Assembly (NCBI GenBank): GCA_025963875.1
Contig: JAOPZY010000072.1
Location: 1 to 33,932, forward strand
Direction of reading: 5' to 3'
Source of the DNA: Actinomycetota bacterium
GTDB lineage: Bacteria; Actinomycetota; CADDZG01; JAHWKV01; JAOPZY01
DNA length: 33,932 nucleotides
Positions 1 through 33,932 of the stretch are shown in pieces. Both the position numbers and the translations under genes were made by a program. Numbering within the stretch: position 1 is the first letter of the stretch; every line of letters begins with the position of its first letter. Under the pieces are notes generated by a model. It ran no database searches and was not told where the DNA came from. It saw only the letters and a list, made by a program, of their open reading frames with translations.

Positions 1-1283
1 GTGACGGCCCTCCGCCCCGAGCGGGCAAGGCGGCGGCGCAGGGAGATGCCGAGGATCGCCACGAGGTTGAGGGTGGCCATCTGGACCAGCAGGGAGTCAC
101 CGCGGGTGCTGGTCAGCAGGGCATCGCTCGCCAGCAGCAGGAACGTGAGGAACACGGACATGACCACGATGGTCGCCAGGGCTCTGGCGAGGGCCGTCGC
201 CCAGTACCACGTGAGCATCCGCCCAGCCCCCGGCAGCGCCGCAGCCAGTCCGGCGAAGGGCATGAGGGCGATGAGGCCTACCGCCACCAGCTGGGCGAGC
301 ACGACGGAGCCGGCCACGAGGCTCAACGACAGCACGAGGATCCCGGCGGCGATGACGACGAGGACCGCCACACCGAGCCGCTCGGTGGAAGGGTCCCGGT
401 TGAACCGGTAGAGGGCGGTGCAGCCTGGCCGGTTCATGCCGGCCACCAGGGCGTTGCGGTCGCCGCCCGGGCCGGCGGCCAGCACGGCGTCCCGGTGGGC
501 GACGCAGGCATCGGGGACCGGCGTTCCCCATTCCAGGAGCTCGTAGGGCCGCAGCACGAAGGACTCCTGGATCTGGGCCGTCAGCGGCGCCACGGCAGCG
601 TCGAGGCGCGGGACCGCGAAGCTTCCCTGCGGTGCGACGCAAGCGGCGCCGGGATCGGTGAGCGCAACGTTGGAGACCGAGCCCGCGAGCTGGGCGGTCA
701 GCTTGAAGGAGCCGTCGAGGAACCGTTGCGGGCTCGACAGCAGCCATGTACCGAAGATGGCGACGAAGGCCAGCGACAGCACGAACTCGCCCACCCCCCG
801 GCCAAGCCTGCCCCGGAAGATCTGGATGCCCCCGTAGGCAGCCGATACCAGCAGGGCGGAGCCCACCAGGGGCACGAAGAACGCGGCCCGGTACCGTCCG
901 GCGACTGCGGCCATGGGTGCGGCAAGCCGGTCGGCGAAGCCGAAGGAGAAGGCCCAGCCGATGAGCCACATGCCGACCGACACCCCCCAGCGGGCCGTGG
1001 CGAAGGTCATCTCGGTGAGGGTGCCGACCGCCTTCCGCGACACGGCGGTGAAGCCCCCCTCGTCGTAGTCGATGGTGTACGCCGACAGAGGGAAGCGGCC
1101 AGGACCCGCGGCCGTGCCCGGACATGGATTGCCCGGCACCACCTGCTCCATGAGCGAACCGCCGCCCGGCGACGGCCCGGGGGCCTGGGCATGCGCCGGC
1201 GATGCGACGAAGACCATGACCAGGGCTGCGACGGCTGCCAAGCCGACCCTGCCCATCCAGGACCGCATGCCGGGTGCGCTCAT
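1..1283 (-). CDS. Polytopic conjugation-type membrane protein (VirB6/TcpH/ConG-like), partial (runs off left edge)
   Basis: Not in ORF track because it has no stop in the window. ATG at 1283 overlaps the TGA of the ATPase (ATGA). Translation MSAPGMRSWMGRVGLAAVAALVMVFVASPAHAQ...YTIDYDEGG...FVLRPYELLEWG... shows a signal-like N-terminus and many hydrophobic helices; position after virB4 fits this family. Confidence 0.75.
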   Translation of the reverse strand, partial: MSAPGMRSWMGRVGLAAVAALVMVFVASPAHAQAPGPSPGGGSLMEQVVPGNPCPGTAAGPGRFPLSAYTIDYDEGGFTAVSRKAVGTLTEMTFATARWGVSVGMWLIGWAFSFGFADRLAAPMAAVAGRYRAAFFVPLVGSALLVSAAYGGIQIFRGRLGRGVGEFVLSLAFVAIFGTWLLSSPQRFLDGSFKLTAQLAGSVSNVALTDPGAACVAPQGSFAVPRLDAAVAPLTAQIQESFVLRPYELLEWGTPVPDACVAHRDAVLAAGPGGDRNALVAGMNRPGCTALYRFNRDPSTERLGVAVLVVIAAGILVLSLSLVAGSVVLAQLVAVGLIALMPFAGLAAALPGAGRMLTWYWATALARALATIVVMSVFLTFLLLASDALLTSTRGDSLLVQMATLNLVAILGISLRRRLARSGRRAV

Positions 1284-3709
1284 GCCGGCTCGGCCCCTGC
1301 CGGCCGGATCTTCCCGGTCAGCGGGTTGGTGTCGAAGGCGTCGTGCAGCTCACTGGTCATGGCGGGAAGGATGTGGACCCGGCCCACCCGGTCCCGGACG
1401 TCGCGGAACAGGCACGTCCCCTCGGGCGCCGATGCCACGGTGTCGACGGCCCGCTGCGAGGCCTCGATCCCCAGGAAATGCAGCGCTGCCGGGGCTGCGG
1501 CCTTTGCCTGGCGGAAGACGAAGCGGGGGCCGAGGAGGTGTGTCAGGGCATCGTCGCCGAGGTCGTCCGGATGCTGCGACACCAGCCAGATGGCGGCGTT
1601 GTGCTTGCGGCCGTCCCGGATGCCGTCCAACAGCAGGGCGCGGCCCTGGAGGCTCGAGGTCAGGTACCAGGCTTCGTCGAAGAGGGCGGCTGCGAAGCGT
1701 CGTGGGTCGGAGAAGGTGACATGGCGGGCGACCGCCGCCATGAGGTACAGCACCGCCTGGGAGAGGACCTGCTCGGGCGGGAGCCGCCGGGCGAGGTGTT
1801 CCCGCAGGGCGACTTCCCGGTCGGGGAGGCTGAGGCCGGGAGCGTGGAGGACGAGATAGTCGGCGTCGAGCCGGGCGAGGGGGGCCTCCCGGAGCGCGAA
1901 GCGAGCGAGCGGGTGGCGCAGGGCATGGCGAAGCCCCCGGCAGGCGGATTCGGCTGAGGGGTCGTGGGGCGCCGCACGCTCCAGTGCCTCGATCACCGCC
2001 GCGAGACGGCCCCCGGGGCGTGCGGCCTCGGACCGCACTGCCTCCGCAAGGGCCATCCCATCGGCGTCGTTCGGGGCCGCCCCCGTCAGGAGCGTCAGGA
2101 AGGCCGTGGCAACGCCGATGCGGTCGTCGCCGGAGAAGACGCGGAGGGGATCGAGGCACACCGGGGATCCCTCCGTCAACGGGATCACCTCGGAGCGTCC
2201 CGGCACGACACCCGCGAGCCGGACGTACTCACCGGCAGCCGTCCGGTCGAGGACCGCGACCCGGCCCCCACGGGCGAGGGTGGCGTACACGACGCTCTTC
2301 ATGAAGTAGCTCTTGCCGCTGCCGAGCGCGCCGAAGGCCCCCAGCGATCCGGACCGGTTGATGCCCGGCCCGTATGCCGGGTCGAACAGGACGGGCCGGA
2401 ACGTCCCGGCGTCGGTGCAGTACCCGAGCAGCGCCCCCTGCGGGTCGCCCACCGCTGCGGCTGCGAACGGCATGCCCGCCGCCAGGTCCCGGCAGAGAAG
2501 GTGATGGCGGTAGTCGCCTGCCGGAGCCCGGAGGCCGGCCCCGGGCAACATCGCCATGAACAGCCCGGTCTGGCCGCCGATCGGTCGGTGGAGGACGTAG
2601 CCGCCGGCGGCGTACATCGACCGCAGGGCGCCGACCCGCTCCTCGAGTTCCCGGAGGCCCGAAGCTGCGACGGCGAAGATCATCGTCACCTGGAGCTCGG
2701 CGTCGCCGCCATCGCCACTGAGCTGCGACCGCAGGTCGCCCAGCGCCTCCATCGCCTCCGCCAGGCCTGGTGGTGCCCCGGCAGGATCGCCGTCGTACTC
2801 GGCAACCTGGCTCTGCAGCTGACGCGCCTGCCGCCGTGCCGTTGCCTGGGCCACCCGATTGGCCACGGGGCGGATCCGCAGGCACCAGTCGACTGGGAAC
2901 GAGGCGCCGTCGGCAGCGACGAGCCATTCGCCGCCGCCGTCGGGAAAGAGATACTGCCGCGGCATCTCGGACATCGCGAGCAGCGCCTGGTAGGCGACCC
3001 CGTCCTCGGTCTCCACGCGCAGGTAGCGACGGTGGGATGGGCGGTCCGGGTCTCCTGCGAGCCCTCCCTCCTTGAAGACCGCATCCGCGATGGCCGTGAG
3101 ACGGGGCCTTCCCACGACGAGACCGGGGTCGTGGGGAACGACGCCGCCGGCGCCGAGTCCCCGCCGGACCGCCGACGAATAGACCCAGCAGACCTCTGCC
3201 GGTGTCGCCGGCGTCAGGGGAAGGAAGGCCCGGAGGCGCGCGAGCAGCTGCCGGGACTGCTCCTGGCGCCGTGACACATCGCCGCCGGTCACCTTCTGCG
3301 GGGGAAGGCCAAATGCCGGCGTGACCGCAGCCGTGGCCGAGCCCACGAGTGGCAGCACGCCCTGCCTCGACCGGGCGGCGGGCAGCTCGGCGCTGAGGAA
3401 CCAGTGACGCTCGGTCGGGCGCAGCTCGCGTGCCGTACGCGCCGCGAGGTCGGCGAGCCGCTGGCCGGCGGGCCCGGGAGCTGCCATCCGCCGGGACAGT
3501 TCCTCGGCCGCCAGGGGCGTGCAGACCGAGAGCACCATGGCATCGCCGGTGAGGGTCCGGAGCGCGGCGCGGGTCTGCTGGTGGAGCTGCAGTTTCTCGT
3601 GGCGGGGCAGCCAGGGGTACGAGACCGGATCGACGCGGAAGACCGCCCATACCGACGCGTCATGGCCCCAGGCGAGGTTTCCGGCGATGAAGCGGGCCGG
3701 CAGCTTCAC
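1280..3709 (-). CDS. VirB4-like conjugative ATPase (TcpF/ConE/YddE, AAA_10-type)
   Basis: Walker A GALGSGKS, Walker B FDEAW, RDGRKHNA motif, C-terminal CLFRDVRDRVGRV. Start re-assigned to GTG 3709, which overlaps the upstream stop (GTGA); 809 aa. Confidence 0.9.
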   Translation of the reverse strand: MKLPARFIAGNLAWGHDASVWAVFRVDPVSYPWLPRHEKLQLHQQTRAALRTLTGDAMVLSVCTPLAAEELSRRMAAPGPAGQRLADLAARTARELRPTERHWFLSAELPAARSRQGVLPLVGSATAAVTPAFGLPPQKVTGGDVSRRQEQSRQLLARLRAFLPLTPATPAEVCWVYSSAVRRGLGAGGVVPHDPGLVVGRPRLTAIADAVFKEGGLAGDPDRPSHRRYLRVETEDGVAYQALLAMSEMPRQYLFPDGGGEWLVAADGASFPVDWCLRIRPVANRVAQATARRQARQLQSQVAEYDGDPAGAPPGLAEAMEALGDLRSQLSGDGGDAELQVTMIFAVAASGLRELEERVGALRSMYAAGGYVLHRPIGGQTGLFMAMLPGAGLRAPAGDYRHHLLCRDLAAGMPFAAAAVGDPQGALLGYCTDAGTFRPVLFDPAYGPGINRSGSLGAFGALGSGKSYFMKSVVYATLARGGRVAVLDRTAAGEYVRLAGVVPGRSEVIPLTEGSPVCLDPLRVFSGDDRIGVATAFLTLLTGAAPNDADGMALAEAVRSEAARPGGRLAAVIEALERAAPHDPSAESACRGLRHALRHPLARFALREAPLARLDADYLVLHAPGLSLPDREVALREHLARRLPPEQVLSQAVLYLMAAVARHVTFSDPRRFAAALFDEAWYLTSSLQGRALLLDGIRDGRKHNAAIWLVSQHPDDLGDDALTHLLGPRFVFRQAKAAAPAALHFLGIEASQRAVDTVASAPEGTCLFRDVRDRVGRVHILPAMTSELHDAFDTNPLTGKIRPAGAEPA

Positions 3710-4107
3710 CGTGGACCTGCGACAGCGACGTAGATGCGGCAGACGAGCGGGCGAGCGCGGGCTTCCCGCAGCGGCCGGCCCTGGACCCTCCCGAGGGGCG
3801 GCGTCGCAAGGTAGGCGGCCAGGCCGCCGAGTGCTCTCAGCGGTGTCCGGCCCTCGATCCGGAGGTGGCGCGTCGCCCATCCGCACGCACCGGGGACGGC
3901 GATCTCGGTCAGGAGGTTCGCCACCCGAGGGAGGTGCGCCCAGAGGCCACGGGTCTCGACGACCACCAGCAGGCCGATCCCCATCGCAGCGAGCTGGACG
4001 AGGCTGAGCTGTGTGGGCAGGTGCCAGCCGCCGATCTTGCCGATCACCCACGGGTAACGGCGGGCGTGGGTGTACGACCGGCACACAACGCACTCCTCGG
4101 TGCTCAT
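3706..4107 (-). CDS. TcpE-like (VirB3-like) conjugal transfer membrane protein
   Basis: ATG 4107 overlaps upstream TGA. SYTHARRYPWVIGKIGGWHLP, two hydrophobic segments and RIEGR match TcpE-type proteins found just before virB4. Confidence 0.75.
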   Translation of the reverse strand: MSTEECVVCRSYTHARRYPWVIGKIGGWHLPTQLSLVQLAAMGIGLLVVVETRGLWAHLPRVANLLTEIAVPGACGWATRHLRIEGRTPLRALGGLAAYLATPPLGRVQGRPLREARARPLVCRIYVAVAGPR

Positions 4108-4364
4108 CGCCCTGTTCCAGGCCCCGGGACGGCCGGGGCGGTGGTGCCCAGGGAATGCATCTCCTTGCCGATCTGGTCCTGGAACCACTGGATGTTCGCG
4201 GTGCCCCACAGGACCATTCCGGCCAGCAGCATTGCCCCGACGGTGGGGATCAGGGCCTTGGTCTTCCACCAGACGTGTCCGATGAACAGCACGGCCGCCA
4301 CCACGAGACCGCCCTGGATGAGCTGCCGGATCTCCGCCAGCTTGGCGGTCATCCACGGAATCAC
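4104..4364 (-). CDS. Small two-TM protein (TcpD/pilin-like)
   Basis: 86 aa, two hydrophobic helices, between tcpC-like and tcpE-like genes, coupled to the downstream gene. Confidence 0.6.
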   Translation of the reverse strand: MIPWMTAKLAEIRQLIQGGLVVAAVLFIGHVWWKTKALIPTVGAMLLAGMVLWGTANIQWFQDQIGKEMHSLGTTAPAVPGPGTGR

Positions 4365-4368
4365 CGCT

Positions 4369-5298
4369 TCACCTGCCGAGGGGTGCGGCCGGCAGCAGGG
4401 CGGTCACGACCCAGCCACCGGAGCGCTCGGCCATCTGTAATGAGTAGTCCAGAATCGCCTTGAGCCCGCCGGCGTCGGTGCCGGCAACTTCCGCCCGCAC
4501 CGTCCGCACGCCGGCGTGGTCCGATGGGCCCTCGGCAATCCCGATCAATGCCACCGACGTGAAGGGCGGCGGTGTCACTGGGGTCAGGCCCGGGCCAGGA
4601 TCGCCCTGGCCCGCAAGGTAGGCGTCAAGGAAGTGCCGCACCGCAGTCGCAGGCGCGTCGCCGGATGGCGCCGACAGGTGACCGAGCCCGACCGGCGGCA
4701 GTGAGGTGGGTGTGGGGGCCGGGACCTCGGACGGGAGCGAGGTGGCGACCAGGGGCCCGGAGGCCGACATCACCCCGACCCGGTAGTAATGGGTCCCGGC
4801 CCGCACGTACCCACCCTGGGCGGCCACGAGCACCTCGGCGCCGACCGTGACCGCCCAGTAGCCCGGGGCGGACTCGGAACTGGCCACGGCGGCGGTGCGG
4901 GCTGCGTAGCGGCCGGAGGGGGTCACGTCGTGGAGGTCCACCGCCTCGGGGTAGTAGGGCCGCAGGGTCTGCTCCTGACCTGCGCCCGCCTCCAGGTAGG
5001 CGGCGACGTACATCTCCGCAAACCCGGCGATGCCGGCGGGCGCGACCGTGGGGGCCACTTTCGAGGCCGGAGCGGCGGCGTGGGAGCCTCCCCAGACCAT
5101 CGCCCGCAGGCCCCCGGCCCCCGCCAGCGCGATGAGGATCCAGAGGCCAGCGGTGGCCGCCTTCACCTTCCAGGCCCTGAGGGCGTCGGCGAGGTCGCCG
5201 CGCCCCTCGTCGATCACGACGTGAGATGCCGGCGGGTTGCTGCTGGGCCGGAGGGTGGCATCGAGCACAGGGGACGGCAGGACAGGCGCGGCTCGCAC
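4369..5298 (-). CDS. TcpC-like (VirB8-like) conjugal transfer protein
   Basis: N-terminal TM helix, GFAEMYVAAYL, YWAVTV and VRHFLDAYL motifs of the two-domain TcpC fold; AAGGAG RBS (5308-5313) before the GTG. Confidence 0.8.
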   Translation of the reverse strand: MRAAPVLPSPVLDATLRPSSNPPASHVVIDEGRGDLADALRAWKVKAATAGLWILIALAGAGGLRAMVWGGSHAAAPASKVAPTVAPAGIAGFAEMYVAAYLEAGAGQEQTLRPYYPEAVDLHDVTPSGRYAARTAAVASSESAPGYWAVTVGAEVLVAAQGGYVRAGTHYYRVGVMSASGPLVATSLPSEVPAPTPTSLPPVGLGHLSAPSGDAPATAVRHFLDAYLAGQGDPGPGLTPVTPPPFTSVALIGIAEGPSDHAGVRTVRAEVAGTDAGGLKAILDYSLQMAERSGGWVVTALLPAAPLGR

Positions 5299-5353
5299 GG
5301 GCGGAGACTCCTTGGGTTTGGTGGTGCAGCGGTTGGGATGGGGGTTGGGCGGC

Positions 5354-6091
5354 TCAGGGTGCGGGAGGCAGGGCGACGGTCTCGCCGGGGAAGATCAGGT
5401 CGGGGTTGCCGGAGCGGAGGCTCGCGCGGTTCTCCTGGACGAGTTCTCTCCAGTAGGGAGCGATCTGGCCGTTGGACCGGGTGACCCCCGTGTCCGCCAG
5501 GTGGCCGGCGGCGATGGTCCAGAGGTTGTCTCCCCAGTGGACGGTGTGGCGATCCGGTGGGGCCGGCGAAACCACACTTGGAATCGGTAGCGGGAGTGGC
5601 TCGGGTGAGGGCACGGGTTGGGTTCCCGCAGGCAGCAGGACTCCAGGCTCTCCGCCCACGACGGCCACCACCGGAACGGGAGCCGGGGGAGCGCCACCGG
5701 CGAAGGCAGCCGTGCTTCCTGCCAGCGAGGCAATGACGGACAGCGCCAGGGCACGGTCGACCAGGCGCCGCACGGCCCGTGGCGTGGTCCATTCCAGCGC
5801 CCTGACGAGGGCGGGGATCCGGGCGAGCCGTGCCGCGAGGTACAGGGCCGTGGTTGCGGCCAGCCACCAGGCGCCGCCGGTGGCGACGAGGCGCAGGACC
5901 GCCACGACTGCGTCCTGCGGAGGCGTCGATGCGAGCCACAGGTGCCACGCCGACAGGTCGGCCCCGGGCGTCCTCAGGTAGGTAAGCGACGCCAATCGGG
6001 AAAGGGCCTGGAGAGCACCCACCTCCACGGCGACGAGCGCAAGAAGACGCCAGAAAGGGCGGGAATGTGGTGACTTCGCATCGGAACGCAT
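5354..6091 (-). CDS. Membrane-anchored LysM peptidoglycan-binding protein
   Basis: C-terminal HTVHWGDNLWTIA...NPDLIFPGETVALP LysM motif, N-terminal hydrophobic helices, Pro-rich linker; ATG 6091 lies just downstream of the promoter. Confidence 0.85.
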   Translation of the reverse strand: MRSDAKSPHSRPFWRLLALVAVEVGALQALSRLASLTYLRTPGADLSAWHLWLASTPPQDAVVAVLRLVATGGAWWLAATTALYLAARLARIPALVRALEWTTPRAVRRLVDRALALSVIASLAGSTAAFAGGAPPAPVPVVAVVGGEPGVLLPAGTQPVPSPEPLPLPIPSVVSPAPPDRHTVHWGDNLWTIAAGHLADTGVTRSNGQIAPYWRELVQENRASLRSGNPDLIFPGETVALPPAP

Positions 6092-6101
6092 GACAGGGCG
6101 T

Positions 6102-6130
6102 AGATTAGCGAGGTGATCGCCGCCTGTCAA
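6102..6130 (-). promoter_or_regulatory. Consensus sigma70/SigA promoter for the LysM-tcp operon
   Basis: Minus strand TTGACA (6130-6125), 17-nt spacer, TAATCT (6107-6102). Confidence 0.8.
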
Positions 6131-6167
6131 TACGTAGATGTGCGTTCTTGCGTGTACTGCAGGTGGG

Positions 6168-7058
6168 CTATGAGCTGTCGGGGTTCCCGACCTCCTCGGA
6201 TACCGGTTCGCCGGCGTGCGTGGCCTTCGGTCCCTCGGCCCCCGGAGCGCCCCGGTACCGCACGATCAGGTAGGCGCAGATCGAGACGACGAAGATGCTC
6301 GTGATCTGGCTGCCCGTCAGGCCGAGGACCCAGCGTTTGTCCACCCGAAGGAAGTCGGTCACGATCCGTCCCGCGGTGTAGAGACCGGCCCACGTCAGGA
6401 ACAACAGGCCCTTGCGATGCGGCCTGCGCTCGAGCAGCAGCAGGATCCCGAAGATGCACAGCGACCAGATGGCGTCGTACAGCGCGGTCTGGTGGACCTG
6501 GATGCCGGGCAGGATGCAGCCCGACGACGTCGGATAGACATGGTGGCCCGCGGGTGTGAGGCAGGGGGGTGGCGAGATCAGCGTCCCGCCCCTGTAGACC
6601 CAGCCGAGAAAGAAGTGGGTGGGCTTGCCGAGGTGGTCGCCGATCACGAGGTCCCCGGACCGCCCCAGGGCGATGCCGAGCGCTAGACCGGGAGCACCGA
6701 GGTCGGCGAACTCCCAGAAGTCCAGGTGGTGCCGGCGGAAGTAGTAGGCGGCGAAGATGACGCCCCCGATCAGGCCCCCGATGAGGGAGATGCCGCCCTT
6801 CCAGATCTGCAGCCATTGGACCGGGGAGCTGTACGAGTCGAGATGGCCGATGACGTAGGCGACCCGGGCGCCGATGATGGCGCCGACGACCCCCCAGGCC
6901 GCCGTGTTCCAGGCATGGTTCTCGTCGAATCCCCGTGCCCGAGCCCGCCGCGCCATGAGCCACGCACCGACGAAACAGCCGAACGCGATGCCGACCCCGT
7001 GCGGAGAGAATTGCACGGGGCCGATGCCGATTCTGGGGATGACCTTCCAGCCGATCAT
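6168..7058 (-). CDS. lgt: Prolipoprotein diacylglyceryl transferase
   Basis: GARVAYV, IWKGGISLIGG, GRSGDL, HQTALYD, YTAGRIVTDFLR motifs; start taken at ATG 7058 (MIGWKVIP). Confidence 0.9.
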   Translation of the reverse strand: MIGWKVIPRIGIGPVQFSPHGVGIAFGCFVGAWLMARRARARGFDENHAWNTAAWGVVGAIIGARVAYVIGHLDSYSSPVQWLQIWKGGISLIGGLIGGVIFAAYYFRRHHLDFWEFADLGAPGLALGIALGRSGDLVIGDHLGKPTHFFLGWVYRGGTLISPPPCLTPAGHHVYPTSSGCILPGIQVHQTALYDAIWSLCIFGILLLLERRPHRKGLLFLTWAGLYTAGRIVTDFLRVDKRWVLGLTGSQITSIFVVSICAYLIVRYRGAPGAEGPKATHAGEPVSEEVGNPDSS

Positions 7059-7189
7059 GTCGCTCGACGCCCATCCTAAGGCGGGATCGCGGAGCCGGCC
7101 GCCAATCCGCTGACTTTGGCCCTCGGCGCGGGCAGGCGATGAGTACAATGCGGGCGGGAAGGTTGGACTCGGCTGGGAGGGAATGACGG

Positions 7190-7492
7190 ATGACCTATGT
7201 GATCTGCGAGCCGTGCATCGGAGTGAAGGACCGAGCCTGCGTTGATGAGTGCCCGGTCGATTGCATCTACGAGGGTGAAGAGATGCTGTTCATCCACCCC
7301 GAAGAGTGCGTGGATTGCGATGCGTGCCTCCCTGCCTGCCCCGTCGATGCCATCTACCCGGGCGACAACGTTCCTGCGGAGTGGAAGAACTTCATCGAGG
7401 TCAACAAGGCCTTCTTCGTCGATCACCCCGACGCATCGGGCGGTGCCTCGGAGAGTCCCTTCGCACCAAGCGAGGAGCGTGGCAGCGAGTAG
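7190..7492 (+). CDS. fdxA: 7Fe-type ferredoxin
   Basis: MTYVICEPC...[11 protein letters not shown]...[31 protein letters not shown] -10 at 7144-7149. Confidence 0.92.
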
Positions 7493-7745
7493 CGGTATCG
7501 AGCAGCACCTGGGCGAGAAGCTCTCGATCCTGTTCCGGATCGAGGGCGATCCGGAGCATCCCCACAGCGAGGTCGTCGGCCTGCTGCAGCGCGTCACGGT
7601 GGACGAGGCGGGGGCCAGGAGGCTGGCCGTCTGCCGGCGGGACGGTTCCGTCGTCGAGGTAGCCGAGGCCGACGTCGTCCGCCTGAAGTTCATCCCGATC
7701 CGAGGCGGCCCTTTCCGGACGCCGGCGTCGTGGGGGAGCGACTGA
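7479..7745 (+). CDS. Small hypothetical protein (beta-rich, SH3-like)
   Basis: Only the 3' part of ORF 7242..7745 looks coding ([10 protein letters not shown]...[15 protein letters not shown]); resembles small domains I recall downstream of actinobacterial fdxA. Start uncertain. Confidence 0.55.
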
Positions 7746-7835
7746 GAGGCATCCCTCGGACGTTAATTCCCGCTGAGGCTCATCCGAGGGGTTTTCAGCC
7801 CCATCAGCGGCGCAGGTTTCTGCGAAAATGGTTTC

Positions 7836-8180
7836 GTGGCCAGGTTCGGTAAGCCCAAGCGTGATGAGCTCGAGAAGCTCAAGGAATTCGCAGCCAAGCA
7901 CCAGGGGGTGGAGGGCTATCTCGAGCCGCGGACTGCCACCTTCGACCAGTCGCTCCTCCTTGTCGCCCGGGGCGGGGAGTGGCAGCGGGTCCCCGTAGCG
8001 GACCGCAAGCGGGCGGAGAGCTTCTGCAAGAAGCTCGGGATCCCCTTCTACGACGCCGGCATCGTCGGGTACCCGGAGCGTATGCGGGGCCGGAGCAAGG
8101 CGAAGCCGGCTCCCGAGGCCCCCACGCCCGCCGAGCTCGAGGCCTGGTTCCACTCCGAGGCCGCTCCCGAGGGCGACTGA
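7836..8180 (+). CDS. Conserved actinobacterial hypothetical protein
   Basis: GVEGYLEPRT...LLVARGGEWQR...LGIPFYDAGIVGYPERMR pattern; good codon usage. Confidence 0.75.
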   Translation: MARFGKPKRDELEKLKEFAAKHQGVEGYLEPRTATFDQSLLLVARGGEWQRVPVADRKRAESFCKKLGIPFYDAGIVGYPERMRGRSKAKPAPEAPTPAELEAWFHSEAAPEGD

Positions 8181-8186
8181 AGCTCG

Positions 8187-8945
8187 CTACAGCTCGACCA
8201 GCAGGCCTGCCGCCGAGGTGGCGACGAGAACGGCGTTCTGCTCCGCCACCGCCACCGCTCCGTCTGCCAGCGACTCGGTCTCGGCCCGGTTGAGGATCAC
8301 GCCCGACACCGCCCCGGCCCGAAGCCCCATCGTGGAAGCCATCACGAACAGCGTCGCCGCCTCCATCTCGTAGTTGAGGACGCCCAGGGCACGCCACATC
8401 GCGAGGGATCCGTCGAGCCCGGGGAGCACGTAGCCCCGGTAGGTGTCACGCCGTTCCTGGCCGGGATAGAAGGTGTCGCTGGAGGCGGTGATGCCGAGGT
8501 GGAACCGGATGTCGTTGGCCGCCGCCCCCTCGATGAGGGCGCCGGCCACCCCGAAATCGGCCACCGCCGGGTACTCGGGCGGAGCGAAGTGCCGCGAGGC
8601 GCCGTCGAGGCGCACCGCCCCCGTGGAGATGACGACGTCGCCGGGGGCGATGCCGCGCTGGATGGCCCCCGTCGTGCCGACCCGGACGAAGGTGCGGACA
8701 CCGAGCTGGGCCAGCTCCTCGACGGCGATGGACAGCGACGGCCCGCCGATGCCGGTCGACGTCACGACCACGGGCCTGCCGGAGGTCCGGGCGCGCCAGG
8801 TGGTGAACTCCCGTTCGGAGGCCAGGGCGGTCGGATCGTCGAGTGTGGCGGCGATCAGGTCCACCCGTCCCGGGTCGCCGGGGAGCAGGGCGAGCGTCGC
8901 TCCCTCGAGCTGGCCGGCGTCGATGCCGAGGTGGTTCACGGCCAT
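8187..8945 (-). CDS. udp: Uridine phosphorylase
   Basis: LLPGDPGRV, STGIGGPS, RVGTTGAIQ, SSDTFYPGQER, NYEMEAA motifs; apparently leaderless (TAGACT-6 nt-ATG). Confidence 0.92.
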   Translation of the reverse strand: MAVNHLGIDAGQLEGATLALLPGDPGRVDLIAATLDDPTALASEREFTTWRARTSGRPVVVTSTGIGGPSLSIAVEELAQLGVRTFVRVGTTGAIQRGIAPGDVVISTGAVRLDGASRHFAPPEYPAVADFGVAGALIEGAAANDIRFHLGITASSDTFYPGQERRDTYRGYVLPGLDGSLAMWRALGVLNYEMEAATLFVMASTMGLRAGAVSGVILNRAETESLADGAVAVAEQNAVLVATSAAGLLVEL

Positions 8946-9022
8946 GGGCCGAGTCTACGGCCACGGCGGCACCGACGGCCCAGCCAGGCCCCCCGATGAA
9001 GGCCCCCAGTGGAGGCCAAGCG

Positions 9023-10755
9023 TTAGCTGCCGTTCCCCCCGTTCTGACTGAAGTCGAAGAGGTCGAAGAGGTCGCCCACGGCGGGGCCGTTGGTGGGAAC
9101 GTACGGGTTGGACGAAGCGGCCTTCGGGTTCGGGAGGTTGTCCCAGCTGCGATCGGAGAGCTTCGGCAGCCGCCAGTTGCGCTCGACGAACTTCGCGATC
9201 GAGGTGTGGTCGGCGTAGCTGTGCGACACGGCGCCCTTCTTGGCGAAGGGCGACACCGCCACCATGGGGATCCGGGTGCCGTCGCCGAAGAACGTCACCG
9301 GCGCCACGTAGCCGCTGTCGTAGTAGCCGCCGCCCTCGTCGAACGTGACGAGGATGGCCGTGTTCTTCCAGAGCTTCGGCTGGTTCTGCACCGACGTGAT
9401 GACGCTCTGGGTGAAGCCCTCGAACTGGGAGAGCGTGGAGTAGGCGGGGTGGCCGTCGTCCTGGGCGGGCTTCACGAACGACACCGCCGGCAGGTGGCCG
9501 CTGGCGACCTTGGCCTGGAAGTCGTTGTAGCCGCCGACGTTGCCGTGAGCGAGGTAGCTGGGGTAGGTGGCGTTGTACTGGAACGGGTTGCAGATGTCGC
9601 ACCAGTCGGCGGTGGGGTTGCCGTTGTTCCATCCCTCGCCGTAGTAGCCCCATGAGACCCCCTTCGCCGTCAGCGAGTCAGCGAGGCTCGGGAGGTGCTG
9701 CTGGATCGGCACCGTGAACGTGGAGGTCTGCGGGGTCCCGTTCGCCCGGTAGCCGGGGTTGTAGTTGTTGAGGATGTAGTAGGCGCCGGGAGCACAGTCG
9801 CCGCCCTTGAAGGCCTGGTTGGTGTTGGCCCAGGTGAGCACCGGTGCGACGCCCGGCTGCGACGGGTCGGAGCAGTTGGAGTAGCTGCCTCCCGCGTAGC
9901 CGTCCTGGGTGAAGTTGTTGTTCGTCCCCGGCTTCGGGTTGGGGTTCTCGATCTGGTTGGCACGGTGGGATCGCCGGTGGCGTTCTGGTAGAAGGCGTCG
10001 TCGGCCATGCCGATGGCGATGTGGTTGGCTCCTGTGCCACCTGCCACCGACTGGTGGTAGTTGTCCGACATTGCGTACTGGTCGGCCAGGGACTTGAAGA
10101 TGGGAGCATCGCCGGTCTGCATGTTGTAGAAGCCCATGGCGACGCCGCCCTGATTGATCGGAGCCGGCGGGATCGCCCCGTTGTCTTTGCCGGCGGTCTG
10201 GTCGTTCCAGACGAAGAGGTCGTTGCGGCCCTGGGCCATCTGCTGCTGCATCTGGTAGAAGCGGTGGGTCGGGTCACCGACGTAGTCGTTCTGGTACTCC
10301 GTGTACTTCGTGATCTGGAACGGTGCATTGGGCAGGTTCGCCGGGAATCGTGGGTCGGGGACGTTCGGGGGCTGGCCGATGGCCGAGGTCGTGTTCGGCT
10401 GGGGGAGCGGGTCGTAGGCACCCGTCCGCTGGGGATCGAGGCTGTAGGCGGCGGTGTCGCTCGCCGTGTGCTGGAGAGCGACCCCCGCGTTCGTGCCCGG
10501 CGTCCCGTCGGCGTTGACGATGCCCTTCGACAGCAGGTTGTCGATCGACTGGCCCGGCCCCGGCGCATAGGTGGCGTACACATTGTCGAAGCTGTGGTTC
10601 TCGCCGATGACGACGATGACGTGCTGGATGGGCGACGCGGTGTCCGACGCCGCCAGCGCCCCCGGCCCGCTCACCAGGAACGGGCCGCCGATGAGGAAGA
10701 GCCCGGCTGCCGCCGCGGCCCTGAGGCGTCGGGTGCGTGCCCGTCGTGCTGTCAT
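9023..10755 (-). pseudogene. Secreted phosphoesterase (phospholipase C/acid phosphatase AcpA family), frameshifted near 9960
   Basis: N-half has IQHVIVVIGENHSFDN, GDPTHRFYQM and GGTGANH; C-half in another frame has DDGHPAYS, TFDEGGGYYD and GDGTRIP. Junction reads GTG CC AAC CAG ATC GAG AAC. AAGGAGG RBS and Arg-rich signal peptide at 10755. Confidence 0.85.
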
Positions 10756-11001
10756 CCGGTCCTCCTTCGATTGACGATCCACGGATCGGCGTGTGGGCGC
10801 GGGGGAGCGCCCCTGGCCTCGCACACGCTAGATGTCCCAGATGAACTGATCGGGACGACCACGTGAAGGGGTTGGGAACGCTGCATGAATTTCTGGTTTC
10901 AGACCACTTTCAGCCCACCAGGGGGCGCCGAAAGGCTGGGGTCCCGGAGAAACGGGGTATCCTAGTCGACGTAGTGCCCAATCGAGCTGGGAGGACCGAA
11001 A

Positions 11002-11361
11002 TTGGACGCCAGGACTGAGACCATCGAAACCCAGCCGCAGGTGATCAACCTCACCGAGACGGCAGCGAAGAAGGTACGCCAGCTCCTGGACCAGGAGGGC
11101 AATACCGAGTTCTTCCTCCGCGTGGCCGTGCAGCCCGGTGGCTGCTCGGGTCTGCGCTACTCGCTGTACTTCGACGACCGGGCCATGGACGGCGACGTCG
11201 AAACCGTCACCGACGGCGTCCCCGTGCGCGTGGACCGAATGTCGGCCCCCTACCTCCGAGGGTGCCGCGTCGATTGGCTGGAGACCCTGCAGCAGTCCGG
11301 CTTCACCATCGACAACCCGAACGTCCACGGTACGTGCGCTTGCGGAGACTCGTTCCACTAG
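11002..11361 (+). CDS. Fe-S cluster assembly accessory protein (HesB/IscA/ErpA family)
   Basis: GGCSG and CACGDSF motifs; GGAGG RBS before TTG. Confidence 0.93.
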   Translation: MDARTETIETQPQVINLTETAAKKVRQLLDQEGNTEFFLRVAVQPGGCSGLRYSLYFDDRAMDGDVETVTDGVPVRVDRMSAPYLRGCRVDWLETLQQSGFTIDNPNVHGTCACGDSFH

Positions 11362-11397
11362 GCACCGAGTCTCCGTAGCCCCACACCAGAGCTCCGT

Positions 11398-11425
11398 TCG
11401 CCGGGCACCCCAAAGTGCCCGGCGA
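11398..11425 (+). terminator. Probable terminator hairpin
   Basis: Perfect 11-bp stem TCGCCGGGCAC-CCCAAA-GTGCCCGGCGA downstream of the IscA-like gene; weak U-tail. Confidence 0.55.
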
Positions 11426-11479
11426 TTCGCGTCTGCCCTTCCTCCGAGGACCCCAAGCCCCGAAACTGGAGAACCCAAC

Positions 11480-12484
11480 ATGAACGTGACGGCTTCCGTG
11501 GTGGGGAGCTACCCCAAACCACCACACGAGGGTCAACCCTTCCGGCTCCGCTCGGCAATCGCCGCCCGGGAACGCGGTGAGATCTCCGCCGCCGATCTGG
11601 AGGGCGTCCAGGACGATCTGGTCGAGGAGTTGATCCGCGAGCAGGTCGGCGCCGGCATCGACCTCGTCACCGATGGCCACGCCCGGTGGCCCGACGCCCA
11701 GACCCCCCTTGCCGCAGGCCTGGAAGGCTTCACCATGGCCCACGACGACCTGATCCGCTACTTCGACAACAACACCTACTACCGCCGCCCGCATGTCACC
11801 GGGCCGGTGCGCTGGAGGCAACCGATCACCGTGGAGGCCTGGCGCTTCGCCTCCGGCGTCGCCGCCCGCCCGGTCAAGCAGACCCTGACCGGGCCGTACT
11901 CGCTCGTGAAGCTCTCCAGGAACGAATACTACGAGGACGAGGCGGAGCTCGTACTCGACGTCGCCCGGGCGCTGAACGCCGAGGCTCGGGCTCTGGAGGC
12001 GGCCGGCGCAACGTACCTGCAGTTCGACGAGCCGGCGCTCGTGGCCCATCCCAGCGCGGCGCAGCATCCGAAGGACTTCGGGTTGGCGTTCGAGGCGGCA
12101 GCCGTCGCCGTCGACGGTCTCGGCCTCACGACGGAGCTCCGCACCTTCTTCGGTGGCGTGGAGGAGGCCCCCGAAGACTTCTTCGCGCTGCCGTTCGGCG
12201 TCTTCGGGCTCGACTTCGTCGACGGCGCTTCGAACTGGGACCTGGTGGCCGGCCTGCCGCTGGACCGGCGCCTGTCGGCGGGCCTGCTCGACGGCCGGAC
12301 GACGGCGCTGGAGTCGCTCGACTCGCTCCGGGACCAGATCCGGCGCCTCTCGGAGCTGACGGCGAGGGAGCGGCTGGAGGTGACGCCGTCCTGCGGACTC
12401 GAGTATCTGCCGCGTGACCGGGCGCAGCGCAAGCTCTGCCGTCTCGGCGAGGCCGTGCGGGCCGCGGCCGGTGTGGCGGTTTGA
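11480..12484 (+). CDS. Cobalamin-independent methionine synthase, N-terminal-half-like subunit (split MetE)
   Basis: VVGSYPK, QVGAGIDLVTDG, RYFDNNTYYRRP, LTGPYSL, QFDEP; the Zn HxC motif is replaced by RTFFG. ATG 11480 with GGAG RBS. Confidence 0.8.
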   Translation: MNVTASVVGSYPKPPHEGQPFRLRSAIAARERGEISAADLEGVQDDLVEELIREQVGAGIDLVTDGHARWPDAQTPLAAGLEGFTMAHDDLIRYFDNNTYYRRPHVTGPVRWRQPITVEAWRFASGVAARPVKQTLTGPYSLVKLSRNEYYEDEAELVLDVARALNAEARALEAAGATYLQFDEPALVAHPSAAQHPKDFGLAFEAAAVAVDGLGLTTELRTFFGGVEEAPEDFFALPFGVFGLDFVDGASNWDLVAGLPLDRRLSAGLLDGRTTALESLDSLRDQIRRLSELTARERLEVTPSCGLEYLPRDRAQRKLCRLGEAVRAAAGVAV

Positions 12485-13461
12485 AAAGGGAGTCGGTGAA
12501 CGGCCAGCTATTGATGACGCAGGTAGGGTCCCTGCCGAAGCCCGGCTACATCCTGGAGGCCCGGGCGAAGGCGCATCGGGGTGAGCTGCCCGCCGCCGAG
12601 CTCGAGGAGCTGGAGCGTCGAGCCACCCGGGAGTGGATCGAGTTCCAGGACGAGCTCGGCGTCGACATCCTCGTCGACGGCGAGATGTACCGGGGCGACA
12701 TGGTCGCCTACTTCGCCGAGCACCTCACGGGCTTCGAGGAGGGGGGTCTGGTCCGGGCCTACGGGAACCGCTACTACCGCAAGCCGATCGCCACGGGGCC
12801 GGTCGCCCGGCCGGCGCCGATCACCGTGGACTGGTGGCGCTACGCCCAGTCGCTGACGCAGCGCCCGGTGAAGGGGATGCTGACCGGGCCCTACACGATC
12901 TGCGACTGGTCGTTCAACGAGCACTACCCAAGCCGGGAGGAGTTCGTGCTGGCCGTTGCGGAGGCGATCGCCGAGGAGGCGCGGGCCCTTGCGTCCGCAG
13001 GGTGCCGGTACATCCAGATCGACGAGCCGGCGGTCTCGACGCGCATGGACGAGCTCGACCTCGCGATCCGGGGTCTTGCCGTCGTGACCGAGGGGCTGGA
13101 GGCGACAACCCTGACCCACATCTGCTACGGCGACTTCTCCCGCGCCTATCCCAAGCTCCTGGAGCTGCCGGTGGATGTGATCGACCTCGAGCTGGCCAAC
13201 TCGAACTACGACCTGCTCGACGATTTCCGCAGGCACCCCTTCACCAAGGTCCTCGGGCTCGGCGTCGTGGACTCGCACTCCGCCCGGATCGAGTCGGTGG
13301 AGGAGGTCGCCGCCGGGATCCGCCGGGCGCTGGAGCTGATTCCGGCGAGCAGTATCCAGGTCGACCCCGACTGCGGGCTCAAGACCCGAACCGTCGAGGA
13401 GGCCAAGGCCAAGCTACGGGTGATCCGGCAGGCCATCGACGTGGTGCGCTCCGAGCTGTAG
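12481..13461 (+). CDS. Cobalamin-independent methionine synthase, catalytic C-terminal-half subunit
   Basis: VGSLPKP, DGEMYRGDMV, KGMLTGPYT, IQIDEPA, Zn ligands HICYG and PDCGLKTR; overlaps the preceding stop. Confidence 0.88.
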   Translation: MKRESVNGQLLMTQVGSLPKPGYILEARAKAHRGELPAAELEELERRATREWIEFQDELGVDILVDGEMYRGDMVAYFAEHLTGFEEGGLVRAYGNRYYRKPIATGPVARPAPITVDWWRYAQSLTQRPVKGMLTGPYTICDWSFNEHYPSREEFVLAVAEAIAEEARALASAGCRYIQIDEPAVSTRMDELDLAIRGLAVVTEGLEATTLTHICYGDFSRAYPKLLELPVDVIDLELANSNYDLLDDFRRHPFTKVLGLGVVDSHSARIESVEEVAAGIRRALELIPASSIQVDPDCGLKTRTVEEAKAKLRVIRQAIDVVRSEL

Positions 13462-14016
13462 GGCCGCCGCGAGCGTGCCCGGGGGCAGGTGGTCCACGGC
13501 GATCGGCGCAGCGGGAGCACCAATGCCCGGGGCGAGTTCCCGCTGGAACCAGCCCACGTCGTGCCAGGCCCCCAGCTTCCAGCCCAGCTTCTCCTGGACC
13601 CCGGTGAGCCGGAACCCGCAAGCCTCGTGGAGGGCGACGCTCGCAGGATTCGGCAGGGCGACTCCCGCAAGCGCCTGCCGGTAGCCCTGGCGGGCCAGCA
13701 CATCGAGCAGGGACCGGTAGAGGACCCTCCCGAGGCCGGCGCCGCGGTGGTCGGCGTCCAGGTAGACGCTCGTCTCCACCGACCACCGGTAGGCGGGCCG
13801 CGGCTGGAACTGGCGGCCGTAGGCATAGCCGGCCACGCCGCTGCCGTCGGTCAGCACCAGCCACGGGTAGGTGGGCAGCACCGCCGTGATCCGGGCGACC
13901 ATCTCCTCGGCGGTCGGAGGCTCGAGCTCGAAGCTGATCGGGGTCGAGACGACGACCGGGGCGTAGATCGCGCGGATGGCGACGGCGTCGGCGGGAGTTG
14001 CGAGCCGGATCTGCAT
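13414..14016 (-). CDS. GNAT N-acetyltransferase (phosphinothricin acetyltransferase/ArsN-like)
   Basis: ISFELEPP, AYRWSVETSVY, PNPASVALHEACGF, GWKLGAWHDVGW; apparently leaderless. Confidence 0.88.
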   Translation of the reverse strand: MQIRLATPADAVAIRAIYAPVVVSTPISFELEPPTAEEMVARITAVLPTYPWLVLTDGSGVAGYAYGRQFQPRPAYRWSVETSVYLDADHRGAGLGRVLYRSLLDVLARQGYRQALAGVALPNPASVALHEACGFRLTGVQEKLGWKLGAWHDVGWFQRELAPGIGAPAAPIAVDHLPPGTLAAALQLGAHHVDGLPDHP

Positions 14017-14073
14017 CGGCAGAACGATAGGCGAGGGACGGGGGGAAGTTTGTTACCGTGCCGTGTCATCGCC

Positions 14074-14898
14074 TTGAACCTGCACCGGACTGCTGCGGCC
14101 GCCGCGGTGGGGATGCTCTTCCTCGCTGGGGCCTGCGCCTCCCCGCTGAAGCCGGTGGTGGCGCCGGCCTCCCCGATGTCCACCACTCCGGCTCCGGTGC
14201 CTTCCGCCGTGCCGGCGCCCCAGGCAACCACCTCCCAGCCCAAACTGACCACAAGGCCCGCGGCCGCCCGGTGTCCCACGACGCTGGCGAGCGAGCTGGC
14301 GAGGACTGCGGGCGCCGCCCAGCTCATCACCGTTACCGCACCCGCCCCGGGTGCGACCTCGGCCAGCATCAGCCTCTGGCAGCGATCCGGCGGCTGCTGG
14401 TCCCTGGTGGCCGGGCCGTGGCCGGCCCGGGTGGGAGGCACCGGCGTTTCCGACCATCACCGCGAGGGCGACGGCTCAACCCCCGCCGGCCTCTACGGCA
14501 TCGGCCCCGTGATGTACGGGCTCGCCGCCGATCCCGGCGTCCGCTACGCGTACCACCGGCTTGCCTGCGGTGACTGGTGGGACGAGGACCCTGCCTCTCC
14601 GACCTACAACACGTTCCAGCACGTCGCCTGCAACGCCACACCTCCCTTCAAGGGCAAGAGCGAGGCCCTCTGGCAGGCGACCACCGCGTACCAGCATTTC
14701 GCGGTCGTCGACTACAACGCTCATCCCGTCATCCCCGGGGCCGGGTCGGCGGTGTTCCTCCACGACGACACCGGCAGGCCCACCATCGGTTGCGTCAGCG
14801 TGGCATCTGCGAGTCTCATCCGGCTGCTCCAATGGCTCGACCCGTCGCAGTCGCCGGTGATTGTGATCGGCACCGAAGCGGAGATCCGCCGCTTCTAA
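14074..14898 (+). CDS. L,D-transpeptidase (YkuD)-family lipoprotein
   Basis: Lipobox LAGAC, EGDGSTPAG and SAVFLH...PTIGCV catalytic motif. Start uncertain (TTG 14074). Confidence 0.8.
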   Translation: MNLHRTAAAAAVGMLFLAGACASPLKPVVAPASPMSTTPAPVPSAVPAPQATTSQPKLTTRPAAARCPTTLASELARTAGAAQLITVTAPAPGATSASISLWQRSGGCWSLVAGPWPARVGGTGVSDHHREGDGSTPAGLYGIGPVMYGLAADPGVRYAYHRLACGDWWDEDPASPTYNTFQHVACNATPPFKGKSEALWQATTAYQHFAVVDYNAHPVIPGAGSAVFLHDDTGRPTIGCVSVASASLIRLLQWLDPSQSPVIVIGTEAEIRRF

Positions 14899-14935
14899 AG
14901 GCTCATACTGTGCGGAACTTGTGAGGAGGCCATCC

Positions 14936-15391
14936 GTGCCCAACTACTGGATCATCGTCGGCAGCCCCGACAACTTCGAGAAGACCAAGGAGCTCGGCTT
15001 CAGCATCCAAGGCATGAAGACCCGCCAGCGGAGGAAGGCCGAGCGCATGGACGCCGGGGACCAGTTCGTCTGGTACATCACCGGCGACCAGGCCTTCGCC
15101 GGCTATGCCACGATCACCGGTCCATCCTTCGAGGACCACGACCTCATCTGGTCGTCGGGCAAGAAGAAGGACGAGGACTACCCGTGGCGGGTGCCGATCG
15201 GCAAGGAGGTGGCCCTCCCGCGCGATGGCTGGGTCCCGGCCGAGGGCCTCGCCCGGAAAATGACATACGTGCAGAAATGGCCGGCGGAGCACTGGCGGCT
15301 GGCGTTCCAGGGCAACGTCCACGAGATCCCCGAGAGCGACTTCGAGATCCTCCGCTCCGAGATTGACAAGGCGGCCAGCCAAGCTGCCTGA
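14936..15391 (+). CDS. EVE domain-containing protein
   Basis: NYWIIVGSPDNF...GDQFVWYITG...YPWRV...WRLAFQG...IPESDFEIL; GAGGAGG RBS before GTG 14936. Confidence 0.85.
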   Translation: MPNYWIIVGSPDNFEKTKELGFSIQGMKTRQRRKAERMDAGDQFVWYITGDQAFAGYATITGPSFEDHDLIWSSGKKKDEDYPWRVPIGKEVALPRDGWVPAEGLARKMTYVQKWPAEHWRLAFQGNVHEIPESDFEILRSEIDKAASQAA

Positions 15392-15613
15392 GGTGCCTCG
15401 GGCATCGTGACGCCCCCCTGCATCCAAAGCTGGTGAACTTTTCCGTTCTGAACAGGGTGTCGCGAGATTCCACCCTCGGGCCTTGTCTCATCCGATGTCG
15501 TCACGTCGATGTCGGGGACGACTATCGGTACTGCTCACGGAACGTGGCCAGCCCACCCGTTTGTGCCCGACCTTTTCCGACCAATTGGCCGGTTTCCCGC
15601 CCGGTGCCCGCAC

Positions 15614-15658
15614 TCTGTGGTTGTTTCACCGCGTATTGCGCGGTGAAACAACCACAGA
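15614..15658. repeat. Perfect 20-bp inverted repeat (REP-like palindrome)
   Basis: TCTGTGGTTGTTTCACCGCG-TATTG-CGCGGTGAAACAACCACAGA. Confidence 0.9.
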
Positions 15659-15844
15659 AATCTCACAGCATTGGCGGGAACGCCGTAGGGCCGGACGATC
15701 CACCACTCAGAGTGCTGAATGGCATCCACTCTGGGATTCGACCCGCCATTCTGCAACAGCCTCTGAAGCCCGGTTTTTCATCCCACTTCGCAAAAACCCG
15801 TCTCAGGCGTGGGGCTGGCCATGTGGAGGCAGAGAGAAGACGAG

Positions 15845-15919
15845 GGTGACCGAGGGGAGTCGAACCCCCGACCTTCGGGACCACAACCCGACGCTCTAAC
15901 CAGTTGAGCTACGGCCACC
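15845..15919 (-). tRNA. tRNA-His (GUG)
   Basis: Minus strand GGTGGCCGTAGCTCAACTGGTTAGAGCGTCGGGTTGTGGTCCCGAAGGTCGGGGGTTCGACTCCCCTCGGTCACC: cloverleaf, GTG anticodon, G-1, no encoded CCA; TACCAT -10 upstream (15953-15948). Confidence 0.96.
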
Positions 15920-16001
15920 AAGCTGCGGATGCAAGCTCCGCTTGACGATGGTAGCACTTGCCCCCGACGCGGCCGCGTGCGGGCCGGGTAGCCTGCCGGG
16001 C

Positions 16002-17255
16002 ATGAGCGAGCGCGCCGACGTCGTGGTTGTGGGGGGTGGCATCATCGGCTGCGGGATCGCGGCCGAGCTCGCCTCCCGGGGGACGTCGGTGGTCCTGCTG
16101 GAGCGGTCCCAGATCGGCGCCGGGGCCTCCGGCCGCAACCACGGCCTGATGTTCCGGCCCGAGGACCCCGTCCTCGAACCCTTGGCACGCGTCTCGTCAG
16201 GCATGTACGCGGCGCTTGCCGCAGAGAGCCCCGTCGACCTTTCGCTGGACCGCGCCGCGCGCGGGCTGGTGATCGTTGCCTGCAAGGACTCGGACTGGCC
16301 GGCGGCGGAGCGGGAGGCGGAGGCAGCGGCCCGCGCGGGCTCCGCGGTGCAACGGCTCGACGAGGCGGCCTTGCGGGAGGCCGAGCCCGCCCTCTCCCCG
16401 GGGCGTCCCGGCGGGTTCCTCATCGACGACGGATTCCGGGTCGACCCCGCCGCCCTCACCCTCGCCTACGCCGAGCAGGCGCGCGCCGCGGGGGCGCAAA
16501 TCTGGACGAACACCGAGGTGAAGCAGATCCTGCTCCATGCCGGCGTCGTGCAGGGCGTGGCGACCGATGCCGGAGTCGTCGCGGCCCCGACGGTGGTGAA
16601 CGCGGCAGGGCCGTGGGCGGCCAAGCTTGCCAGGACCGCCCGGGCGGACGTCCCGGCTGTCCCAATCGGCGGCGTGCGGGGCTGGTTGCTGCTGACCGAG
16701 CCCCGACCCGGCCTGATGCGCCATCTGGTCGTCTCGGCCGGCTGGCACCAGGCCCCGGGGGAGGGGGGAGCCGGCGGGGTGACCGTCGGCAGCATCGCCG
16801 CCGGAGGAACGACGGGCACGACGGGCACGGACGGTACGACCGGCCGGCAACTCGGCTCGCTGGTCCAGCAGAACCGGGATGGCCATCTCCTGCTCGGCGG
16901 GTCTCGGGAGCCGGCCCTGAGCGAGGAGCCCCTTGGCGCCGATAGCGGCGTCGGCGTCGTGGCGCAGATCGCCCGGCGGGCGGCGGCCCTCGTGCCGGCC
17001 CTCTGCGAGCTCAGCGTTACCGGAGCCTGGTCCGGCGTCCGGCCCACCAGCCCCGACGGCCTCCCGATCATCGGGTGGGTCCCCGCCGTCGCCGGTCTGT
17101 TCGTCGCCGGCGGCCACGGGGGAGCCGGCGTGGTGCTCGGCGGAGGCACCGCCCGTCTGGCAGCTCAGCTCCTCACGGGGGAGGCGCCGTTCACCGATCC
17201 GGCTCCCTTCGACCCCGCCCGGTTCGTCCCAGATCCCAGCCTTTCGAGCGACTAA
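16002..17255 (+). CDS. FAD-dependent oxidoreductase, DAO/glycine oxidase family
   Basis: VVVVGGGIIG, GAGASGRNHG, VVNAAGPW, WSGVRPTSPDGLPIIG; apparently leaderless ATG (TAGCCT-7 nt). Confidence 0.9.
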   Translation: MSERADVVVVGGGIIGCGIAAELASRGTSVVLLERSQIGAGASGRNHGLMFRPEDPVLEPLARVSSGMYAALAAESPVDLSLDRAARGLVIVACKDSDWPAAEREAEAAARAGSAVQRLDEAALREAEPALSPGRPGGFLIDDGFRVDPAALTLAYAEQARAAGAQIWTNTEVKQILLHAGVVQGVATDAGVVAAPTVVNAAGPWAAKLARTARADVPAVPIGGVRGWLLLTEPRPGLMRHLVVSAGWHQAPGEGGAGGVTVGSIAAGGTTGTTGTDGTTGRQLGSLVQQNRDGHLLLGGSREPALSEEPLGADSGVGVVAQIARRAAALVPALCELSVTGAWSGVRPTSPDGLPIIGWVPAVAGLFVAGGHGGAGVVLGGGTARLAAQLLTGEAPFTDPAPFDPARFVPDPSLSSD

Positions 17256-17429
17256 GGTGATTTACGGATGCCCCGGCTACGTACTCGTACGGATGAGGCA
17301 TTCCAAAAAGGACTAGTGGTTTTTACAGGCTGGTATTTTTCGCCTCGTCTGCCGATCATCAATAGGGAGAGCCGGGAAGAATGAGCCCGTGCGGATTTCA
17401 CCCATTGAGATTGAAAGAAGGGGAGTCCC

Positions 17430-17852
17430 GTGCCGGACCTAACTATCGACAATTGTCCCACCTGTGGCATGCCCGTCGAAATCCTCGAGCGCACCGACAC
17501 CGAGGTCATCGCTCGCTGCATCCTCTTGCATGACTTCACCATCCCGATCAAGCCAGCCGACGTCCGCCTGCCGGAACCGGTCCCTGTCGCTCCTGTGATC
17601 CCGTTCCGGGCTCCCAAGGCGTCGACGCGACCCGAGTGGGCGCGCCGCATGGCGTGGTTTGCCTTCGGCGCCCTGGCCGCCCTCCTGCTGCTCCAGGCTC
17701 CGGCGGCCGCGATCATCCTCATCCCCTTGAGCATTCCCCTCATCGCCATCGAGTCGGCCCGCAAGTCGTGGCGCCCCCTCGCCCCCAAGGGGAGAGCGGC
17801 GGAGTCCCGTGACGCCGGTACGGGTGCGAACGTGGATCGCAAGGCCGCCTGA
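17430..17852 (+). CDS. Hypothetical membrane protein with N-terminal CxxC...CxxxH putative Zn site
   Basis: CPTCG...RCILLH followed by a hydrophobic hairpin; GGGGAG RBS. Confidence 0.65.
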   Translation: MPDLTIDNCPTCGMPVEILERTDTEVIARCILLHDFTIPIKPADVRLPEPVPVAPVIPFRAPKASTRPEWARRMAWFAFGALAALLLLQAPAAAIILIPLSIPLIAIESARKSWRPLAPKGRAAESRDAGTGANVDRKAA

Positions 17853-18017
17853 CCAACGGCCAGATCCGCCAGCTTCAACAGCCACTCGAGTTCCAGCCTT
17901 GATGGCGGCGGTCAGCCCTTTCGGCGCGGATTTCTCTGCGTACTTCGTGCCGTTGCCCGTGGAAACAAACCCTCCTCGCCCCCTTCTTCTGTCGCGTGGG
18001 AAGTGGTAGACTGCCGA

Positions 18018-18168
18018 TTGTCCGTTTTACCGAGAAACGCGGTAAAGGACTCCCGCTGACACAGCCAGCGGTGCAAGTTCTTGGTGGTGGCCTGGGAGGG
18101 GGCGGAGCCGACCCCCCCGTCCTCTCCCCGATCCACCCAGCCCCCAACCCGGGGCCCAGGTCAACACC
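18018..18168 (+). ncRNA. Candidate 6C-like structured small RNA
   Basis: TGgTAGACT extended -10 (18004-18012), two hairpins, then an outer stem GGTGGTGGCCTGGG/CCCAGGTCAACACC enclosing two stems with C-rich loops. Confidence 0.45.
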
Positions 18169-18243
18169 TCCCGAAACGGCAACAACGTCCTCTTCGTCAG
18201 GCCACTTAAGTTCATTACCCCCGTGTAAAAGCCTCAAAGATCG

Positions 18244-18252
18244 TGGTAAAGT
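18244..18252 (+). promoter_or_regulatory. Extended -10 promoter of the sulfate assimilation operon
   Basis: TGgTAAAGT about 50 nt upstream of sat. Confidence 0.5.
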
Positions 18253-18302
18253 CCACCGAGGCTGTCCGATCGGGTGGCTGACAACCACGTGCGGGAGCTG
18301 AC

Positions 18303-19589
18303 TTGAGTACATCTGAGCCATCGTTGCGACTGGCGGACGGGACCGCCCGGCGGGCCGCCACCTCGACCGTCACCGAATCCATCAAAGCCGACCGCAGGCT
18401 TCCCGGGCCTCCGCCGCACGGCGGCAGGCTGATCTCGAGGCTCGCGCACCCCGACGAGCGTGACCGCTGGCTCGCCAAGGTGCCCCACGTCCCCTCCGTC
18501 ACCCTCACCGCCCGCGAGGTCGCCGACATCGAGTGCCTCGCAGTCGGGGCGTTCAGCCCCCTCGAGGGCTTCCTCGGCAAGGCCGACTACGAGTCCGTCG
18601 TGGCCGACATGCGGCTGGCCTCCGGGCTCGTCTGGAGCCTGCCGGTGACGCTCGCTGCCACGGCCGAGGAAGTGCTCGGCCTCAAGACCGGCAACGACGT
18701 CGTCCTGCGGGACCCCCAGGGTGAACCGCTGGCGATCCTGCACCTTGAAGACATCTACGCCTATGACCGCGAGGAGGAGGCCGAGAGCGTCTTCCGGACC
18801 TCGGACACGGCCCACCCGGGCGTCGCAGGCCTGCTGGCGCAGGGGGAGTGGCTGCTCGGGGGCAGGGTGACCGTGCTGCGACTCCCGCGTGGCCGCCCAT
18901 TCGTGTCCTACCGGCTGACGCCGAAGGAGGTCCGGCAGGCCGTCGCCGACCGTGGCTGGCGGACCCTCGTCGGCTTCCAGACCCGCAACCCGATCCACCG
19001 GGCGCACGAGTACCTCACCAAGTGCGCGCTCGAGCAGGTCGACGGGCTGCTCCTGCACCCCCTCGTCGGGGAGACCAAGGGTGACGACATCCCCGCCGAC
19101 GTCCGGATGCAGGCCTATGAGGTGCTGATGGAGGGCTACTACCCCAACGACCGGGTGCTGCTGTCCGTCTTCGTCGCCGCCATGCGCTACGCCGGTCCCC
19201 GCGAGGCGCTCTTCCACGCCATCTGCCGGAAGAACTACGGCTGCACGCACTTCATCGTCGGCAGGGACCATGCCGGCGTCGGCAACTACTACGGCACCTT
19301 CGACGCCCAGGACCTCCTGCGCGAGTTCGCGCCGGAGGAGCTCGGCATCACGCCGATGTTCTTCGACCACTCCTTCTGGTGCAAGGCCTGCGGTGGCATG
19401 GCGACTGCCAAGACGTGCCCCCACGGCCCGAGCGACCGGGTGGCCCTGTCGGGGACCGAGGTCCGCCGCCGGCTCGGCACCGGCGAGGAGATCCCGCCGG
19501 AGTTCTCCCGGCCCGAGGTGGCAGCCGTGCTGCACAAGGCCCTGGCAGAGCGTGAGGCGGCAGCCGCCGCTCAGAGGCCGGGGGGCTAA
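18303..19589 (+). CDS. sat: Sulfate adenylyltransferase (homo-oligomeric Sat type)
   Basis: PHGG, FSPLEGF, FQTRNPIHRAHEY, MRYAGPREA, HFIVGRDHAGVG, Zn motif CKAC...CPH. Confidence 0.95.
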   Translation: MSTSEPSLRLADGTARRAATSTVTESIKADRRLPGPPPHGGRLISRLAHPDERDRWLAKVPHVPSVTLTAREVADIECLAVGAFSPLEGFLGKADYESVVADMRLASGLVWSLPVTLAATAEEVLGLKTGNDVVLRDPQGEPLAILHLEDIYAYDREEEAESVFRTSDTAHPGVAGLLAQGEWLLGGRVTVLRLPRGRPFVSYRLTPKEVRQAVADRGWRTLVGFQTRNPIHRAHEYLTKCALEQVDGLLLHPLVGETKGDDIPADVRMQAYEVLMEGYYPNDRVLLSVFVAAMRYAGPREALFHAICRKNYGCTHFIVGRDHAGVGNYYGTFDAQDLLREFAPEELGITPMFFDHSFWCKACGGMATAKTCPHGPSDRVALSGTEVRRRLGTGEEIPPEFSRPEVAAVLHKALAEREAAAAAQRPGG

Positions 19590-19595
19590 CCAGCC

Positions 19596-21242
19596 ATGGC
19601 GCGCTTCGGGGAGGGGCAGTGGGCCCTCGGCTACATGGAGCCGCTCAACAAAAACGAGCGGATGAAGCGGGATGCCGCGCCCCTCGAGGTCCGTGATCGC
19701 ATCGACAACATCTACTCGAAGCAGGGCTTCCGCTCCATCTGGCCAGACGACCTGCGGGGCCGGTTCCGCTGGTGGGGGATCTACACGCAGCGCCGCCAGG
19801 GTGTCCCGGGCGGCCGGACCGCCGCGGCGGAGCCCCACGAGCTCGAGGACGAGTTCTTCATGATGCGGATCCGGCTCGCCGGGGGTCGCCTGACCAGCGA
19901 GCAGCTCCGCACGATCGCCTGGGTCTCCGAGCGCTTCGGGCGGGACGTGGCGGACGTGACGGACCGCCAGAACATCCAGCTCCACTGGATCCGCATCGAG
20001 GATGTGCCAAGGATCTTCGAGGCGATCGAAGGCGTGGGCCTCACCACCTGCGAGGCGTGCGGCGACTGCCCCCGCACGATGATCGGCTGCCCGCTGGCGG
20101 GCGTCGACGCCGGAGAGCTGTTCGACGCCACCCCCGCCCTGCTGGCGACGCACCAGCGCTTCGTGGGAGACCCCGAGTTCCAGAACCTCCCGCGCAAGTT
20201 CAAGACCTCGATCTCCGGTTGCGCCCAGCAGTGCGCCCAGCACGAGATCAACGATGTCGCCTTCGTGGGTGTCCGGCGTGACGACGGCTCGGTCGGGTTC
20301 GACCTGTGGGTGGGCGGCGGCCTCGGTCCCAACCCCCACTTCGGCAAGCGCCTGGGCGCCTTCGTCGAGATGGAGGAGGTGCCCGACGTATGGGCCGGGG
20401 TCGCCGGGCTGTTCCGTGACTACGGCTACCGGCGAGCCCGCAACCACGCCCGCATCAAGTTCCTCATGGCCGACTGGGGTCCGCAGCGCATGCGGGAGGT
20501 CCTCGAGAAGGAGTACCTCGGCCACAGCCTCCCCGACTGCGACGCCCCGCCGCCCAGCACCACGGCCCAGCGGGACCACGTCGGGGTTCACGAGCAGAAG
20601 GGCGGCCGGGCCTACGTCGGCTTCGCCCCCCGCGCCGGGCGCATCTACGGCCACCAGCTCCGGGAGGTCGCCCACCTTGCCGACGACTTCGGCTCCGGCC
20701 TCATCCGGCTCACCACCCAGCAGAAGGTGGTCATCACCAACGTCGAGTCCGGCGCGGTCGACGACCTCGTGTCGGCCCTGGAGGAGCACGACCTGCGGGT
20801 CAACCCGAGCGTGTTCCGCCGGTCGACCATGGCCTGCACGGGCATCGAGTTCTGCAAGCTGGCCATCGTCGAGACCAAGCACCGGGCGGACTGGCTCTAC
20901 CGGGAGCTGGAGGAGCGCCTCCCCGACTTCGACGAGCCCATCCGGATCAACGTCAACGGTTGCCCCAACTCCTGCACCCGCTTCCAGGTGGCGGACATCG
21001 GCCTCATGGGGTCGCTGATCGCGGCATCGGACGGGACGAAGGTGGACGCCTACCAGGTCCACCTCGGCGGCCACCTCGGGGAGGGCCCGGCCTTCGGTCG
21101 TAAAGTGAAGAGGGTGAAGGTCCCGGCCTCCGAGCTGGCGAACTATGTCGAACGGCTGCTGCGCCGCTACCTCGCCACCCGGGCGGACAGCGAGCCTTTT
21201 TATCGGTGGGCGGCACGAGCGTCGGAGGATTGGCTTCAATGA
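19596..21242 (+). CDS. sir: Ferredoxin-dependent sulfite/nitrite reductase (SirA-type)
   Basis: [24 protein letters not shown], siroheme/Fe-S ligands ACTGIEFC and NGCPNSC; sulfur operon context. Confidence 0.92.
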
Positions 21243-21832
21243 TCGAACCATCGGGACTTGATGCAGGGGCTGCTGCCGGGCAGGCAGTCGTACGGGCGGA
21301 CCGGGGTTGCGTGATCTGGATGACCGGGCTGCCGTCGGCCGGCAAGAGCACCATTGCCGAGACGCTTGCGCCGGCGCTCAAGGCCCGGGGCGAGCGGGTC
21401 GAGCTGCTCGATGGCGACGTCGTGCGGGAGAACCTCTCCAAGGGCCTCGGCTTCTCCAAGGAGGACCGCGACATCAACATCCGGCGGATCGGCTTCGTAG
21501 CCGAGCTGCTCGCCCGCAACGGGGTCAAGGTCATCACCGCCGCCATCTCCCCCTACCGCTCGGTGCGCGACGAGGTGCGGGAGCTGGTCGGCGACCACTT
21601 CCTCGAGGTCTACATCTCGACCCCGCTGGACGTCTGCGAGGACCGGGACGTGAAGGGGCTCTACGCCAAGGCACGCTCCGGCGCCCTGAAAGGCTTCACC
21701 GGTATCGACGACCCGTACGAGCCGCCGCTGAACCCGGAGATCGAGATCGCAACCCAGGGCGAGACGCCCGAGGAGTCGGCGGCTCGGATCATCGACGTGC
21801 TGGAGGCCAGGGGGTACCTCGATGTCCCCTAG
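21239..21832 (+). CDS. cysC: Adenylyl-sulfate kinase
   Basis: [40 protein letters not shown] 21239 overlaps the sir stop. Confidence 0.95.
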
Positions 21833-22511
21833 CACGCCGGCGTACGTGGGGGAGCTCCCCGACCTCGAGGGTGCGTCCGCCGAGTACGTCCTGACGTGGG
21901 CGATCGAGCGGTTCTTCCCGGAGATCGCCGTGGCCTGCTCGATGCAGGACGCCGTCCTGGTCGACCTGGCCTGGCGCATCGAGCCGCGCATCGAGGTGTT
22001 CTTCCTGGAGACGGGGTTCCACTTTCCGGAGACCCTCGAGACGGCCGAGAAGATGCGCGACCGCTACAAGCTCAACCTCGTCGCCCTGCAGCCGGGGCCC
22101 GACCCCGCGATCTACTCCAAAGATGGGTACGAGGCCTGCTGCGCCGCCCGCAAGGTGGCGCCGATGGAGGCGCACCTCCGGGGCAAGCGGGCATGGGCGT
22201 CGGGACTGCGCCGGGTGGAGTCCCCGAGCCGGGCGACGGCGAAGGCAATCGAGTGGGACGCGAAGCGCGGCCTCGTGAAGGTCAATCCCATCGTGGCGTG
22301 GACCGACGAGGAGGTCGAACGCTACATCGCCGAGCACGACCTCATCGTCAACCCGTTGCGCCTGCAGGGCTTCGACTCGATCGGCTGCTGGCCCTGCACC
22401 CAGGCAGGCAAGGGCAGGGAAGGCCGCTGGGCGGGTCAGGACAAGCTGGAGTGCGGCCTGCACCCCGCCCTGGCGGAGCCGCTGGTGGTCAGGGAGGCCG
22501 GGGAGGCTTGA
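21822..22511 (+). CDS. cysH: (Phospho)adenylyl-sulfate reductase, Fe-S type
   Basis: [11 protein letters not shown] motif (ACCAARK), [13 protein letters not shown]. Confidence 0.93.
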
Positions 22512-22714
22512 CGGACGAGTCCCCGACGCCTCGGGTCCAGCCGTTCTACTGCCCGTACTGCGGCGAGGAGGATTTCGTCCCGTCGGGTGAACACGAAGGC
22601 GGGTTCCACTGCCGGTCGTGCGACCGCCGCTTCAGCGTGAAGTACATCGGTCTCGGCCCATCTCCGTTGGACGCGGTTGGCGGTGGGACATGGCGGCGTT
22701 CGGATACCCGGTAA
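22508..22714 (+). CDS. Small Zn-ribbon protein of the sulfate assimilation operon
   Basis: TTG overlapping the cysH stop; PFYCPYCGEED...FHCRSCDRRF; 68 aa. Confidence 0.8.
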   Translation: MTDESPTPRVQPFYCPYCGEEDFVPSGEHEGGFHCRSCDRRFSVKYIGLGPSPLDAVGGGTWRRSDTR

Positions 22715-24108
22715 GCCTCGACCTCGAAGGGCGCCGCTGCGTCGTCGTCGGCGGTGGGACGGTCGCCGAGCACAAGGTCCAGGGCCTGCTCGACGCGGGT
22801 GCGGCGGTCACCGTCGTTGCCGGCGCCTTCACGTCCGCCCTCAGGGAGCTTGCAGCCCGGGGCGAGGTCGAGCTGCTCCACCGCCCCTATGCCCGGGGCG
22901 ACCTGGCGGGCGCCTTCCTCACCATCGCCGCCACCGACGATGGTGCGGTCAACGCCGAGGTCTTCGCCGAGGCCTCGGGTGGCAATGTCCTCTGCAACGC
23001 AGTCGACGACGTGGCGCACTGCCACTTCGCTGCGCCGTCCATCGTGCGGCGGGGCGATCTCACGATCAGCGTCTCGACAGGGGGGAAGGCCCCGGCGCTG
23101 GCCAAACGGCTCCGGCAGACCCTTTCCGCACAGTTCGGCGACGAGTGGGGCGTCCTGGTGGATGTCCTCGCCGAGTCCCGGGCCGCAGCCCTCGCCCGCA
23201 ACGGCGGAACCCGCGACGTCGACTTCGCCACATGGGCTGAGCGGTGGGCGCTGGCGCTGGATGGCGACCTGGCCGGCATGGTCCGGGACGGACGGGCGGC
23301 CGAGGTGGCCGAGATTGTCCGGTCGGCACTCGCGGGGGAACCCCCGAGCCGCAGCGACGGATCGGTTGCCATCGTCGGGGCGGGCCCCGGCGACCCCGGC
23401 CTGATCTCGGTGCGCGGCAGGCAGCTGCTCGATGCGGCCGACGTGGTCGTCTACGACCGGCTGGTGCATCCCTCGCTCTGGGAGGGCAAGGACGCCGTCG
23501 ACGCCGGCAAGGAGCCCGGCGCCCACCGTGTCGACCAGGCCCAGATCAACGAGCTGCTGGTGCGCCTCGCCCGTGAGGGCAGGCGGGTGGTGCGGCTGAA
23601 GGGTGGCGACCCCTTCGTGTTCGGGCGGGGGGCCGAGGAGGTCGATGCCCTGGCGGCGGCCGGTATCCGCTACGAGGTCGTGCCGGGCGTCACCTCGGCG
23701 GTGGCCGCGCTCGGCGCCGCCGGGATCCCCGTGACCGACCGCCGGGTCTCCTCGTCGTTCGCTGTCGTCACGGGCCATTGCGCCACCGGCGAGGTCGACT
23801 GGGACCGCCTGGCGATGGCCGTCGACACGCTCGTTGTGCTCATGGGCCTCCGGCGCCTCCCGGAGATCGTCGAGCGGCTGCTGGCTGCGGGCCGGCCGGG
23901 GGACACGCCCGCCGCGGTGGTCGGCAACGGCAGCCTGCCTGACCAGCGTGTGGTCACCTCCACCCTGGCCGAGCTCCCTGCGGCGGTGGCGCTGGCGGGG
24001 GTCTCGCCCCCGGCGGTCATCGTCGTCGGGGACGTGGTGCGCCTCCGGGGATCGGACCTCTCGGCGGCGAGGGACCCGCTCGCGGAGCGACTCGCCGGAC
24101 CTTCGTAG
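22690..24108 (+). CDS. cysG: Siroheme synthase (dehydrogenase/chelatase plus uroporphyrinogen-III methyltransferase)
   Basis: YPVSLDL..VVVGGG, STGGKAPALA, VGAGPGDPGLI, RLKGGDPFVFGRG; ATG 22690. Confidence 0.93.
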   Translation: MAAFGYPVSLDLEGRRCVVVGGGTVAEHKVQGLLDAGAAVTVVAGAFTSALRELAARGEVELLHRPYARGDLAGAFLTIAATDDGAVNAEVFAEASGGNVLCNAVDDVAHCHFAAPSIVRRGDLTISVSTGGKAPALAKRLRQTLSAQFGDEWGVLVDVLAESRAAALARNGGTRDVDFATWAERWALALDGDLAGMVRDGRAAEVAEIVRSALAGEPPSRSDGSVAIVGAGPGDPGLISVRGRQLLDAADVVVYDRLVHPSLWEGKDAVDAGKEPGAHRVDQAQINELLVRLAREGRRVVRLKGGDPFVFGRGAEEVDALAAAGIRYEVVPGVTSAVAALGAAGIPVTDRRVSSSFAVVTGHCATGEVDWDRLAMAVDTLVVLMGLRRLPEIVERLLAAGRPGDTPAAVVGNGSLPDQRVVTSTLAELPAAVALAGVSPPAVIVVGDVVRLRGSDLSAARDPLAERLAGPS

Positions 24109-24404
24109 ATTTCTTCGCGCACTGGCCCTGTCCGGCCGTGGCGGGGAGTGCCGAAGGGGTCGGTTGGCCGGGCTGTGTGCGGCCCGAGGCGCCCCTCAAG
24201 GCGCCGGATAAGGGGCAGACGCCGTGCTTGTGGCGTCGTGCTTTGCCTCGTGCTCGCGTCGTGCAGCGGGACGGGTGGCCGTCAGGCGCCATATGCGGGG
24301 CCGCCCATCACCACTGCAAAGGTTGCCCCTGTGCCCATGGCGGCCGGCAAGGCCGGGGGCGGTCCACCGCCTGCGCCCGTCCCACGGGAGGCAGGGCCGG
24401 TTGG

Positions 24405-24541
24405 GGCCGGTACTGGATTGCCGCCGGGCCCACGCCGGCCTCGAGGAGTTGGTCACGGCTCAGAAGGCCGAACTGCCGGGCGGCCAGCCGCCCTAGCTGA
24501 GCTTCTTTGTGTGAGAAACTGCCATTATGAGAGGTATTCAC
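24405..24541 (-). pseudogene. Fragment resembling the AbiEi antitoxin N-terminal domain
   Basis: LAARQFGLLSRDQLLEAGVGPAAIQYR, after which similarity is lost. Confidence 0.55.
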
Positions 24542-24550
24542 ACAAAGAAG
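24502..24550. repeat. AT-rich 13-bp perfect inverted repeat
   Basis: CTTCTTTGTGTGA-N23-TCACACAAAGAAG. Confidence 0.85.
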
Positions 24551-24585
24551 ATTAGCGGCGGGTACTGACAGTTCCTCCGTGGTTT

Positions 24586-25257
24586 TTGAAGGTGGGAAAA
24601 GTCTATCGCCGGGCTCTGGCGAGCGAGGGCGGGCAGGGCGGACCCCAGCCAGCCCTCCGCATCGCGGATCTCCCCGGCAGCGGCGTGGGGCCGGCCGACA
24701 AGGTCGTGGCGCTCACGTTCGACGATGGCCCCGACCCCAGCTTCACACCGAGGGTGCTCGACGTCCTGTCGCACTACCGGGTGCCGGCCACCTTCTTCAT
24801 GATCGGCTGGGAGGCGGCCGCCTCGCCGGACCTGGTCAAGCGCGTCGCGGCTCGTGGGGACGGCGTCGGCAGCCACACGTGGAACCACATCGACCTCACC
24901 CGCCTGAGCGACGCCGGCATGGCCGTCCAGGTGGACAAGACCCGGGCGCTGCTGTCGTCAGAGACGGGGTGGAAGGTTGCCTGCATCCGCCCACCGCAGG
25001 GACACGTGAACCCGGGCCTGGTCCGCCGGCTGTCCGAGCGCGGGCTGACCACGGTGCTGTGGAGCGCCGACACCCGTGACTGGACCGTTCCGGGTACCGA
25101 CACGATCGTGCGGCGGGCCCTTGCCGACCTCTCGCCCGGGGCGGTCATCCTCATGCACGACGGCGGGGGAGACCGTCGCCAGACGCTGGCGGCCCTGCCT
25201 CGGATCATCGAGAGCGTGCACGTCCGGGGCTACCGGCTGGTCCCGATCTGCCGCTGA
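24586..25257 (+). CDS. Polysaccharide deacetylase (NodB/CE4), possibly 5'-disrupted
   Basis: ALTFDDGP, GSHTWNH, RPPQG, DTRDW, ILMHDGGG. Confidence 0.85.
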   Translation: MKVGKVYRRALASEGGQGGPQPALRIADLPGSGVGPADKVVALTFDDGPDPSFTPRVLDVLSHYRVPATFFMIGWEAAASPDLVKRVAARGDGVGSHTWNHIDLTRLSDAGMAVQVDKTRALLSSETGWKVACIRPPQGHVNPGLVRRLSERGLTTVLWSADTRDWTVPGTDTIVRRALADLSPGAVILMHDGGGDRRQTLAALPRIIESVHVRGYRLVPICR

Positions 25258-25423
25258 TCCGAGCGAGAGCCGGCGAAGGCCGCATTTGTCGCCCCCATTG
25301 TCGCGGGGGTGTAACTCCCTTGAAATCGGGAAGAAACAGGTGAGGTTTACCATGGCTTTCTGGCCCACGCTCCCGTAGGGCTCCCAAAGGGTCCCAGAGG
25401 CCCCCCCTTGACTGGAGGAACGC

Positions 25424-25597
25424 ATGCCCAGATGCCCACTCTGCGGTTCAGCCCATATCGTGGTCACGTTCCGGCCCCAGCGACGCGGGCACTGTTTCGG
25501 GTGTGACCTGCAGTGGGGCCTCGACGGCGGTGCCCCCGCGTCGGGACAGTCCGATCCTCCTCCGTCGGAGACGTCGAGGACGGCGGGCTCGGACTGA
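25424..25597 (+). CDS. 57-aa CPxCG Zn-finger microprotein
   Basis: Not in ORF track. GGAGGA RBS; MPRCPLCGSAHIVVTFRPQRRGHCFGCDLQW...; TACCAT -10 upstream and a terminator downstream. Confidence 0.7.
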   Translation: MPRCPLCGSAHIVVTFRPQRRGHCFGCDLQWGLDGGAPASGQSDPPPSETSRTAGSD

Positions 25598-25629
25598 CCT
25601 GTGTCAAACCCGCCTCCCCGCTCCTCATC

Positions 25630-25677
25630 CCCCCCGGTTGTCGAAGAAATTTTCGAAACCGGGGGGTTGTTTTTTTT
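25630..25677 (+). terminator. Intrinsic terminator
   Basis: CCCCCCGGTT(g)TCGAA/TTCGA-AACCGGGGGG stem followed by TTGTTTTTTTT. Confidence 0.85.
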
Positions 25678-25694
25678 CGCGTGGGCCTTTACCC

Positions 25695-25722
25695 TACAGA
25701 AACGCTACGTAGCGGTTTCGTA
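25695..25722. promoter_or_regulatory. Probable TetR operator
   Basis: Imperfect palindrome TACAGAAACGCTACGTAGCGGTTTCGTA directly upstream of the MFS-TetR pair. Confidence 0.65.
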
Positions 25723-25748
25723 TCACTTCGGGGGGACAGGAGGACGGC

Positions 25749-27380
25749 GTGGAACACGCAGAAGGCTACGAGAAGCGGTGGTGGATCCTAGGGGTACTCT
25801 GCCTGAGCTTGCTCATCATCGTGATGGACAACACCATCCTCAACGTGGCGCTGCCCACGCTCGTCCGCAAGCTCAGCGCGTCGGAGAGTCAGCTCCAGTG
25901 GATGGTCGACGCGTACACCCTGCTCTTCGCCGGCTTGCTGCTGACCATGGGCAACCTCGGCGACAAGTTCGGAAGGCGCACCACCCTGGGCACCGGGCTC
26001 GCCATCTTTGCCGTGGGGTCCGCGCTGTCGTCGTTCGCAGGCTCCCCGTCCCAGCTGATCGCCACCCGGGCGCTCATGGGCGTCGGTGCGGCGCTGATCA
26101 TGCCTGCGACGCTGTCCATCCTCACCAACGTGTTCCCCCCGGAGGAGCGGGCCAAGGCCATCGGCATCTGGGCGGGGATCTCCGGTGTCGCCATCGCCCT
26201 GGGCCCTGTCATCGGCGGTTTCCTGCTTGTCCACTACTGGTGGGGATCGATCTTCCTCATCAACGTGCCGGTGTGCATCTTCGCCCTGGTCGTCGGCCGC
26301 CTCATCGTGCCCAACAGCCGTGACCCCGAAGCGCAGCGGCTCGACCCCATTGGCGCGGGCCTCTCCATCATCGGCCTGGTCAGCCTGGTCTACGGCATCA
26401 TCGAGGCCCCCACGAGGGGTTGGTCCTCCGGCACGATCATCGGCTCGCTGGCCGTGGCTGCCGTCGTCCTCACCTCGTTCGTCCTGTGGGAGCTGCACAG
26501 CGACCACCCGATGCTCAACGTGCAGTTCTTCAAGAACCCCAGGTTCACCGCCGCGAACATGTCGATCACGCTGGTGTTCTTCGCCCTGTTCGGATCCATC
26601 TTCTTCCTCACCCAGTACCTGCAGTTCGTCCTCGGCTACTCGGCGCTGCAGGCGGGCCTCCGGCTGGCACCGATGGCGCTCGTCCTCATGGTCGTTGCCC
26701 CGGTGGCGGGCCAGCTCGTCGCCAAGGTGGGTACCAAGGCCCTGGTCGCCGTCGGGATGACGGTCGGTGCGGGCGGGCTGTGGTACCTGGCGCAGACCAC
26801 GCCCACGTCCGGATACTGGCACGTGCTCGGAGGCCTGGTGATCATCGCCGCCGGACTGTCCCTGTCGATGGTGCCGGCGACGGAGTCGATCATGGGATCG
26901 CTCCCGCCCGGCAAGGCAGGGGTCGGCTCGGCGATGAACGACACGACCCGGGAGGTCGGCGGGGCGTTGGGCGTCGCCATCCTCGGTACCATCCTCACCT
27001 CGCATTACACGACGGCCATAGCGAAGGCGTTCGGCTCCCTGCCGCCGCCGATGGTGGCGCTTGCCAAGAGCTCCGTCGGCGGTGCCATCCAGGTTGGTCA
27101 GAACGTTGGCGGCCAGGCGGGGCAGGCCCTCGTGGCGATTGCCAAGTCCACCTTCATCACCGGGATGGGGTCGAGCCTGGAGATCGCTGCGGTCGTCGCG
27201 CTCGTCGGGGCCGGCATCTCGGCACTGTGGCTGCCGAACCGTCCCCTCCATGTCGGGGGCCACGAGGCGGCACGGGACGCCGAGCTGGAGCCACTCGCCA
27301 CGGAGGTCGCTACCCTCGAGGAGCTGGTGGCCGAGGAACTGGCAGCCGAACGGCTCGCTGCTGAGGGCGCAGAGGCGTGA
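25749..27380 (+). CDS. MFS efflux transporter, DHA2 (EmrB/QacA) family
   Basis: DNTILNVALP, GDKFGRR, WGSIFLINVP, REVGGALGVA; about 14 TM segments. Confidence 0.93.
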   Translation: MEHAEGYEKRWWILGVLCLSLLIIVMDNTILNVALPTLVRKLSASESQLQWMVDAYTLLFAGLLLTMGNLGDKFGRRTTLGTGLAIFAVGSALSSFAGSPSQLIATRALMGVGAALIMPATLSILTNVFPPEERAKAIGIWAGISGVAIALGPVIGGFLLVHYWWGSIFLINVPVCIFALVVGRLIVPNSRDPEAQRLDPIGAGLSIIGLVSLVYGIIEAPTRGWSSGTIIGSLAVAAVVLTSFVLWELHSDHPMLNVQFFKNPRFTAANMSITLVFFALFGSIFFLTQYLQFVLGYSALQAGLRLAPMALVLMVVAPVAGQLVAKVGTKALVAVGMTVGAGGLWYLAQTTPTSGYWHVLGGLVIIAAGLSLSMVPATESIMGSLPPGKAGVGSAMNDTTREVGGALGVAILGTILTSHYTTAIAKAFGSLPPPMVALAKSSVGGAIQVGQNVGGQAGQALVAIAKSTFITGMGSSLEIAAVVALVGAGISALWLPNRPLHVGGHEAARDAELEPLATEVATLEELVAEELAAERLAAEGAEA

Positions 27381-28027
27381 GCCAGCCCGAGCCGGGACCA
27401 GGAATAGGCGTAGCAACTGGAGAGACCGCTGTCGCTGTCGTGGGTGCCCCGGTGCATCGTGCGCCGGGGCGGCCGCGTAGCGTCCACGCCAACCAGGCCA
27501 TCATCGACGCCATCGTCGACCTCCTCGTGAGCGGGGGCTACCACGAGGTCACGATCGAGGCCGTCGCGACTCGAGCCGGCGTTGCCAAGACGACGATCTA
27601 CCGGCGGTGGCCCTCGAAGGCCGAGATGGTGGTGGAGGCCATCTCCGCCTGCAAGAAGGATTGCCTCCAGGCCGAGTCGTGCGCCGGGGAGACCGTCGCC
27701 TGCTCGCTCGTGGGGATGCTGTCGATGCTCTCCTGCTCCCGGACCTCACGGGTCCTCACCGGACTCGCCGTGGAGATGGCCCATAACGAGGAGCTTGCGG
27801 TGGCGGTGCGAGAAGGCCTGCTGAAGCCCAATCGGGAGGTGGTCCTCGGCACACTGCGGCGGGGGGTCGACACCGGGGAGTTCCGCCCCGACGCCGATCT
27901 CGACGTGGTGGCCGACCTCCTCGTCGGGCCGATGTTCTTCCGCATGCTGGTGAGCGGCGCCGAGCTCACCCCGGAACTGGCCGCCGAGACGGTCGACCTG
28001 GTCCTGCGGGGCATCTCGCCCCGCTGA
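27377..28027 (+). CDS. TetR/AcrR family regulator
   Basis: GRPRS...TIEAVATRAGVAKTTIYRRWPSK HTH; GTGA overlap with the MFS gene. Confidence 0.92.
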   Translation: MSQPEPGPGIGVATGETAVAVVGAPVHRAPGRPRSVHANQAIIDAIVDLLVSGGYHEVTIEAVATRAGVAKTTIYRRWPSKAEMVVEAISACKKDCLQAESCAGETVACSLVGMLSMLSCSRTSRVLTGLAVEMAHNEELAVAVREGLLKPNREVVLGTLRRGVDTGEFRPDADLDVVADLLVGPMFFRMLVSGAELTPELAAETVDLVLRGISPR

Positions 28028-28041
28028 GGAGATTCCGCCGG

Positions 28042-29034
28042 TCAGCGCGCCTTCGCCGGCTCGCCGAACGTCGCATAGAGCGCGAGGCCGGTCAGCGCGG
28101 CACCACCGATGATGTTGCCGATGGTCACCGGGATCTGATTCCACCACCACCACTGGCCCATGGAGACCGGCGCCTTCAGCATCATGCCGACGGGGATGAC
28201 GACCATGTTGACGATCGAGTGCTCGAAGCCCAGGGCGAAGAAGATCATGATTGGCAGCCACATCGCCGCCATCTTGCCGATCGTCGACCGAGCCACGAAG
28301 GCCATCAGCGCAGCCACGGTCACCATCCAGTTGGCGAGCACGGCTTTCACGACTGCGAGACCCCATCCGGTGGCGCCGAGCTTCTGGTAGGCGACGGTCT
28401 TGGCGACCGCGGCCGTCTTGAACTGGGTGGCGACCGTTCCGCCGTTGGTGTGGCCGAAGCTGGTCAGAGCCCAGTAGAAGAACAGCGCGTAGAACAGGCA
28501 GCCGGCGAGGTTGCCGACGTACACCCAGGACCAGTTGCGCAGCAGCCCCCCCATGCTCACCCGCTTCGCGATCACGCCCATCGGCAGGATGGCAAAGTTG
28601 CCCGTTGCCAGCTCGAGACCGAGCAGCGCCAGCAGCACGAAGCCAACGGGGAAGATGACCGCGGCGGCGATCGGAGCGAGGGGCTGCGCGCGCACGGTGT
28701 AGGCCAGGGACGTGGCGATGCCGAGGAACGCTCCCGAAAGGAAGCCACGGATCAGCAGATCCTTCACCGGCAGCGCCGCTTTGACCTCGGAGGCTGTGAC
28801 CGCATCCGCGACCAGGTCCGCCGGGCGGACGAAGTCGAGGGGCAGGGTGGGGATGGCGGCCGAGGACAGGGGGGCGGCCGGGAGGGCCTGTCCCGGCGCC
28901 GATACGGCATGCGGGGTGTCCAACGCCTCCATTGTTGCGGCTGGTCCCTGGCCGTTGGGGTCACCCGGCCGGGAGCCTGATGCCTCTTCCAAACGTTGCC
29001 GGCGCGGCGTGTCCACAGTGCCCCTCCTTCGCAT
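28042..29034 (-). CDS. Formate/nitrite transporter (FNT) family channel
   Basis: FPVGF, LELATGN, GNLAG, FEHSIVNM, GNIIGG. Start uncertain (ATG 28932 also plausible). Confidence 0.9.
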   Translation of the reverse strand: MRRRGTVDTPRRQRLEEASGSRPGDPNGQGPAATMEALDTPHAVSAPGQALPAAPLSSAAIPTLPLDFVRPADLVADAVTASEVKAALPVKDLLIRGFLSGAFLGIATSLAYTVRAQPLAPIAAAVIFPVGFVLLALLGLELATGNFAILPMGVIAKRVSMGGLLRNWSWVYVGNLAGCLFYALFFYWALTSFGHTNGGTVATQFKTAAVAKTVAYQKLGATGWGLAVVKAVLANWMVTVAALMAFVARSTIGKMAAMWLPIMIFFALGFEHSIVNMVVIPVGMMLKAPVSMGQWWWWNQIPVTIGNIIGGAALTGLALYATFGEPAKAR

Positions 29035-29154
29035 CGGTGTCCGGGCACCTGGGAGTCTGGCTATCGGCTGTTACGAGGGGGTTGCTGGTGGATTAAGAGT
29101 TGCGAACGCGCGTGCCACCCTCCCCGGAAGCCGCGGGATGCTCGTACGGGACGG

Positions 29155-30030
29155 CTAGAGGGCGGCGATTTTCGGGATGATCTCCCGGCCGACGATCTCG
29201 ATGGGGTCGATGCGCTCCACGCCGAGCAGAACACCCATGGCCCCGTCGGCCCCTGCTTCGGCCAGGGCTGCGAGGTCGTCGAGCACCTGCGGAACCCGCT
29301 CGCCGTTGTCGCCCACATCCATGACGTAGTACACGGTCTTCATGATGCTGTCGAAGTCGCGGCCGACGTCGTCACAGTGGCGGCGGAGCACCTCCAGCTT
29401 CCCTCTGAGCTCCTCCGGCCCGGCGAAGAGGTTGCAGGCGTCGGCGTACTGGGCAACGAGGCGCAGGGTCTTGCGCTCACCGCCGCCCCCGATGAGGATC
29501 GGCGGGCGAGGGGTCGACAGCGGCTGGGGCGAGTTGAGCGTCCGGCCGAGCTTGTAGTACTTGCCCTCGAATGGTCCCTCGTCGTCGCTCCACATCTGCA
29601 GGATGATCTTGATCGTCTCCTCGAGGCGCTCGAACCGCTCCTTGAGGGGCGGGAACGGCACGCCCAAGCCGATGTGCTCCTCCTCATTCCAGGCGGCGCC
29701 GATCCCCAGCCAGGCGCGCCCCCCCGAGAGCACGTCCAGCGTGGTCACGATCTTGGCCAGGATGCCGGGGTACCGGTACGTGACGCCCGTCACGAGCGTG
29801 CCGAGGCGAGCCTGCTCGGTGTGGGCGGCGAGAAAGCCGAGGGTCGTATAGGCCTCGAGCATCGGCTCCTCGGAGGCGCCGATGCCGCGGATCTGGAAGA
29901 AGTGGTCCATGACCCAGATCGAGTCGTAGCCGGCGCCGTCGGCGGTCCGGGCGATCTCGGCGAGGGTGGGCCCGATCTCGGCGGCACCCCCGGGCCACGT
30001 GAACGAAGGAATCTGCAGTCCGAGTTTCAT
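29155..30030 (-). CDS. LLM-class F420-dependent oxidoreductase
   Basis: MKLGLQIP, WVMDHFFQI, TLDVLSGGRAWLGIGAAW, GGGGERKTLRLVA; AAGGAG RBS before ATG 30030. Confidence 0.92.
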   Translation of the reverse strand: MKLGLQIPSFTWPGGAAEIGPTLAEIARTADGAGYDSIWVMDHFFQIRGIGASEEPMLEAYTTLGFLAAHTEQARLGTLVTGVTYRYPGILAKIVTTLDVLSGGRAWLGIGAAWNEEEHIGLGVPFPPLKERFERLEETIKIILQMWSDDEGPFEGKYYKLGRTLNSPQPLSTPRPPILIGGGGERKTLRLVAQYADACNLFAGPEELRGKLEVLRRHCDDVGRDFDSIMKTVYYVMDVGDNGERVPQVLDDLAALAEAGADGAMGVLLGVERIDPIEIVGREIIPKIAAL

Positions 30031-30153
30031 CGTGTCGGCTCCTTTCCTGCCCCCCCGACCGCCAGTGTACCCAGCCGGCTCGCGGCATTTCCCCAAATCA
30101 GGCCATCGTCCGATGTCCGTTCGATCCGGCCCGACCTGCGTTAGCCTCGGCCC

Positions 30154-31047
30154 ATGGCAGGCGACGAACCCAAGGCGGGACCCAAGCCCACCGTTGCGAC
30201 TCGGACGCTCATCGGAGGGGTGGCGGTGATCGTTGTGGCGCTGATCCTGGCATTGACCGGCTTGGCGGTCTTCCGGGGTGGTTCTCCCGGGCGGTCGAGG
30301 CACGTCGTGGCTGCGCCAACGCCCACGCCGACCGCCACGGCTTCCCCGAGCGACACGCCCTCGACCTCCCCGACAGCGACGTCCGACGCGCCCGTCGAAA
30401 CCGGCCCGCCGCCCGGTTCGCTGGGGCCGCCACCGCCAGGAGACCCGGTCCCGTCGAGCTCGACCGTCGTGTACCTCAACGGCCCGGCGACCGTCCAGGT
30501 CTACGGCGCCCCGGACGCCGCCAAGCGGACTTCCACGCTGCGCGGCCGCAACAGCATCGATCAGCCTTCCGCATTCCTCGTGCTCGACCACCAGCCGGGA
30601 TGGTTCCACGTGCTGCTGCCCGTCGAGCCCAATGGCTCCACGGGCTGGCTGAAAGCGTCGGACGTCCAGGTGGCAGCGACGACCGACTACCTCCGGGTGA
30701 CGGTGTCGCAGTTCCGCATCGATCATTACGTGGCCGGCAAGTGGCACGGGGGCTTCCGCGTAGCGGTTGGCAAGCCGTCCACGCCGACGCCGACCGGGCT
30801 CTTCTACATCCTTGCGAGCCAGCAGGTGGACCAGGCCCCCTACACGCCCGGGATCTTCGCCCTGTCGGGCTTCGCCCCCCAGCCCATCCCCGGGTTCCTG
30901 GGGGCGACCCTGGGCGTGCACGGCTGGACCGACCCGAGCGTCATCGGCACGAGGGCGTCCAACGGCTGCGTGCGCTTGATGTCGAAGGACATGGAGCCGC
31001 TGCTGCGCACCCTGATCCTCGGGACCCCGGTCGACATCGTCGCCTGA
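30154..31047 (+). CDS. Membrane-anchored L,D-transpeptidase
   Basis: N-terminal TM, Pro/Thr linker, PTPTG, GVHG...SNGCVRL; apparently leaderless. Confidence 0.88.
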   Translation: MAGDEPKAGPKPTVATRTLIGGVAVIVVALILALTGLAVFRGGSPGRSRHVVAAPTPTPTATASPSDTPSTSPTATSDAPVETGPPPGSLGPPPPGDPVPSSSTVVYLNGPATVQVYGAPDAAKRTSTLRGRNSIDQPSAFLVLDHQPGWFHVLLPVEPNGSTGWLKASDVQVAATTDYLRVTVSQFRIDHYVAGKWHGGFRVAVGKPSTPTPTGLFYILASQQVDQAPYTPGIFALSGFAPQPIPGFLGATLGVHGWTDPSVIGTRASNGCVRLMSKDMEPLLRTLILGTPVDIVA

Positions 31048-31073
31048 ATTCGGGTTCGGGATCCGGTCCTGCC

Positions 31074-31568
31074 CTACTCGGAGTCCGGGGGGTGGAGGTT
31101 CCAGCGCCGGACAAGCCCATCGACGGAGGCGAAGTCCATGGTCAGGCCGTAGCGCTGCTGGAGCGCGGCGACGGCGTCCACGTCGGGGCCACCCGGCCGG
31201 GTGATCAGGGGCTCCAGTTCGGCGAAGAAGCGCTCGAAGCCCGCTGGCGAGATGATCTCCAGTACCCGGGCGGGTGCGTCGCCCGGATTCCAGAAGGCGT
31301 GCGGGATCCCCCGGGGCTTGACCACCAGGTCGCCCGGGCCCGCCACGGCGACCTCGTCGGCAACCTGTATCCCCACCCTGCCCTCGAGGACGAAGGTGTA
31401 CTCGTCCTCCCGCTCGTGGGTGTGCATTGGCGCCGCCAGGCACCGGGCATCGATGGGGTGCTCGACAAGGGCGAAACCGCCCCCGCTTCGCAGGCCGTCG
31501 ATAAGGAATCGCACGCCGAGGCCCCCGAAGCGCGCCACCGGGCCATCGGTCGGTCCCACGATGTCCAA
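31074..31568 (-). CDS. Cupin domain protein
   Basis: PMHTHEREDEY...KPRGIPHAFWN; AAGGAGG RBS before TTG 31568. Confidence 0.88.
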   Translation of the reverse strand: MDIVGPTDGPVARFGGLGVRFLIDGLRSGGGFALVEHPIDARCLAAPMHTHEREDEYTFVLEGRVGIQVADEVAVAGPGDLVVKPRGIPHAFWNPGDAPARVLEIISPAGFERFFAELEPLITRPGGPDVDAVAALQQRYGLTMDFASVDGLVRRWNLHPPDSE

Positions 31569-31669
31569 GAGCGCCCTCCTTGACGAGACGGGGGCTTTCC
31601 CGGGGGCCGGGACCCCACACCTCATTTTGCCTCAAGGGTCAATGGCTGCTCAGTCTTAAGGTTGCAGTT

Positions 31670-31940
31670 GCGGGCGAGGATCGAAGCAACCCTCCGGGTA
31701 GCTCCTGGGGGGCCGGTGGAGAGAGCTACCTATCCGCCCGGGACCGCACACAGGAACCCTTGGCCCGTAAGGCACAGGGAACGGCCGAATGCGGCGTAGG
31801 ACCCTGACTGGCGACCGGACCACCAGCGGATTCGAGGTCCGCAAGACCGTTCGGCGGGCTGGGGAGTGCTTGTCCCAAGTGCCCCTTCATTGAGGAACGG
31901 TTGAAGCGCGAGCCAGTAAGGCCAGGCGGCAGGGATTTTT
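31670..31940 (+). ncRNA. Candidate ~270-nt multi-helix structured RNA, family unassigned
   Basis: TAAGGT -10 at 31657-31662, dense nested helices, three NGYAA-capped hairpins, T-run at the end, no credible ORF. Confidence 0.5.
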
Positions 31941-32000
31941 CTCGGCTAGCGAGAACTTTCCGGCCACCTGCTCCGGTGGGGCTCATCGCCGTGGCGACAC

Positions 32001-33932
32001 TCACCTTCCGGCACCGATCTCGATGTCGTGGAGGGCCTCGTCGCCCTCCTTGACGATCTCGGAGTCCACCCGTAGCCCGGTGACCGGGCAGAGGTACTCC
32101 CGGTATCGCGCCCGGTGGCCAGCCCGGCCCTCCCGGGTGGCGAATTCCGGGGCGACGTCGCGCAGGGGGCGTTCCAGCACGGCGCAGCCGTCCTTGAAGT
32201 TGCCGCCGGCCGGAGCCAGCACGGCGCGCCCAGTGACGCTCACGAACGCCTCGGGCCGGCCGTCCCGCTCGACGACGGCCAGCTCGCCGGCGAGCGGCCG
32301 CAGCGGCACGTCTTCCGGGACCGTGGCCGGTGCGACGGCTGGCGGAACGGCACTGGCGAGCCGGGCGGCCAGCCGCTCGGCACGCAGCGCCCGGGTTGCG
32401 TCGTCGCCGGGCACCACCCCGTACACCCGCTCGGCCATGTCCGCCGGCAGCGCCCCGGTGGCGATGTCGACCCTCACCTGGGCCGGGTCGCGGGTGAGCG
32501 GGTCGCCGAAGCCGGGCGCGTTGGCCCCGGTCCACTCCCAGGCGGCGTCCGCGGCCATCATGAGCATCGGGCCCTTCGCCTCGACCTCCGCCTCGGCGCC
32601 GGCGATCGCGTCGAGGTCCTGCGGTACCTCCCCCGCGGCGAACCGGTCGGCGACGTCGGTGCCGTGCTTGAGCCGGAAATGCCCTGCCGAGCCGGGGTTG
32701 CCGCCGAACGGCCCGACGGCCTTGGGGAACGACTCGTCCGTGTAGACCGCCGCGGCCATGCCTGGCACGGTCCACGGGATCCCGGCCTCGACGAACCCGC
32801 GCCCGCCGCGGAACCGGCCAGCGCCGCCCGCACCCGCGCGGAGCGCCCGCCGGTAGAGGAACAGCATCGGCCAGAGCAGCTCGAGCTCCTCGATGTTGCT
32901 CGCGGTCCCCTCGGGAATCCAGAAATGGCCGCCGAAGTCGACGCCGTCGCCGGCCGGCGACGCTGCCAGCGAGCCGATCATGTTGTCGGCGTTGCTCGCG
33001 ACGAACGGCTCGCCGGTTGGGTGCGCCCCGCCGGAGATCAGGGCGTAGAACGTCGGGTGCGCGGGACCGATCGCGAGCTTGGCCACGTCCGGCTCGGCAC
33101 ACGCCAGCATCTTGCCGATGACCGCGCCGGACAGGCTGATCAGCGTCTCCATCGTGTAGATCCCAGACGGGCTGACCGCCGCGGGGAAGTCCGCGCAGGA
33201 CAGCGTCCCGGGCACCGGCTCGAAGTGCACCCGCCGGTACACCCCGCCGTACGCGCCGGCGAGGTCCGCGGTGAGCGAGGCGGTCAGCGCGGCAAGGAAG
33301 GCGCCCGAGAACCCCGCGTAGGTGACGTTGATCGAGCCGGTCTGCGGGTCGGTTCCGGCATTGTCCACGTACAGGTGCTCGCCCTGCTTGCGCACGGTGA
33401 TCTGGTACGTGTAGATGCCGGTATCGCCCGTGTGTGCGGCCTCGGCGTAGAGCCGGTGGCTCCACCGGCCGTCGGGGATCTTCGCCAGCCGCTCGGCGAC
33501 GGTCGCCTCGCCGGCGTCGAGCACCCGGTTCATCACCGACTTCACCGCGTCCGCGCCGTACCGGTCGACCAGCGCTGCGATCCGCCCGGCGGCCACCCGG
33601 TTCGCCGACACCGCCGCACGCAGGTCCATGTGCACGTTGGTCGGCAACCGCGACTGGCGCAGGAACATCTCCTCGAGGTCCGTGCGCACCTTGCCGCGAC
33701 TGACCAGCTTGAACGGCGGGAACGCCGGAGGGTCGGTGAAGATGTCCGTCGCGTCGACGCAGAAGCTGCCCATCACCGAGCCGCCGACGTCCGCGTGGTG
33801 CATGACGTTGGCCACCCAGCAGAACAGCTCGTCGCCGACGAACACCGGGGCGGCCACGATCGTGTCCGGCTGGTGCGGGGTGCCGACGTAGGGGTCGTTG
33901 GACACGAACATGTCGCCCGGCTCGATGCCGGG
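32001..33932 (-). CDS. Hydantoinase B/oxoprolinase-family protein with C-terminal acetone carboxylase gamma-like extension, 5'-partial
   Basis: PGDMFVSNDPY...HQPD, HHADVGG, GAGRFRGG, GFGDPLTRDP; tail REYLCPVTG. Frame is open to the window edge. Confidence 0.88.
   Translation of the reverse strand, partial: PGIEPGDMFVSNDPYVGTPHQPDTIVAAPVFVGDELFCWVANVMHHADVGGSVMGSFCVDATDIFTDPPAFPPFKLVSRGKVRTDLEEMFLRQSRLPTNVHMDLRAAVSANRVAAGRIAALVDRYGADAVKSVMNRVLDAGEATVAERLAKIPDGRWSHRLYAEAAHTGDTGIYTYQITVRKQGEHLYVDNAGTDPQTGSINVTYAGFSGAFLAALTASLTADLAGAYGGVYRRVHFEPVPGTLSCADFPAAVSPSGIYTMETLISLSGAVIGKMLACAEPDVAKLAIGPAHPTFYALISGGAHPTGEPFVASNADNMIGSLAASPAGDGVDFGGHFWIPEGTASNIEELELLWPMLFLYRRALRAGAGGAGRFRGGRGFVEAGIPWTVPGMAAAVYTDESFPKAVGPFGGNPGSAGHFRLKHGTDVADRFAAGEVPQDLDAIAGAEAEVEAKGPMLMMAADAAWEWTGANAPGFGDPLTRDPAQVRVDIATGALPADMAERVYGVVPGDDATRALRAERLAARLASAVPPAVAPATVPEDVPLRPLAGELAVVERDGRPEAFVSVTGRAVLAPAGGNFKDGCAVLERPLRDVAPEFATREGRAGHRARYREYLCPVTGLRVDSEIVKEGDEALHDIEIGAGR

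Follow-up and report, generated by a model that had tools for sequence, protein, structure and literature searches.

The window analysed here is a 33,932-nt contig from an Actinomycetota bacterium in which a cupin gene (31074-31625, minus strand) and a hydantoinase_B gene (32001-33911, minus strand) are separated by a gap devoid of Pfam-matching ORFs. What this gap encodes is the question that the locus raises. A first-pass annotation, made from the letters alone, likewise saw no credible ORF in the gap and proposed that positions 31670-31940 specify a heavily paired, stand-alone RNA of about 270 nt, either new or of the 6S/Ms1 type, running from a TAAGGT -10 element to a terminal ATTTTT. Instead, plus-strand positions 31636-31901 are very probably a decayed copy of a miniature, protein-less IS607-family derivative of about 336 nt that carries the scaffold of a TnpB omega RNA. 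The repeat nature of the element, its boundaries, its homology to tnpB 3' ends, the covariation in its RNA structure, the TnpB/Cas12f-like fold of the associated protein, the linkage to a serine recombinase, and the occurrence of part of the scaffold in RNA libraries were all computed here. The RNA would be bound by TnpB and would guide DNA cleavage.

Composition of the locus

Alignment of copies and blastn searches resolve the 31670-31940 stretch into four parts rather than a single unit (Table 1). In the 336-nt element, canonical positions 3-42 are the counterpart of the left-end (LE) remnant; the copies on contigs C242 and C6 and seven metagenome copies have this left end too, and upstream of GGGT their sequences are unrelated. 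At the right end (RE), the GAACGGU motif is invariant or compensated across 21 relatives. The proposed 3' boundary near 31940 finds no support, since similarity among the copies ends at 31901, nor does the proposed ATTTTT terminator, which lies outside the element and occurs in no other copy. If an RNA were made, the flank beyond the boundary would constitute its guide segment, as in IS607 omega RNAs, which have a guide of about 18 nt reaching beyond the RE (bioRxiv 10.1101/2023.11.20.567912).

Table 1. Coordinates of features at the cupin-hydantoinase_B locus
Feature	Position	Strand	Remarks
Left-end (LE) remnant of miniature element	31636-31675	+	GGGTCAAT GGCTGCTCAGTCTTAAGGTTGCAGTTGCGGGC; includes TAAGGT
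Deletion junction	31675..31676	+	canonical positions 43-111 (69 nt) absent
Repeat core	31676-31901	+	homologous to 3'-terminal omega-RNA scaffold and right end (RE) of TnpB-like IS607-family elements
Helix P0, 3' strand CCGCCC	31734-31739	+	own 5' partner deleted in window
Middle-domain small hairpin GCCG-AAUG-CGGC	31784-31795	+	helix 8 of A3
Stem S2, GGUCCGC / GCGGGCU	31836-31860	+	closes conserved 11-nt loop AAGACCGUUCG
ACCGUUC in S2 loop	31846-31852	+	pseudoknot-type 5' arm; partner 31895-31901
Terminal hairpin GGGGAGUGCUUG UCC CAAGUGCCCC	31861-31885	+	GTGCTTG/CAAGTGC; helix 12 of A3
tnpB stop-codon relic TGA	31891-31893	+	inside conserved terminal motif UGAGGAACGGU
RE boundary, GAACGGU	31895-31901	+	pseudoknot 3' arm; similarity among all copies ends after ...GGAACGGT
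Unique flank	31902-31924		found at window locus only
Putative guide segment	31902-31919	+	flank unique to locus; holds TGAAG and part of GCC-AGTAA-GGC
Second, different small repeat	31925-31968		

All of the strings on which the first-pass annotation rested are present where it had placed them: TAAGGT (31657-31662), CGGGC/GCCCG, GGTAGCTC/GAGCTACC, GCC-CGTAA-GGC, CCCTG (31802-31806) with CAGGG (31930-31934), GGTC-CGCAA-GACC, GTGCTTG/CAAGTGC, CTTCA/TGAAG, GCC-AGTAA-GGC, and ATTTTT. Its choice of the plus strand as the sense strand was also correct, and the region is not a cis riboswitch, a role that the annotation had judged unlikely; no plus-strand gene lies downstream. The stretch does encode a structured-RNA module, but it folds no better than shuffled sequence, a result that the annotation had named as counting against its proposal. 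On the plus strand, the 281-nt stretch has a minimum free energy of -118.3 kcal/mol; its shuffles average -117.64 (sd 5.13), giving a z of -0.13, and 86 of 200 are at least as stable. The minus strand gives a z of +0.53. Simple scans of 31500-32100 returned neither sigma-70-like promoters nor terminator-like sites.

A dispersed miniature element

The core (31676-31901) is a dispersed repeat, with four copies in the same genome and seven on metagenome contigs that are 92-98% alike and have unrelated flanks. The window copy of the core is 92-97% identical to those on C4, C242, C6, and L017-L023. Within the genome, blastn identities to the core are 96% (C4), 95/94% (C242), and 92% (C6); the metagenome copies (L017-L023), located by an exact 20-mer, comprise seven loci, every one of the 336-nt form. 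This intact form is ORF-less, and the copy at L018:1091-1426 serves as the canonical reference. The element stands in at least nine genomic contexts with unrelated flanks, as expected of a mobile element, and a 144-bp paralogue on contig C172 ends precisely at the left junction of the C242 copy. No empty site could be obtained by way of the cupin gene, which the two congeners lack. In blastn searches, 60 relatives (including two same-genus genomes) gave no matches, and 26 other genomes of the order gave only two chance-level matches of 28-29 nt (E about 0.009). An exact 25-mer had no match in an assembled genome-contig collection, and plasmid and phage sequences gave no blastn match to the longest copy.

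The annotation had failed to match the region to RNase P, tmRNA, SRP, raiA, group I/II intron, or common riboswitch signatures, and the Rfam search bears this out: nothing relevant was found in the window at gathering cut-offs or at E <= 10 (the only models matched being two structure-less eukaryotic lncRNA models), nor in three other copies at E <= 1. A coding reading of the core was rejected, as copies differ by indels of 1-2 nt (L020, L017, L023, and the window); the sole long open frame in the core is a relic of the tnpB tail. The 213-nt module B of the C242 and C6 copies does not belong to the element; it was set aside as a secondary insertion with another small palindromic repeat.

Global alignment of the window copy with L018:1091-1426 maps the 69-nt deletion. 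The loss removes a GAAC-N4-GTTC palindrome that resembles a LexA box, the -10-like TATGTT, and the 5' strands of both helix P0 (GGGCGG) and hairpin P1; with it the scaffold loses its 5' third. The 3' two-thirds remain intact and differ from the canonical copy at six positions and by a 1-nt insertion. All ten other copies that reach this part retain the 43-111 module. Having lost operator, promoter, and the P0/P1 strands, the window copy is most likely a silent or crippled relic.

Homology of the core to tnpB 3' ends

The repeat core has homologues in a TnpB-like gene family, where they make up the last 250 nt or so of the gene. The core and the tnpB-like 3' ends share the motif order GAGGAU.., GAGAGCUACC, ACAGGAACC, AAGACCGUUCG, GGAACGGU, which is found on contigs C34, C115, and C222 and in eight other genomes. 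The genome itself holds three full tnpB-like genes and one fragment, and a 22-mer search located four MAG loci with long ORFs that end in the block. The conserved structured region extends, in at least 18 tnpB-linked loci, from the codons after GRRGLG..RRR to ...GGAACGGT; the tnpB stop codon of such loci lies 8-10 nt from the RE boundary. In the long ORFs of L034, L037, C34, C222, and C115 the stop codon always falls within the UGAGGAACGGU motif, where the window retains its TGA relic; alignment to the canonical copy shows the window frame upstream of this TGA to be disrupted by a 1-nt insertion at 31780.

A covariance model (R1) was built from 18 tnpB-linked 3' ends only, the miniature copies being left out. 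R1 matches every miniature copy, and its single match in the window spans 31815-31901 (41.7 bits, E 8.7e-8). Its seven matches in the genome are the four tnpB-linked ends and three miniature elements. No TnpB closely matching the scaffold subtype of the miniature elements (L034-type) was found in the 94.6%-complete assembly, the best tblastn identity being 43%.

Covariation in the RNA fold

Three alignments support a conserved secondary structure with covariation, of the kind predicted for an omega RNA. In alignment A1 (21 sequences), 95.5% of cells are paired, compared with 28-56% when slid, and none of 500 shuffles scored as well. In A2, which covers hairpin P1, pair 31-42 is CG in 11 sequences and GC in 10. 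Alignment A3 (16 sequences) supports 55 pairs with 88.5% pairing, 38 of them with double changes, and none of 500 shuffles equalled it, although the scored structure was derived from A3 itself. For that reason, and because several rows are close kin (C34/C144, G186a/G159, and L034/L036), the shuffle counts overstate independence.

Helix P0, which is helix 1 of the family structure and inverted repeat I1 of the canonical copy, has four of five pairs changed on both sides. All four pairs of the small middle-domain hairpin are changed on both sides, with 92.2% of cells paired. Stem S2 (helix 1 of A1, helices 9-10 of A3) has seven of eight pairs changed on both sides and 91.6% pairing. The pairing of its loop with the 3' end is kept in 100% of cells across 21 sequences and includes two compensatory double changes (U-A to C-G in L036 and C-G to U-A in L052). 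In the terminal hairpin, relatives differ in sequence at the same place, and four of seven pairs are changed on both sides; only 69.4% of cells are paired, since the A3 alignment is imperfect there.

Measured against this structure, few of the helices drawn earlier survive. Only GTGCTTG/CAAGTGC, the terminal hairpin, belongs to the conserved fold, and most others are unsupported. In CGGGC/GCCCG, the GCCCG half does correspond to the 3' strand of a conserved helix, yet the CGGGC with which it pairs in the window is not that strand's homologous partner. GGTC-CGCAA-GACC and GGAT/ATCC clash with helices that covariation supports. The GGTAGCTC/GAGCTACC pairing occurs in the miniature-element subfamily only, and the C6 copy breaks it twice without compensation. 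CAGGG, TGAAG, GCC-AGTAA-GGC, and ATTTTT all lie beyond the element and are absent from every other copy. The shared pentaloop pattern dissolves, because one of its three loops is outside the element and another does not form a loop in the conserved structure.

The TnpB-like protein

Homologues of the TnpB-like protein are abundant: at least 5641 of 8000 scored sequences reach E <= 1e-5, some of them named IS605 OrfB family transposase. No curated TnpB family model matched above its cut-off. Pfam Cas12f1-like_TNB matched weakly (E 0.002, 18.5 bits, below the cut-off of 26.3), as did NCBIfam guided_TnpB (E 1.5e-4; scores of 12.2 and 21.2 bits where the cut-off is 100), and a sequence search of PDB chains returned nothing. 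The assignment to TnpB is therefore based on fold, motifs, and context. An AF2 model (pLDDT 72.9) has a TnpB/Cas12f-type fold with a RuvC domain. Its best Foldseek match is Cas12f (E 2e-8, about 500 columns), followed by Cas12k/m/g, the TnpB of ISFba1 (8e-4), Fanzor2, and RuvC; 40 matches reach E <= 0.001, with low TM-scores of 0.3-0.4.

The protein is about 560 aa long, its tail (481-566) is predicted to be disordered, and its invariant residues are D316, E378, and H463/H464. The D-E-D triad and C4 zinc finger usual for TnpB are not found: the third position is His and the CxxC pairs are absent. Nuclease activity is therefore putative and unproven. The family fits the RIIIr-4 clade, in which the RuvC-III Asp is replaced by His and the zinc finger is absent, and which its authors predict to be active (PMC10691335).

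Assignment to the IS607 family

On contig C34, a 204-aa ORF with a Resolvase N-terminal domain (E 3.5e-19) lies directly upstream of the tnpB-like gene, and the same recombinase C-terminus occurs upstream in nine of 20 loci; ORFs upstream of the MAG loci had no Pfam match. A serine recombinase adjoining some copies identifies the family as IS607-type. The ends are consistent with this assignment. Of nine inverted pairs in the canonical copy, none joins both termini, so there is no terminal inverted repeat (TIR), and the element junctions show no direct repeat that would mark a target duplication (TSD). The left junction is a G-rich RGGGGT(C/A) in all ten copies that reach it, and the right end reads ...AACGGT in all 21 aligned family members, one with T for C. 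IS607 elements are described as lacking TIR and TSD and as having a GG core and a TGGG TAM (bioRxiv 10.1101/2023.11.20.567912); judged by sequence, the GG core at the junctions and the G-rich left-end motif of the present element conform to that description.

Readings as an IS200/IS605 element (with Y1 transposase and subterminal hairpins), an IS110 bridge RNA, a group II intron domain V, and a retron were dropped: no Y1 transposase (Y1_Tnp) was found in the genome, the two ends have no matching hairpins, and a serine recombinase was found. The first-pass annotation had allowed that an IS end would remove the novelty of its RNA, and an IS607-type element end is what the locus contains.

A LexA-box-like palindrome at the left end

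In canonical copies, a box (AAGAACATATGTTCGG) overlaps the -10-like TATGTT; the window copy has none. The palindrome is of the CGAAC-N4-GTTCG type and sits at the promoter, like the SOS boxes of the host, which occur upstream of recA (TCGAACGTGCGTTCGG), lexA (one mismatch), and a dnaE2-like gene. The actinobacterial LexA consensus is given as tCGAAC-N4-GNNCGa (PMC9380542). Exact boxes also lie 57-93 nt upstream of tnpB in five of 20 loci, and seven of the eight loci with enough upstream sequence have a box with 0-1 mismatch at -607 to -721, immediately ahead of tnpA.

LexA may control the element, to judge from these boxes, and the palindrome could alternatively be a recombinase site. The fuller proposal is tentative and falls somewhat short of an even chance: the left-end palindrome would function as a LexA operator, kept throughout one actinobacterial IS607 subfamily, whether the element has both tnpA and tnpB, has tnpB only, or is an ORF-less miniature. 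If it were true, recombinase, TnpB-like nuclease, and even stand-alone guide-RNA cassettes would be induced by DNA damage, RNA-guided transposon homing would be coupled to the SOS response, and a RIIIr-4-type TnpB with a pseudoknotted omega RNA of about 250 nt would form an active, SOS-timed nuclease system. A full-text literature search found nothing linking TnpB or IS607 to LexA, and the conserved SOS-box-like operator is possibly the one new detail.

Scaffold sequences in RNA libraries

Four soil metatranscriptome runs yielded nine contigs whose cover is confined to canonical positions 53-337. The first 52 nt are bare in all nine, which is a hint only. The contigs are assembled, carry no information on strand, ends, or level, and break at repeat variants; 5' ends at canonical positions 90, 94, and 95 fall on a G-run that is variable from copy to copy. 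Five of the nine run past the RE by 9 to 255 nt into five different sequences, one of which is the right flank of locus L019; contigs cannot show a 3' end. DNA carry-over into the RNA libraries is possible, but the bare left end argues against it. The proposal of a TAAGGT promoter is unsupported; RNA contigs give no cover just downstream of TAAGGT in canonical copies.

Origin of the element and alternative explanations

The autonomous relatives carry a serine-recombinase tnpA and a gene for a TnpB-like, putatively RNA-guided nuclease. Up to the RE, the last 250 nt or so of this gene encode a structured RNA, very probably the omega RNA (reRNA) scaffold, for which the DNA just beyond the RE would be the guide. 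An internal deletion probably fused the LE, with its promoter and LexA-box-like operator, to this scaffold. The outcome would be a guide-RNA cassette reliant on trans-supplied TnpA and TnpB. A further 69 nt, comprising operator, promoter, and the P0/P1 5' strands, are gone from the window copy.

A stand-alone chromosomal regulatory RNA of about 270 nt, new or diverged from 6S/Ms1, is very improbable as a description of this locus. The missing Rfam match, the correct strand call, the conserved RNA structure encoded by part of the region, and the absence of a plus-strand gene downstream all speak for it, but the unit is multi-copy with unrelated flanks, was not found in 60 relatives including two congeners, and is homologous in its core to tnpB 3' ends. 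Its 3' third (31902-31940) recurs in no other copy, and the folding, promoter, and terminator results and the RNA contigs give it no help. A new class of ornate RNA is ruled out and a false lead is thereby removed; the locus holds a known kind of element, a TnpB omega-RNA miniature.

Two other explanations accept the mobile element and dispute its role. The window copy might be a still-working orphan guide-RNA gene, transcribed from a promoter in the LE or by read-through; a resident TnpB would use its RNA in trans, whether to protect this insertion or to regulate a target. Stem S2, the pseudoknot, the terminal hairpin, and the RE are intact, the CGGGC of the LE can fortuitously pair with GCCCG where P0 is lost, and the genome has three TnpB-like genes; yet this role is unlikely, for the operator/promoter module is deleted together with the 5' strands of P0 and P1, no promoter-like site was found, and the assembly has no cognate L034-type TnpB. 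Slightly less probable still is a role of the conserved 3' region chiefly at the DNA level (recombinase sites or architecture), or as a stability or processing element of the tnpB 3' mRNA, rather than as a scaffold. Short inverted motifs at IS607 ends are required for excision (bioRxiv 10.1101/2023.11.20.567912). The loop/3'-end pairing could alternatively reflect such motifs for the recombinase: ACCGTTC and GAACGGT are inverted, the GTTC/GAAC core recurs in the left-end palindrome, and both compensatory changes would preserve inverted-repeat symmetry as well. Against this, S2, P1, P0, and the middle hairpins vary in sequence yet stay paired; free variation with pairing kept is a mark of RNA structure and is not expected of protein-binding DNA sites. 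Serine recombinases, moreover, work on double-stranded DNA. The position and extent of the region also match the omega RNAs of studied TnpB/IS607 systems (PMC10055086; bioRxiv 10.1101/2023.11.20.567912), which favours the scaffold reading.

Comparison with known systems

The resemblance to 6S/Ms1 RNAs is limited to the size range and to being a GC-rich structured RNA in an actinobacterium; the present element differs in being multi-copy, mobile, absent from congeners, and homologous to the 3' end of a transposon gene. The RIIIr-4 clade (Altae-Tran et al. 2023, PMC10691335) is alike in the RuvC-III His and the missing C4 zinc finger, as seen in the invariant columns of alignment A4, and the present family is placed there by those two features only; the passages of that paper on the clade give neither an omega-RNA structure nor an SOS operator. 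The covariation-supported structure and the working covariance model reported here concern the scaffold of a very large TnpB branch (at least 5641 homologues) that Pfam leaves without annotation.

Among characterized transposons, the IStrons and IS607 elements of Clostridium botulinum/senegalense, with their TnpB and omega RNA (bioRxiv 10.1101/2023.11.20.567912), are alike in having tnpA(Ser) and tnpB, no TIR or TSD, GG junctions, a G-rich LE motif, and an omega RNA at the RE with a guide beyond the boundary (here a putative guide). The present family differs from them in belonging to MAGs of another phylum, the Actinomycetota, in lacking a group I intron, in its TnpB of about 560 aa with a RuvC-III His and no zinc finger, and in the LexA-box-like palindrome of its LE. 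The closest parallel to the miniature form is provided by the ORF-less, PATE-like minimal IS elements of Geobacillus stearothermophilus that encode omega RNAs (Meers et al. 2023, PMC10055086). Both are protein-less, retain both transposon ends and a guide-RNA scaffold, are multi-copy, and depend (here by proposal) on TnpA and TnpB in trans. The Geobacillus elements are of the IS200/IS605 type with palindromic ends and a Y1 transposase, whereas the present element is of the IS607 type with a serine recombinase, no palindromic ends, and a G-rich left flank, its window copy being truncated. ORF-less IS607-type cassettes for putative guide RNAs exist in soil Actinomycetota too.

Locus and dispersed repeat

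The stretch for which the first-pass annotation proposed a stand-alone ncRNA of about 270 nt (31670..31940) lies in the gap between a cupin gene (31074-31625, minus strand; Cupin_2, E 1.4e-17) and a hydantoinase_B/oxoprolinase gene (32001-33911, minus strand; E 4.7e-81), and every string quoted in that annotation is present where it was placed. As a single RNA the stretch is unremarkable. The plus strand of 31665-31945 has a minimum free energy of -118.3 kcal/mol versus a mean of -117.64 (sd 5.13) for 200 dinucleotide shuffles (z -0.13), 86 of which fold as well or better, and the minus strand gives z +0.53; the ornate fold claimed for it is thus not reflected in its folding energy. At Rfam gathering thresholds the window contains nothing but a tRNA elsewhere (15845-15918, minus strand, 65.1 bits), and at E <= 10 the interval 31500-32100 matches just two structure-less eukaryotic lncRNA models (E 1.8 and 3.5). 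A simple scan of this interval finds neither a sigma-70-type promoter nor a terminator-like site. Beside the gap, an 826-aa minus-strand ORF (29155-31635) is a high-G+C artefact that fuses a luciferase-like monooxygenase (Pfam match, residues 536-781) with upstream sequence overlapping the cupin gene, which is in a different frame and likely starts near 31572, at a TTG that follows AAGGAGG by about 8 nt.

The true nature of the stretch is that of a dispersed repeat, and the unit originally delimited is a composite. A search of the window's own assembly (3.84 Mb in 273 contigs, completeness 94.6%) finds 31676-31901 again on contigs C4 (96%), C242 (95% and 94%, the copy being split by 213 nt) and C6 (92%, ending at the contig end), and 31636-31679 also occurs upstream of the C242 and C6 copies. 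The sole match to 31925-31968 is an unrelated spot on C48. This segment is a separate imperfect hairpin repeat of about 45 nt (GGYGGCWGGGAUUYUUCUCGGCURGCGAGAAC.UUUCCGGCCACC), located in the window directly downstream of the hydantoinase stop codon; its second copy (C48:10704-10748, 89% identical) follows an unrelated plus-strand gene at a distance of about 100 nt. The ATTTTT and CAGGG of the original proposal come from this hairpin repeat.

The canonical 336-nt unit

The repeat has no match in 60 relatives, two same-genus genomes among them, or in plasmid and phage collections, and 26 other genomes of the order yield just two 28-29-nt matches (E about 0.009). An exact 25-mer does not occur in genome_contigs; a 20-mer retrieves seven metagenome loci, at all of which an ORF-less unit of 336 nt has the same extent between unrelated flanks. 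Similarity begins at (R)GGGGT and ends after ...CATTGAGGAACGGT. One locus, L017, is the C4 copy itself, and L021 and L022 have the right flank alone in common. Compared with the canonical copy (L018:1091-1426), the window copy is missing positions 43-111 (69 nt), has one additional base at 31780 and differs at 12 of 267 aligned positions, five of them within the first 10 positions, at the left junction. Indels of 1-2 nt distinguish the copies, which means that no coding constraint acts on the core.

Several copies adjoin other rearrangements. The C242 and C6 copies contain a 213-nt secondary insertion (C242:4959-5171) holding a different small palindromic repeat found on more than 10 contigs. 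This palindromic repeat of about 60 nt (core about 5050-5114; ..GTGAGCACAAAACGACGTACAGCGTCGTCCTGTACTCAAAG..) is present in both orientations on at least 10 other contigs and would thus represent another small MITE/REP-like family. A 144-bp segment duplicating the 3' end of a phosphoesterase-like gene (C172:2391-2534 and C242:5402-5545, 96% identical) stops exactly at the left junction of the C242 element, after GGGTCG, possibly because recombination or flank transduction took place at the element boundary. The C4 copy (C4:8325-8575) has a divergent lipoprotein-like gene start about 10 nt from its left end and, on its other side, an apparent C-terminal pair of beta-propeller blades that lacks the N-terminal part of such a protein, possibly because the insertion cut a gene short.

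Origin from a TnpB-like gene

Four MAG loci of other species, titled 'Actinomycetes bacterium' or 'bacterium', contain a 22-mer taken from where the conserved RNA part begins. At L034, L036 and L037 a conserved 33-nt block forms the end of about 800 nt of conserved sequence; L035 is truncated by the end of its contig. In L034 and L037 a long ORF spans the block, with its stop codon within the terminal motif TGAGGAACGGT, and L036 is a deletion derivative in which just a 38-codon frame is left. The window's own genome has three full homologues, C222 2479-4179 (566 aa), C34 45358-47034 (558 aa) and a frameshifted one on C115, as well as a fragment on C144. The frameshift of the C115 copy (12378-14068) falls at a G-run (about 13478-13481) and marks either a pseudogene or a homopolymer assembly error. 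The gene 3' ends and the window core have a common motif order, GUGUGAC..CCAGAGGAU.., GAGAGCUACC, ACAGGAACC, CGCAAGACC, AAGACCGUUCG and ..GGAACGGU. The 336-nt element is therefore an internal-deletion derivative, with the left end and promoter region joined to the final ~250 nt of the gene.

At least 5641 of 8000 scored candidates are homologous to the C222 protein at E <= 1e-5. They lack precomputed Pfam domains, and their names include 'IS605 OrfB family transposase' and 'nuclease/transposase family protein'. Profile matches fall below their cut-offs (Pfam Cas12f1-like_TNB, E 0.002, 18.5 bits, cut-off 26.3; NCBIfam guided_TnpB, E 1.5e-4 and 0.077, cut-off 100 bits), and a sequence search of PDB chains gives no match. 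An AlphaFold2 model from a 24-sequence alignment has a pLDDT of 72.9, with values below 50 at residues 481-566, a tail that overlaps the RNA region. Its best Foldseek match is Cas12f (E 2e-8, about 500 columns), followed by Cas12k, Cas12m, Cas12g, the ISFba1 TnpB (8e-4), Fanzor2 and RuvC among 40 matches at E <= 0.001. Invariant residues include D316 (AVDVN), E378 (IEDLDF) and H463/H464 (SGHH..AA.VIGRRG), and the alignment contains no CxxC pairs. TnpB clade RIIIr-4 is described as having His in place of the RuvC-III aspartate and as having lost the C4 zinc finger (PMC10691335); the protein carries the same signature and, by these features, would belong to that major clade.

In C34 a 204-aa Resolvase-domain ORF (E 3.5e-19) lies immediately upstream of the tnpB-like gene, the same recombinase C-terminus precedes tnpB in 9 of 20 loci, and a search of the window's own genome turned up no Y1 transposase. 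IS607 elements are described as having no terminal inverted repeat or target duplication, a GG core and a TGGG TAM (bioRxiv 10.1101/2023.11.20.567912). Likewise, neither terminal inverted repeat nor target duplication is seen in the copies of this element, and its left flank is G-rich. The gene is TnpB-like and the element IS607-type. Distribution of the gene is patchy: counting the window's own genome, it was detected in 3 of 113 genomes of the class, all belonging to the same genus, and in 9 of the 401 genomes sampled from the phylum.

Conserved RNA fold and the window copy

The 3' region encodes a conserved RNA fold. Alignments were drawn from tnpB-linked loci of nine genomes, the MAG loci and the mini element. 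In the 3' segment (21 sequences; L043, L053, L059, L064 and L035, whose contigs end before the right end, left out), stem S2 closes the conserved loop AAGACCGUUCG, and 7 of its 8 pairs vary in both strands. Between the ACCGUUC within this loop and the terminal GAACGGU, 100% of cells are paired and two double changes, in L036 and L052, are compensatory; this pairing could equally reflect inverted recombinase-binding DNA motifs. Overall, 95.5% of cells are paired, compared with 28-56% when the partner is slid, and none of 500 shuffles reaches the observed values. The 5' segment (21 sequences, excluding the window copy, from which this segment is missing, and L056, L064 and L053) forms hairpin P1 with the conserved loop CCRGMGGA; its pair 31-42 is CG in 11 sequences and GC in 10. 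The alignment of the whole region has 16 sequences; L034 and L037 were dropped for their long inserts, and L056 as a near-duplicate of L061. RNAalifold predicts 41 pairs for it, with compensatory changes in 33. With the terminal hairpin and pseudoknot added, the structure has 55 pairs in 12 helices, 38 of them with double changes; 88.5% of cells are paired versus 31-47% when slid, and 0/500 shuffles match this, for a structure derived from the same alignment and with several rows close kin. As an independent test of membership, a covariance model built exclusively from 18 tnpB-linked 3' ends matches every mini copy and, once in the window, 31815-31901 (plus strand, 41.7 bits, E 8.7e-8); its seven matches in the whole genome are four tnpB-linked ends and three minis.

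Features retained in the window copy of the element
Feature	Position
P0 3' strand	31734-31739
Middle domain (position of its hairpin)	31784-31795
S2	31836-31860
Pseudoknot arms	31846-31852 with 31895-31901
Terminal hairpin	31861-31885
Relic stop codon	31891-31893
Right end	31901

A structured RNA on the plus strand, as first proposed, stands; its nature, extent, promoter, terminator and most of its helices do not. GTGCTTG/CAAGTGC is the conserved terminal hairpin. GGTC-CGCAA-GACC conflicts with S2 and the pseudoknot, GGAT/ATCC occupies the P1 loop, and CGGGC/GCCCG pairs the P0 3' strand with non-homologous left-end sequence. The pairing GGTAGCTC/GAGCTACC is confined to the mini subfamily, where the C6 copy has two uncompensated breaks in it. 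CCCTG/CAGGG, CTTCA/TGAAG, GCC-AGTAA-GGC and ATTTTT use sequence right of 31901 that is absent from every other copy of the element. Devoid of operator, promoter and the 5' strands of P0 and P1, the window copy is truncated and probably silent.

SOS-box-like operator

The module deleted from the window copy holds GGTACAAGAACATATGTTCGGTAC, overlapping a -10-like TATGTT. Host recA and lexA have TCGAACGTGCGTTCGG and GCGAACAAATGTTTGC upstream, respectively, and a dnaE2-like PHP/PolIII-alpha gene and dnaB have similar boxes; the actinobacterial LexA-box consensus is given as tCGAAC-N4-GNNCGa (PMC9380542). The genome contains 54 exact GAAC-N4-GTTC sites. In 5 of 20 loci, which are all tnpB-only copies and come from four genomes, an exact box precedes tnpB by 57-93 nt. 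Among recombinase-bearing loci with at least 846 nt upstream (L034, with too little sequence, left out), 7 of 8 have boxes with 0-1 mismatches at -607 to -721, immediately upstream of tnpA, that of C34 being CGAACAGGTGTACG; the sole match in the eighth, L050, is at -1005. A full-text literature search found no paper linking TnpB or IS607 to LexA. Since its GTTC/GAAC core recurs in the right-end motifs, the left-end palindrome could also, or alternatively, serve as a recombinase-binding motif.

The RecA Pfam match on C8 (314-2179, minus strand) is split (1-198, 193-262) by about 1 kb in a 733-aa frame, which suggests an intein, and its SOS box lies about 150 nt upstream. At C26:8732 (L066) a box, TGCGAACATGTGTTCTGCT, is near-identical to the operator at the left end of the C222 and C115 copies; as Pfam matches none of the neighbouring ORFs, the site may be another element end.

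RNA-library contigs

Of 21 listed public runs, 20 contain part of the stretch; six of these are soil metatranscriptomes, in which its share is small. RNA runs from four studies, one run each, were mapped on L018:991-1526 and concern canonical copies rather than the window copy. Nine RNA contigs span L018 1143-1428 (canonical 53-337) and leave 1091-1142 uncovered. Three of them, which come from two studies, start with no loose ends at 1180, 1184 and 1185, near a G-run (1179-1186) that varies among copies; five extend 9 to 255 nt beyond the right end, each into a different sequence, and one of these sequences is the L019 right flank. The contigs carry no strand, ends or level and break at repeat variants; their coverage hints at transcription from within the deleted module and on across the right end, as expected of a guide-bearing RNA.

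Relation to known systems

The assembly has no TnpB close to the mini scaffold subtype (best tblastn identity 43%), so the minis may or may not be supplied in trans here. ORF-less PATE-like elements 'often encode omega RNAs' used in trans by TnpB (PMC10055086), and IS607 TnpB/omega-RNA systems have already been characterised (bioRxiv 10.1101/2023.11.20.567912); the mini element therefore belongs to a known kind. Possibly new are the putative family-wide SOS-box-like operator and a scaffold structure, backed by covariation, for a TnpB branch that is very large and poorly annotated.
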